Source: Ranitomeya imitator (Eukaryota). Taken from it: DNA of 64,000 nt. Positions 1-64,000 of the stretch are shown here, in pieces. The stretch is from positions 192,324,001-192,388,000 of the forward strand of contig NC_091285.1 of the NCBI RefSeq assembly GCF_032444005.1, read 5' to 3'. The notes under the pieces were generated by a model. The model ran no database searches. It saw nothing but the letters and a program-made list of their open reading frames with translations, and was not told where the DNA came from. The translations under genes and the position numbers were made by a program. Position 1 is the first letter of the stretch, and each line of letters begins with the position of its first letter.

Positions 1-1546
1 TAATTAATATTGTATATTCACTGTAGATAAATGAGAGCAGACATTGTAATAACTTATACATGATCAAATATTTTCACTTTTGAGAAAAAAATACTTTCAT
101 CATTTTTACATCCTTTGGTTTTGACCCACATGATTAATACTTAAGCGTATGGAGAAATACCGGAGCAATATACATGATCTCCGGCGTTGTTTGTAGTAGC
201 GGCTGCAGAGGTAATGGATATTTTATAAGAGGAGACAGGTGAAGATAACAGGAGGGAACTCTACAGGCTATACAATGGGCCTGCTGCAGAGAGAACAAGG
301 CATCTTGGAATACGCACGCTCCTCAGACAATGAAGGGACCGCTTCCAGCTTAGCTTATAAATAGCAACAGCTGAGAAAATGAGGCCACAGCTTATACCGC
401 CAGGATGAGAAAAAACCACTGGCGGAAGGCGGCATGCCGAGCTGGAGAATGATTGGACGGAATAAGTGTACCCCCCTCACCCAAGGTCTCCTTTTGATCC
501 TATAAATCCCTCTGTTCACATGACCCACAGACAAATATGAGTGGCCCTCTCCCCTGTTCTTGCAGATTACACTCAGAATCCAGGCTCGTTCCCCAGTTTA
601 CGCTGCTTAAATCTACTGATTTGTTTTACCTGATGTATTATTTTTTTCGTCTGCAGAGGCGTAGCGCGGCGCCGTGACTCGCAGCAGCCTGGCTTTGTGG
701 GAAGATTACGCTCTCTGTAAATGGAGCACGTAACATTAAACTAATTATTATATTTATTTCATATGCGTAGCACAGATACAAGGAAGGTCTTTTATTTGGT
801 TAATAACATAACCTTAATGAAGACAAAAGATCACAGCGAGAGGTTAAATTATATCACTCCCCAGTAAGATAAAAGACCTGTTATTAAATGGAAATGATGA
901 ATGGCTTTGGTCCATATTTCCGACTGTATGTCTAAGGGTATCTCCACATACATATTCATGTCCATCTAGCAGCGTGATTTCTTCTTATAATATGCCAACA
1001 AAATTGATCTGGTGACTCTGATTGATGGGTAAAGTTAGCCGATCTCATTGCCTAGGTAATTGAAGGCGGCACACACTTCCACGCTTGCTAAATCATTCAG
1101 GTTTCTGCATTGACAGCTTGGCTTGGTTGCAGACTCTTCACTCCATGGCTTCTTTAAGAGACAGGGAATGAACCTACATTTGCCTGTACAATGCTGCTAC
1201 AAAGGTGTCCAAGCTGTGGAAACTCAACCTTTAGTAGATCCAATATAGTGCCTACAGCTTCATTAACAGACAATGACTCAGACTTTTGACTGGTACACCC
1301 CATTTCCAGCACCATTAGGATCCAAGAAGTATCGTTTCTCCTTGTGGAGAGTGACATGTTAAACATGTCGAGGTGAGGAGACTTAAAGCCGCAATGCTCC
1401 TCTTGGAAATATGCAAATTGTCTCTTCAGAGAGGAAGAGGACTAGAACTCTAGTGCCACCTATTGGAAGTAGCGATCTTAACAGTCAGTCAACCCTTTAA
1501 CGAGCCATGTCACATGACTTGGGATAAGAGCCAACCAGATCTCAGT

Positions 1547-1589
1547 TTGCAGACACTGTGTTTCATGGTACTGCCCCTCGTCAGTGCAA
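1547..1589 (-). ncRNA. Minimal type I hammerhead ribozyme motif
   Basis: Minus strand reads UUGCA-CUGACGA-GGGG cagua CCAU-GAAA-CAC a GUG-UC-UGCAA. Helix I is UUGCA/UGCAA, the conserved core is CUGANGA...GAAA, and the GUC cleavage triplet predicts a cut between 1552 and 1551. Helix II has one mismatch and one wobble. Confidence 0.85.
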
Positions 1590-1813
1590 CGTGGAGATCT
1601 GGTTTGGCTGATTGAGAGGCGTCTGATCGGGATCCAAGAAGTATAATTTCTCCTTGCTGAGAGCGACATGGTAAGCATGTCGAGGTGAAGAGACTTAAAG
1701 CCGCAATGCTCCTCGTGGAAATATGCAAATTGTCTCTTCAGAGAGGAAGAGGTCTAGAACTCTAGTGCCACCTATTGGAAGTAGCAATCCTAACAGTCAA
1801 TGTCAACTCTTTA

Positions 1814-1847
1814 ACGAGGGGCAGTACACCGAAACAGTGTCTGCAAA
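1814..1847 (+). ncRNA. 5'-truncated second copy of the same hammerhead
   Basis: ACGA-GGGG cagua CACC-GAAA-CAGUG-UC-UGCAAA. The helix I 5' strand and CUG are lost at the inversion junction, which falls in a shared ACGAG. Confidence 0.7.
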
Positions 1848-2332
1848 TAGAGATCTGGTTGGCTTTTATCCAAGTCATGTGACAAGGCTCGTTAAAGGGT
1901 CGACATTGACTGTTAGGATCGCTACTTCCAATAGGTGGCACTAGAGTTCTAGTCCTCTTCCTCTCTGAAGAGACAATCTGCACCATTAGTAATACTGATG
2001 AAACCTTTCCATCTCCTCCATGATGACTGTCAAGACACAGGCAAATACCAGCAAATCCGCTTGGTACATGACAGAATTATTCACTTTTCCTGATTGCATT
2101 GTTCACTTTTTCTTCATGTGAGTTATTCATCATGTGTTCTTCAATGGTCTTTTCTATTGGCTCATTGTAATTTTAAGTATGAGGTCTGACCAATCAATAT
2201 ATACTATGGTCACACAATTGGTCCCTTAGACTTTAGATCCTAGGTGCGACTGAAATCCTTACACCCACTATAGATACGTTCCTGGGAGTCACTCTAAAGA
2301 TGATGCTATGGGTGACTGTTGGGACTATGTCA

Positions 2333-3401
2333 TCTTCTATATAATTGTCTAAGGTCCACTTCCATCTTTCTGTCTGTCCTTCTGTCTGTCTGTCTGTCTT
2401 TCTTTTTGTCACGGAAATCCCAAGTCGCTGATTGGTCGTGGCCTTTTGGCCATGCCCAATCAGCAACGGGCACAGTCCGGCGGCAAAATGGCCGCTCCTT
2501 ACTCCCCGCAATCAGTACCCGCAGTCCATTATCCCCCCCCAGTCAGCAGTCACACAGGGTTAATGGCAGCATTAACGGACCGCGTTATGCTACGGTGTAA
2601 CGCAGTCCGTTAACGCTGCTATTAACCCTGTGTGACCAACATTTTACTATTGATGCTGCCTATGCGGCATCAATAGTAAAAAGATCGAATGTTAGAAATA
2701 ATAAAAAAATAAAAAATCATTATATACTCACCTTCCGTGGGCCCCCGGATCCAGCCGAGGCCTTTTCCGCTCCTCGCGACGTTACGGTGACCGATCCATG
2801 CATTGCGGTCTCGCAAGATGATGATGTAGCGGTCTCGCGAGACCGCTACATCATCATCTTGCGAGACCGCAATGCACTCTTGAGACCGGAGCGTTGCGAG
2901 GAGCATCGGTAAACGCTTCGGCTGGATGCGGGGGCTCCGGAAGGTGAGTTTATATAACTATTTATTATTTTAATTTTTTTTTTTAACAGGGATATGGTGC
3001 CCACATTGCTATATACTGCGTGGGCTGTGTTATATACTACATCTCTGTGCTACATACTATATGGGCTGTGCTATATACTATGTGGCTGTGGTATATATTA
3101 CGTGGCTGGGCAATATAACTACATCGCTGTGCTCTATACTACGTGGCCTGTGTTATATACTGCATGGGCAGTGTTATATACTACGTCTCTGTGCTATATA
3201 CTACATGGCTGTGCTATATACGTGGCTGGGCAATATACTACGTGTCTGTGCTATATACGTGGCTGGGCAATATACTACGTGTCTGTGCTATATACTACGT
3301 GACTGGGCAATATACTACGTGGCTGAACTATATACTACGTAGCTGTAAACTACATACATATTCTAGAATACCCGATGCGTTAGAATCGGTCCACCATCTA
3401 G
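2333..3401 (+). mobile_element. Non-autonomous Helitron (family A)
   Basis: A|TC 5' end; (CTGT)n near the 5' end; 3' hairpin CCCGAT-GCGTTAGA-ATCGG then CTAG|T. No TSD. Contains an internal palindrome and a TATACTACGTGGCTGGGCAA minisatellite. Confidence 0.85.
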
Positions 3402-3468
3402 TATAAAATAAAGGCCTCCGTACACATTGTACTCTCCTCCACTGAATCTTCTGATATTGACATTCTAA

Positions 3469-3915
3469 GGCTATGTGTGCACGTTCAGGTTTTTTCGCGC
3501 TAAAACGCTATAAAAACTCATTAAAAATGCATACATTATGCATTCTATCATTTAGAATGCATTCTGCATGTTTTGTGCACATGGATGCGTTTTCCGCGAA
3601 AAAAACGCATCGCGGTAAAAAAATGAGCATGTTCATTATTTTTGCAGATTTTCTGCGATTTTCCTGCAATTCTATGCATTTGGGAAAAAACGCACAACAA
3701 ACGCACCTAAAAACGCGGTCAAATCACGGTAAAAACGCATGCGGATTTCTGGCAGAAATGTCTGGTTTTTGCCAGGAAAATTTCTGCAAGAAATCCTGAC
3801 GTGTGCACATACAAGGCTATGTGCACACGTCAGGATTTCTTGCAGAAATTTCCTGACAAAAACCGGACATTTCTGCCAGAAATCCGCATGCGTTTTTTTG
3901 CGCGTTTTTCTGGTG
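3469..3915. mobile_element. PIF/Harbinger-type MITE followed directly by the left end of a second copy
   Basis: TAA|GGCTATGTG...CCTGACGTGTGCACATA, then GGCTATGTGCACACGTCAGG at 3815; AAAACGCATGCG internal repeats. Confidence 0.7.
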
Positions 3916-4225
3916 ATATGATGTTAGTGGAAGTAGGAGAATCACTGGCAAGAGTGGTCTGTGACCGATCTGGGTCTGTACAGAAATGTAGCTAGTTAGA
4001 AATTATCTGCCTTTTTAGTTCTTACTCCCTTTCACATAAGTAATAAAAGAACCGGAAACCCCTTAGGTACTAGGTCCTGCTGCCAAGGGGGGGGGGGGGG
4101 GGAGGCAAAGGTCTATTACAAAGATAGCTTTAAAGCCCAGCAGCAATACATTACAAAAAGTAGAAGATTAGGTATTAAAATATATGAAAGCTTTTCCTCC
4201 CATTTTGAGAAATGAAGTAGACATG

Positions 4226-4497
4226 GCCAGGCTTGGACTGGCCCACAGGAGAACCGGTGAATGCACCGGTGGGCTCCAGTGCAGGAGTGGCCATCACCCT
4301 CATGAATGAGCAATACTTGGCACTATATATTGAATCACTATGTACAGACAAAGGCCACATCTTATTAATTAAACAATCTACTCAGTTAATTGTTATATAA
4401 ATTTGTGATTGAGGATAATGTCACATTTGAATGGAGCTGAAAAGTGGGCCCTGGATTTAGTTACCTGTTGGCCCTTGACATCCCAGTACGACACTAG
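4226..4497. repeat. Dispersed MITE-like repeat; second copy at about 21580-21810
   Basis: Shared GGACTG.CCCAC.GGAGAA...TACTTGGCA...ACATCTTATTAATT...CCCAGT blocks in both locations. Ends approximate. Confidence 0.6.
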
Positions 4498-7400
4498 ACG
4501 TGGCCATGGTTTCTACCAAAAAATGAACAAACCAGGAGTCAGAGTCCCAAGGGGCTGTATAACTAGATTGCCGAACCAAGATGTGACGCCATTATGGAGT
4601 ATAAGAGGAACAGTAACCACTGTCAGAAAATGTAGGTCAGACAAAGACTCCTACGGAAACCAATGTCTTGTCATCAGCACAAAATTTAGGGATTTGACAG
4701 TCTTGTAACAAAGGACATCTCTGCATTTTTGAGAAGCGAGCAGCAGTTGTACATTTAATACAAAAATCAATGTCTTTTTTTCTTTATGGCATGTCAGCAC
4801 TATTTTTCTTAACTAAGATGCTGTATATTTTAACACTTCCGGAGGTATAATGAAATAACTTGTTTTTTACATCTTAAAATCCCAAATTAGGTACAGTACT
4901 GAACTGGTTGTTCTTATGTTATTGTACAGTTTGCTTGACCTCATCAAAACCAAATATCTTGTAAATATGAGACTATCCCACAGGATAACATCACATCATC
5001 ATTTCAAAGGAATTTTGAAAGCCAAAAAATGTGTCGGTGAAAAATGATTCTGCAGTCTGCAGATCAATAAGACAATATTAAGCTGGAATGTGATGTGTTA
5101 TAAAGTGAAGTGTGGTGTGCAACTAGAACTCAATCCCCATGTCATTAGATCTGTCATTCATAAATCTTACAGGGGGTCACAGCTACTTCCAATTTGATCT
5201 ATGCTCAACAACCCATAATAGCATAATCTGCCTCCTACGATGAGGATACAGAAGACATTGACATTCTTCCTCCTGGGATACATAAAGCCTTAGCATGGGT
5301 CCTATAATGGAGGGTATCATAATGCTGTTTGTCTTTTTAATAAAGTTGCTGCAGTGATTTACGACCTCTATTAGTTCTATTCTGCAATGCCGGCATAAAT
5401 TGTGACTTGCTTTGGCTAATAAAGCTCTTGCACATTTAAAATCACCCAAGTCCACGTTCATATACCACTATTCCAGGTGCAAATATCTCCATGATACTTC
5501 TCTACTCTTAGGACCCAACACAGGCGTTGTTCATTGGTGTCAGACGCTCCTGATTCATGTAGAGGCGCACGCCTTTTTATAAATTAGGAGCGTCAGACTA
5601 GTGGTGTACACCCCAATGTGTGCGCCTTGCCACAAATCCTTCTCTAGTTCCTTCTGGAGAAAGATTTGTGATGTAGCAGCAGTCACCATGTCCTCGTCCC
5701 ACCTCTGCTCTGCTCTGTTGGAGCTGGGTGAAAATGGTATGAGAATGCCAAAAGTTGTATAATTTAGTGCAGTTGCTCATTGGGCCAAAATTAGACTTTT
5801 CAAAGCTGTTTTTTATTCGAGAGTACTGGCATAAACGTTTTTGTGAATCAGGCCCTTAGTTTTGAATTGCAAATACTGGTGCAGAAAACTACCAGATAAA
5901 GGTGGCCTAACGTGGTTTTATACATGAGTGCTGATTTAGCATTGTGGGTTTGGAGAAGTTTTTGCAAACTATATATTTAAGCATGAACAATGCATAACCA
6001 ACCATAAAATTCACGGACATACAGACAAAAACACCTCCTACCACCCCCACCACAGTCAAAGGCATACTCAAAAATTTTAGTTGAGATGATTGTCCTAGGA
6101 GATTTTAAAATGGCCAGTGGAATGTTTCCGGTAGTCTGGGGTGGATTTGTGGTAAATGATCAATATTTCTAGTAATTTAGCGGAATATAAGGTTTAATAT
6201 ATTATTATCCCTAGTGACCTAACGGGTCAGAATTTTACCCATCTAGTCTAAAAAAAAAAATTAAGGTTAATATTCCTAGTAGTCTGCTGAGGTTTAGAAG
6301 TTAATACATTTGTTCCTGATGTTCTATGCTAGCGAAGTGGTGAATATTAATATCTGTGGTGGTCTAAGGTAGTGATAGGGTTAATGGTAACAGCTGTGGT
6401 AGTTGAGGCCAGTGAAGAGATTAATGGCTATGTGGTTAATGAGTTAGGGTGGTGCTTGGGTTTCTTATGTCTCTAGGGTCTAGTAAGGTGTTACCCATTC
6501 TTCTGTTTCCAAATGTAGAAATCCCAGTTAGTAATAAGAATCAATGTTCTTGAATTTATATCCTTTCCTAAATAAAGTGTTTTCTAGGATTTTATTAGCA
6601 TTTTTCGTACAAGTGTACACAAAGGCGTAAACATTAGAGAGGCAGAAGCTCTCACGCGAGCGGCGCACAGCTGATTGGTGGGGTGCCAGGAATCTTAAGG
6701 CCATTAATATTGTAATCTTGGAAAACCCCTTAAAGAAAATCCATTAAGACAATTGTTAGCATAAATCTTTTCCGCAGAACTATGGATCTAGAACATACAG
6801 ACTCTTAATTAGGACAATATTTCTTGATGGGTATTTTATATGTTTAAACACTTGTACTTGATAAAACCGTCTCTATACAGTTACGTTATTACTACAGGGA
6901 TAGCTTTATTAGGTGCTTGGTAAATCCCTGACTTTCCAAATGTTCACGATGCAAAGAAACTTGCAGTGTGAAGTGCTCCATATAAAATATTGACTACCTA
7001 TAATGCAACCTGACACATTGGATGGAAGCTTTGTAGCTGTGTGTGTTATCTGTAAAGGCACAAAGACTGAAGAGCCAATCATTCATTTGCAGGACTTAAA
7101 AACATGATTCTTGATTGAAATGTTTGCATCTCGCTACCGACACTTACAGATTCACCAGAATAGAATAATGCACTTACATGTACTGTAGGTACCAGAGGAG
7201 TAAGAGCTGCAGTGACGAGTGATGCTGGTTCTGTACAAAGGTGACAGGGACAGGATCTTAGATCACACTGTAGATACTTGTCACCAATGCTTTTATCTAT
7301 CCGTTCCCTGAGGGCTGACCTCTACCTTATGTTCCTGTGATAGACCAAGGTGCAATTCTCAGCTTTCACTGTAAAGAAGTCATTTCTAATCTAAAAATCA

Positions 7401-7939
7401 GAGAATCGATCACTTACATTCCTACTACAGTAGAGCAGTAGCCACTTGTTCAGGCCAGTGTATAACATATAGCAAGTCACATGTTCACACTGGGCTGAAA
7501 AAATGGCGTACTTTTGATTCCACAGCATTTCAAGCACATTTTAATGAATACATCTTGGAATAACAATAAGTTCTAGAATTGTATGTGTTTTTCCTCCAAA
7601 AGTAATTTTAGTCAACATTTTAGTAAATAGATCTTTGAATAATAATGATTTCCACAATTGGATGTGTTTAAATAAAATGTTCCTGTGCTGAGATAATCTT
7701 ATAACTGTGCCCCTGCTGTGTACTGTGTAATGGCTGTCTCTGACTGTACAGGAACATGGCCTGATCACACCACAGCTCCTAGGCAGGAGGAGGGAGCAAA
7801 AGAGGATAGAGACAGGACAGCACAGGATCACAGGTGATTCATTCTGTGAGGTAAAATATTTAACTGCCAGTTTTTAAGCAATGTTTTACCTCAAAGCAAG
7901 AATCAGCTGTGATCACAATAAATGAATTCACACTTTCCC

Positions 7940-8225
7940 CCGTCCAGGTGCCTCGGAGTAACCCTGGACTCTGCCCTGTCCTTTAAACCGCACATCCAAG
8001 CTCTCGCCACCTCCTGTCACCTCCAGCTCAAAAATATTTCCAGAATCCATCCTTTTTCTCAGCCCTCACTCTACCAAAATGCTTGTGCATACCCTAATCA
8101 TCTCTCACCTTGACTACTGCAACATCCTCCTTTGTGGGCTACCCTCTAACACTCTCGCACCCTTCCAATCCGCCCTTAACTCTGCTGCCCGACTAATTAA
8201 TCTCTCTCCTTGCTACACTCCTGCT
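7940..8225 (+). mobile_element. L2-clade LINE RT C-terminal fragment
   Basis: Translates to [20 protein letters not shown]...LDYCNILL; same family as 19688-20593. Confidence 0.85.
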
Positions 8226-8890
8226 TTTGACAGTGACTGACACATTAGCCAATGATGGGACAGTAGTAATCCTATCATCCGGCTAATGTGTTGAATGTAA
8301 AAAAAATAAAAATATTACATACATACTACATACTATATACATACATCCATACATACATACATACTACTACATACATACTACTACATACATACTACTACAT
8401 ACATACTACTACATACATACTACTACATACATACTACTACATACATACATGCAGTACATACTACATACATACATACATACTACATACATACTACAACATA
8501 CTACATACAATACATACATATAGAAATATAGTACATTAAACATAGATTACATATTCACCATTACTTGTCATTTTGATCCCCGAAGCCAGTGTCATCTATA
8601 AAAATTATTAAAATAGCAAACAACCAATATACTCCCTGATCCGCAGAAATCCACGAGTGTCCCACGACAATCTCCCGTGGAGAACGGCAGCATCAGCTGA
8701 TGCGACCGCTCTCCAAGGGCTCCAGGAATCCAATGACGGGAGGAAAGTATCCTTCCGCACTGTATTCCTCCGCTGCTGTAAAAAAATAAACGGAAAGATA
8801 CATCTATGTATCTATAGATAGATATATTTATAAATATATCTATAGATAGATATATCCATAGATATATAATAGAAAGGCCAATGTTTCTAA

Positions 8891-9311
8891 GGCTGCTTTC
8901 ACACTCTCGTTTTTAGCAATCCGTCGCAATCCATCATTTTGGGAAAAAACACGGATCCTGCCAATATGCTCACAGGATGCATTTTTTACCCATAGACTTG
9001 TATTAGCGATGGAACGCGACGGATGGCCACACGTCGCGTCCATCGTGCAACGGATCAGTCGAACGTTTTTTCGTGCCAACGGTCCAAAAAATCACAAGTG
9101 AATGTTTTTTTTGTCCATCGTGTCCGCCATTTTCTACCGCGCATGCGTGGCTGAAACTCCGCCTCCTCCTCCCTGGACTTCAGAATGGGCAGCGGATGCG
9201 TTGAAAAACTGCATCCGCTGCCCACGTCGTGCACAAATTTCACAGCGTGCGTCGGTACGTCGTTCTGATGCATAGCGAGGGACCTGTACCGACGCAAGTG
9301 CAAAAGAGGCC
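8891..9311. mobile_element. PIF/Harbinger-type MITE nested in the foldback loop
   Basis: TAA|GGCTGCTTTCACACT ... AGTGCAAAAGAGGCC|TTA. Confidence 0.7.
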
Positions 9312-10049
9312 TTAGAGAGCGTTTAATTTAAAAAAAAAAAAAAATGGGGAAAAAAGCGGTGTGGGCTCCCGCGCAAAGGGGGAAATCTGACGGCCAGGGG
9401 CCAATATTTGTAGCCTGCTATGAATATCAGACTGCAGCTGTCTGTGTAGCCTTTACTGGCTATTAAAATAGGGGGACCCCCCAAAAAATGACGTGAGGTC
9501 CCCCTATATTTTATAGCCAGAAAGGCTACGCAGACAGCTGCGGGCTGATATTCATAGCCTAGAGAGGGGCCATGGATATTGGCCCCCCCCCTGGTGGAGG
9601 AATACAGTGCGGAAGGATACCTTCCTCCCGTCATTGTGTTCCTGGAGCCCCTGGAGAGCAGTCGCATCAGCTGATGCTGCCGTTCTGCACGGGAGATCGT
9701 CGTGGGACACTGGTGGATTTCTGCAGATCAGGGAGTATATTGGTTGTTTGTTATTTTCATATTTTTTACAGGTGACACTGGCTTCGGGGATCAAGATGAC
9801 AAGTAATGGTGAGTATGTACTCTGTTTAATGTACTATATGTCTGTATGTATGTATGTATGTATTGTATGTAATGTATGAATGTACTGTATGTAGTATGTA
9901 TGTATTTAGTACGTATGTTTTTGTTTGTTTGTTTTTTTCATTCAACACATTAGCTGGATGATGGGACTACTACTGTCCCATCATTGGCTAATGTGTCAAT
10001 CACTGTCACTGTAGCAGGCATCGTCCGATGGGACTTGTAGTCCCATCGG

Positions 10050-10510
10050 ACAATACCTGCGCACACGCACAGACCCCCGGCAGGCCCGCACAGACCCCCG
10101 GCAGGCCCGCACAGACCCCCGGCAGGCCCGCACAGACCCCCAGCAGGCCCGCACAGACCCCCGGCAGCCGGCAGGCCCGCACAGACTCCCGGTAGCTGGC
10201 AGGCCCATACAGACCCCTGGCAGGCCTGTACAGATCCCTGGCAGGCCCGCACAAAGCCTCGGCAGGCTCGCACAGACCCCCCGGCAGGCTCGCACAGACC
10301 CCCGGCAGGCCCGCACAAAGCCCCAGCAGGCCTGCACAACAGGCCCCCGGCAGCCAGCAGGCCCGTACAGACCTCCGGCAGGCCCGCACAGACCCCCGGC
10401 AGCCCACACAGAGCCCCGGCAGGCCCGCACAGACCCCCCGGCAACCGGCAGGCCCATACATACCCCCTGGAAGGCCCGCACAGACCCCCGAGAGGCCCGC
10501 ACAGACCCCG
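10050..10510. repeat. GC-rich ~21-bp minisatellite (GGCAGGCCCGCACAGACCCCC)n
   Basis: Direct tandem units visible; explains the three overlapping low-complexity ORFs. Confidence 0.9.
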
Positions 10511-10750
10511 CCTGCACACAGACACGCACAGTGTCCGCCAACGCACCGCCCACACTCTTCCCCCCTCCGGAACAGGATGTAGAAGGACAGAAAGGGCTTA
10601 TTTACATTCCGATATTTGTGTCCCATTGACTTGCATTGGTATTGGTATCGGCGATATCCGATATTTTTTAGATATCGGCCGATCCAATCCGATACCGATA
10701 CTTCTGGATATCGGAAGGTATCGCTCAACACTAATGTTCAGTAAATGCAC

Positions 10751-11710
10751 TCAATACTTGGTCAGGGCTCCTTTTGCATCAATTACTGCATCAATGCGGC
10801 ATGACGGAGGCGATCAGCCTGTGGCACTGTTGAGGTATTATGGAAGCCCAGGTTGCTTTGATAGCAACCTTCAGCTCATTTGCATTGTTGGGTCTGGTGT
10901 CTCTTTTCTTCCTCTTGACAATACCCCATAGCGCTATGGGGTTAAGGTCAGGCGAGTTTGCTGGCCAATCAAACACAGTCATACGGTTGTGTTTTAAACC
11001 AGATATTGGTAATTTTGGCAGTGTGGACAGGTGTCCAGTCCTGCTGGAGAATTAAATTTCCATCTCCAAACAGCTTGTCGGCAGAGGGAAGCATGGAGTG
11101 CTCTAACATTTAATGGTAGACGGCTGCGCTGATTTTGGTCTTGATAAAACACATTGGAGCTACACCAGCAGATGACATGGCTTCCCAAACCATCGCTGAT
11201 GGTGGAAACTTCACGCTGGACCTCAAACAGCTTGGATTGTGGCCTCTCCACTCTTCCTGCAGACTCTGGGACCTTGATTTCCAAATGAAATGCAAAATTT
11301 GCTTTAATCTGAAAACAATACCTTGGACCACTGAGCAACAGTCCAGTTATTTTTTCCTTGGCCCAGGTAAGAAACTTATGGCGTTGTCTATTGGTCATGA
11401 GTGTGGCTTGACACAAGGAATGCATCAGTTGCTCATGTCCTGGGTACGTCTGTGTGTGGTGGCTCTTGAAGCAATGACTCCAGCAGCAGTCCACTCCTTG
11501 TGAATCTCCCCCAAATTTTTTAATGGCTCTTTCTTAACAATCCTTACAAGGCTGCAGTTCTTCCACTCAACTTCCCATTAATATGCTTGGATACAGCACT
11601 CTCTGAACATCCAGCTTCTTTAGCAATTACCTTTTGTGGCTTACCCTCCTTGTGGAGTGTGTGTCAATGACTGCCTTCTGGACATCTGTCAAGTCAGCAG
11701 TCTTCCCCAT
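10751..11710 (-). pseudogene. Tc1 transposase pseudogene (TIRs lost)
   Basis: Fragments in different frames: MGKTADLTDVQKAVID..., WPANSPDLNPIALW, RLIASVMPH. Same group as the 49447 element. Confidence 0.9.
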
Positions 11711-11738
11711 AATTGTGGAGCCTACTGAAACAGACTAA

Positions 11739-12200
11739 GGCCAGTCCCACACGTCCAGATAATTCCGGTACCAGAAAAATCGGTACCGGAATTATCCGTG
11801 TCCGTGTGTTTACGCTGAACATCAGTGTGACACACGTGCGGCAGCCGTGTGCCGACTGAGGACCACACGGACCGTGCAGGAGACAGCGCTACAGTTAAGC
11901 GCTGTCCCCTGCATCTGGTGCTGAAGCCGCTAATCATTTCTTCTCTCCAGCATCGTTCGCTGGAGAGAAGATATGAATTTTTTTTTTTGTGTTTTAAAAA
12001 AAAAGATTCCTGTCCCCAACCCCCTCCCACCCCCTGTGCGCCCCAACCCCCACTCCCCCCCCCCCCCGCTGTTAATAAAATACTTACCCGGCTCCCTCGC
12101 TGGCGCTGCTTCCTGTCCTTGTCGCAGCTCCTCCTGTATGAGCGGTCACGTGGTGCCGCCTATTACAGTGATGTATATGCTGCTCCACCTCCCGTATGTT
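11739..12200. mobile_element. Left half of a Harbinger MITE (family of 14618)
   Basis: TAA|GGCCAGTCCCACACGTCCAGATAATTCCGGTACC; reverse complement of about 14900-15303. Confidence 0.75.
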
Positions 12201-12448
12201 TTCTTATAGCCGCCTCCTGCTTTGTGGGCCTCCAGCATTTTCAGAGTGCTAGGCAGCTGCTTAGAAGAACCAATGGCTATTGTATTTTTGGCACAAGGTT
12301 CGAGTAGGCTGGGTTTTTATAAAACTGGGAAATTTGCATTATCTGGCCTGTTTACTACTATTGTAGTAAACAAACTATAAGACATATAACAGGCTAATTA
12401 ATGTCAGAAACCTCGGTCAAAGTTATCTGCGAACACACCTCTCCAAGG

Positions 12449-12511
12449 GTGCCCAAACTTTCGCGTTATCCCATTTTTCTTTTTGTAATTTTTAAAATGG
12501 GAAAAAATACA

Positions 12512-12571
<60 letters not shown>

Positions 12572-12739
12572 GTATATATGTATGTATTTTTTTTATTTAT
12601 CTAATTTTGCCTAAAATACAAACGAAATGTGTCATTTTTAACTTTAGGCCTTTTAGAGGTCATTTCAACTTCACCTTGCTTAACTGCTCACAATAACAGT
12701 AATTTTGACTAGGGGTGTCTAAACTTTTACATGTCACTG
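12449..12739. mobile_element. Tc1-type terminal fragment containing a (TA)n microsatellite
   Basis: GGGGTGTCTAAACTTTTACATGTCACTG|TA end; (TA)n at about 12514-12580. Confidence 0.6.
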
Positions 12740-13187
12740 TATGTTTTTACAATGACCTGCAATATAATTCTCTAGGTCAACAGTTCCAGAGATTCTATAA
12801 GTTAATTTATTACATTTTAATGGTTAAAGAAATTTTGAACTTTTACACATTGAGCTGTAATTTTTATTGCTCTTCCTTCAGGGTATGTGCTATCTTTTTT
12901 CTAGCTCTGTATATTACGTTTTAGGGGAGGGGAGTGTGGTGAACAAAAAAAGGCAATTCTGTAGTATAACTTTTTTTTCTTTCTGGTGTTTACTGTTATG
13001 TTTAAATGATTTTATAATTTCAAAGATTAGATTTCATGGACACAACAATACCAAATATGTTTAATTTTACATCTTTTAACATATTTTTTTAAACTGGAAA
13101 AAGAGGATTGATTTAAACTTTTATATATTTTTGAAAATTTGGGAAACATTTTTAAATTATAGTATAACTACTATACTTCAGTATATA

Positions 13188-14328
13188 CAGGGTGGGCCAT
13201 GCATATGGATACACCTAAATAAAATGGGAATGGTTGGTGATATCAACTTCCGGTTTGTGGGACATTTGTATATGGGAGGGGGAATACTTTTCAAGATGGG
13301 TGGTGACCATGGCGGCCATTTTGAAATCAGCCATTTTTGATCCAACTTTATTTTTTCCAATGGGAAGAGGGTCATGTGACACATCAAACTTATTGAGAAT
13401 TTTACAAGAAAAACAATGGTGTGCTTGGTTTTAACATAAATTTATTTTTTCATGAGGTATTTACAAGTTTCTCTTTTTTTACAGCTATTGACGTGTTGCA
13501 GAGGTTAACACATGAGGAGCGGATAGAAATTGTGTTGATGTCTGGTGAACGCAGTACCCGGGTCATTGCAGCAGATTTCATTGCCAGAATTTCCTACTCA
13601 AGAAAACTGTCACCATTCCCATGTTATTTAAGTGTATCCATATGAAAGGCCCACCCAATGGCTGCAAATTCAGCGCGCCGAACTGGCATCAGTCGAACAT
13701 CCCTTATATTGATATTCGCTACTCATCCTTACAAAATCCAGCTACAGCAACATCTCAACCTAGATTGGCGTGCTGAATTTGCAGGATGGGCAAAATGAAA
13801 ATTGGAATAGGACCCTCAGTTTACACAGAACATTATGTTCAGTGATGAGGCAAACTTTTTTGGGTGGGCCATTTATATGGATACACCTAAATAAAATGGG
13901 AACGGTGACAGTTTTCTTGCGTAAGGTGTCTTGCATTGAAATCTGCTGCAATGACCCGGATACTGCGTTCACCAGACATCAACACAATTTCTATCCGTCC
14001 TCACATGTTAATATCTGCGACATGTCAATGGCTGTAAACAAAGAGAAACTTGTAAATGACTCATGATAGAATAAAGTTATGTTAAAACCAAGCACACCAT
14101 TGTTTTTCTTGTGATATTCTCAATAAGTTTGATGTGTCACATGACCCTCTTCCCATTGCAAAAAATAAAGTTGGATCCAAAATGGCTGACTTCAAAATGG
14201 CCGCTATGGTCACCACCCATCTTGAAAAGTTTCCCCCCTCCCATATTCTAATGTGCCACAAACAGGAAGTTAATATCACCAACCCTTCCCATTTTATTTA
14301 GGCGTATCCATGTACATGGCCCACCCTG
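13188..14328. mobile_element. Rearranged Tc1/mariner-superfamily non-autonomous element with long TIRs
   Basis: TA|CAGGGTGGGCC ... GGCCCACCCTG|TA; TIRs ~270 bp. Remnants LTHEERIEIVLMSGERSTRVIAADF (HTH-like) and QNIMFSDEANF (first catalytic D). Confidence 0.8.
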
Positions 14329-14617
14329 TAGTGTAACTAATATTCTCCTATGATAGGAGAACCACAATGGCAGCCATGGTGGCACCAAACCCCTGGATGC
14401 TATGCTAATCTGTTAGTAGTATTGTGCCAATGGGAGCTGGTAAACATTCAGTTGTCTGGCCTTAGCCTACATGTCTGCACAGCGCTCTGTGGATTCTCAG
14501 GAGCTGGCACTGGGAGTGGCGGGCGTATGACCAGGGCTGGCTCCAGGTTTCCTTGGGTCCTGGGAGAAAGAGTCTGTGGGCCCCTTTAACACATAGCATG
14601 ATTCATAATATAGATAA

Positions 14618-15303
14618 GGCCGGTTTCACACGTCAGTGGCTCCGGTACATGAGGTGACAGTTTCCTCCCGTACCGGAGCCACTGACACACGTAGACACAG
14701 TGAAATCAATGCATCTGTGCAGATGTCATTGATTTTTTGCAGACCGTGTCTCCGTGTGCCAAACACAGAGACATGTCAGTGTTCGTGGGAGCGCACGGAT
14801 TACACGGACCCATTAGAGTCAATGGGTTTGTGTAAAACATGTACCGCACACGGACGTTGTCCGTGGGCAGTCCGTGTGCCGTGTGTCCATTACAATCATG
14901 AATATGCGGCTCCACCTCCCATAGGAGTGGAACCGCATATTCATTACTGTAAATGAGCGGCCCCACGTGACCGGGTGAGTATTTTAATAACAGCGGGGGG
15001 GCGCACAGCGGGTGAAAGGGGGGTGGGGTCATGGATCTTTATTTTAAACACGATTATTCATATCTTCTCTACAGCAAACGCTGCTGCAGGGAAGATATGA
15101 ATCGCGGCTTCAGCACCAGATGCAGGGGACAGCGCTAAACTTCAGCGCTGTCTCCTGCACGGTGCGTGTGGTACCCAGTGGGCACACGGGTGGCACACGT
15201 GTGCCACACTGATGTGCCACAGAAACGTACTGGCACACGGACACGGATAATTCCGGTACCGATTTTTCCGGTACTGGAATTATCTGGACGTGTGAGACTG
15301 GCC
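14618..15303. mobile_element. PIF/Harbinger-type MITE
   Basis: TAA|GGCCGGTTTCACACGTC ... GACGTGTGAGACTGGCC. Confidence 0.75.
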
Positions 15304-16029
15304 TACGAAGTATAGGTATTTTACAATGTCAAAGATTTTACTTACTTCTTACATTACATGAGTGATATCTATTGTAAATTCTACAACAGCTCAGAAATCC
15401 TCGCCATGCACAGTACGTGCGCTGGGGGAGTTAAGTCTGCAGTCACACAGTCACTGCAGACTTTTCTTTTTAGATCGGACACTATTGTCCTCCATACAGT
15501 ATTATGAACATAACATAGTCCTTTATACAATATAATGGGTCCCATATTGCTCCATACAGTATATAATGATCCCCATATTGCTCCATATACAGTATAATGG
15601 GCCGAATATATTGCTCCATACAGTATAATGGCCCCATATAGTGTTGCATGTAGCATAATGGCCCCAATTTTTCTCCATACAGTATAATGGGCCCCATAAA
15701 ATTCTCAATACAGTATAATGGTCCCTATATAATGCTCCATACAGTATTATAGTCCCCATATAATACTCCATACAGTATGATGGCCCCAAATTATGCCACA
15801 TACAGTATATCATGGCCCCATATATTTCTCCATACAGTATAATGGGCCCTAAAAAAATGCTCCATACATTATAATGGCCCCATATAATTCTCCATTCCAT
15901 ATAATGGCCCCATATTTTTCTCTGTACAGTATTATGGGCCCCATAAAATTCTACATACAGTATAATGGGCCCCATATAATGGTCCATACAGTATAATGGC
16001 CCATTTATTACTCAGTACAGTATGATGGC

Positions 16030-16834
16030 TGTTGTGAATTCTGTTGTCGGGCTCCCTCCTGTGGTCATGAATGGTACTTCGGCTGGTTCTGTCCATGGAC
16101 TTCCTCTGGTGGGTGTTTCTGAGTTTCCTTCCACAGGTGACGAGGTTAATTCGTTAGCAGGCTGCTCTATTTAACTCCACTTAGATCTTTGCTCCATGCC
16201 ACCTGTCAATGTTCCAGTATTGGTCTAGTTCACTCCTGGATCGTTCTTGTGACCTGTCTTCCCAGCAGAAACTAAGTTCCAGCTTGTATTTCTTTGGTTT
16301 GCTATTTTTCCGTCCAGCTTGCTATTTTTATTGTTGTCTTGCTTGCTGGAAGCTCTGGGATGCAGAGGGAGCGCCTCCGCACCGTGAGTTGATGCGGAGG
16401 TTTTTTTTGCGCCCTCTGCGTGGTCTTTTTGTAGGTTTTTGTGCTGACCGCAAAGTAACCTTTCCTATCCTCGGTCTGTTCAGTAAGTCGGGCCTCACTT
16501 TGCTAAATCTATTTCATCTATGTTTGTATTTTCATCTTTACTCACAGTCATTATATGTGGGGGGCTGCCTTTTCCTTTGGGGAATTTCTCTGAGGCAAGG
16601 TAGACTTTATTTTTCTATCTTCAGGGCTAGCTAGTTCCTAAGGCTGTGCCGAGTTGCATAGGGAGCGTTAGGCGCAATCCACGGCTATTTCTAGTGTGTG
16701 TGATAGGATTAGGGATTGCGGTCAGCAGAGTTCCCACGTCCCAGAGCTCGTCCTTTATTATCAGTAACTATCAGGTCATTCCGTGTGCTCTTAACCACCA
16801 GGTCCATTATTGTCTTGACCACCAGGTCATAACA
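16030..16834 (+). mobile_element. Solo LTR of a Gypsy-type retrotransposon
   Basis: TGTTGTGAATTC ... ACCACCAGGTCATAACA; same termini as the LTRs at 52821 and 62236. Flanks are GATGGC / GATGTC. Confidence 0.85.
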
Positions 16835-16929
16835 GATGTCCCCATATAATGCTGCATACAGTATATAATGGCCCCATATATTTCTCCATACAATATAATG
16901 GGCATCATAAAATGCTCCATATGGTATAA

Positions 16930-17457
16930 CTAGATTGTGGCCCGATTCTAACGCATCGGGTATTCTAGAATATGCATGTCCCCGTAGTACATAGACAATG
17001 ATGATTCCAGAATTCGCGGCAGACTGTGCCCGTCGCTGATTGGTCGAGGCAACCTTTGACATCATCATCGCCATGGCAACCATTATGACATCTACGTCGA
17101 TACTGTGCCCATCGCTGATTGGTCGAGGCGAATTCGCGGCAGACTGTGCCCGTCGCTGATTGGTCGAGGCAACCTTTATGACATCATCGTCGCCATGCTG
17201 TGCCCGTCGCTGATTGGTCGAGGCAACCTTTATGACATCATCGTCGCCATGGCAACCATTATGACATCTACGTCGATACTGTGCCCGTCGCTGAATCAGA
17301 AACGTGAGATGTCTACGTCCTTTATGACATCATCGTCGCTGTGCCCGTCGCTGATTGGTCGAGGCCGCCAGGCCTCGACCAATCAGAGAGCCGGGATTTC
17401 CAAGACAGACAGACACAGACAGACGGAAAAACCCTTAGACAATTATATATATATAGA
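16930..17457 (-). mobile_element. Non-autonomous Helitron (family A)
   Basis: Reverse-strand TCTATATATAT...AATTGTCTAAGGG start, intact CCCGATGCGTTAGAATCGGG hairpin and CTAG end. Inserted at A/T within a minisatellite. Confidence 0.85.
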
Positions 17458-18441
17458 TGGTCCCCATATATTGCTCCATACAGTATGTAATGACGCCATA
17501 TATTGCACCATACAGTATATAATGGCCCCATGTAGTGCTCCATACCGTATAATGGGCCCCATATAATGCGCCATACAGTATATAATGGCTCCATGCAGTA
17601 TTTAAGGGCCCCATATGATGTTTCAATCAGTATAATGGCCCCATATATTGCTCCCCTGACTCACATGCCCTATATCGTGCCGGTGACCCTGACGGCAAGT
17701 GGGCCCCCTGTTCGTCCAGGGTCCGACACTTGACCGAGTGGTGAGGCTGGTCCTGTGCATGTCCAGCATATGTAATTTGCATACTGCGATCATGTGCTGA
17801 CTGTGTGGATATGGACTCACTCAATGCAAGTGTATTGAGCGAGGTCAGACAGTCTATTCGGAATGTGGCTGGAAGCATGCAAATCGCAAACTTGCAGTCA
17901 CATGACCTCCTGCTCCCAGCACCAGAGAAGCCTCACAGTGTACATTGCACGTGATATGAGAATTCACAAGCCAGAGATCACATAGTCTGACCTGTCTATA
18001 AACCCCATGCTATATTTTACTTGCTCTGTAAACTCAGAGTGAGCCTCTTGCTGCATAAAAATTGCTTCCTGCCAGGAGAATATAATGTCTTGCAAATAAA
18101 ACCAATAAAATGCCGAAAGGGACCTGCTGGCTGGTGCCCTTTAATGTAAGGCACAAGTAAACAAAAGTTTCCTTGTGCAAAGGCTGGGGCTAACAGCACT
18201 ACGTGTGCGTGACTCCTGTTTATAATGCATGGAAAAGATCAACGTTATATTCATCTTCAGTCCTAGAGACAGAACACTACCAGTAGGTCTGACAGCAGAA
18301 AATATACTTATAAAGAGGTGATAATTGTTTCATGAACACATAATCAACGTCAAATTTACACATTGTACATTTTTATCATTTGGACATTAGATGAAATATG
18401 CTATGAGATTTCGCACTGTACTCCGGAACTTTTTTTTCTTA

Positions 18442-18919
18442 GGGTACGTTCACATTTGCGGCTTTGGACGCAGCGGCGGCGCCGCAAAAGAACGCGCGCG
18501 TCATGCTTCCCTATCTTTAACATTGGGGACGCATGTGCGTTCGTTTTCATGCGTTTCGGTGCGTTTTGCGACGCATGCGTCCTTTCGACGCACCTAGCAG
18601 TACTTTGCAAACGCAACATGTTGCATTTTTTCTGCGTCCAAAATTTTTAAAAAACGCTTGCGTCGCACTTGCGTTGTATTTGCGTCGCCGAAACTTCAAA
18701 ACCTCCATTGAAGTGTATTGGCAATGCAGAAGACGCAAGTACTTGCGTTGTAGGACGCATGCGTTCTTTACTTTAAAAATAGAGAAAATGAAAAGGCCCT
18801 ATATATTAAAAAAGGGTTGAACGCATGCGTCAAAAATGCATGCGTTCTACTTGCGTCTTTCGTGCGTCGTGCGTTGCGTCCACGACGCTGCGTCCAAAGC
18901 CGCAAATGTGAACGTAGCC
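18442..18919. mobile_element. PIF/Harbinger-type MITE
   Basis: TTA|GGGTACGTTCACATTTGCG ... CGCAAATGTGAACGTAGCC|TTA. Confidence 0.85.
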
Positions 18920-19171
18920 TTATATGGTAGGGGCCAGAATTCTAGATCAGCACAAGTGGTAAAGTACCTATTGGCACCTTTTAGGAAACAACTCCTGGAG
19001 CTGCTCCTCCGCACTTGATATTGTGTTCTCCACCATTTGTGGCATCAACATCTGGTCACTGATTGGCATCAGCCTTCACGTGACGCTGAATCATTATATA
19101 CGACTGGAGTCCTTTCCCCATTCCAAAGTGGGAAACTGCTCAAAGACCACTGCATTCTATCTTCTCTTTAA

Positions 19172-19367
19172 GGGCTTGTTTCCACTTGCGAGAAACACGT
19201 CCGTATCTCGCATGTGAAAACCAAGCTCTGGCGCCGGCACTTGGGAGCGGAGCGTGCGGCTCCATGTGTTGCTATGCGGCCACACGCTCCGCTCTGTAGT
19301 GCCAGCGCCATAGCTTGGTTTTCACATGCGAGATACGGACGTGTTTCTCGCAAGTGGAAACAAGCCC
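19172..19367. mobile_element. 196-bp near-perfect palindromic Harbinger MITE
   Basis: TAA|GGGCTTGTTTCCACTTGCGAGAAACACGTCC ... GGACGTGTTTCTCGCAAGTGGAAACAAGCCC|TTA. Confidence 0.9.
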
Positions 19368-19377
19368 TTACGGGATA

Positions 19378-20580
19378 TATTATTATTATTATTATTATTA
19401 TTTATTTATATAGCACCATTGATTCCATGGTGCTGTACATGAGAAGGGGTTACATACAAGTTACAAATATCACATACAGTAAACAAACTAACAATGACGG
19501 ACTGATACAGAGGGGCGAGGACCCTGCCCTTGCGGGCTTACATTCTACAGGATTATGGGGAAGGAGACAGTAGGTTGAGGGTTGCAGGAGCTCCGGTGTT
19601 GGTGAGGCGGTAGCTCCGGTGTTGGTGAGGCGGTAGCTCCGGTGTTGGTGAGGCGGTAGCTTTGTTGGTGATGAGGCAGCAGCGGTGTCAGTGCAGGCTG
19701 TAGGCTTTCCTGAAGAGATGAGTTTTCAGGTTCCGTCTGAAGGATCCGACTGTGGTTGATAGTCGGACGTGTTGGGGCAGAGAGTTCCAGAGGATGGGGG
19801 ATATTCGGGAGAAGTCTTGGAGGCGATTGGATGAGGAGCGGATAAGTGTGGAGGAGAGAAGGAGGTCTTGGGAGGACCGGAGGTCACGTGAGGGAAGATA
19901 TCGAGAGATTAGTTCAGAGATATATGGAGGAGACAGGTTGTGGATGGCTTTGTAGGTCAGTATTAGCAATTTGAACTGGATACGCTGAGGGAATGGGAGC
20001 CAGTGAAGAGATTTGCAGAGGGGGGAAGCGGAGGAGTAGCGAGGAGAGAGATGGATTAGTCGGGCAGCAGAGTTAAGGATGGACTGGAGAGGTGCAAGGG
20101 TGTTAGCAGGGAGGCCACAGAAAAGGATGTTGCAGTAGTCAAGGCGGGAAATGATGAGGGCGTGCACAAGCATTTTAGTAGATTGGGGGTTGAGGAAAGG
20201 ACGGATCCTGGAGATATTTTTGAGCTGGAGGCGACAGGAGGTGGAAAGAGCTTGGATGTGTGGTTTGAAGGACAGGGCAGAGTCGAAGGTTACTCCGAGG
20301 CAGCGGACTTCGGGTACAGGGGAAAGCATGATGTCATTGACTGCGATAGATAGGTCAAGTAAGGAAGATTTGTGGGATGGAGGAAAGATGATGAGTTCAG
20401 ATTTGTCCACATTGAGTTTGAGGAAGCGAGAGGAGAAGGAGGATATGGCTGATAGGCACTCTGGGATTCTGGACAGCAGAGCGGTGACGTCTGGGCCAGA
20501 GAGGTAGATCTGAGTGTCGTCAGCATAGAGGTGGTACTGGAATCCATGGGACTTTATGAGTTGTCCCAAGCCAAGTGTAT
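19378..20580 (-). mobile_element. 5'-truncated L2-clade LINE (RT C-terminus, 3' UTR, (TAA)n tail)
   Basis: ORF 19688-20593 has [24 protein letters not shown] and SRLDYCN; (TAA)n tail at about 19378-19410; 21-bp tandem repeat in the 3' UTR. Confidence 0.92.
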
Positions 20581-20847
20581 ATATCACAGCCAATCTCTAG
20601 TCAGACCTACTAGTATTATTTTGTATGCCTAAGAGACTAGCTAACTATATGTTTACTATACTGTGCACACAATTAGTAGACAATTAGTATTTTTGATTAT
20701 TAATTTTATTATGGAACAACTACAGCTATGTCAGTCACCCCTAAAGGTTGATAAACCTGAAACCTAAATATTTAAGAAAGTAAAAGTGAGGTTTTATCTT
20801 TCTTCAAGCAATATCTGTGTGCATATTTATTGGACAATTATTAATGT

Positions 20848-21155
20848 GCAGAATTATTATGCAACTAAGAGAAAAACGTAAATCTTTTCACCTCAATTCT
20901 TTATTTTCATTTGTTCAAGTGAAAATAATAACTGTAAACAACTCAAAGCAGACATAAGCCTTCCATCCATTGGGTCTGTCAGTTTCTTATTCTGGTGACG
21001 ATCAACTTTTGGGCAGCACCCACCACAGCCTCCCAGACACAGTTCAGAGGTGTACTCTTTCCTTTACCATAAATCTCTCGTTTGGGAAGGGCCCATAAGT
21101 TCTCAATAGGGTTTAGGTCAGGTGAGGAAGGAGCCATGTCATTGTTCTTTCATTT
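20848..21155 (-). pseudogene. Tc1 transposase 3' fragment with TIR remnant
   Basis: Reverse translation gives [15 protein letters not shown]; abuts the hammerhead-family copy at 21158. Confidence 0.75.
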
Positions 21156-21157
21156 TT

Positions 21158-21426
21158 GGGGTCTAAGGGGTATTGTTTCTCCTTATGGAGAGTGACATAC
21201 CATCTCTGGCTTGTCAAGGTAAGGAGGCTTATTCGCCGTGCAATGCTCCTCTGGGAAATATAATATGCAAATTGCCTCTTCTGAGAAAAAGAGGACTTAA
21301 ACTCTATAGCGCCACCTGTTGGAAGTAGCGATCCTACACGTCACAATCAACCCTTTAACGAGTCTTGCAATAGGACTTAGGATAAAAGCCAAATCAGTAT
21401 CTCAATTCGCAGACACGGTGAAACAC
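21158..21426 (-). mobile_element. Diverged single-unit copy of the 312-bp hammerhead repeat family
   Basis: Colinear with 1318-1560: TTTCTCCTTATGGAGAGTGAC, GCAATGCTCCTC, ATGCAAAT, GCCACCTGTTGGAAGTAGCGATC, CCCTTTAACGAG, GCAGACACGGTG. It stops inside hammerhead helix III. Confidence 0.8.
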
Positions 21427-21973
21427 TTATTAAAATTAAAAAGTGCTGTCTAGAGCTGCACAATAAATACACAAGTAATATTCCTCTACTGGAGAGCGCA
21501 GGAACCCACAAAAGGAGTTTCTTTATGAAAATATTGGAGCAGGTGATAGTAATCCTACCAACAATCATGTGCTAGAAGCAGGCTCGGACTGTCCCACCGG
21601 AGAAGCCTCCGGTGGGACCCCATGCAACAAGAGTGGGCCACTACCCTCTTGTATGAGCAGTACTTGGCAAAATACACTTGATTTCATTATATACAGATAA
21701 ATGAAGCATACATCTTATTAATTTAACAATCAACCTCTATTATTATTATAGAAATTTGTGAATGAGCATAGTCATATTTGCCCTTGGCACCCCAGTCCAA
21801 CGTTGACGGGAAGGTTCTAGTTTAAGGAGCAAATAAAAACAAAACATTTAGGACTTCTCAGTATATGATATTGTTGCTAATATCCAATTTAGAATGTCAA
21901 ATGCTTTATATAATATTGAAACAAAGTCATATTAGTTACTGTCATTTACAACTACTGTTTCTGTATTTTCTAG

Positions 21974-22063
21974 CCTGAAGAAGAAGGCCAGGAAGCGATG
22001 GAAGAACCTGCTGCTGAACCACTGCTGGAGCCAGAAGGGGAGAGCTACGAGGAAGCCCCCCAG
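21974..22063 (+). CDS. sncb: Beta-synuclein, penultimate coding exon (PEEEGQEAMEEPAAEPLLEPEGESYEEAPQ)
   Basis: Pyrimidine tract and TTTCTAG acceptor before 21974; CAG|GTGACA donor after 22063. 90 nt, phase 0/0. 22 of 30 residues match human SNCB PEEVAQEAAEEPLIEPLMEPEGESYEDPPQ (recalled sequence). Confidence 0.95.
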
Positions 22064-23364
22064 GTGACAAAATCATATTTTGTATATAGAATGCCTGAAA
22101 AAAAGAAACAGATTTTTTTTCATATTACTATCACAGTCATAAAGTGATTGATAGATTTACTATACTTGCCTATGGCCTTTGTATGGTAATGTAGCTAAGC
22201 CACAATTAAGTTACTGGGACTGAGCAGCAATAGCAAATACAGCCTGCGAAGAGAAATGTGACACCATATCTAGAAAAAAAAGACACTATTTTTCCAAATC
22301 TCATACAGTCACATTAAGGCTTATTAAGTGAACAGCTGTCATGTGGGTCATAATTTCAATATTCAAAATTTCTACCATTTACGATACACCCTCCAAATGC
22401 CTTATACAGGTGAAGAAAACCTAAGGACCTGTCAGCTCCCCTGACGTGTGCTTTAGTAACTATGAAAAATTAATTCTGTAGCATCCTATCAGAAATCTCA
22501 GAATTATGTTCATTGACTGTTTTTCCTACATTTTTAGTATGTATGAATACATAAGCAGCTGGGCATTATCCACTGGATGTGCGCCTCTGATACTTTGCTG
22601 CGATTACTGCCAACTACTGTGTAGAAGACCATAAACATGGAAGAGCACAGCATGAGAAGCACCAGGTGGTTTGATTGGGATGTTTCATTGGAACGTGGGG
22701 GGATTAGCCTCTCACCTGGAAGGGTTGTGCACCACTGCACCACTCTGGTAGCGGACGTCTCCGTGCACTCCTGCACTGTGCTTCCTGGTCTGGTCACGTG
22801 GGCCCAAGATCCAGTCACGTGATCCCGCTTCACAGGATGTGACGTCACTTCAGATCCTGAGGAAGGTAGCAGTCCGCTGCTGAAATGCGTAGTGGTTCAA
22901 TAAAAGGTTTGTTTACCACTAATCTAATGCAGTGTGCTCTATAGTCATAGCGCTCCTTAAATTGATCAATTTTTTTCCAAAAAAAACTACTGTGTAGAAG
23001 CACACCCCTTTGACAATAGTAATACATCCAGTTGTCAATTTATTCATAAATATTAAGATGAAGTAAATGAGGAAAAAAATTAGTTCTAAAATTCATATTA
23101 CTAGGGAAGCAAAAGTATTTGGTAAAGCAAACCTTTCAGAAGTAGTGACAAGTTCCTTCAAAGTGGGTCAACAGAATTAAAGAGAATCTGTCGGTCGGTT
23201 TTTAATATGTAACCTGAGAGCAGCATTATGTAGGGGCAGAATCTGTTTTCACTGATATATCTCTTAGGTCTGGAGCCCACGATCCGATAGTAGCAGCGCT
23301 TGTTAAACTCGCCAAAAGCTCATTGTTAGAATGTAGCCTTATAGTGTAGCAAACTGGTAGTGAT

Positions 23365-23672
23365 TAGTGATGAGTGAGTGTACTCGTTGCTCAGGTTTTC
23401 CCGAGCACGCTTGGGTGGTCTCCGAGTATTTATGACTGCTCGAGATTTAGTTTTCATCTCTCAGCTGAATGATTTATAGCTACTAGCCAGGCTGAGTACA
23501 TGTGGGGGTTGCCTGGTTGCTAGGGAATCCCCATATGTAATCAAGCAGGCTAGTAGCTGTAAATCATTCAGCTGAGAGATGAAAACTATATCTCCGAGCA
23601 GTCATAAATACTCGGAGACCACCCAAGCGTGCTCAGGAAAACCCGAGCAAAGAGTACACTCGCTCATCACTA
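23365..23672. mobile_element. Palindromic hAT MITE
   Basis: TAGTGATGAGTG ... CGCTCATCACTA with perfect 8-bp TSD GTAGTGAT. Confidence 0.92.
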
Positions 23673-24593
23673 GTAGTGATCCAAAACTTGATAAGGGAAA
23701 CCATGTTGCACATACTAGCTTTACAGTAACCTTTATAATGCATATAATTACCGGGTACAATCTTCTCTGCTAGCAGTATAGCTTGTGACAAGATTCATGT
23801 CACCACAAGGGCGCATGCAGATAAGCGTATGTTATGGATGTGCGCTGTCTGTGCTAAAATTGGGTAGCACAAGGATCAATGTTCAGTTGAGAATTTATTT
23901 TACATGGATCGAATGTTCCTGTGAAAAGTCTAAGGATGCACACAAAAACCCATTCTGTATGGATCATCAGCATTGCACCTATTGATTTACAGATGCACAA
24001 TTATTAACATAGGAAACCGCATTGGGTCTGGTAAACTTTATTAACTGCTGACGTGCAAAAAGGGACATTATACTGATCTAATAAAACGGATGACCATCGG
24101 ATAGCATCCTTTCTACTGCATGAAAATTGATTTTTCACATTTTCATAAGAATCCGGCCTAACTTTCAACATTGCACTTTAGACATAAATTCAAACTACGG
24201 TACATAGATTTTGGGAGGAAATTGTAGCACTGCAGTCGACCACGCTTTTTTGTGTCCGCCTCAAAAAGTGGGACAATGGTAAAAATGAGGTCTGACAGAA
24301 CACAGTGACTCCATCAGCATTAAAGATAACTGCCCCTTGGGTGGATACAACGGAATCCCCTTTTTTGGGGGGCTTTGTGCCGCTTACGTGTGTCTAAAAC
24401 ATGATGCTAGCCATTGGTCCCTGTTAATTTCTTTTATTGAAATGAGCATGGTGACCTTTCTAAAAACTCAGAAAAGATAAAAGCTCAGATGAAAACTTCA
24501 CGCAGTGATTTTCTAGAGTTTATTGCACATTTTGTATATTTTAAAAAAAAGCCTTGATCGTGATGTTGGCCGTGTGCTTGTAAAAATGCATAA

Positions 24594-24749
24594 GGCTACG
24601 TTCCACAATAAGTTTTTGGTGAGTTTTTTTTTTCTGCATATTTTTTTTAGAAAATACAAGTAACCTATCTTATGTAATAGGTGGAGAAATTCTGCAGAAA
24701 ATCTGCAACATCACAAACTCACCAGAAAGCTCATGGTGGGAACGTAGCC
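24594..24749. mobile_element. Small Harbinger MITE
   Basis: TAA|GGCTACGTTCCAC ... GTGGGAACGTAGCC|TA. Confidence 0.7.
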
Positions 24750-24839
24750 TACCAAAATGTTTTATTGGAGTCTCATAGGTTTTAAGAATAAGAATTAGGT
24801 TTATCCTCTTTTATTATATTAAATGTTCTATGGTAAGTT

Positions 24840-25195
24840 CCAGCAGCGTGCAGCAGAAACGCTGCAGATCCGCACTATGATGTACAGTATAATGTTATTC
24901 AATGGGAAAAAAACTGTGCAGTTGGTGCAGAAAAATCAGTGCGGAATTGCTGCGGATTTCAAAGTGCATGTCACTTCTTTTGTGCGGATCTGCAGCGTTT
25001 CTGCACCTCTACATGTTATAATTCCGCAGTGGCAAAAACCGCAGAAAATCCGTACAAAATCTGCATCAATTCCGCATAAAAACCACCCAAAATCCACATA
25101 AAAACCGCAGCAAATCCATGGCTGCAGATTCTGCCAGGAGATGCGGATTTTGTGCAGAAAATTCTGCACCTTTTTTCCTACGTGTGCACATAGCC
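24840..25195. mobile_element. Right part of a Harbinger MITE (family of 3469)
   Basis: Ends CGTGTGCACATAGCC|TAA; left end not seen. Confidence 0.65.
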
Positions 25196-25944
25196 TAACT
25201 GTACAGAAAATGCAGAAAACGGTATACAGATACATATGTGCCACATGGAGGTCAAAATAACGTACCTTTGGCCTATGAATGTGGGCCTAGGGGAATCTTT
25301 GCTTTGTATGTTAGGAAAAGCTCCAGAAGCAGTGTACACTTGGCCTAAGAGTAAAGTAATTTAATCATAAGCGGAACATTTCACCCGAGCTGCAGCAATT
25401 GTTTAAGTATGATTAAATGAGTTTAATAATTAATGAAATCCAGGTGCAGAAACTTTTATCTGCCAATGAGCCCAATAGAACAGGTAAAATGAAAAATACA
25501 CCCTCAGTGCTATATGCAATTACAATGCACTTTAAGGCCGGCTTCACACTAGAGATTTTTACGGGCGTATGAGAGGCGCAAAAACAACACATTGCACACG
25601 GACCAATGATTCTCTATGGGGCAGCCCCTATCTGGCGTATATTTCGCAGCCGTATTTTACGAGTGTAGAAAATACCAGCATGCTGCGTTTGTCAGCGTAT
25701 TGCGCAAAAAATCCACCAATGAAAGTCTATGGGGGTGAGAAAAATACGGATTACACACGGACCATCAGTGTGACTGGCGAGAAATATGCAGCGGTGTTCT
25801 ATAGAAAAGCCGGTAATTCAGTGCGGTGTACAGTAATATCACACTGACAGGTTAGAATAGAATAGCTAAAATAAATGTCTACACATAGTATAGGTATATA
25901 TGTAATTGAGAGACACACACATATATATTTAATAAATATATATA

Positions 25945-27074
25945 TCTACTATATAATTGTCTAAGGGTCACTTCCGTCTTTCTGTCCTTCTGTCTGTCTG
26001 TCACGGATATTCATTGGTCGCGGCCTCTGTCTGCCATGGAATCCAAGTCGCTGATTGGTCTCGCTAGCTGCCTGTCATGGCTGCCACGACCAATCAGCGA
26101 TGGCCACAGTCCGAGTAGTCCCTCCCTACTCCCCTGCACTCAGCGCCTGCTCCATACTCCCCGCAGTCACCGCTCACACAGGGTTAATGCCAGCGGTAAC
26201 GGACCGCGTTATGCCGCGGGCAACTCACTCCGTTACCGCCGCTATTAACCCTGTGTGACCAAGTTTTTACTATTGATTCTGCCTATGCAGCGTCAATAGT
26301 AAAAAGATCTAATGTTAAAAAATAAATAAATAAAAAATAAAAAATCATCATATACTCACCTTCCGACGCCTTTCCCGCTCCTCTGGTGCTAAAGATGGTA
26401 TGCGACAAGGACCTTACATGATGTCACGGTCATGTGACCGCGACGTCATCACAGGTCCTGCGCGACAAGGACCTTCCATGACGTCATGGTCATGTGACTG
26501 CGACGTCATCACAGGTCATGCGCGCCTGCGCGAGAAGGACCTGCCATGACGTCACGGTCATGTGACCGCGACATCATCACACCCTGGGACCGGAAGCTGG
26601 CGAACAGGCGACAGAACTACAAGGGGCCCTCGGATCCGAAGGTGAGTATGTTTATTTTTTATTTTTTAACCTGTGACATACATGGCTGGGCAATATACTA
26701 TGTAGCTGGGCAATATACTACGTGGCTCTGTGCTGTATACTACATTGCTGTGCAATATACTACGTGGCTCTGTGCTGTATACTACGTGACTGGGCAATAT
26801 ACTACGTGACTGGGCAATATACTACGTGACTGGGCAATATACTACGTGACTGGGCAATGTACTATGTTACTGGGCAATTTACTACATAACTGGGCAATAT
26901 ACTACGTGACTGGGCAATATGCTCTGTGCTGTATACTACGTGGCTGGGCAATATACTACGTGGCTGGGCAATATAGTACGTGACTGGGCAATATACTACG
27001 TGGCTCTGTGCTGTAAACTACGTCGCTGGGCAATATACTACGTGGACATGCGTTAGAATCGGGCCACCATCTAG
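25945..27074 (+). mobile_element. Non-autonomous Helitron (family A), 3' hairpin 5' arm deleted
   Basis: A|TCTACTATATAATTGTCTAAGGGTCACTTCC start; ends ATGCGTTAGAATCGGGCCACCATCTAG|T but lacks the TATTCTAGAATACCCG arm seen at 3360-3375. Confidence 0.85.
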
Positions 27075-27088
27075 TATACATACATACA

Positions 27089-27123
<35 letters not shown>

Positions 27124-27130
27124 TTATATA

Positions 27131-28606
27131 CAGTACAGACCAAAAGTTTGGACACACGTTCTCATTTAAAGATTTTTCTGTATTTTCATGACTATGAAAA
27201 TCGTTAATTCACACTGAAGGCATCAACACTATGAATTAACACATGTGGAATTATATACTTTACAAAAAAGTGTGAAACAACTGAAAATATGTCTTATATT
27301 CTAGGTTCTTCAAAGTAGCCACCTTTTGCTTTGATGACTGCTTTGCACACTCTTGGCATTCTCTTGATGAGCTCCAAGAGGTAGTCACCGGAATGGTCTT
27401 CCAACAATCTTGAAGGAGTTCCCAGAGATGCTTAGCACTTGTTGGCCCTTTTACCTTCACTCTGCGGTCCAGCTCATTCCAAACCATCTCGATTGGGTTC
27501 AGATTTGGGGACTGTGGAGGCCAGGTCATCCTGCGTAGCACCCCATCAATCTCCTTCTTGGTCAAATAGCCCTTACACAGCCTGGAGGTGTGTTTGGGGT
27601 CATTGTCCTGTTGAAAAATAAATGATGGTCCAAATAAACGCAAACCGGATGGAATAGCATGCCTCTGCAAGATGTTGTGGTAGCCATGCTGGTTCAGTAT
27701 GCCTTCAATTTTGAATAAATCTCCAACAGTGTCACCAGCAAAGCACCCCCACACCATCACACCCCTTCCTCCATCTTTCGCGATGGGAACCAGCATGTAG
27801 AGTCCATCCGTTCACCTTTTCTGTGTCGCACAAAGACATGGTGGATGGAACCGAAGATCTCAAATTTGGACTCATCAGACCAAAGCACAGATTTCCACTG
27901 GTCTAATGTCCATTTTTTGTGTTCTTTAGCCCAAACAAGTCTCTTCTGCTTGTTGCCTGTCCTTAGCAGTCGTTTCCTAGCAGCTATTTTACCATGAAGG
28001 CCTGCTGCACAGTCTCCTCTTAACAGTTGTTGTAGAAATATGTCTGCTGCTAGAACTCTGTGTGGCATTGACCTGGTCTCTAATCTGAGCTGCTGTTAAC
28101 CTGCGATTTCTGAGGCTGGTGACTCGGATAAACTTATCCTCAGAAGCAGAGGTGACTCTTGGTCTTCCTTTCCTGGGGCCAGTGAGCCAGTTTCTTTGTA
28201 GCGCTTGATAGTTTTTGCCACTGCACTTGGGGACCCTTTCAAAGTTTTCACAATTTTTTGGACTGACTGACCTTCATTTCTTAAAGTAATGATTGCCACT
28301 CGTTTATCTTTACTTAGCTGCTTTTTTCTTGCTATAATACAAATTCTTACAGTCTATTCAATAGGACTATCAGCTGTGTGTCCACCAGACTTCTGCTCAA
28401 CACAACTGATGGTCCCAACCCCATTTATAAGGCAAGAAATCCCACTTATTGAACCTGACAGGGCACACCTGTGAAGTGAAAACCATTTCCGGTGACTACC
28501 TCTTGAAGCTCATCAAGAGAATGCCAAGAGTGTGCAAAGCAGTCATCAAAGCAAAAGGTGGCTACTTTGAAGAACCTAGAATATAAGACATATTTTCAGT
28601 TGTTTT
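27131..28606 (-). mobile_element. Decayed Tc1 transposon, one end truncated
   Basis: TA|CAGTACAGACCAAAAGTTTGGACAC TIR. Frameshifted transposase fragments: [35 protein letters not shown]. Confidence 0.9.
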
Positions 28607-28861
28607 GCCGGCTTTTGCTATCTCCTTATCAAACCCGACAGGATATGAGACATGGTTTACATACAGTAAACCATTTTATATCCCTTATTTTTTACATATT
28701 CCTCACTACTAATATTAGAAGTCTCTGTGTGCAAAATTTGGTGGCTCTAGATGTTAAAATAAAGGGTTAAAGCACGGAAAAAACTGGCGTGGGCTCCCGC
28801 GCAATTTTCTCCGCCAGAGTGGGAAAGCCAGTGATTGAGGGCAGATATTAATAGCCTAGAG

Positions 28862-29023
28862 CAGGGGTCCCCAACTCCAGTCCTCAAGGCCCACCAACAG
28901 GTCATGTTTTCAGGATTTCCTTTGCATTGCACAGGTGATGCAATTATTACCTGGGCAAGACTAAGGAAATCCTGAAAACATGACATGTTGGTGGGCCTTG
29001 AGGACTGGAGTTGGGGACCCCTG
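28862..29023. mobile_element. 162-bp hAT MITE
   Basis: CAGGGGTCCCCAACTCC ... GGAGTTGGGGACCCCTG with perfect 8-bp TSD GCCTAGAG. Confidence 0.92.
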
Positions 29024-29348
29024 GCCTAGAGAGAGACCATGGTTATTGCCCCCCTCCCTGGCAAAAAAACATCTGCCCCTAGCCACCCCACAAAAGGCAG
29101 ATCTGTAAGATGCGCCTATTCCGGAACTTAGCCTCTCTCTTCCCACTCCCGAGTAGCTGCATAAACCAGTCCAAAATTAGGTAAACATGCCCAGACCTTC
29201 TGGAATAATGGGGAAAACAAAATAACATACAGCACAGTCTGTGTCACGTCGTGGATCTGCCCTTCAGGGAAAAAAAAACAAGGTTCAGTTCTCTTTAAAG
29301 CAGGATTGTGCACAGTAACCTAGAGACAGTGTCAGGTGAGCGTCCTTA

Positions 29349-30908
29349 GGCCGGCTTCACACTTGCGAGTTTTACGGATGTAAGAGCGCAGAAACTACGT
29401 CCGTAAAACTCGCAAAACAAACGGCACAATTATTCTCTATGCCCCTGCTCCTATCTGCCGTATTAAACTGATCAGTATTATACGGCTTTCTACGGCTGTA
29501 GAAAATCGCAGCATGCTGCGTTTGTCACCGTATTGCGCAAATAAAACGTCAATGAAAGTCTATGGAAGCCCCAAAAATACGGATCACACACGGACCAGCA
29601 GTGTGACTTGCGAGAAATACGCAGCGGTGTTAGCGAGAAAAGCTGGTAATTCAGTGCGGTGTACAGTAAAATCACACTGACAGCTTCCAGTAGAATAGGT
29701 AGAATAAATGTGTACACATAGAATAGGTGTGTATATATATACAGTGAGACACATATATTAATATTTCTTCCAGCGCTAGACAGCTTTAAAGCCGGTAATT
29801 CAATTACCGGCTTTTGCTTTCTCCTTCCTAAAACCCGACATGATATGAGACATGGTTTACATACAGTAAACCATCTCATATCACCATTTTTTTTTTTGCA
29901 TATTCCACACTACTAATGTTAGTAGTGTGTGTATATGCAAAATTTGGCCGTTCTAGCTAGTAAATTAAGGGGTTAAATGGCGGAAAAAATTGGCGTGGGC
30001 TCCCGCACAATTTTCTCCGCCAGAGTAGTAAAGCCAGTGACTGAGGGCAGATATTAATAGCCTGGAGAGGGTCCACGGTTATTGGCCCCCCCTGGCTAAA
30101 AACATCTGCCCCCAGCCACCCCAGAAAAGGCACATCTGGAAGATGCGCCTATTCTGGCACTTGGCCACTCTCTTCCCATTCCCGTGTAGCAGTGGGATAT
30201 GGGGTAATGAAGAGTTAATGCCACCTTGCTATTGTAAGGTGACATTAAGCCAAATTAATAATGGAGAGGCGTCAATTATGACACCTATCCATTATTACTT
30301 CAATACTAGTAATGGGTTAAAAAAATACACAAACACATTATTAAAAATTATTTTAATGAAATAAAAACAAAGGTTGTTTTAATATTTTATTGAACGCCCA
30401 ATCCAATCACTGAAGACCCTCGTTCTGTAACAAAAAAAAACATAATAAACCAACAATATCCTTACCTTCCGCAGATCTGTAAAGTCCAACGATGTAAATC
30501 CATCTGAAGGGGTTAAAATATTTTGTAGGCACGAGCTTTGCTAATGCAACGTTGCTCATGTCTGCAAAACCCCGGAGAATGTAGGTAAAGTAGGTCAATA
30601 ACCTATATTTACCTGCATTTGCGGTGAGGCGCCCTCTGCTGGCTGGTCCTAGATCGTGGGAACTTTCCTAGAAAGCTCCCAGGCTCGAGTTCATATGAGG
30701 ACAACCAGCAGAGGGCACCCTCTTATGATCTCGATAAAAACACGCAGTACGGATGACATACGGATTACATACGGAGGATGCCATGCCCAAAAAACGCTGA
30801 CACACCCTGCCTACGGAGGAGCTACGGACCACTATTTTCGGGACTTTTCAGCGTATTACGGCCGTAATATACGGACCGTATTTTCATACACTGAGTGTGA
30901 AGCCGGCC
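29349..30908. mobile_element. 1.56-kb non-autonomous Harbinger element
   Basis: TTA|GGCCGGCTTCACAC ... GTGTGAAGCCGGCC|TTA. Confidence 0.88.
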
Positions 30909-31120
30909 TTATACTGATTAAAATGATACCTTGGTCGATGAAATCCATCTTGTGGTTGTTGTTTAATCTTTATTTTCAGTTTTCAGTAAATGATATGCCT
31001 GTGCTGCAGGGCAGGCCTGTGGTGGTGGTCTTCATGTGGTGCTCTGATTAGGTATTCATAATGAAGCCTGCTGACTGGTCCCTTAGTGACCTGCCCCCTA
31101 GTTAACATAATGAATCTTAA

Positions 31121-31848
31121 GGTACCTTCACACTCAGCGACGCTGCAGCGATACCGACAACGATGTCGATCGCTGCAGCGTCGCTGGAGAGCTGTCACAC
31201 AGACAGCTCTCCAGCGATCAACGATCCCGAGGTCCCCGGGTAACCAGGGTAAACATCGGGTTACTAAGCGCAGGGCCGCGCTTAGTAACCCGATGTTTAC
31301 CCTGGTTACCAGCGTAAAAGTAAAAAAAACAAACACTACATACTTACCTACCGCTGTCTGTCCCCGGCGCTCTGCTTCTCTGCACTCCTCCTGCACTGAC
31401 TGAGCACAGCGGCCGGAAAGCAGAGCGGTGACGTCACCGCTCTGCTTTCCGGCTGACCGACGCTCACAGCCAGTGCAGGAGGAGTGCAGAGAAGCAGAGC
31501 GCCGGGGACAGACAGCGGTAGGTAAGTATGTAGTGTTTTTTCACTTTTACGCTGGTAACCAGGGTAAACATCGGGTTACTAAGCGCGGCCCTGCGCTTAG
31601 TAACCCGATGTTTACCCTGGTTACCAGTGAAGACATCGCTGGATCGGTGTCACACACACCGATCCAGCGATGTCTGCAGGGAGTCCAGCGACGAAATAAA
31701 GTTCTGGACTTTCCTCAGCGACCAACGATCTCCCAGCAGGGGCCTGATCGTTGGTCGCTGTCACACAGAACGATTTCCTTAACGATATCGTTGCTACGTC
31801 ACAAAAAGCAACGATATCGTTAACGATATCGTTATGTGTGAAGGTACC
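31121..31848. mobile_element. Palindromic Harbinger MITE
   Basis: TAA|GGTACCTTCACAC ... GTGTGAAGGTACC; internal inverted GGTAACCAGGGTAAACATCGGGTTACTAAG blocks. Confidence 0.85.
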
Positions 31849-31892
31849 TTTACATATACATACTGAAAAAAATAATCTCCTGCAGGCAGGCC

Positions 31893-32290
31893 TGCAGCAT
31901 AATCACATGTGTAATATGCATATAATTATTATTGTTGAGGTGATCATGATATTAAAAAAAAAAATCCATTTGAAAATGGCACCCACCGCGCCTGCGCAGT
32001 AGCTGCTATTGGTGTGTATAGAGGTGATCTGATAGCTGCTACTGCGCATGCTCCGGTGGCGCCATCTTGCTAGAGAAAAAAAAGTTTCCCCCGTGGTGCC
32101 ATCAATTTTTTTTTTCTTTTCTAGCAAGATGGCACAGCTGGCACCTTTGCAATAGTAGCTATTGGCGATCGCCAATAGCTGTTACTGCGCATGCTCGGCA
32201 GCGCCATTTTCAAATAGATTTTTTTAATATATCAGGATTACCTCAACCATAATAATTATATGCACATTACACATGCAACTATGTTGCAGC
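31893..32290. repeat. ~400-bp imperfect palindrome (MITE core)
   Basis: The two halves are reverse complements around about 32090. Confidence 0.7.
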
Positions 32291-32699
32291 AAAGTTCTGC
32301 ACTATTATAACTGGGTGTAGCAGGTCTTTAACTACTCCAACCTCATGGGACTCGGTGCCAAAGTTCGTTTTTATAGTCACTCTGTCAACAAGGTAGTCCT
32401 TGGTGTCCACGTGAATACAGCCGACCTCTCCATTACTAAGCCATGGGCTTGATGTCACCTGACAATACAAAGGTGACATCAACCCCACAAATATGAACCC
32501 ACTTGCTACAGGGCAAGTGGTAAGAGTCGGGGAACGCACCAGAATTGATACATCTAATAAATGTGCCTTCGGGCTGTTTTTAGGCTGGGGGGGGATAGGC
32601 TATATCAATGGCCCCTTACCAGCCTGAGAATACCAGCCCCCAGCTGTGAGCTTTAGCAAGGCTGGTTGTCAAAAATGGAGGGACCCCACACCGTTTTTT

Positions 32700-33280
32700 T
32701 AAATTAATTATTTAAATAATTTAAAAAAGTGTGGGGATCTCTCTATTCTTGATAACCAACTTTGCTGAAGCTGACAGCTGATTGTTGCAGCCCCCATATG
32801 TAAGTTTTGCCTGGTTGGTTAAAGAAAATAGGGGGGAACCTATGCCGGGTTTTTCATTCAATTATTTAGTTAGATCGCAGGCGGCAGCTGAGGAATACCC
32901 CGATCATCGGCTTCTGCTGTCACTGTTATTAGCAGCAGCAAGTGTCGTATGATGGGGGCAAGAGTCCCAAAAGCCCCCACCTGCTGTGATTGTTTGGACT
33001 TTATTATAACTCTCATCATCCTCCTCTGCTCGTTCCGGTCACCGGCAGAGCACGGGAGAATGAGGAGTCGTCTTCAGCATCTGCCACTGGGAAACAGCGT
33101 TTACTGTAGCGCTTCATCTCCGGCGGCCATCCATGTGGTACTGATGCGGAACACGGGTGGCACACGGTTGCCACACGTGTGCCGCAAGTACTACATTCAC
33201 AACACATGGACACACGGACACTGATATCTCCGGTACCGTTTTTTCCAGTACCGTAAATAAACAGACGTGTGAAACTGGCC
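32700..33280. mobile_element. Right part of a Harbinger MITE (family of 14618)
   Basis: Ends GACGTGTGAAACTGGCC|TAA; start approximate. Confidence 0.65.
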
Positions 33281-33989
33281 TAATATGCAGTGTATCTCTG
33301 TCTCAGTCTGATCTGCCTGTGGTGTTAGTGGCTGCAACATAGATCAAGTATACAAAATTCTCCCACTGACATCACCAGAGGCTCTCCTGCCTGCAATTAT
33401 AGAGGTTATCGGTTTGAGTCTCGGGAAGACTCTCAAAAAAGAGAAAATGGCTTTTTGTTGTTGATTTTTCACTATTTTCAGTAGTATTACAAAAAAAAAT
33501 ACTTTTTCTTCACCTGTAGATACAAATACATAGAAATACACTGCTGTATACAATGTATCTTTATGTATATGTATAATCTGCTTACGGGTTCATTGACTGC
33601 AATACAGCTGAAGATTACCAAAGTCTCCTATCTGCATAATTATGGGTAGTGGCTCACTTATTGGTTTAAGTGTCAGGGAGAGTAGCTCACAAGACAAAAA
33701 GATGAGCCCCCGCCTCCGAGGAGCAATGCTGTCGGCAGAGAGAGTATGTAGACAGGTACAGTCCCGCTGAATCTGGGACGGTTGGAGCTATGCGTATAGC
33801 ATTCACCCAGCTCTTCAAACTATGTTTTCTCCAGGGTATTTTTACTGTCCGGTAGCTTGGGCAGCATAAGTTGAGTGACAGGCTCTATAGCAGCACAGAA
33901 CTAATCAGACTTTATCTGTGGGATTGATACGGAGTCAGTAGTTTTATATAGAACTGTAGCGGAACATGATTCTCTCTAATATAACAGTA

Positions 33990-36136
33990 CTAGCTGAAGA
34001 GCCCGGCGTTGCCTGGGCATAGTAAATATCTGTGGTTAGTTATAGCACGTCACTTCTCTTATTTTCCCATCACGCCTCTCATTTTCCCAATCACATCTTT
34101 CATTTTCCCCCTCACATCTCTCATTTTCTCCCTCACACCTCTCATTTTCTCCCTCACTCCTCTCATTCCCGCCTAACACTTGTCATTTCGACCTCACATC
34201 TGTCATTTTCCGATCACTACACTATTTTCCCTCACTCCTCTCATTTTGCACTCACACCTTTTCATTTTAACCTCACACCTCTCATTTTCACCTCAGTATA
34301 TACATGTTTGTCATCTCCCTTATATATAGTATACACCTGTATGTCATCTCCTGTATATAGTATATACCTGTATGTCATCTCCCCTGTATATAGTATATAC
34401 CTGCTGTGTGTCATCTCCCCTGTATATAGTATATACCTGTATGTCATCTCCTCCTATATATAGAATATACCTGTATGTCATCTCCTCCTATATATAGTAT
34501 ATACCTGTATGTCATCTCCTTCTATATATAGTATATACCTGTATGTCATCTCCTCCTGTATATAGTATATACCTGTGTCATCTCCCCTGTATATAGTATA
34601 TATATGTGTCATCTCCTCCTGTATATAGTATATACCTGTATGTCATCTTCTATATATAGCATATACCTGTATGTCATCGCCTCCTGTATATAGTATATAC
34701 CTGTAGGTAATCTGCTCCTGTATATAGTATATATCTGTGTGTCATCTCCTCCTGTATATAGTATATACCTGTATGTCATCTCCTGTATATAGTATGTACC
34801 TGTATGTCATCTCCTCCTTTATATAGTATATACCTGTGTGTCATCTCTCCTGTATATAGTATATATCTGTGTGTCATCTCCCCTGTATATAGTATATACC
34901 TGTGTGATCTCCTGTATTAGACCTCGTTAACACGTTATTTGCTCAGTATTTTTACCTCAGTATTTGTAAGATAAATTGGCAGCCTGATAAATCTCCAGCC
35001 AACAGGAAGCCCTCCCCCTGGCAGTATATATTAGCTCACACATACACATAATAGACAGGTCATGTGACTGACAGCTGCCTTATTTCCTATATGGTACATT
35101 TGTTGCTCTTGTAGTTTGTCTGCTTATTAATCAGATTTTTATTTTTGAAGGCTAATACCAGACTTGTGTGTGTTTTAGGGCGAGTTTCGTTTGTCAAGTT
35201 GTGTGTGTTGAGTTTTGTGTGGCAACATGCGTGTAGCAACTTTTTGTGTGTCGAGTTGCATGTGACAGGTTAGTGTAGCAAGTTGTGTGCAGCAAGTTTT
35301 GCGCATGGCGAGTTTTGCGCGTGGTGAGTTTTATGTCTGGTGCCTTTTGAGTATGTGCAAGTTTTGTGTGAGGCAACTTTTGCATGTGTTGCAAATTTTG
35401 TGCATGTGGCAATTTTTCCGCATGTGCAAGTTTTGCGTGTGGCGAGTTTTCCATGAGGTGAGTTTTGCACTTGTGGCGAGTTTTGCGTGAGCCTATTTTT
35501 TGCATGTGGCGAGTTTTGCGCGTGGTGAGTTTTGAGCGGCGACTTTTGTGTTTCGACTTTTATGTGGCGAGGTTGGTGTATGTGTGGTGAAATGTGTGCT
35601 GAGGGTAATATGTGTTCAAGCACGTGGTAGTGTGTGGCGCATTTTGTGTGTGTGTTCATATCCCCGTGTGTGGTGAGTATCCCATGTCGGGGTCCCACCT
35701 TAGCAACTGTACGGTATATACTCTTTGGCGCCATCGCTCTCACTCTTTAAGTCCCCCTTGTTCACATCTGGCAGCTGTCAATTTGCCTCCAACACTTTTC
35801 CTTTCACTTTTCCCCATTATGTAGATAGGGGAAAAATAGTTTGGTGAATTGGAAAGCGCGGGGTTAAAATTTCACCTCACAACGTAGCCTATGACGCTCT
35901 CAGGGTCCAGACGTGTGACTGTGCAAAATTTTGTTTCTGTAGCTGCGACGCCTCCAACACTTTTCCTTTCACTTTTTTCCCCATTATGTAGATAGGGGCA
36001 AAATTGTTTGGTGAATTGGAAAGCGCGGGGTTAAAATGTCACCTCACAACGTAGCCTATGACGCTCTCAGGGTCCAGACGTGTGACTGTGCAAAATTTTG
36101 TGGCTGTAGCTGCGACGGTGCAGATGCCAATCCCGG

Positions 36137-36220
<84 letters not shown>

Positions 36221-36238
36221 TCAGCTTTATATAGTAGA
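33990..36238 (-). mobile_element. Non-autonomous Helitron (family B), minisatellite-filled
   Basis: Minus strand A|TCTACTATATAAAGCTGAATGTG(TG)n ... GCCCAGGCAACGCCGGGC hairpin, TCTTCAG, CTAG|T. The interior is several minisatellites and a ~170-bp duplication. Confidence 0.85.
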
Positions 36239-37309
36239 TAAGAAGTGCATAATACATGAGTGACCGTTAAAATTCCTGTATTACATATAATGAATGTGCC
36301 ACGTAACATCCACAGATGCAGCAAGGGACTTGGGTACCACAACCTGTGAAAATAAGCAGGTCTCAAAGAGGACATGTTCACCCAAAGCTCGGCTAAAAAT
36401 AGGGAAGAGACACCGCTATTTCATTCCCCATCTCTCCCTCTGGTGGATAGCGGTGGAAGCTCACATGCTGCAAGTCATTTGCAACCAGTGCTTGTTCTTT
36501 GTCATGATGAGCCCTCTAGTGGCCTCCAGCGGATCCCTGATTACCTAATCCAGATCTGGTTTACAGGCACGTCCGTGCACTCAAGTGATATGAGTGTCAA
36601 ATGCTTGTTGCATCAGAGAAGTTACAGCAGTTAGGGATGCTGCAATATAATACTGTGACCAAGATGTCTTTCCAGATCCTTATCAACATTTTACTTACAG
36701 CAGTTCTTTGTTAGGGGTATTCCCATATTGTAAAGTGATGGCATATCCCTAAAGTAGGCTGTCACAATATGATTGTGTGCTTAACCCCTGTTGATACTGA
36801 GAATGGATTGATTTATTACCGAGGCCAATTTAGAGCCAACCATGTGCTAGTATGAAACAACAGCACAGCCCCATTTAAGTTAATGGACCCAGTATCAGTT
36901 CCCGACACAGATGGGTGCAGTACCTGTACAGGTTACGTCTCTGCGTAGATGCTGCAGTCCCTTTCTTTTCAGAATCAATGGGGTTCCCTGAAGCCAGACC
37001 TGACAAATAGTAAAGTGATGGCATATCATAATGGCTGCAGATCCCTTGATGTGAATAGAAAGTGTACAATGTCCCCCTGAAGTACATAGCATCCTTTTCC
37101 TTTCTAAAGTAACTACCATTGTACCCTCTGAATTAAGATAGTGCCTGTGTTGCCTGAAAAGAGAACCTACAGTAGCTCCAGGTGAGAAGTGGACAGTTTT
37201 CGCACATTTTGTTTCTACTGTTCCCCCGACTATGTCAGTTTTATTAAAATCCACAGTACGGTTGCAGAGATATGGGCTTTTTATCCGGTAATTATTTTAA
37301 GGGCATATA

Positions 37310-38940
<1,631 letters not shown>

Positions 38941-39341
38941 TAGGTAGATTTTTTCCTCATACCTATTCAGCATACGAAAAAAATCGCAGCATGCTGCGAG
39001 TGGCTCTACAAATTGGAGTACTTGTATCTATACGAGTCTATGGGTGCGCGGAAAACCTTGGACTGCACTCAGATGATCTCCAAATGCAGTTCGATTTATG
39101 CAGACACAAAGATAGAGAAATCTTGTTCTCCGTCTTCGCACCCATGATACAACTTGCTCATCCGAGAAAATCGGGTCACAGTAAACGGACTCTGACAGCG
39201 TTTGAGCCGAGTGTTATTAGCATAATTAACCCAATTCTCTTGGAGGAGAGGACATACGCTCATGTGACCCCGGAGGTGTGGTCATTACCAAGGATTCTTT
39301 GGGGGCGTTTAATTAGATTGCTCTGCATCATTACCCTTTAA

Positions 39342-39720
39342 AGGGAACCTGTCACCTCAAATTGGCGGGATATTTAAATGAGTTTTTACCAGTCCAATGG
39401 GCGGCGGTTCATCTTCATTTCTCCACCCCGTCCGTCCCTGTTGTCCGCAATATGTTAGTGAATTAGAGTACGTGTGTTCCATAGTTGGCGCGTGCACAAG
39501 GCAATCTTCGGTCACGCATGCGCAGTATGCTTTGCCCAACTGCGGGCAAAGCCGAAAAGCATTACTGCGCATGCACGCGCGCACTATGTCCCGGAAGGAT
39601 TTGGCTGTGTTGCGGGACATAGTGCGCAGAAATGCTTTGCCCGCAGGTGGTGCACGACCAAAGATTGCATTGCGCACGCGTCAACTATGGCGCACACGTA
39701 CTCGCATTGCAATCCTTGGA
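39342..39720. mobile_element. TTAA-flanked T2/Kolobok-like MITE fragment with palindromic core
   Basis: TTAA|AGGGAACCTGTCA start; right end not seen. Confidence 0.5.
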
Positions 39721-39779
39721 CTGGCCGTCTGCTCTCCTGACTTGACCATGACAGCAGGTATTCTAGGCAGCTGCCGTAA

Positions 39780-40208
39780 GGCCTCATCAGACGTCCGTCT
39801 TTCAAAAACCTGTACTATCCATTATTTTCATGGCTACAACACACAGCCGTTGTAGTCTGAGACAGTTCACATGTCCATGTTTTTGTGGACTAATGTATCC
39901 ATGCAGAAATCAGACACATGTCCGTTTATTTAACGTCATCACAGATGAAAATGACCCATCTATGGTCTATGGGACCATGAAAATCACAGATGACATCAGT
40001 GTACAGTCCGTGTGCTGTCCGTGATTAATGTTGTAATGTGTAGGAATAGCTATATAATCTATGTAACTTATTTTTCCATACATGAATATCACTGATGGTA
40101 AAAACTGACACTGACCAAATACTGATGAAACACTGATCCAAAATGCTGATGACATTCGTACCATTTCTTTTTGCGTCTGTGACAAAACAAGAACGTCTGA
40201 ATGACGAC
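39780..40208. mobile_element. Degenerate Harbinger MITE
   Basis: TAA|GGCCTCATCAGACGT ... ACGTCTGAATGACGAC|TTA. Confidence 0.6.
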
Positions 40209-41431
40209 TTACAGCACAAAATCCCAAATTTCTGAGACCTATTTTCTTGGTTGTCTTAAGGGATGCTAAAAACTTGTATTATACTGTTATTAAATTTGTT
40301 GGGCTCAAAAATTGCTTATTGATGATTTCAAACTTCTTTATGCCTAAAATAAAATCCTGTGTGAGACAGATGATAAAATGTATGCAAAGTACTAATTGAA
40401 TCTTATCCTATTAATAATAACTATATCCAGCCATAATGATTAGTGTGGGTTTATGTTCAATCATTTTAACTTCTTTGCTGCTACTACTACTACATTAAAG
40501 TAATACAAATTGTAAGAGGTTTGACAATGTATAAACCAGTCAATGGGATGGTACTTGTGGACTTCTTCTTGGAAGGTTGTGACCAATCATGGTCACTTTC
40601 AGTCATCGATATGTGTGAGACGACCTTATGACCGCTCTCAGTATATGGAAGATGCTGTCAGATAATGTATTGTAAGTTGGATGGGAAGCAGAGAGGCCTC
40701 CAAAAATTATATTTGTTGCATCATGTAACGAGGCAGAATTATGGATTTTTGCTTTGCATTGCACACTGGAAATCAGAACCATTTTATAGAACAATACATC
40801 TAGATGGAGTTTTCAAACTAGTGTTTGTAAGCAGAGGCTCATATGACTGGTGGATTTTTCCTCCATGTCTTGGTTGTTGAAGTTCCTTGCAAATGTGGGT
40901 TTACTAGGGAAAAGAGAGTTCATATCCTACAAAACAGAACATATTTCATATTACATTACATGAAGAAAGAATTCCACCATTATCCACCTGGAGATATTTT
41001 TTTTAATGAAAATACTAATTATTACTTTATCCCTTAGGCCGGCCATACACATTAGATGGCTGTTGTCCAAACGATGTTTCAGCTGATTGTTCCAACAACA
41101 GTCATCACAGCCGACATTTCCTACACAGGAGTGCTCACTTGTCCGTTTGTTCTAATGTTCTCTATGAGAAAGCTGCCAGCTGACACGTTGACTGGCGGCT
41201 TATCTCAGTAAGAACAATGAGATCGGCAGTCCAAAATCAGACATGTGCGATCAACGTCACTCAGCCGGTGACCCCACACGTTGAACAGTCGGCTGAACCT
41301 GTCGATATCGGTGCATTCAGCCAACATTAGTCCAGGGTTGCCAACTTGACTTTTTATTTTTCCTGGATAATGCATCAAAATATCACAGTCAGACAATATT
41401 TTTTACAGACACATTGGAAAACCTTAATAAA

Positions 41432-42064
41432 TAGTGTTGAGCATTCCGATACCGCAAGTATCGGGTATCGGCCGATATTTGCGGTATCGGAATTCCGATA
41501 CCGAGTTCCGATATTTTTGCGATATCGGGAATCGGTATCGGGATGAAGATTGATGTGTAAAATAAAGAATAAAAATAAAAAATATTGATATACTCACCCT
41601 CGGACGCGCCCTGGTTGTAACCGCTGCAACCGCCATGCTTCTGTTCCTAAAAATGAGCGCGTGAAGGACCTTCGATGACGTCGCGGCTTGTGATTGGTCG
41701 CGTGAGCGGTCACGCGACCAATCACAAGCCGCGACGTCATCGAAGGTCCTTTATGCGCTCATTCTTAGGAAGGGAATCATGGCGGTTGCAGCGGTTACAA
41801 CCAGGGCGCGTCCGAGGGTAAGTATATCAATATTATTTATTTTTATTCTTTATTTTACACATGAATATGGATCCCAGGGCCTGAAGGAGAGTTTCCTCTC
41901 CTTCAGACCCTGGGAACCATAGAGGATACCTTCCGATATTTGTGTCCCATTGACTTGTATTGGTATCGGATATTGGTATCGGCGATATCCGATATTTTTC
42001 GGATATCGGCCAATACCATCCGATACCGATACTTTCAAATATCGGACGGTATCGCTCAACACTA
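41432..42064. mobile_element. hAT MITE with palindromic core, about 370 bp upstream of the last sncb exon
   Basis: TAGTGTTGAGC ... GCTCAACACTA with perfect 8-bp TSD TTAATAAA. Confidence 0.92.
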
Positions 42065-42435
42065 TTAATAAATCATTAAGATTATAAGTGATATGTGCCT
42101 ACAGCCCATAATTCTGATATAAAGACTTTAGCTGCTTTCACTGTGAACTATAAAATGATGATGATTACTGTCATAATAAGTACAAGTATCTTCAGCATCA
42201 AAAAAAAAGTCATGGACGCCCTAAATATTTTTTACAGACAGGGCAAAAATGTGCCCTATTTTTTACAGACTGTCCAGGAATTTTTGAAATGTTGGCAATC
42301 CTGTATTAGTTTATGTATGGATTACCCTAGTATTGGAGACTTTGTAAAGACTATGCAGCATATAAAAGGAATATATGGTGGAAATGTCTAATGTATTGTA
42401 TGTCTATTCTAAAACTGTTTTCTCCTACTTTACAG

Positions 42436-42468
42436 GATGATTACCAGGAATATGAGCCAGAAGCATAA
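42436..42468 (+). CDS. sncb: Beta-synuclein, last coding exon (DDYQEYEPEA-stop)
   Basis: CTACTTTACAG acceptor, then GAT GAT TAC CAG GAA TAT GAG CCA GAA GCA TAA. In phase with the 21974 exon; matches the SNCB terminus EEYQEYEPEA at 8 of 10 residues. Confidence 0.95.
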   Translation, partial: DDYQEYEPEA

Positions 42469-42975
42469 CATCCCTTCACTCTGGATCCAGCCACCAGCAG
42501 CATCAGCACAAAGATAGCTATGAAGATACTAAGAAGAAAATCCCCATATCCCTAACACCCTTTCCTATCCCAAGAGGAGTGTGGTCAACCCATTCTCTAT
42601 TCTCAAAAATTGAGCTCTTCCTCTACTCTACCTTCAGAGAGCCTCATGTGAAGTGGTTTTATGTATGGTAATCCTTAGCGTCGAGTCATAGTCCAAACAA
42701 ACTGGTGTTTAAATTAACAAAAAGCCCTTTGTAATGTATGAACCCATGAATGCATTGTATTTGTCTTTGCAGTCATAATGTCCCCCGGGAAATTATTTCT
42801 GTTTCCCTCCCAGAGAATAATTGCCGGGGGTTTTTGGTGAATTTTGTCTATCATAATTTTGTTCTGATGTGTCTTCTTGTTCAGTAGCAGAGGGGCCTGC
42901 AACCACCTGCAATTGAACCCAATGGTATTCTTTTGCGTCTACCTACATAAATAAAGCATGTTCTAACTTTTTATA
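42469..42975 (+). terminator. sncb: Probable sncb 3' UTR with AATAAA poly(A) signal at 42950-42955
   Basis: Non-repetitive sequence after the stop codon; AATAAA followed by a T-rich tract. The exact cleavage site is not determinable. Confidence 0.6.
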
Positions 42976-43392
42976 AAGAGATGGTGCGAAACACCTAAAA
43001 ATGTTTTTTCCTTCTTAACAAAATGACTGCCATAAATTTGTGCATTTGTCCTATGGCACTACGCTGGTCATTTGGTTGAGGAAAAAACAACCAAAAAAAA
43101 TGTAGTCGTGTATGACTGACCTTTTGAAATAGTTTATTCAGTGTTCTAATGTGATATTTATTTTGCTGTTGTTTTTATACGTATATACACATATCTAAAA
43201 ACATAAATGGGTGAACTTATTTGTGACTGTTCTATAAAGCAGATGAAAATCTGAGAATTCATGCAGAATATTTTCATTGTCCTTGTGTTCCAAATAATTT
43301 TGCAAAAGGAATAAAAAAAAAGAATTGCCGTAACCAAACTGTTATTAAACTCTTATTTTTGGGGGTATGTGAAAAATGCAGTGGGTAGTAAA

Positions 43393-46300
43393 TAGAGATG
43401 AGCGGTGTTCGAGTCGAACTGTTCGCCAATTTCAAATTCAAGCTGTTTTGGGCGGTGTTTGAGTCGTTCGACAAACCCGAACAATTTGCTTAAAATTCGG
43501 CGGTTCGAGATTGTTAGATAACTGTTCGTTCACCAAAAGCCTAACTTGTTTTGCACATTAAAACTGTTTATCATTGTTAATAGACTGTTTCAGTGTATAG
43601 TGGGCGGGGGATAGATCTGTGCTGAAATAACGCCGATCTCCATTTTTTTTCTTTCCCGCATTTACAGTGGGGCGGTGCAGTCTCTCAGCCTATCAGCAGT
43701 GCACACACACAGCAATGTGCATATGATGTACACAAGCAAGGGCATATGTCATTGGCTGTGTATTTCACATGTCCTCCTTGCCCTATAAGAACCAGCCATT
43801 TGCCCCGTCGCCACCATTTCCTCACTGCTGCAGCTTAGTGTTAGATGGCACCGCTGCTGCTGTGGGCGATATATAGACTAAGTGTTTTTTTTGGAGTGAA
43901 TTGTCAGAGAGATAGGTTTAGGGAGTCGGGACTAGTTGTAATATCAGCCCTTTTCAGGGTATGTTACAGCATAATATCAGCCCTTTTCAGGGTACGTTAC
44001 AGCAGTCCATAGCACTGTTTGCCAGGCAGGTCTGTGCCGGTGCTGTGCAAGTGTTTGTCACAGCATTTGGTGTAATCTAGCTCAGCCAATCCTTTTGGGC
44101 TAGTGGCATTGTCTGATAGTCATCTGAGTAGCCCGCCGGTGAAGCTAGCTACACCGCCTGTGTATCTCAAATTTACTGCATCTAACTCAGTTAATAGTTT
44201 TGGGCCTAGGAGCAGTGCCTCCACGTCAGCAGAGTAGCCCGCCTTTGAAACTAACTACACCGCCTGTGTATCTCAATTTTTACTGCATCTAATCAAGTTA
44301 ATAGTTTCGGGCCTAGGAGCAGTGTCTGCACGTCAGCAGAGTAGCCCGCCTGTGTGTATCTCTATTTTCACTGCATCGCCGATACCGATATCCGATACCA
44401 ATACAAGTCAATGGGACATCAAGTATCGGAAGGTATTCTCATGGTTCCCAGGGCCTGAAGGAGAAGAAACTCTCCTTCAGGCCCTGGGATCCATAGGGAT
44501 GTGTAAAATAAAGAATTAAAATAAAAAATATTGATATGCTCACCTCTCCGGCGGCCCCTGGACATCCCGCTGGTAACCGGCCGGCTTCTTTGTTTAAAAT
44601 GAGCGCCTTCAGGACCTGCGAATGACGTCATTCGCAGGTCCTTAATTCCTAGAATTAGGGGTTTTGTGAATGAGAATGACGTCGCGGCTTCTGATTGGTC
44701 GCGTGCCGGTCACATGGGCGGCACGCGACCAATCAGAAGCCGCGACGTCATTTGCAGGTCCTGAAGGCGCTCATTTTAAACAAAGAAGCCGGCCGGTTAC
44801 CAGCGTGATGTCCAGGGGCCGCCGGAGAGGTGAGCATATCAATATTTTTTATTTTAATTCTTTATTTTACACATCCCTATTGATCCGATACCGATAACCG
44901 ATACCACAAAAGTATCGGATCTCGGTATCGGAATTCCGATACCGCAAGTATCAGCCGATACCCGATACTTGCGGTATCGGAATGCTCAACACTAATGTCT
45001 ACTTCTTTTCGTGGACAATCTGATATGATCCCTTTCTTACGACCATCGCTACAAGCATCGCCAAAAATTCCAGATGAGGCACAAAAACAGCAGGTGATTG
45101 AACGGATATCAAGTGCTTGTTCAAGTGGGGTCTCCTCCATGTCAACTTCAACATCACAACTACTCCAGTGCTCAGAGTTGCCACCCCAATCGCACTTGCT
45201 TCCTCACAGCTCCCATGTCTCCAGCTGCCCGTCTGAGCATGGGGTAACACATATGGTTGAGTCTGTAGAGGTGTTTGCGCATACTATAGCCTGGGAATCA
45301 GAGGTCTGCTCCAGAGCTTCAGTGAATCCAGACGAGGAAATGATCTGCACTGATGCCCAGAATCTTTGTGAGTCGGATCCAGGCCCAGATGAAGAAGGTT
45401 CTGAGCATAATGTAGACCCTTGTTCCCAAACTGTAACTCCTGTTGGTGGAGACAATGAGGAGCAAGATGATGATGAGACTGAGATACCTGATTGGAACGA
45501 AAACTTGACTTTTCGGTCGGGGCAGAAAGAGGTTGGCTCTGAGGATGACTGGTGTGAGAACACACAGGATGATGAAGACAAGGTTGTAGACCCCACTTAC
45601 TGTCAACCGCCAGTCCATGAGGTCAGCAGAGGAGGTGGAGAAGGATGCTAGAGACCAGTCTGACAACAAGGTAACGGTGCGCCTTCCTGGACAGAGACGG
45701 AGTACTGGAATCACGTCAACAACTGCATCCTCAACCCCAACTGTGCCTCAGACCAGAAGTCGTGGTGGCTCTTCAGGTCGCACGGGCTCTAAGCCTTGCA
45801 TAGCCTGGGTATTTTTTGACATCGCAAAGGATGACCCAATTCATGTTGTCTATAAGATTTGTCAACAAAAGCTAGTGATTTTTTGGCCTCTACTGAGATT
45901 GAGTACTTCATGAATGAACCGTCACATGGATATGAGGCATAAGTTGCAGTGGGAAGCTCACTGTGCTACAATGCGGCCTAGTGGGCCAGGTCAACCACTG
46001 TCTGCCCTATCAAGTGCATCCACATCCTCTTCATCTTCTGTGACTGTGGGGACAGCAGTTGCACATGGTTTTAGATGCAGACCTTCCACCTCTTTACCCA
46101 CAACAGCCAGTGTGATTGGCAGGTCGTCAGGACATTTGCAAGTGGAAACACCTGCTGGTGTTGAGCGTTCTCCGACATCGACACCATATTTTGATCAAGA
46201 CAACATAACATCTCCGCCTGCACCTTCCTCACAGACCAGCAGTTTGCCGGGGACACCCTACTCAACTCCGTCTAAGCACGGCAGCCAGCCCTCAGTCCTT

Positions 46301-48340
46301 CAGATGTGGACAAGTAAAAGACCATTTCCTCCTAGCCATGACAAAGCTAAGAGGTTGAATTTCGCCATCTGCAAGCTGTCGGCTACAGAAATGCTACCTT
46401 TCCGCCTGGTGGACACAGAGGATTTTTGAGACCTTATGTCCGTCGCAGTGCCCCAGTACCAGATGCCCAGTCGCCACTACTTCTCAAAGAAAGCTGTGCC
46501 TGTGCTACACCAGAATGTCGCACACAACATCACCGCTTCCTTGAGAAACTCTGTGTGTGACAGGGTGCATTTCACCACAGACACTTGGACGAGTAGACAT
46601 GGACAGGGGCGTTACATGTCGATGACTGGGCACTGGGTAACTACGGCGACATTAGGAGAAGGGGCTGCTGTCCAAGTCTTGCCGTCACCATGAGTTGCTC
46701 CTCGATCCTCTGTATCTAGAAGTTCCTCCACTGCTTCTGCCTCCTCAACCTCCTCTCGGTCCTCCACCTGCACCCACAGCCTGTCTGGTAATGCCACCCG
46801 CGTTGTAACTGTGCAGAAGGAATCCTGCACACCTCCTCACTATGCTGTCACCAGGGCTCAATGGCATCAGGCAGTGTTTACATTGAAATGTCTGGGAAAT
46901 GTGAGTCACACAGCTGAGGAGTTGTGGTCCGCTATGGAGACCGAGTTCCATCAATGGTTGTCTCCACTCAACCTGCAGCCAGGGAAGACTGTGTGCGACA
47001 ATGCTGCAAACCTGGGTGCGGCCCTTCACTGTGGCAATGTCACACATGTGCCTTGTATGGCTCACGTTTTGAACCTGGTTGTCCAGCAATTTTTATCCCA
47101 CTATCCCGGACTAGATGGGCTGCTGCAGAGGGCATGGTCGCTGTGTGCTCACTTCCGCCGTTCGCATCCAGCAGCTCGATGACTTGCTTCTCTACAGAAG
47201 TCGTTGGGCCTGCCAGTTCACCGGCTGAAATGCGATGTGCCCACACAGTGGAATTCAACTCTGCACATGTTGCAGCGACTGTGGCAGCACCGACGAGCCC
47301 TGGTGCAATACGTTATGACGTATAGCCTGGGCCAACGAGATCAAGAGTTGGGGCAAATCACGCTGCAGGAGTGGTCTCAGATCAGGGACCTATGCACCCT
47401 TCTGCACAGTTTAGAAATAGCGATGAAGATGTTTAGTGCTGACGATGCCATTATCAGCATGACCAGTCCGGTGATTTACATGCTGGAGCACACCTTACAC
47501 ATTGTTCGGAGTCAGGTGGTGGAACAAGAGGAGGAAGAGGAGGAACAGGAGGAGTCGTATGCGGAAGGGATCATATCTCCAAGGTCAAGAAGGTTGGCAG
47601 CACCAAGGCAGCTGGCATTGGAGACTGGGGGAAAGGGATTACCGAGGGCGCATAGTAGCAGCCAAACTGTTGAGGAAGGTGCAGGAGGCGAGGAAGAAGT
47701 GGAGGACGAACTGGCGCTGGGCATGGAAGACTCATCAGATGAGGGAGACCTTGATCAAATTTCTGTTGTGTGAGGTTGGGGGGAGAGGGCTGACAAAGGA
47801 AGCATGATTCTCACCTCACCACCACCAAGACAACAAGGACTTGGTCCTCCTGGATGCGCAAGACACATGAGTGCCTTCTTGCTGCACTACCTGCAACATG
47901 ATCCTCGGAATGTCAGAATCCGAAGTCATGCTGACTACTGGGTTGCCACATTCTTAGATCCCCGGTACAAAAGCAAATTTGGCGAAATAATTCCTGCCAT
48001 AGAAAGGGATTCACGCATACAGGAGTATCAGCAGAGACTGTTACAGAATTTAACATCTGCTTTTCCACAAAACCCCAGTGGTGCACGTAGTGAGTCTTTG
48101 AGTTCTAACTTGCCAACCGTGGGACTATCGAGTCATCCCTCAAACCGTAACATCGTATCTGGTGGTAACAGCAATTTTTTCCAATCGTTTCAAGATTTTA
48201 TTTTTAGACCATCCTGTGCAAGGCCACAGGAGACAAGAAGTCTGACGCACAGCCAACGCCTAGAGAGGATGGTACAAGAGTATCTCCAAGTTAACATCGA
48301 TGCCATGACTGTGGAACTGGGCCCTTGCTCATATTTCTGC
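43393..48340 (+). mobile_element. Decayed, 3'-truncated hAT transposon with BED-finger transposase pseudogene
   Basis: Left TIR TAGAGATGAGCG; ATTGG and TATAAG at about 43750-43790. Broken ORFs contain AWVFFDIAKDDP..CQ..MNRHMDMRH (BED-like), FTTDTWTS, CDNAAN, CMAH and TQWNST. Confidence 0.9.
44376..44994. mobile_element. hAT MITE (family of 41432) nested in the large hAT, opposite orientation, one end truncated
   Basis: Ends GGTATCGGAATGCTCAACACTA; palindromic TGACGTC/ATTGG core. Confidence 0.85.
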
Positions 48341-49446
48341 TGACGATGTCATGTGAGGGTTTGTTTTTTTGCAGGACGAGTTTACATTTTTATTGGTACC
48401 ATTTTTGGTATCATGGCATTTTTGGATCGCTTTCTATTCTGTTTTTTGGGATGCAGAATAATCAAAAAACAACAATGCAGAAATTCTTTTTTGTGTTTTT
48501 TTTTTTTATGCCGTTCCACATGTGGTAAAATTAATAGTAGCTACACTTTGAAATGCGTAGAGAAATAAAAGAAAACTTTTTTTTACATTATCTCCAGCAT
48601 TTGATATTTCTTTATCACCTGGCAGTGTGGATACAGACCACAAACTTTCCATTTCTTACATATTTCTCTGGTGAAATTACCCGTGGATCTGCAGTAGCCA
48701 TACAACCTGGGATCAGGTCAGCATATATTGATACCATTTTTAGTAATAAGGGTAAGACCCTATTTTGCGCAATTTTTCCTCCTCAACTTTTTATATTTCT
48801 TTTTTTAGTCTATGTTATTTTAAGTAATTTCCCTATCCTCATTAGTTTGCAGGGCAATTATCCTGCTCTTATATCCACAGAAACTAAGTGAACAAAATAG
48901 CAGACACAAATTACAAATAGAAAATATAAAAAATATATAAAACATATATAGTAACAGATGTAATCATATGGCTGCTATAACATGAGAATGGCAAACCATT
49001 CGGACTAATGGTAGAAAGACTAGACCCCAGAGATGAAAATCAAACGTATATGATAGTATATCAAATAACGAAAGGCAAGTATGTTGTAACAATATAATAT
49101 ATCTTTATTAAATTATAAAAGGTGGCACTACAAAGATGTGCCTGTGCTTGGAGACATAAATATAGAATAAATAAATGTGCTATCAAAATGGCCTATAAAA
49201 CGGAAATATTCCAATATCTATAGCACAAAAAAGTGAGCGGACACAACAGAAGGTAGAATAGCAATATTAATAAAAAGCCACTAAATCACCTGGACCTAAG
49301 GCGTGCAAAGATGCACGTAAATGCACCCATATGCATGTAATCACAGAGGGGGGCCTAAAAGTAAAAAACTAAATGCTGTAGGGTAAAATCAAAAGAGGTG
49401 CAAAGTGCTAACAGTATGTATACACACACAATGTAGAAAATATATA

Positions 49447-51058
49447 CAGGTCCTTCTCAAAAAATTAGCATATAGTGTTAAATTTCATTATTTACCATAA
49501 TGTAATGATTACAATTAAACTTTCATATATTATAGATTCATTATCCACCAACTGAAATTTGTCAGGTCTTTTATTGTTTTAATACTGACGATTTTGGCAT
49601 ACAACTCCTGATAACCCAAAAAACCTGTCTCAATAAATTAGCATATCAAGAAAAGGTTCTCTAAACGACCTATTACCCTAATCTTCTGAATCAACTAATT
49701 AACTCTAAACACATGCAAAAGATACCTGAGGCTTTTATAAACTCCCTGCCTGGTTCATTACTCAAAACCCCCATCATGGGTAACACTAGCGACCTGACAG
49801 ATGTCAAGAAGGCCATCATTGACACCCTCAAGCAAGAGGGTAAGACCCAGAAAGAAATTTCTCAACAAATAGGCTGTTCCCAGAGTGCTGTATCAAGGCA
49901 CCTCAATGGTAAGTCTGTTGGAAGGAAACAATGTGGCAGAAAACGCTGTACAACGAGAAGAGGAGACCGGACCCTGAGGAAGATTGTGGAGAAGGACCGA
50001 TTCCAGACCTTGGGGAACCTGAGGAAGCAGTGGACTGAGTCTTGTGTGGAAACATCCAGAGCCACCGTGCACAGGCGTGTGCAGGAAATGGGCTACAGGT
50101 GCCGCATTCCCCAGGTAAAGCCACTTTTGAACCATAAACAGCGGCAGAGGCGCCTGACCTGGGCTACAGAGAAGCAGCACTGGACTGTTGCTAAGTGGTC
50201 CCAAGTACTTTTTTCTGATGAAAGCAAATTTTGCATGTCATTCGGAAATCAAGGTGCCAGAGTCTGGAGGAAGACTGGGGAGAAGGAAATGCCAAAATGC
50301 CTGAAGTCCAATGTCAAGTACCCACAGTCAGTGATGGTGTGGGGTGCCATGTCAGCTGCTGGTGTTGGTCCACTGTGTTTCATCAAGGGCAGGGTCAATG
50401 CAGCTAGCTATCAGGAGATTTTGGAGCACTTCATGCTTCCATCGGCTGAAATGCTTTATGGAGATGAAGATTTCATTTTTCAGCACGACCTGGCACCTGC
50501 TCACAGTGCCAAAACCACTGGTAAATGGTTTACTGACCATGGTATTACTGTGCTCAATTGGCCTGCCAACTCTCCTGACCTGAACCCCATAGAGAATCTG
50601 TGGGATATTGTGAAGAGAAAGTTGAGAGACGCAAGACCCAACACTCTGGATGAGCTTAAGGCCGCTATTGAAGCATCCTGGGCCTCCATAACATCTCAGC
50701 AGTGTCACAGGCTGATTGCCTCCATGCCACGCCGCATTGAAGCAGTCATTTCTGCCAAAGGATTCCCGACCAAGTATTGAGTGCATAACTGAACATTATT
50801 ATTTGATGGTTTTTTTGTTTGTTATTAAAAAACACTTTTATTTGATTGGATGGGTGAAATATGCTAATTTATTGAGACAGGTTTTTTGGGTTATCAGGAG
50901 TTGTATGCCAAAATCATCAGTATTAAAACAATAAAAGACCTGACAAATTTCAGTTGGTGGATAACGAATCTATAATATATGAAAGTTTAATTGTAATCAT
51001 TACATTATGGTAAATAATGAAATTTAACACTATATGCTAATTTTTTGAGAAGGACCTG
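49447..51058 (+). mobile_element. Full-length Tc1 transposon (1612 bp, IR/DR type)
   Basis: TA|CAGGTCCTTCTCAAAAAATTAGCATAT ... ATATGCTAATTTTTTGAGAAGGACCTG|TA. TIRs ~200 bp with only two mismatches seen. Confidence 0.96.
49776..50780 (+). CDS. Intact-looking Tc1 DD34E transposase (334 aa from MGNTSDL)
   Basis: Paired-like HTH, GRK motif, FSDESKF, FQHDLAPAH and NSPDLNPIE with D-34-E spacing; no stops or frameshifts. Confidence 0.92.
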   Translation: MGNTSDLTDVKKAIIDTLKQEGKTQKEISQQIGCSQSAVSRHLNGKSVGRKQCGRKRCTTRRGDRTLRKIVEKDRFQTLGNLRKQWTESCVETSRATVHRRVQEMGYRCRIPQVKPLLNHKQRQRRLTWATEKQHWTVAKWSQVLFSDESKFCMSFGNQGARVWRKTGEKEMPKCLKSNVKYPQSVMVWGAMSAAGVGPLCFIKGRVNAASYQEILEHFMLPSAEMLYGDEDFIFQHDLAPAHSAKTTGKWFTDHGITVLNWPANSPDLNPIENLWDIVKRKLRDARPNTLDELKAAIEASWASITSQQCHRLIASMPRRIEAVISAKGFPTKY

Positions 51059-51529
51059 TATGTGCATCCAGTACCTTCTGGTGCATACAATATGTTGTTT
51101 AGTTGAAATGGACTTCCCATCATATGACCACTAGGATCATCTTCATTAGTGTGGAATATTATGTTTTTGTGTGTATATTTTTCTGTGCTATTTTATGGCC
51201 CATATATTTTTCCAGTATTGTCCACGCTTCAACTATGCAGTTTATGCAGCTTATGCAATCTATTAGATACGGACCCACGGATGTATAATATGTATTGTCG
51301 GATTTATTTCTGTATTTTTCCATATTCTTCTCTGCTTTGTTATCCTTATGTCTTTTTAGTAGTATCATTTTTTCCTGGTATTCGTGGGTATTCGTAATGT
51401 ATGCCAATGTATGCCAAATCAGCTGCTGTAGTATTTGAGCATCATCGCATATCTATTCAGGTCTCCTCCATTGTTTCGTTTTGATCTCCCCTTTACTTAC
51501 ATCAGTTCTTACCTACACGCCCATGTCTG

Positions 51530-51725
51530 TGGGCGGCCGCTGTGCGCGTGCGCTGCCTGTGTCCCGGGATGTGTGCATCCAGCGTCCTTGTTGCCTGGAC
51601 AGCGATCTTTTGCTGCCGGGTTGCGTGACGCTGGCGCTGCACACTTCCGGGTCCTCCTGGCTGCGCATGCGCCATTGTGCGTCTGCTCCGGTCATCGGCG
51701 GTTATGCTGTGTGTATATATAAGCC
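51530..51725 (+). promoter_or_regulatory. CpG-rich promoter-like stretch ahead of the hammerhead
   Basis: CACTTCCGG (ETS/GABP-like), GCGCATGCGC (NRF1-like) and TATATATAAG about 25 nt before helix I. Motif match only. Confidence 0.5.
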
Positions 51726-51745
51726 CTCCGGTCCCTCCATCACAA

Positions 51746-51788
51746 CACTCCCTGACGAAGGAGTATATCCGAAACGCGCATCGGGGTG
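51746..51788 (+). ncRNA. Minimal type I hammerhead ribozyme motif (probably one inactivating substitution)
   Basis: CACUCC-CUGACGA-A-GGA guaua UCC-GAAA-CGCGCA-UC-GGGGUG. Helix I is CACUCC/GGGGUG. Helix III would be the palindrome ACGCGCGU if 51780 were G. Confidence 0.78.
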
Positions 51789-52521
51789 CGCTGTGCTTGG
51801 AGCGAACGGACCTTGACAGGTAGTGACTTATTGTCTCTATTTGGGCATTTCTAGATATATACATCACTTGGAACCGGGCGGACTCTGGTGCAGGGTTTAG
51901 GCACATATTGTGCTGTTTCCACAGACGGATTCAGGCTCTCACATTTTATTCATTATTTGTTTGGATATATTATACGCTTATAGCGGTTTATATTGCACTG
52001 TTGCACTTTTTGTAGTATTCCACACATATTTGTGATGTAATGCACATATATATTTTCTACATTGTGTGTGTATACATACTGTTAGCACTTTGCACCTCTT
52101 TTGATTTTACCCTACAGCATTTAGTTTTTTACTTTTAGGCCCCCCTCTGTGATTACATGCATTTACGTGCATCTTTGAACGCCTTAGGTCCAGGTGATTT
52201 AGTGGCTTTTTATTAATAATGCTATTCTACCTTCTGTTGTGTCCGCTCACATTTTTGTGCTATAGATATTGGAATATTTCCGTTTTATAGGCCATTTTGA
52301 TAGCACATATTTATTTATTCTATATTTATGTCTCCAAGCACAGGCACATCTTTGTAGTGCCACCTTTTATAATTCAATAAAGATATATTATATTGTTACA
52401 ACATACTTGCCTTTCTTTATTTGATATACTATCATATACGTTTGATTTTCATCTCTGGGGTCTAGTCTTTCTACTATTCTTATATCCACAGTTAGTTTCC
52501 CTTTGCATCCCCTAGCTCTTA

Positions 52522-52672
52522 CTATGACCAATTTTCACCCATTTTAAAGCACCGAAGTTTGAGTCCCCATTGACTTCTACTAATTTCTGGTTTGGGGTCA
52601 AGTTCGGATTCAAACTGAACTTTTAACTTTAGGTTGGCCGAACCCGAACATCCACGGGTCCGCTCATCCCTA
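52522..52672. mobile_element. Orphan right end of a hAT MITE
   Basis: CCCATTGACTT...CCGCTCATCCCTA terminus; no matching TSD found. Confidence 0.6.
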
Positions 52673-53634
52673 CTCGCAATGTATTGGTGTACACTGGTGA
52701 ATTGACCATGTTTTATGGTGATGAAATAGAAAAAGGATTTATTCCCCCTTAATCCTGCAGAACTGAGCACAAGAATCCATTTACCATAGTGTAGATAGTG
52801 TGAAGAATAACTTCCACCTCTGTTGTGAATTCCGCTCTTGGGCTCCCTCCGGTGGTTGTAAGTGGCACTTTTTGTGAGTTCTGCTCTTGGGCTCCCTCCG
52901 GTGGTTTTAAGTGGAATGGCTGCTCCTTGGATTTAGCAGTCTGCAGCTGCTTCCACTGATTGTCTTTCTGCTCGGCTATTTATGCCTGGCTCTTCCCTTC
53001 AGCCAGTGCCACTTCTCAATGGTTCCTGGTTGGATTTTCATCTCTCTTGGATTTCCCTGATCTCCTGACCAGTTCAGCAAAGATAAGTCCTTTCTTTGCT
53101 CTTTTCTGTCCACACGTTGTGGACTTATTCGTTCTGTGCATTCTATGTTTTGTCCAGCTTGTCAGTATGGATTAATTCAGTTAAGCTGGAAGCTCTGGGA
53201 AGCAGATTTACCCTCCACACCTTTAGTCAGGTGTGGAGATTTTTGTAAACTCGGTGTGGATTTTTTGTAGTTTTTAATACTGACCGCACAGTATTCCGTC
53301 CTGTCCTATCTATCTAGCTAGACTGACCTCCTGTGCTACATTCTGGTTTCATTCTACGTATGTCTTTTCCCTCTCCACTCAGTCATTACTTGTGGGGGGC
53401 TATCTATCCTTTGGGGATTTTCTCTGAGGCAAGATAGTTTTCCTGTTTCTATCTTTAGGGGTAGTTAGTTCTCAGGCTGTGACGAGGTGCCTAGGGAGTG
53501 ACAGGAGCATCCCACGGCTACTTCTAGTGTTGTGTTGCGCTTAGGGACTGCGGTCAGTACAGGTACCACCTCCTTCAGAGCTCGTCCCATGTTGCTCCTA
53601 AACCACCAGATCATAACAGTACAAGTGGCCTTCT

Positions 53635-54909
53635 TTGTCGCGGGATGTGCGTGCTTTTGTGCAGTCCTGTGGGGCTTGCGCCCGGGCCAAGCCTAGCTGT
53701 TCCCGCGCTAGTGGGTTGCTTTTGCCTTTGCTGGCCCCTGAGAGGCCCTGGACTCACATTTCCATGGATTTTATTTCGGATCTTCCTGTTTCCCAGAAGA
53801 TGTCTGTTATCTGGGTTGTTTGTGACCGGTTCTCTAAAATGGTCCATCTGGTACCTTTGCCTAAGTTACCTTCCTCCTCAGATTTGGTTCCATTGTTTTT
53901 TCAGCATGTGGTTTGTTTGCATGGCATTCCGGAGAATATTGTGTCTGACAGAGGTTCTCCGTTTGTCTCTAGGTTTTGGCGGGCCTTTTGTGCTAGGATG
54001 GGCATTGATTTGTCTTTTTCTTCGGCGTTTCATCCTCAGACTAATGGCCAAACTGAGCGAACTAATCAGACCTTGGAAACCTATTTGAGATGCTTTGTGT
54101 CTGCTGATCAGGATGATTGGGTGGCTTTCCTGCCGTTGGCCGAGTTTGCCCTTAATAATAGGGCTAGTTCGGCTACTTTGGTTTCACCTTTCTTTTGTAA
54201 TTTTGGTTTTCAGCCTCGTTTTTCTTCGGGGCAGGTTGAGCCTTCTGATTGTCCTGGTGTGGATTCTGTGGTGGACAGGCTGCAGCAGATTTGGACTCAT
54301 GTGGTGGACAATTTGACGTTGTCTCAGGAAAAGGCTCAACGTTTTGCTAACCGCCGTCGGTGTGTTGGTCCCCGGCTTCGTGTGGGGGATTTGGTTTGGT
54401 TGTCTTCTCGTCATGTTCCTATGAAGGTTTCTTCCCCTAAGTTTAAGCCTCGGTTTATTGGTCCTTATAAGATTTCTGATATTATCAATCCGCTGTCTTT
54501 TCGTTTGGCTCTTCCAGCCTCTTTTGCCATTCATAATGTTTTCCATAGATCTTTGTTGCGGAGATATGTGGTGCCCGTTGTTCCCTCGGTTGATCCTCCG
54601 GCCCCGGTGTTGGTTGAGGGAGAGTTGGAATATGAGGTTGAGAAATTTTTGGATTCTCGTTTTTCGAGGCGGAGGCTTCAGTATCTTGTCAAGTGGAAGG
54701 GTTATGGCCAGGAGGATAATTCTTGGGTTGTTGCCTCCGATGTCCATGCCGCCGATTTGGTTCGTGCTTTTCACTTGGCTCGTCCTGATCAGCCTGGGAG
54801 TTCTGGTGAGGGTTCGGTGACCCCTCCTCAAGGGGAGGGTACTGTTGTGAATTCCGCTCTTGGGCTCCCTCCGGTGGTTTTAAGTGGAATGGCTGCTCCT
54901 TGGATTTAG
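53635..54909 (+). CDS. Gypsy integrase core, GPY/F motif and chromodomain (remnant of pol)
   Basis: CGAC (half of HHCC), SMDF, VSDRG, GQTER, RFIGPYKI and YEVEKFLDSR...YLVKWKGY...NSW. The ORF has no ATG start. Confidence 0.9.
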   Translation: MSRDVRAFVQSCGACARAKPSCSRASGLLLPLLAPERPWTHISMDFISDLPVSQKMSVIWVVCDRFSKMVHLVPLPKLPSSSDLVPLFFQHVVCLHGIPENIVSDRGSPFVSRFWRAFCARMGIDLSFSSAFHPQTNGQTERTNQTLETYLRCFVSADQDDWVAFLPLAEFALNNRASSATLVSPFFCNFGFQPRFSSGQVEPSDCPGVDSVVDRLQQIWTHVVDNLTLSQEKAQRFANRRRCVGPRLRVGDLVWLSSRHVPMKVSSPKFKPRFIGPYKISDIINPLSFRLALPASFAIHNVFHRSLLRRYVVPVVPSVDPPAPVLVEGELEYEVEKFLDSRFSRRRLQYLVKWKGYGQEDNSWVVASDVHAADLVRAFHLARPDQPGSSGEGSVTPPQGEGTVVNSALGLPPVVLSGMAAPWI

Positions 54910-55989
54910 CAGTCTGCAGCTGCTTCCACTGATTGTCTTTCTGCTCGGCTATTTATGCCTGGCTCTTCCCTTCAGCCAGTGCCACTAGAGTTGAGCGACC
55001 TTGACCTTTTTAGAGTCGAGCCGTGTTTCGCGAAACCTGACTATCTCAAAAGTCGAGTCGAGTGGAATCGGCCGATTATCGCGAAAAGTCGGGGATCGAC
55101 CGAAACACGAAACCCAATGCAAGTCAATGGGGGAGCATAGTCGGCAGTGAGTAGAGGCCAGGAAAACATGTACAGAGCCCATTGTATTGGCAAAAACATC
55201 CATTCTTGCTACTGAAGCTTGTCAATCGTAATTTAGCTTATAATTGGAAGGCATTTGAAATTGGGGGTCATTTGGCTAAAGTTGTGGGGGGTAGGGCTGG
55301 TTCAAGTAATTAGTGTGCCCAGTAAATCTGGACCACGTCACGGCAGTGGAGCAGGGAGAGGTAAGTATTTCAACTTTGCAAGTGCTGTGATCCTGAGCAA
55401 GCAGGGGGGGCCCACTCGTTGGCATTGGCACTGGCACAGGGCCCCTCAAAGTACAGCGGTGTGTTTGCACGGCGGGGGCGCCTCCCAACGGCAGCAACAC
55501 TTTTGCGTACTATGAGGGGCCCTGTGCCAGTGACGTCGCCAACGAGTATTCCTCCCCTTACCTGATGAAGGAACCTGCACCTTCATCTGCACCTTCCTCT
55601 TTGTCCCCGTGTAAGGTGGTATGGTATGCGGAAAGGGGGACCTGACTTTCAGCAGGGTCACAATCTTGCAGTGTAGCGTGCACAGGGAATGTTGCATTAT
55701 GGGTCAATGTACCAGCAGACTCATCTATCACTGGCTGGGCAATGGGCAGGATGAGGGGGAAACAGATATGGGCCCAAAGAATAAAGTGGGCTAAATGCAG
55801 TTCAAAATTGGTAACAGGACTAACAAGGGGGCATTGTTTTGTTCAGTGGAGGACAACTGGAATGAGAGGCTGACACAGAGAGTAGGCCCAAATCAGTAAG
55901 TATTCTAAATGCAGTTCAAAATTGGCAACAGTAGTAAACCGGCGGCACAGCTTTGTTCACTGGAGGAGAATAGCAAGGAGCGGCAGACA

Positions 55990-57530
55990 CAGATAGAAGG
56001 CCCCAACCCAACTAGTAGGCCTAATGCAGTGTTGTTTTCAACAACTACTAAACAAGAGCTTTAAGATTGAAGCAATGGAGAGGAAACCTGGAGAACACCT
56101 TGGAGTGGAACACACCGTCTCTACACCCCATACCCAATTTGTAGGCCTAATGCAGTGTAGTTTTCAACAACTACTAAACGAGAGTCGGAAGACCCAAGCA
56201 ATGGAGAGGAAACCTGGGCACACCTTGGAGCGGCAGACACCGTTAGTAGGCCCCACCAAAGTAGTAGCCCCAATGCAGTTTTCAAATTCCTAGAGGCTGA
56301 AAACAAGACTATTGACGCTCTGCTTTTTTCAAAGGAGGACAGCTGTATTGAGTGGCGCAGACAGACACAGGTAGTAGGCCTTAAACCAAAAATGTGGCTC
56401 ACTGCAGTTTAAAAAAGGTTACAGGGGTACACAGGCAGCATTGCTCTGGTCAGTGGAGGAAAATTTCAATAGTGGACCGCAGACAGACTTTGTACGCCTA
56501 CTATTAAAAAAAGGATGCTCTATGCAATTAAAAATAGGTTCCAGGGGTCCACGGGCAGCAGTGGTCTGGTCAGTGGACGAGTATTGGAAGGAGGGACCGC
56601 AGACAGGCGTAGTAGGCCTAACATAACAAAATTAGGCTGTAGGCACTTTAAAATTGGTTCCAGGGGTACACGGGCAGCAGTGGTGTGGTCAGCGGAGGAC
56701 AATTTGAATTAGGGACTGCAGACAGACTTTGTAGGCTGTCCCCTGTGTACCATGCATCCAACACATTAACCCAGTGCACCGTAATGGACACCTAACTTTT
56801 TGTGGACATGCCTACTGGTCCATGCGTCTCTTGTCAGGTGCACCTTTCTACTGTTTGATTGCCTGAGTGCTATGACAATGCAGACTTTTTCATGCCGGTG
56901 GAGGGCTGGGATGGCTTTTCTCACAAAAGAAATGTCGACTGGGTAGCTTGAACCGTGGTACAGCGTAGTTCATCTGGGCTTTCTAAATATAAAACAAAGA
57001 AAAAAAGGAGGCTCCATGCACTTTCAGCTGGGTTCCAGGGGTACACGGCCAGCATTGGTCTGGTCAGTGGAGAACTATTGGAAGGAGGGACCGCAGACAG
57101 GCGTCGAAGGCCTAACATAATAAAATTGGGCTGTAGGCACTTTAACATTGGTTCCAGGGGTACACGGGCAGCAGTAGACAGGTCAGTGGAGGCCTAGTGG
57201 AAGGAGGGAGCGCAGACAGGCTTCGAAGGCCTAACATAATAAAATTGGGCCTTAGGCACTTTAAAATTGGTTCCAGGGGAACACGGGCAGCAGTAGACAG
57301 GTCAGTGGAGGACTAGTGGAAGGAGGGACCGCAGACAGGCTTCGAAGGCCTAACATAATGAAATTGGGCTGTAGGTACTTTAAAATTGGTTCCAGGGGAA
57401 CATGGGCAGCAGTAGACAGGTCAGTGGAGGCCTAGTGGAAGGAGGGACCGCAGACATGCTTCGAAGGCCTAACATAATAAATTTGGGCTGTAGGCACTCT
57501 GAATTCTCTTGCAGGGGTACACAGGCAGTG
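55990..57530. repeat. ~120-bp tandem repeats inside the hAT
   Basis: GGAAGGAGGGACCGCAGACAGGC...GGCCTAACATAATAAAATTGGGCTGTAGGCACTTTAAAATTGGTTCCAGGGG repeated. Confidence 0.85.
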
Positions 57531-58223
57531 GGCACCATTGGTGTTGTCAGCGGCGGCCGATTGTAATGAGTATCTGCCAGTTAGTAGTCCCAAAAAATAA
57601 ATACATGTTAATGTCTCGCATTACAACAAAAACCAAAAGGGTGCAATCATTAGGTACAGGGGTGGGCTCCTCTGCGTAGTTTCAGACCTAGTAATTTGGC
57701 ACAAAGTATTTACTTGGGTAAATATAGGACACTGCCCCTGACTATGTTAAGTACCATCATACATGTCAACACAATGGTATTGTCAGTGGCAGGAATTTAC
57801 GGATGTTAGCGCATAGACTAAACATAGGTGGAACTGTGAGAGATAATTGTGCAAGTGGTAGAGCAATGTTTGAGCTGGGGGTGGGGGAACTCTCTTTTGG
57901 CCGGCGGTACAGGCCCAGGGCCCCTCATGTTACAACAGTGTGTCTGACGTTGGGTGCGCACCACCACCGCCAGAGACACTTTATTGTACTATGAGGGACC
58001 CAGTGGCAGTGCCGTAGACCAAAAGCGGGCACACCCACCTCTTCAGACAAACAGCACTCTCACGGGTGCTTGCGCCAAGTGGCGATACCACGGCCCCGTG
58101 TGGGGAGTTTGGCCATTTAGGGAGGTGTAAACATGTCGTATGCTGGACAATCAGCTGCTGCAAATTACGAGATTGGTAAAGTCATTCAGAGTAGTCCACA
58201 GGCAATACCTTTTCATAGGAAAG

Positions 58224-60311
58224 CTAGGTGTCGGCCGGGCAAGGTGGGGCAAAAGAATTCGAAATCCAGTTGTGGTTCATTTTAATAAAGGTTAGATCAT
58301 CAACATTTTGGGTAGCCAGACGAGTCCTTTTTTCGGTTAATATTGAACCTGCAGCACTGAATACTCTTTCGGATAGGACACTAGCTGCCGGGCAAGCAAG
58401 CTCCTGCAATGCATATTCTGCCAATTCTGGCCAGGTGTCTAATTTGGATGCCCAGTTATCAAATGGGAATGATGGTTGAGGTAGAACATCGATAAGGGAT
58501 GAAAAATAGTTAGTAACCATACTGGACAAATGTTGTCTCCTGTCACTTTGAATTGATGCAGCAGTACCTGTCCTGTCTGCGGTCATAGCAAAATCACTCC
58601 ACAACCTGGTCAGAAAACCCCTCTGTCCAACGCCACTTCGGATTTCTGCACCTCTAACACTTCTGGTCTGCTGCCCCCTGCTGCTCGTGTGAGAACGATC
58701 ACGGGCGCTGTGTGCTGGGAATGCCTGAAGCAAACGGTCAACAAGAGTTGATTGTTTGGTTGCTAATATTAGTTCCAAGTTGTCATGTGGCATAATATTT
58801 TGCAATTTGCCTTTATAGCGAGGATCAAGGAGGCAGGTCAACCAGTAATCGTCATCGTTCATCATTTTCGTAATGCGTGTGTCCCTTTTGAGGATACGTA
58901 AGGCATAATCCGCCATGTGTGCCAAAGTTCCAGTTGTCAAATCTGCGGTTGTGCTTGGTTGAGGGGCAGTTTCAGGCAAATCTACATCACTTGTGTCCCT
59001 CAGAAACCCAGAACCCGGCCTTGCCACGCCACCAATTTCCAGTGGCCCCGGAGAAGCTTCCTCATTAAAAAAATACTCATCCCCATCATCCTCCTCATCC
59101 TCCTCCTCCTGTTCGCCCGCTACCTCGTCCTGTACACTGCCCTGACCAGACAATGGCTGACTGTCATCAAGGCTTTCCTCTTCCTCGGCTGCAGACGCCT
59201 GATCCTTTATGTGCGTCAAACTTTGCATCAGCAGACGCATTAGGGGGATGCTCATGCTTATTATGGTGTTGTCTGCACTAACCAGCCGTGTGCATTCCTC
59301 AAAACACTGAAGGACTTGACACATGTCTTGTATCTTCGACCACTGCACACCTGACAACTCCATGTCTGCCATCCTACTTCCTGCCCGTGTATGTGTATCC
59401 TCCCACAAAAACATAACAGCCAGCCTCTGTTCGCACAGTCTCTGAAGCATGTGCAGTGTTGAGTTCCACCTTGTTGCAACGTCTATGATTAGGCGATGCT
59501 GGGGAAGGTTCAAAGACCGCTGATAGGTCTGCATACGGCTGGAGTGTACGGGCGAACGGCGGATATGTGAGCAAAGTCCGCGCACTTTGAGGAGCAGGTC
59601 GGATAACCCCGGATAACTTTTCAGGAAGCACTGCACCACCTGGTTTAAGGTGTGAGCCAGGCAAGGAATGTGTTTCAGTTGGGAAAGGGAGATGGCAGCC
59701 ATGAAATTCCTTCCGTTATCACTCACTACCTTGCCTGCCTCAAGATCTACTGTGCCCAGCCACGACTGCGTTTCTCTCTGCAAGAACTCGGACAGAACTT
59801 CCGCGGTGTGTCTGTTGTCGCCCAAACACTTCATAGCCAATACAGCCTGCTGACGCTTGCCAGTAGCTGCCCCATAATGGGACAACTGGTGTGCAACAGT
59901 GCCAGCTGCGGATGGAGTGGTTTGGCGACTGCGGTCTGTGGACGAGCTCTCGCTTCTGCAGAAGGACGAAGAGGAGGAGGAGGGGGTGCGAACACCTACA
60001 GCCAACTGTTTCCTAGACCGTGGGCTAGGCAGAACTGTCCCGAAATTGATGTCCCCTGTGGACCCTGCATCCACCACATTCACCCAGTGTGCCATGATGG
60101 ACACGTAACGTCCCTGGCCATGCCTACTGGTCCATGCATCTGTTGTCAGGTGCACCTTTGTACTCACAGATTGCCTGAGTGCATGGACGATGCGCTCTTT
60201 AACATGCTGGTGGAGCAAATCTCCCACTGATTTTTTTTTTAATGTTTTCAGGGAGACTTTAGAAACCAAATTAAAAAAAATGATTTTTTTCAGGGAGAAT
60301 TTAGAAACCAA
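58224..60311 (-). CDS. hAT transposase core and C-terminal dimerisation domain, lacking the N-terminal BED finger
   Basis: LTTDAWTS, VSDNG, CLAH, TRWNST, SVLSERVFS and RTRL..NVDDLTFIKMN. The first ~30 aa are read-through of repeat DNA. Confidence 0.88.
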   Translation of the reverse strand: MVSKFSLKKIIFFNLVSKVSLKTLKKKSVGDLLHQHVKERIVHALRQSVSTKVHLTTDAWTSRHGQGRYVSIMAHWVNVVDAGSTGDINFGTVLPSPRSRKQLAVGVRTPSSSSSSFCRSESSSTDRSRQTTPSAAGTVAHQLSHYGAATGKRQQAVLAMKCLGDNRHTAEVLSEFLQRETQSWLGTVDLEAGKVVSDNGRNFMAAISLSQLKHIPCLAHTLNQVVQCFLKSYPGLSDLLLKVRGLCSHIRRSPVHSSRMQTYQRSLNLPQHRLIIDVATRWNSTLHMLQRLCEQRLAVMFLWEDTHTRAGSRMADMELSGVQWSKIQDMCQVLQCFEECTRLVSADNTIISMSIPLMRLLMQSLTHIKDQASAAEEEESLDDSQPLSGQGSVQDEVAGEQEEEDEEDDGDEYFFNEEASPGPLEIGGVARPGSGFLRDTSDVDLPETAPQPSTTADLTTGTLAHMADYALRILKRDTRITKMMNDDDYWLTCLLDPRYKGKLQNIMPHDNLELILATKQSTLVDRLLQAFPAHSARDRSHTSSRGQQTRSVRGAEIRSGVGQRGFLTRLWSDFAMTADRTGTAASIQSDRRQHLSSMVTNYFSSLIDVLPQPSFPFDNWASKLDTWPELAEYALQELACPAASVLSERVFSAAGSILTEKRTRLATQNVDDLTFIKMNHNWISNSFAPPCPADT

Positions 60312-60920
60312 ATTTAAAAAAAAATGATTTTTTTCAGGGAGAATTTAGAAACCAAATAAAAAAAAAAAAGGCTTTCTATGGCCCACTATTTGAGAGAGAG
60401 AGAGATGGCACACCCAGGAGTCAAAACTGGAACACAAGCAGAAAGGGCAATATTAATCTCCCACTGATTTTTTTTTAAAATTTTTTTCAGGGAGAATTTA
60501 GAAACCAAATAAAAAAAAAAAATAGGCTTTCTATGGCCCACTATTTTAGAGAGAGAGATGGCACACCCAGGAGTCAAGACTGGCACACAAGCAGAAAGGG
60601 CAATATTAATCTCCCACTGATTTTTTTTTATTTTTTCAGGGAGAATTTAGAAACCAAAAAAAAAAAAAAAATGAATAGGCTTTCTATGGCCCACTATTTG
60701 AGAGAGAGATGGCACACTCAGGACTGGCACACAAGCCCAAAGGCCAATATTAATCTCCCACTGGTTTTTTTTTTCAGGGAGAATTTATAAACCCCACAAA
60801 AAAAAACAGAAAAATAAAAAGGCTTTCTATGGCCCACTATGTGATAGAGATGGCACACACAGGGATGGCACTCTAGCAGAAATGCCAATCTTAATCTCCC
60901 ACAATTTATTTTTTTAGGGA
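60220..60920. repeat. ~110-120-bp tandem repeats inside the hAT
   Basis: CAGGGAGAATTTAGAAACCAAA...GGCTTTCTATGGCCCACTATT..GAGAGAGATGGCACAC repeated. Confidence 0.85.
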
Positions 60921-61349
60921 GAAAAAATAAATTAAAAAAACAAACAGGGACTGTCCTACAATTACTATCTCCCTGCAGTAATCTCAGCCAGGTATGGCAG
61001 GCAGCAATAAGGAGTGGACTGATGCACAAATTAAATAAAAAGTGTGGACAAACAAACAAGATAGCTGTGCAGAAAGGAAGGAACAACAGGATTTGTGCTT
61101 TGAAAAAAGCAGTTGGTTTGCACAGCGGCGTACACACAGCAATGCAGCTATCAGGGAGCCTTCTAGGGCAGCCCAATGAGCTACAGCGCTGAGAAAAAAA
61201 AATGTAGCTTCCACTGTCCCTGCAAACAAAAGGTGGTGTTGGACAGTGGAAATCGCTACAGCACAAGCGGTTTGGTGGTTAATGGACCCTGCCTAACGCT
61301 ATCCCTGCTTCTGACGAAGCGGCAGCAACCTCTCCCTAGGCTCAGATCA

Positions 61350-61420
61350 GCAGCAGTAAGATGGCGGTCGGCGGGAACGCCTCTTTATAGCCCATGTGAC
61401 GCCGCAGACAGCAAGCCAAT
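61350..61420 (-). promoter_or_regulatory. Candidate hAT transposase promoter
   Basis: Minus strand ATTGG, CTATAAAG (61383-61390), then YY1-like CCGCCATCTT (61358-61367), ~280 bp inside the TIR. Confidence 0.5.
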
Positions 61421-62293
61421 CACTGCAATGCCCTTCTCTAAGATGGTGGGGACCAGGACCTATGTCATCACGCTGCCCACACTCTGCGTTCACCTTCATT
61501 GGCTGAGAAATGGCGCTTTTAGCGTCATTGAAACGCGACTTTGGCGCGAAAGTCGCGTACCGCATGGCCGACCCCACACAGGGGTCGGGTCGGGTTTCAT
61601 GAAACCCGACTTTGGGAAAAGTCGGCGACTTTTAAAAATGAACGATCTGTTTCGCTCAACCCTAAGTGCCACTTCTCAATGGTTCCTGGTTGGATTTTCA
61701 TCTCTCTTGGATTTCCCTGATCTCCTGACCAGTTCAGCAAAGATAAGTCCTTTCTTTGCTCTTTTCTGTCCACACGTTGTGGACTTATTCGTTCTGTGCA
61801 TTCTATGTTTTGTCCAGCTTGTCAGTATGGATTAATTCAGTTAAGCTGGAAGCCCTGTGAAGCAGATTTACCCTCCACACCTTTAGTCAGGTGTGGAGAT
61901 TTTTGTGAACTCTGTGTGGATTTTTTGTAGTTTTTAATACTGACCGCACAGTATTCCGTCCTGTCCTATCTATCTAGCTAGACTGGCCTCTTGTGCTACA
62001 TCCTGGTTTCATTCTACGTATGTCTTTTCCCTCTCTACTCACAATCATTACTTGTGGGGGGCTATCTATCCTTTGGGGATTTTCTCTGAGGCAAGATAGT
62101 TTTCCTGTTTCTATCTTTAGGGGTAGCATCCCACGCTACTTCTAGTGTTGTGTTGAGCTTAGGGACTGCGGTCAGTACAGGTACCACCTCCTTCAGAGCT
62201 CGTCCCATGTTGCTCCTAAACCACCAGATCATAACACACCTCCTCCTAGTTGGTAATTCCAAGAGAAGACAATCTTACCACATTTTGAGCTTA

Positions 62294-63268
62294 GGGTGGT
62301 TTCACACTTGCGTTTTTGTCTGCAGCGTTTTTTTTTTAAAAAATGCATGCGTTTTTTTCCCCCTATATTTAACATTGAAAACACATGCTTTTTTTGTGTA
62401 CGCGTTTTGGTCGCGTTTTGTGACGCATGCGTTTTTTTACTGCATGCGTTCATTTTCTGAAATGCTACTTGTAGTATTTTTAGAAGCATTTTTTGGACCA
62501 AAAAAAACGCATGCGTTTTCATGCTTTTTTTGGGGTCAAAAAATACATTGGAGTGAATGGGGACGCATGCGTTTTTTGGTGCATGCGTTTTCTGCGGTAA
62601 AAAACGCATGCGTTTTTTTATTAAAAAACCAGAAAACACACTGATATGCCACCCCCCAACATAAAGGTGATAAAGGGAACCTAACCCTACCCCTAACCCT
62701 ACCCCTAACCCTAAGGGATCCTAACCCTAACCCTACCCCTAACCCTAACCCTAAGGGATCCTAACCCTAACCCTAATCCCTTTATGGTTAGGGTTAGGGG
62801 TAGGGTTAGTGTTAGGGTTAGGGTTAGGATCCCTTAGGGTTAGGGGTAGGGTTAGGGGTAGGGTTAGGATCCCTTAGGGGTAGGGTTAGGGGTAGGATTA
62901 GGGTTAGGATCCCATAGGGTTAGGGGTAGGGTTAGGGGTAGGATCCCTTTAGGGTTAGGGTTATGATCCCTACCCCTAACCCTACCCCTACCCCTAACCC
63001 TAACTATTTCTGTTTATAGTGGGTTTTTTACTTTATTTTGATGATTGGCAGCTGTCACACATTTCTCAGCATGCGTTTAAAAAACGCAAACGCATGTAAA
63101 AACGCATGTAAACGCGTCAAAACGCCGCGTTTTTTTCACCACATGCAAAAACGCATGCGTCAAAAAACGCAGCGTTTACACGCGTTTACATGCGTTTTTT
63201 CACCATGCATTTTTTTGCGTTTTTTACCGCAAAAACGCACCCCAAAAAACGCCAATGTGAAACCAGCC
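62294..63268. mobile_element. Harbinger MITE carrying telomere-like repeats
   Basis: TTA|GGGTGGTTTCACA ... TGTGAAACCAGCC|TTA; CCCTAA/TTAGGG variant arrays at 62680-63003. Confidence 0.88.
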
Positions 63269-63628
63269 TTACTCAGGTAAAATAAAAGTAAAGCCTGTAT
63301 CCCTGTAATACTGAGGGACATCAACTGCTTTCTAAATTACATGTGTTTGAAAAATAAAGTGTTATTTCATCTTCTATCCCTTTTGTTCACAAGTTATAGG
63401 TTCTCCCCTAATTTAGGGGTTTTTAGGTTGAGTTCAAATGCATTGGTGCTTTAAACTACAGCAGCTTTGTGCTACTGCAGACTTTGCACTGTTTCACTGC
63501 ACAATCTTGCAGGAAAGCAGCTGTTTCACCTGCAAAACCTCATGGCCATAAGTCAGTGTAGTTTTGTGCAGATTGTTCAGGGAAACAGTGGAAAGATTGT
63601 TGTCGCACAGGACTGCTGTGGTTAAAAG

Positions 63629-63957
63629 TAGAGTTGAGCGAATTTGTTGGGTTCCCTCTTATTCGGCAAGCTATAGCGCTTGCTCAATAAGCTGCAGAGG
63701 GAACACGGCTTCCTGGATCACACCACCTGATCAGTTGATCGGCGCCGCAGCTGCATGTGTCGCGGCTGTGTCACAGTCTCCGCACATGCATGGAGAGCCC
63801 AACACACAGGCTTTCCATGCATGTGCTCTGACTGTAACATAGCCCAGACACATGCAGGCTGGTGCGATCCAGGAAGCCAAGTTCCCTCTGCAAGATATTC
63901 AGCAAGCGCTATAGCTTGCCGAATAAGAGGGAACCCAAACAAATTCGCTTAACTCTA
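63629..63957. mobile_element. Palindromic hAT MITE
   Basis: TAGAGTTGAGCGAATTTG ... CAAATTCGCTTAACTCTA with perfect 8-bp TSD GTTAAAAG. Confidence 0.92.
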
Positions 63958-64000
63958 GTTAAAAGCTGCATGATCACTACCGGTGAACGCAGCCATAAAG

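What the first reader, a model, noticed from the sequence alone, without database searches (positions are those of the whole stretch)
1319..1979. Frog retrozyme / satellite-2-like element: 312-bp tandem unit with a hammerhead ribozyme, sitting in an sncb intron
Seen: a non-coding 312-bp unit repeated 1.6 times. The minus strand carries a complete type I hammerhead (UUGCA CUGACGA GGGGcaguaCCAU GAAA CACaGUG UC UGCAA; GUC site cut at 1552/1551). There is a 10-bp TSD-like repeat (GCACCATTAG) and a related copy 20 kb away. Known: tandem ~170-400-nt units with minimal type I hammerheads are the architecture of metazoan non-LTR retrozymes and newt satellite 2, which self-cleave into monomers that can circularise; short near-palindromic helix III motifs cleave as dimers. 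Inference: this is a mobile, possibly circRNA-forming ribozyme family in an anuran, whose template was an uncleaved multimer. I cannot tell whether this family is already catalogued.
Basis: partly seen in the sequence, partly recalled or inferred. Interest (0 to 1): 0.88.

Follow-up and report, generated by a model that had tools for sequence, protein, structure and literature searches.

The report
Decayed frog hammerhead retrozyme insertion
This is an old, worn copy of a very abundant frog mobile element of an already described kind (a non-coding "retrozyme" with a self-cleaving hammerhead RNA motif), pasted in as tandem plus inverted pieces; it is real, but ordinary for this genome.

Summary
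Positions 1319-1979 are a 661-bp non-coding insertion between exact 10-bp direct repeats (1309-1318, 1980-1989).

The minus strand carries all core nucleotides of a type I hammerhead, cut site 1552/1551. Rfam Hammerhead_1 aligns end to end only on a narrow search and below threshold (18.1 vs 34 bits). In this copy the two core-proximal pairs of helix II are spoiled.

Public frog DNA runs give about 19,000 contigs of the family each. Their majority letters restore a GGGG/CCCC helix II and a sixth helix I pair, so the family carries a canonical minimal hammerhead.

The layout (common 3' end, 5' truncation, partial tandem, inverted 5'-truncated copy, target duplication) matches Penelope-like-element integration. 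Frog retrozymes are published, and this scan already holds 117 retrozyme notes on this genome, on other DNA (384- and 352/353-bp families).

This copy has one damaged ribozyme and is most likely dead. It lies antisense, about 20 kb upstream of two sncb-like 3' exons; intron placement is plausible, not proven. Cleavage and circular RNA were not testable.

The parts
1309..1318 (.). Left copy of the 10-bp target-site duplication GCACCATTAG
   Evidence: It is exact, and the only 10-mer pair at 671-nt spacing in the window.
1319..1630 (-). Full 312-nt unit. The ribozyme-sense RNA is the minus strand, and its 3' end lies at 1319.
   Evidence: GC is 0.47 and no ORF exceeds 74 aa.
1546..1590 (-). Type I hammerhead motif with the cut between 1552 and 1551. 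Helix I is 1585-1589 with 1547-1551, the CUGACGA box is 1584-1578, helix II is 1577-1565, GAAA is 1564-1561, and the short near-palindromic helix III is 1560-1554. In this copy helix II begins with G.U and G.A.
   Evidence: descriptor. (Rfam RF00163, model 1-45/45, 18.1 bits, E=0.021). (family majority G at 1565 and 1566, A at 1590).
1529..1612 (-). Long hairpin that extends helix I beyond an internal loop. The hammerhead sits at its tip.
   Evidence: minimum free energy -32.3 kcal/mol, z-score -3.2 against shuffles. The same stem appears in the fold of the whole unit.
1631..1818 (-). Second, 5'-truncated tandem unit (unit positions 1-186). It stops before the hammerhead.
   Evidence: (92% over 188 nt).
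1814..1979 (+). Inverted, 5'-truncated copy of unit positions about 97-263. It is joined to unit 2 at the microhomology ACGAG (1814-1818). It carries a hammerhead remnant (about 1814-1850) that lacks helix I 5' strand and CUG of the core, and has a 2-nt deletion in helix III.
   Evidence: pairs I1-I5; 91%. One search shows AC 'put in behind 1833' in some family contigs.
1724..1982 (.). Fold-back made by unit 2 and the inverted copy: 95-nt arms, 95% complementary, 69 nt apart.
   Evidence: pair I1. A weak microRNA-precursor-like Rfam match reflects this hairpin only.
1980..1989 (.). Right copy of the target-site duplication. Its first letters GCA also match the unit, giving microhomology at the joint.
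21162..21420 (-). Older solo copy of the same family (76%, unit positions 3-242). It has the same 3' end as the main element and is 5'-truncated inside helix III, so it has no catalytic core.
21974..22063 (+). Context: penultimate coding exon of a beta-synuclein-like gene (peptide PEEEGQEAMEEPAAEPLLEPEGESYEEAPQ), with AG and GT splice signals.
   Evidence: Likeness to SNCB is from my own knowledge of the protein. Pfam and PDB searches of the 30-aa peptide gave nothing.
42436..42468 (+). Context: last coding exon of the same gene (DDYQEYEPEA, then stop), preceded by an AG acceptor.

Best explanation
The stretch is a dead, moderately old insertion of a very abundant frog non-LTR retrozyme family, that is, a non-autonomous relative of Penelope-like-element pseudo-LTRs.

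Likely life cycle of the family:
1. The family RNA is the window's minus strand.
2. Its minimal type I hammerhead has a short, near-palindromic helix III. It would cut multimeric transcripts at GUC, probably by pairing two motifs.
3. The RNA, as a multimer or a ligated circle, is copied into the genome by a Penelope-like reverse transcriptase/endonuclease acting in trans.

How this copy was made: cDNA synthesis started at the RNA's usual 3' end (1319) and ran over 1.6 units. A second, oppositely oriented cDNA was primed from the other side of the staggered target cut. The two were joined at a 5-nt microhomology, leaving a 10-bp target duplication.

Since then each piece has drifted by about 2.5-4%. 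The single complete ribozyme lost the two core-proximal helix II pairs and the sixth helix I pair.

What is shown: the structure, the duplication, the abundance of the family, the family-majority hammerhead and the tandem joints elsewhere. What is inferred: self-cleavage, dimer action, circle formation, the Penelope-like enzyme and the twin priming.
For: Structure and boundaries:
- Tandem plus inverted layout.
- Exact and unique 10-bp duplication, and no terminal inverted repeat (3/30 identical).
- The ACGAG microhomology at the inversion joint.
- No tRNA-like head and only short ORFs.

Hammerhead:
- All core letters and the cut site are present.
- Rfam Hammerhead_1 is the only hit on the narrow stretch and aligns over the full model. 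Rescaled to one family over the whole window, my arithmetic gives about 0.005 chance hits.

Family level:
- 18,778 and 19,876 contigs were laid from two DNA runs of two species.
- The majority letter is G at 1565 (86-88%) and G at 1566 (99%), and A at 1590 (99%).
- On the RNA these turn helix II into GGGG/CCCC with the canonical G10.1-C11.1 pair, and add a U-A pair to helix I.
- The inverted copy in the window itself keeps CC at the two core-proximal helix II positions.
- With the four majority letters the helix II hairpin appears in the minimum-energy fold (-37.1 vs -32.3 kcal/mol).
- 'Goes back' joints (1593>1317, 1638>1335, and 1620>1320 and 1623>1320 with a few inserted letters between) show head-to-tail arrays elsewhere in the genome.

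Retroposition signature:
- Both window copies end at unit position 1-3 and are truncated at the ribozyme-sense 5' side.
- In the region shared by all three pieces, every difference is private to one piece: one substitution and one 2-nt deletion, four substitutions, and two substitutions. So the pieces were alike when inserted.

Literature:
- Penelope-like insertions are typically 5'-truncated partial tandems, often with an inverted 5'-truncated copy at the 5' end (PMC8557442).
- Animal type I hammerhead repeats are non-LTR retrozymes with target duplications larger than 4 bp and GC below 50%. Amphibian motifs with a short helix III cleave as dimers (PMC7229834).
- All seven amphibian genomes sampled carry such retrozymes, with a mean consensus length of 316 bp, and Xenopus families are sisters of Penelope-like pseudo-LTRs (bioRxiv 10.64898/2026.07.22.740005).
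Against: - Rfam score is well below the gathering score, and the broad searches missed the motif.
- The relaxed motif alone is not rare by chance: 0.37 per window.
- Family evidence comes from assembled contigs at 80% likeness or more, not from a curated alignment. 59 difference rows were not shown, so conservation of every core position is not proven.
- No similarity to an autonomous Penelope-like element could be tested. The only other hammerhead-bearing remnant in the window (about 51.7 kb) is unrelated in sequence.
- The inverted piece ends at unit position about 94-97, not at the usual 3' end. No 30-40-bp 'tail' is evident.
- The runs guessed to be RNA hold family contigs, but contigs cannot show cleavage ends or circles.
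Confidence: 0.75

Rival explanations
1. The unit is a solo or partial pseudo-LTR of an autonomous Penelope-like element, left by 5' truncation, and not a separate non-autonomous retrozyme family.
For: The insertion anatomy is the Penelope-like one. Xenopus retrozyme families are sisters of pseudo-LTRs, and 24 of 57 match known Penelope-like termini. A Penelope-like remnant with its own hammerhead lies in the same window.
Against: Contigs from other copies join unit end to unit start, so full units are repeated head to tail. No reverse-transcriptase ORF adjoins either window copy. The ORF at 19688-20593 is a LINE-type RT tail and 20979-21137 is a Tc1-type transposase fragment. The abundance, about 19,000 contigs per run, suits a short non-autonomous element.
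Confidence: 0.13
2. This locus is itself an active retrozyme that yields self-cleaved, circular RNAs of about 312 nt.
For: All core nucleotides, a 5-bp helix I and a long helix I extension are intact. G.U at 10.1/11.1 might be partly tolerated.
Against: There is only one complete hammerhead at the locus, and a monomer needs two cuts. Published screens call a locus active only with two consecutive complete motifs. Helix II has G.U and G.A next to the core, and in this copy it barely forms in the minimum-energy fold (only two of its pairs; the centroid fold has none). The pieces have drifted 2.5-4% since insertion. The ribozyme strand is antisense to the host gene, and no promoter is known.
Confidence: 0.05
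3. An ordinary satellite, SINE or fold-back DNA transposon in which a hammerhead-like string occurs by chance.
For: The relaxed descriptor has 0.37 chance matches per window. The Rfam match is sub-threshold. The element holds a 95-nt fold-back.
Against: Majority letters of thousands of copies restore exactly the helix pairs that this copy lacks. There are no terminal inverted repeats and no tRNA-like head. The copies share a 3' end and are 5'-truncated. A second family in the same window and many in the same genome carry type I hammerheads.
Confidence: 0.05

Closest known systems
Metazoan non-LTR retrozymes (Cervera and de la Pena 2020, PMC7229834), including the amphibian and Xenopus families of Li, Clavereau and Pollet 2026 (bioRxiv 10.64898/2026.07.22.740005)
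   Same: Non-coding unit of about 300 nt (the amphibian mean is 316 bp). Head-to-tail copies. Type I hammerhead in each full unit. GC below 50%. Target duplication longer than 4 bp. Very high copy number.
   Different: This locus has only 1.6 direct units with one complete and damaged ribozyme, plus an inverted piece. By the published rule of two consecutive complete motifs it is not an 'active' retrozyme. It probably lies in an intron, where Xenopus retrozymes are reported to be depleted. Whether this 312-nt family is in their catalogue could not be checked.
Newt/salamander satellite 2 and axolotl HHR_Amex repeats
   Same: Repeats of 330-350 bp, with a type I hammerhead whose weak helix III makes dimers the efficient form.
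   Different: This is an anuran family with no sequence relation tested. Helix III here is ACAC-A-GUGU (3 bp plus triloop, or 4+4 bp in a dimer), not a single pair capped by a palindromic tetraloop. The copies are dispersed, duplication-bounded insertions rather than long satellite arrays.
Penelope-like element insertions (pseudo-LTR partial tandems with an inverted 5'-truncated copy; Craig et al. 2021, PMC8557442; Cervera and de la Pena 2014, PMC4209133)
   Same: 5' truncation, partial tandem, an inverted 5'-truncated copy at the 5' end, a target duplication, and a minimal type I hammerhead in the repeated part.
   Different: No RT/GIY-YIG ORF and no recognisable 30-40-bp tail. The inverted piece ends at an internal unit position (about 94-97), not at the usual 3' end.
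L1 twin-priming inversions (from my own knowledge)
   Same: An inverted 5' segment joined to a direct 3' segment at microhomology, inside one target duplication.
   Different: No poly(A). The template is multimeric or circular. A different enzyme family is presumed.

Membership tests
Type I hammerhead ribozyme | Conserved core C3-U4-G5-A6-N7-G8-A9, G12-A13-A14, A15.1-U16.1, and a non-G at the cut site (H17) | tested here: met
   CUGACGA, GAAA, and GUC with C17 at 1552 on the minus strand.
Type I hammerhead ribozyme | Open helix I formed by the 5' and 3' ends | tested here: met
   UUGCA/UGCAA gives 5 bp, or 6 bp with the family-majority letter at 1590. A further stem of at least 9 bp follows an internal loop.
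Type I hammerhead ribozyme | Helix II closed by G10.1-C11.1 | tested here: not met
   This copy has G.U, then G.A. The feature is met in the family majority (G at 1565/1566 on the + strand) and in the inverted remnant.
Type I hammerhead ribozyme | Reaches the Rfam RF00163 gathering score | tested here: not met
   18.1 bits against 34. Full-length alignment, E=0.021 on 71 bases. No hit in broader searches.
Type I hammerhead ribozyme | Self-cleavage at the predicted site | not testable with these tools
   Only assembled contigs were available, and they cannot show RNA ends.
Metazoan non-LTR retrozyme | Non-coding tandem units of about 170-400 bp, with no LTR/PBS/PPT | tested here: met
   312-nt spacing and 1.6 direct units here. 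Head-to-tail joints in other copies. ORFs of 74 aa or less.
Metazoan non-LTR retrozyme | [quoted passage not shown] | tested here: not met
   There is one complete motif. Unit 2 ends at unit position 186 and the inverted copy lacks the 5' part of the core.
Metazoan non-LTR retrozyme | Target duplication longer than 4 bp and GC below 50% | tested here: met
   10-bp exact duplication; GC 0.46-0.47.
Metazoan non-LTR retrozyme | Accumulates as small circular RNA | not testable with these tools
   Runs guessed to be RNA hold family contigs on both strands, but no raw reads were served.
Penelope-like-element-type insertion | 5' truncation, partial tandem, and an inverted 5'-truncated copy at the 5' end | tested here: met
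   In ribozyme sense the order is: inverted truncated copy, truncated unit, full unit.
Penelope-like-element-type insertion | 30-40-bp tail at one end | tested here: inconclusive
   No extra sequence lies between the unit-derived DNA and the duplication. The literature says the tail is 'often', not always, present.
Penelope-like-element-type insertion | Sequence kinship with the pseudo-LTR of an autonomous element encoding RT and GIY-YIG | not tested
   No repeat library or genome was at hand. The window's other hammerhead-bearing remnant is unrelated by blastn.

The most novel reading that the evidence does not exclude
The 312-nt family may be a separate, still-active and dominant retrozyme lineage of this frog group, with a rough size of 10^4 copies or more, shared by at least two species. 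Its copies end again and again at two fixed unit positions (1-3 and about 92-97). That would point to two preferred priming sites on a circular or multimeric RNA, so fossil copies like this one would record twin priming by a Penelope-like enzyme.
Probability: 0.3. Interest if true: 0.4.

Novelty: new member of a known kind. Interest (0 to 1): 0.25.

Why it matters
Little on its own. It adds one more retrozyme family (312-nt unit) to a genome where this scan has already logged many, and the class is published for amphibians.

Modest value lies in three points:
1. The copy is a clean, duplication-bounded example of the tandem-plus-inverted layout with microhomology at the joints. That layout bears on the still undefined integration mechanism of Penelope-like elements.
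2. It shows that broad Rfam scans miss these minimal hammerheads, while narrow scans and family-majority letters recover them.
3. It places a 95-nt fold-back inside a probable sncb intron.

Tried and rejected
- Tandem Repeats Finder did not report the 312-bp repeat. The repeat finder and blastn did.
- Rfam at gathering score on the whole window, and at E<=10 on 901 bases, gave no hammerhead. Only a 71-base search did. The weak microRNA-precursor, Whalefall-1 and Xist matches reflect hairpins or chance and were dropped.
- My strict hammerhead descriptor found nothing in the window.
- A 25-nt pattern of the family-majority core plus helix II, searched in the metagenome and viral collections, returned no frog DNA. 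It found one high-GC bacterial contig and nothing viral, so no real family members could be aligned and no covariation test was possible.
- Both run searches found no holder on record as RNA and no raw reads. The laid contigs therefore say nothing on RNA ends, strand or circles. 'Opposite strands' joints such as 1539>1872 were set aside as piecewise alignment of family members to the two inverted arms.
- Summed contig depth would suggest tens of thousands of copies. The tool warns that it is no copy number, so I give only an order of magnitude.
- DNA transposon/MITE reading rejected: no terminal inverted repeats.
- SINE reading rejected: no tRNA-like part, and no A-rich or simple-repeat tail.
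- A link between the 21-kb copy and the nearby RT ORF (19688-20593) was rejected. That ORF is a LINE-type RT tail, and a Tc1-type transposase fragment lies between them.
- Pfam and PDB searches of the 30-aa sncb-like exon found nothing. The gene assignment rests on my recall of the SNCB C-terminus.
- A look-up of earlier findings by sequence was blank.
Full report
**What is in the sequence**

Positions 1319-1979 are bounded by an exact 10-bp direct repeat, GCACCATTAG, at 1309-1318 and 1980-1989. It is the only 10-mer pair at that spacing in the 64-kb window.

The insertion has three pieces:
- a full 312-nt unit (1319-1630);
- a second, direct copy of unit positions 1-186 (1631-1818; 92-93% alike);

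Unit 2 and the inverted piece form a fold-back with 95-nt arms that are 95% complementary. They meet at the letters ACGAG, which belong both to the unit (…TTTAACGAG…) and to the CUGACGAGG box of the ribozyme. That is a 5-nt microhomology joint.

Other checks on the element:
- Its two ends are not inverted repeats of each other (3/30 identical).
- It has no tRNA-like part.
- Its ORFs are 74 aa or shorter.
- Its GC content is 0.46.
- Tandem Repeats Finder did not list the repeat.

**The hammerhead**

On the minus strand, 1589 to 1547 reads: helix I strand UUGCA, CUGACGA, a 13-nt helix II segment, GAAA, CACAGUG, UC, then UGCAA.

Helix I continues beyond a small internal loop into a stem of at least 9 bp. 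The motif therefore sits at the tip of a long hairpin (z-score -3.2 against shuffles).

Helix III is short and near-palindromic. It gives 3 bp plus a triloop within one molecule, or 4+4 bp around an A.A mismatch between two motifs (-8.4 kcal/mol).

In this copy helix II begins with G.U and G.A. For that reason:
- a strict descriptor missed the motif;
- the relaxed descriptor that finds it is expected 0.37 times per window by chance;
- Rfam found nothing at gathering score or at E<=10 on 901 bases.

On a 71-base stretch the only Rfam hit was Hammerhead_1 (RF00163), aligned over all 45 model positions: 18.1 bits against a gathering score of 34, E=0.021. By my own arithmetic, rescaling that E-value to one family over the whole window gives about 0.005 expected chance hits. 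The motif is therefore better than chance, but weak on its own.

**Family evidence**

I laid the contigs of four public runs on 1200-2100 at 80% likeness or more. This placed 18,778 and 19,876 contigs from two DNA runs of two species, and 1,073 and 255 contigs from two small runs guessed to be RNA. One contig of organism B matches the left flank and the element's start (1200-1343) without any difference, so that species is probably the source of the window.

Where unit 1 departs from the family inside the ribozyme, the majority letters are nearly unanimous in all four runs:
- G at 1565 (86-88% in the DNA runs);
- G at 1566 (99%);
- A at 1590 (99%);
- A at 1545 (96%).

On the RNA strand the first two turn helix II into GGGG-loop-CCCC with the canonical G10.1-C11.1 pair. 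The third adds a sixth U-A pair to helix I. The fourth lies in the internal loop.

The inverted remnant in the window independently keeps CC at the two core-proximal helix II positions. With the four majority letters, the helix II hairpin appears in the minimum-energy fold (-37.1 vs -32.3 kcal/mol).

Contigs from other copies join unit end to unit start (1593>1317 and 1638>1335; 1620>1320 and 1623>1320 with a few inserted letters between). Head-to-tail arrays therefore exist elsewhere in the genome.

The family carries a canonical minimal type I hammerhead, and the window copy is a damaged member.

Two limits apply. These are assembled contigs, and 59 difference rows were not shown. I could not fetch real family members to test covariation.

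**Which strand moved, and how**

Both copies in the window end at unit position 1-3 and are shortened at the other side. The 21-kb copy (21162-21420, 76% alike) stops inside helix III and lacks the catalytic core. A common 3' end with 5' truncation, read in ribozyme sense, is the signature of retroposition of the ribozyme-sense RNA.

Read in that sense, the main insertion is: inverted 5'-truncated copy, then 5'-truncated unit, then full unit. This is the arrangement described as typical for Penelope-like elements: partial tandems, often with an inverted 5'-truncated copy adjacent at the 5' end (PMC8557442).

Both outer ends of the insertion are RNA-sense 3' ends. That fits priming of cDNA from both sides of a staggered target cut. 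The right joint shares GCA with the target. Many other copies also begin at 1409/1410 next to unrelated flanks (loose ends), close to where the inverted piece ends. These mechanistic steps are inference.

In the 93 nt shared by all three pieces, every difference is private to one piece: one substitution and one 2-nt deletion, four substitutions, and two substitutions. The pieces were therefore alike when inserted and have since drifted by about 2.5-4% each. This is an old insertion from near-identical template units, either a multimer or a circle copied round. The data cannot tell which.

**Function of this copy**

It is most likely dead:
- It has one complete hammerhead, and that one has a damaged helix II. 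Release of a monomer needs two cuts, and published screens require two consecutive complete motifs to call a locus active.
- The complete motif is antisense to the host gene.
- The sense-strand remnant lacks the 5' part of the core.

**Context**

On the + strand there is an exon at 21974-22063 with AG and GT signals. It encodes PEEEGQEAMEEPAAEPLLEPEGESYEEAPQ. A last exon at 42436-42468 encodes DDYQEYEPEA followed by a stop. From my knowledge of SNCB, these are the two C-terminal coding exons of beta-synuclein. Pfam and PDB searches of the short peptide gave nothing.

No KTKEGV-repeat exon lies in the window. The element is therefore 20 kb upstream of the penultimate exon. It probably lies in the preceding intron, but this is not proven.

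**Comparison with what is known**

- Animal type I hammerhead repeats are non-LTR retrozymes with low GC and target duplications larger than 4 bp. Amphibian motifs with a short helix III cleave as dimers (PMC7229834).
- A 2026 preprint found such retrozymes in all seven amphibian genomes sampled (mean consensus 316 bp) and 57 families in Xenopus, sisters of Penelope-like pseudo-LTRs and depleted from introns. Only one of nine tested dimers cleaved in vitro (bioRxiv 10.64898/2026.07.22.740005).
- This scan already holds 117 retrozyme notes on this genome. Followed-up 384-bp and 353-bp families, some with the same tandem-plus-inverted layout, were judged a known kind.

The present element is one more member, with a 312-nt unit. 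I could not check whether it is catalogued.

**Verdict**

The structure description was incomplete, this copy is inactive, and the kind is already known. Interest is low to moderate.

Noticed in passing
window 51746-51788 (+): A second, unrelated type I hammerhead motif (CACUCC CUGACGA ... GAAA CGCGCA UC GGGGUG). Rfam Hammerhead_1 gives a full-length alignment at 18.2 bits, E=0.024, on a narrow search. It lies in the region that another first-stage note (s1-288255) calls a Penelope-like pseudo-LTR. A Tc1-type transposase ORF (49713-50780) sits inside that region.
   Followed up: partly
L001 22-77 (+), metagenome contig Ga0075423_10225895: A high-GC bacterial contig carries what looks like a complete type III hammerhead. 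Its 25 nt of core plus helix II (CUGACGA-GGGGCAGUACCCC-GAAAC) are identical to the frog family's majority motif. Rfam Hammerhead_3 scores 31.2 bits, E=1.3e-5, below the gathering score of 48.5. The shared helix II is probably coincidence.
   Followed up: partly
window 1200-2100 (Rfam behaviour): Rfam scans of the whole window or of 901 bases missed both hammerheads, which a 71-86-base scan then found (vs 45, 50). Broad Rfam negatives in this genome should not be read as absence of minimal hammerheads.
   Followed up: yes
window 1479-1540 vs 1324-1478 and 1541-1633: Summed family depth is 30-50 times lower over 1479-1540 than over the flanking parts of the unit. Several hundred contigs start at 1409/1410 next to unrelated AT-rich DNA. 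The family seems modular or made of subfamilies, with a variable middle segment and a second recurrent terminus.
   Followed up: no
window 62673-63002: Interstitial telomere-like repeats in a head-to-head arrangement, (CCCTAA)n followed by (TTAGGG)n, each about 100-160 bp.
   Followed up: no
window 19688-20593 (-), 20979-21137 (-), 37528-38604 (-), 53635-54909 (+), 58224-60311 (-): Other transposon remnants: a LINE-type RT tail, Tc1/mariner transposases, a Ty3/gypsy-type integrase with chromodomain, and a hAT transposase. The sncb 3' region is densely packed with mobile elements.
   Followed up: no
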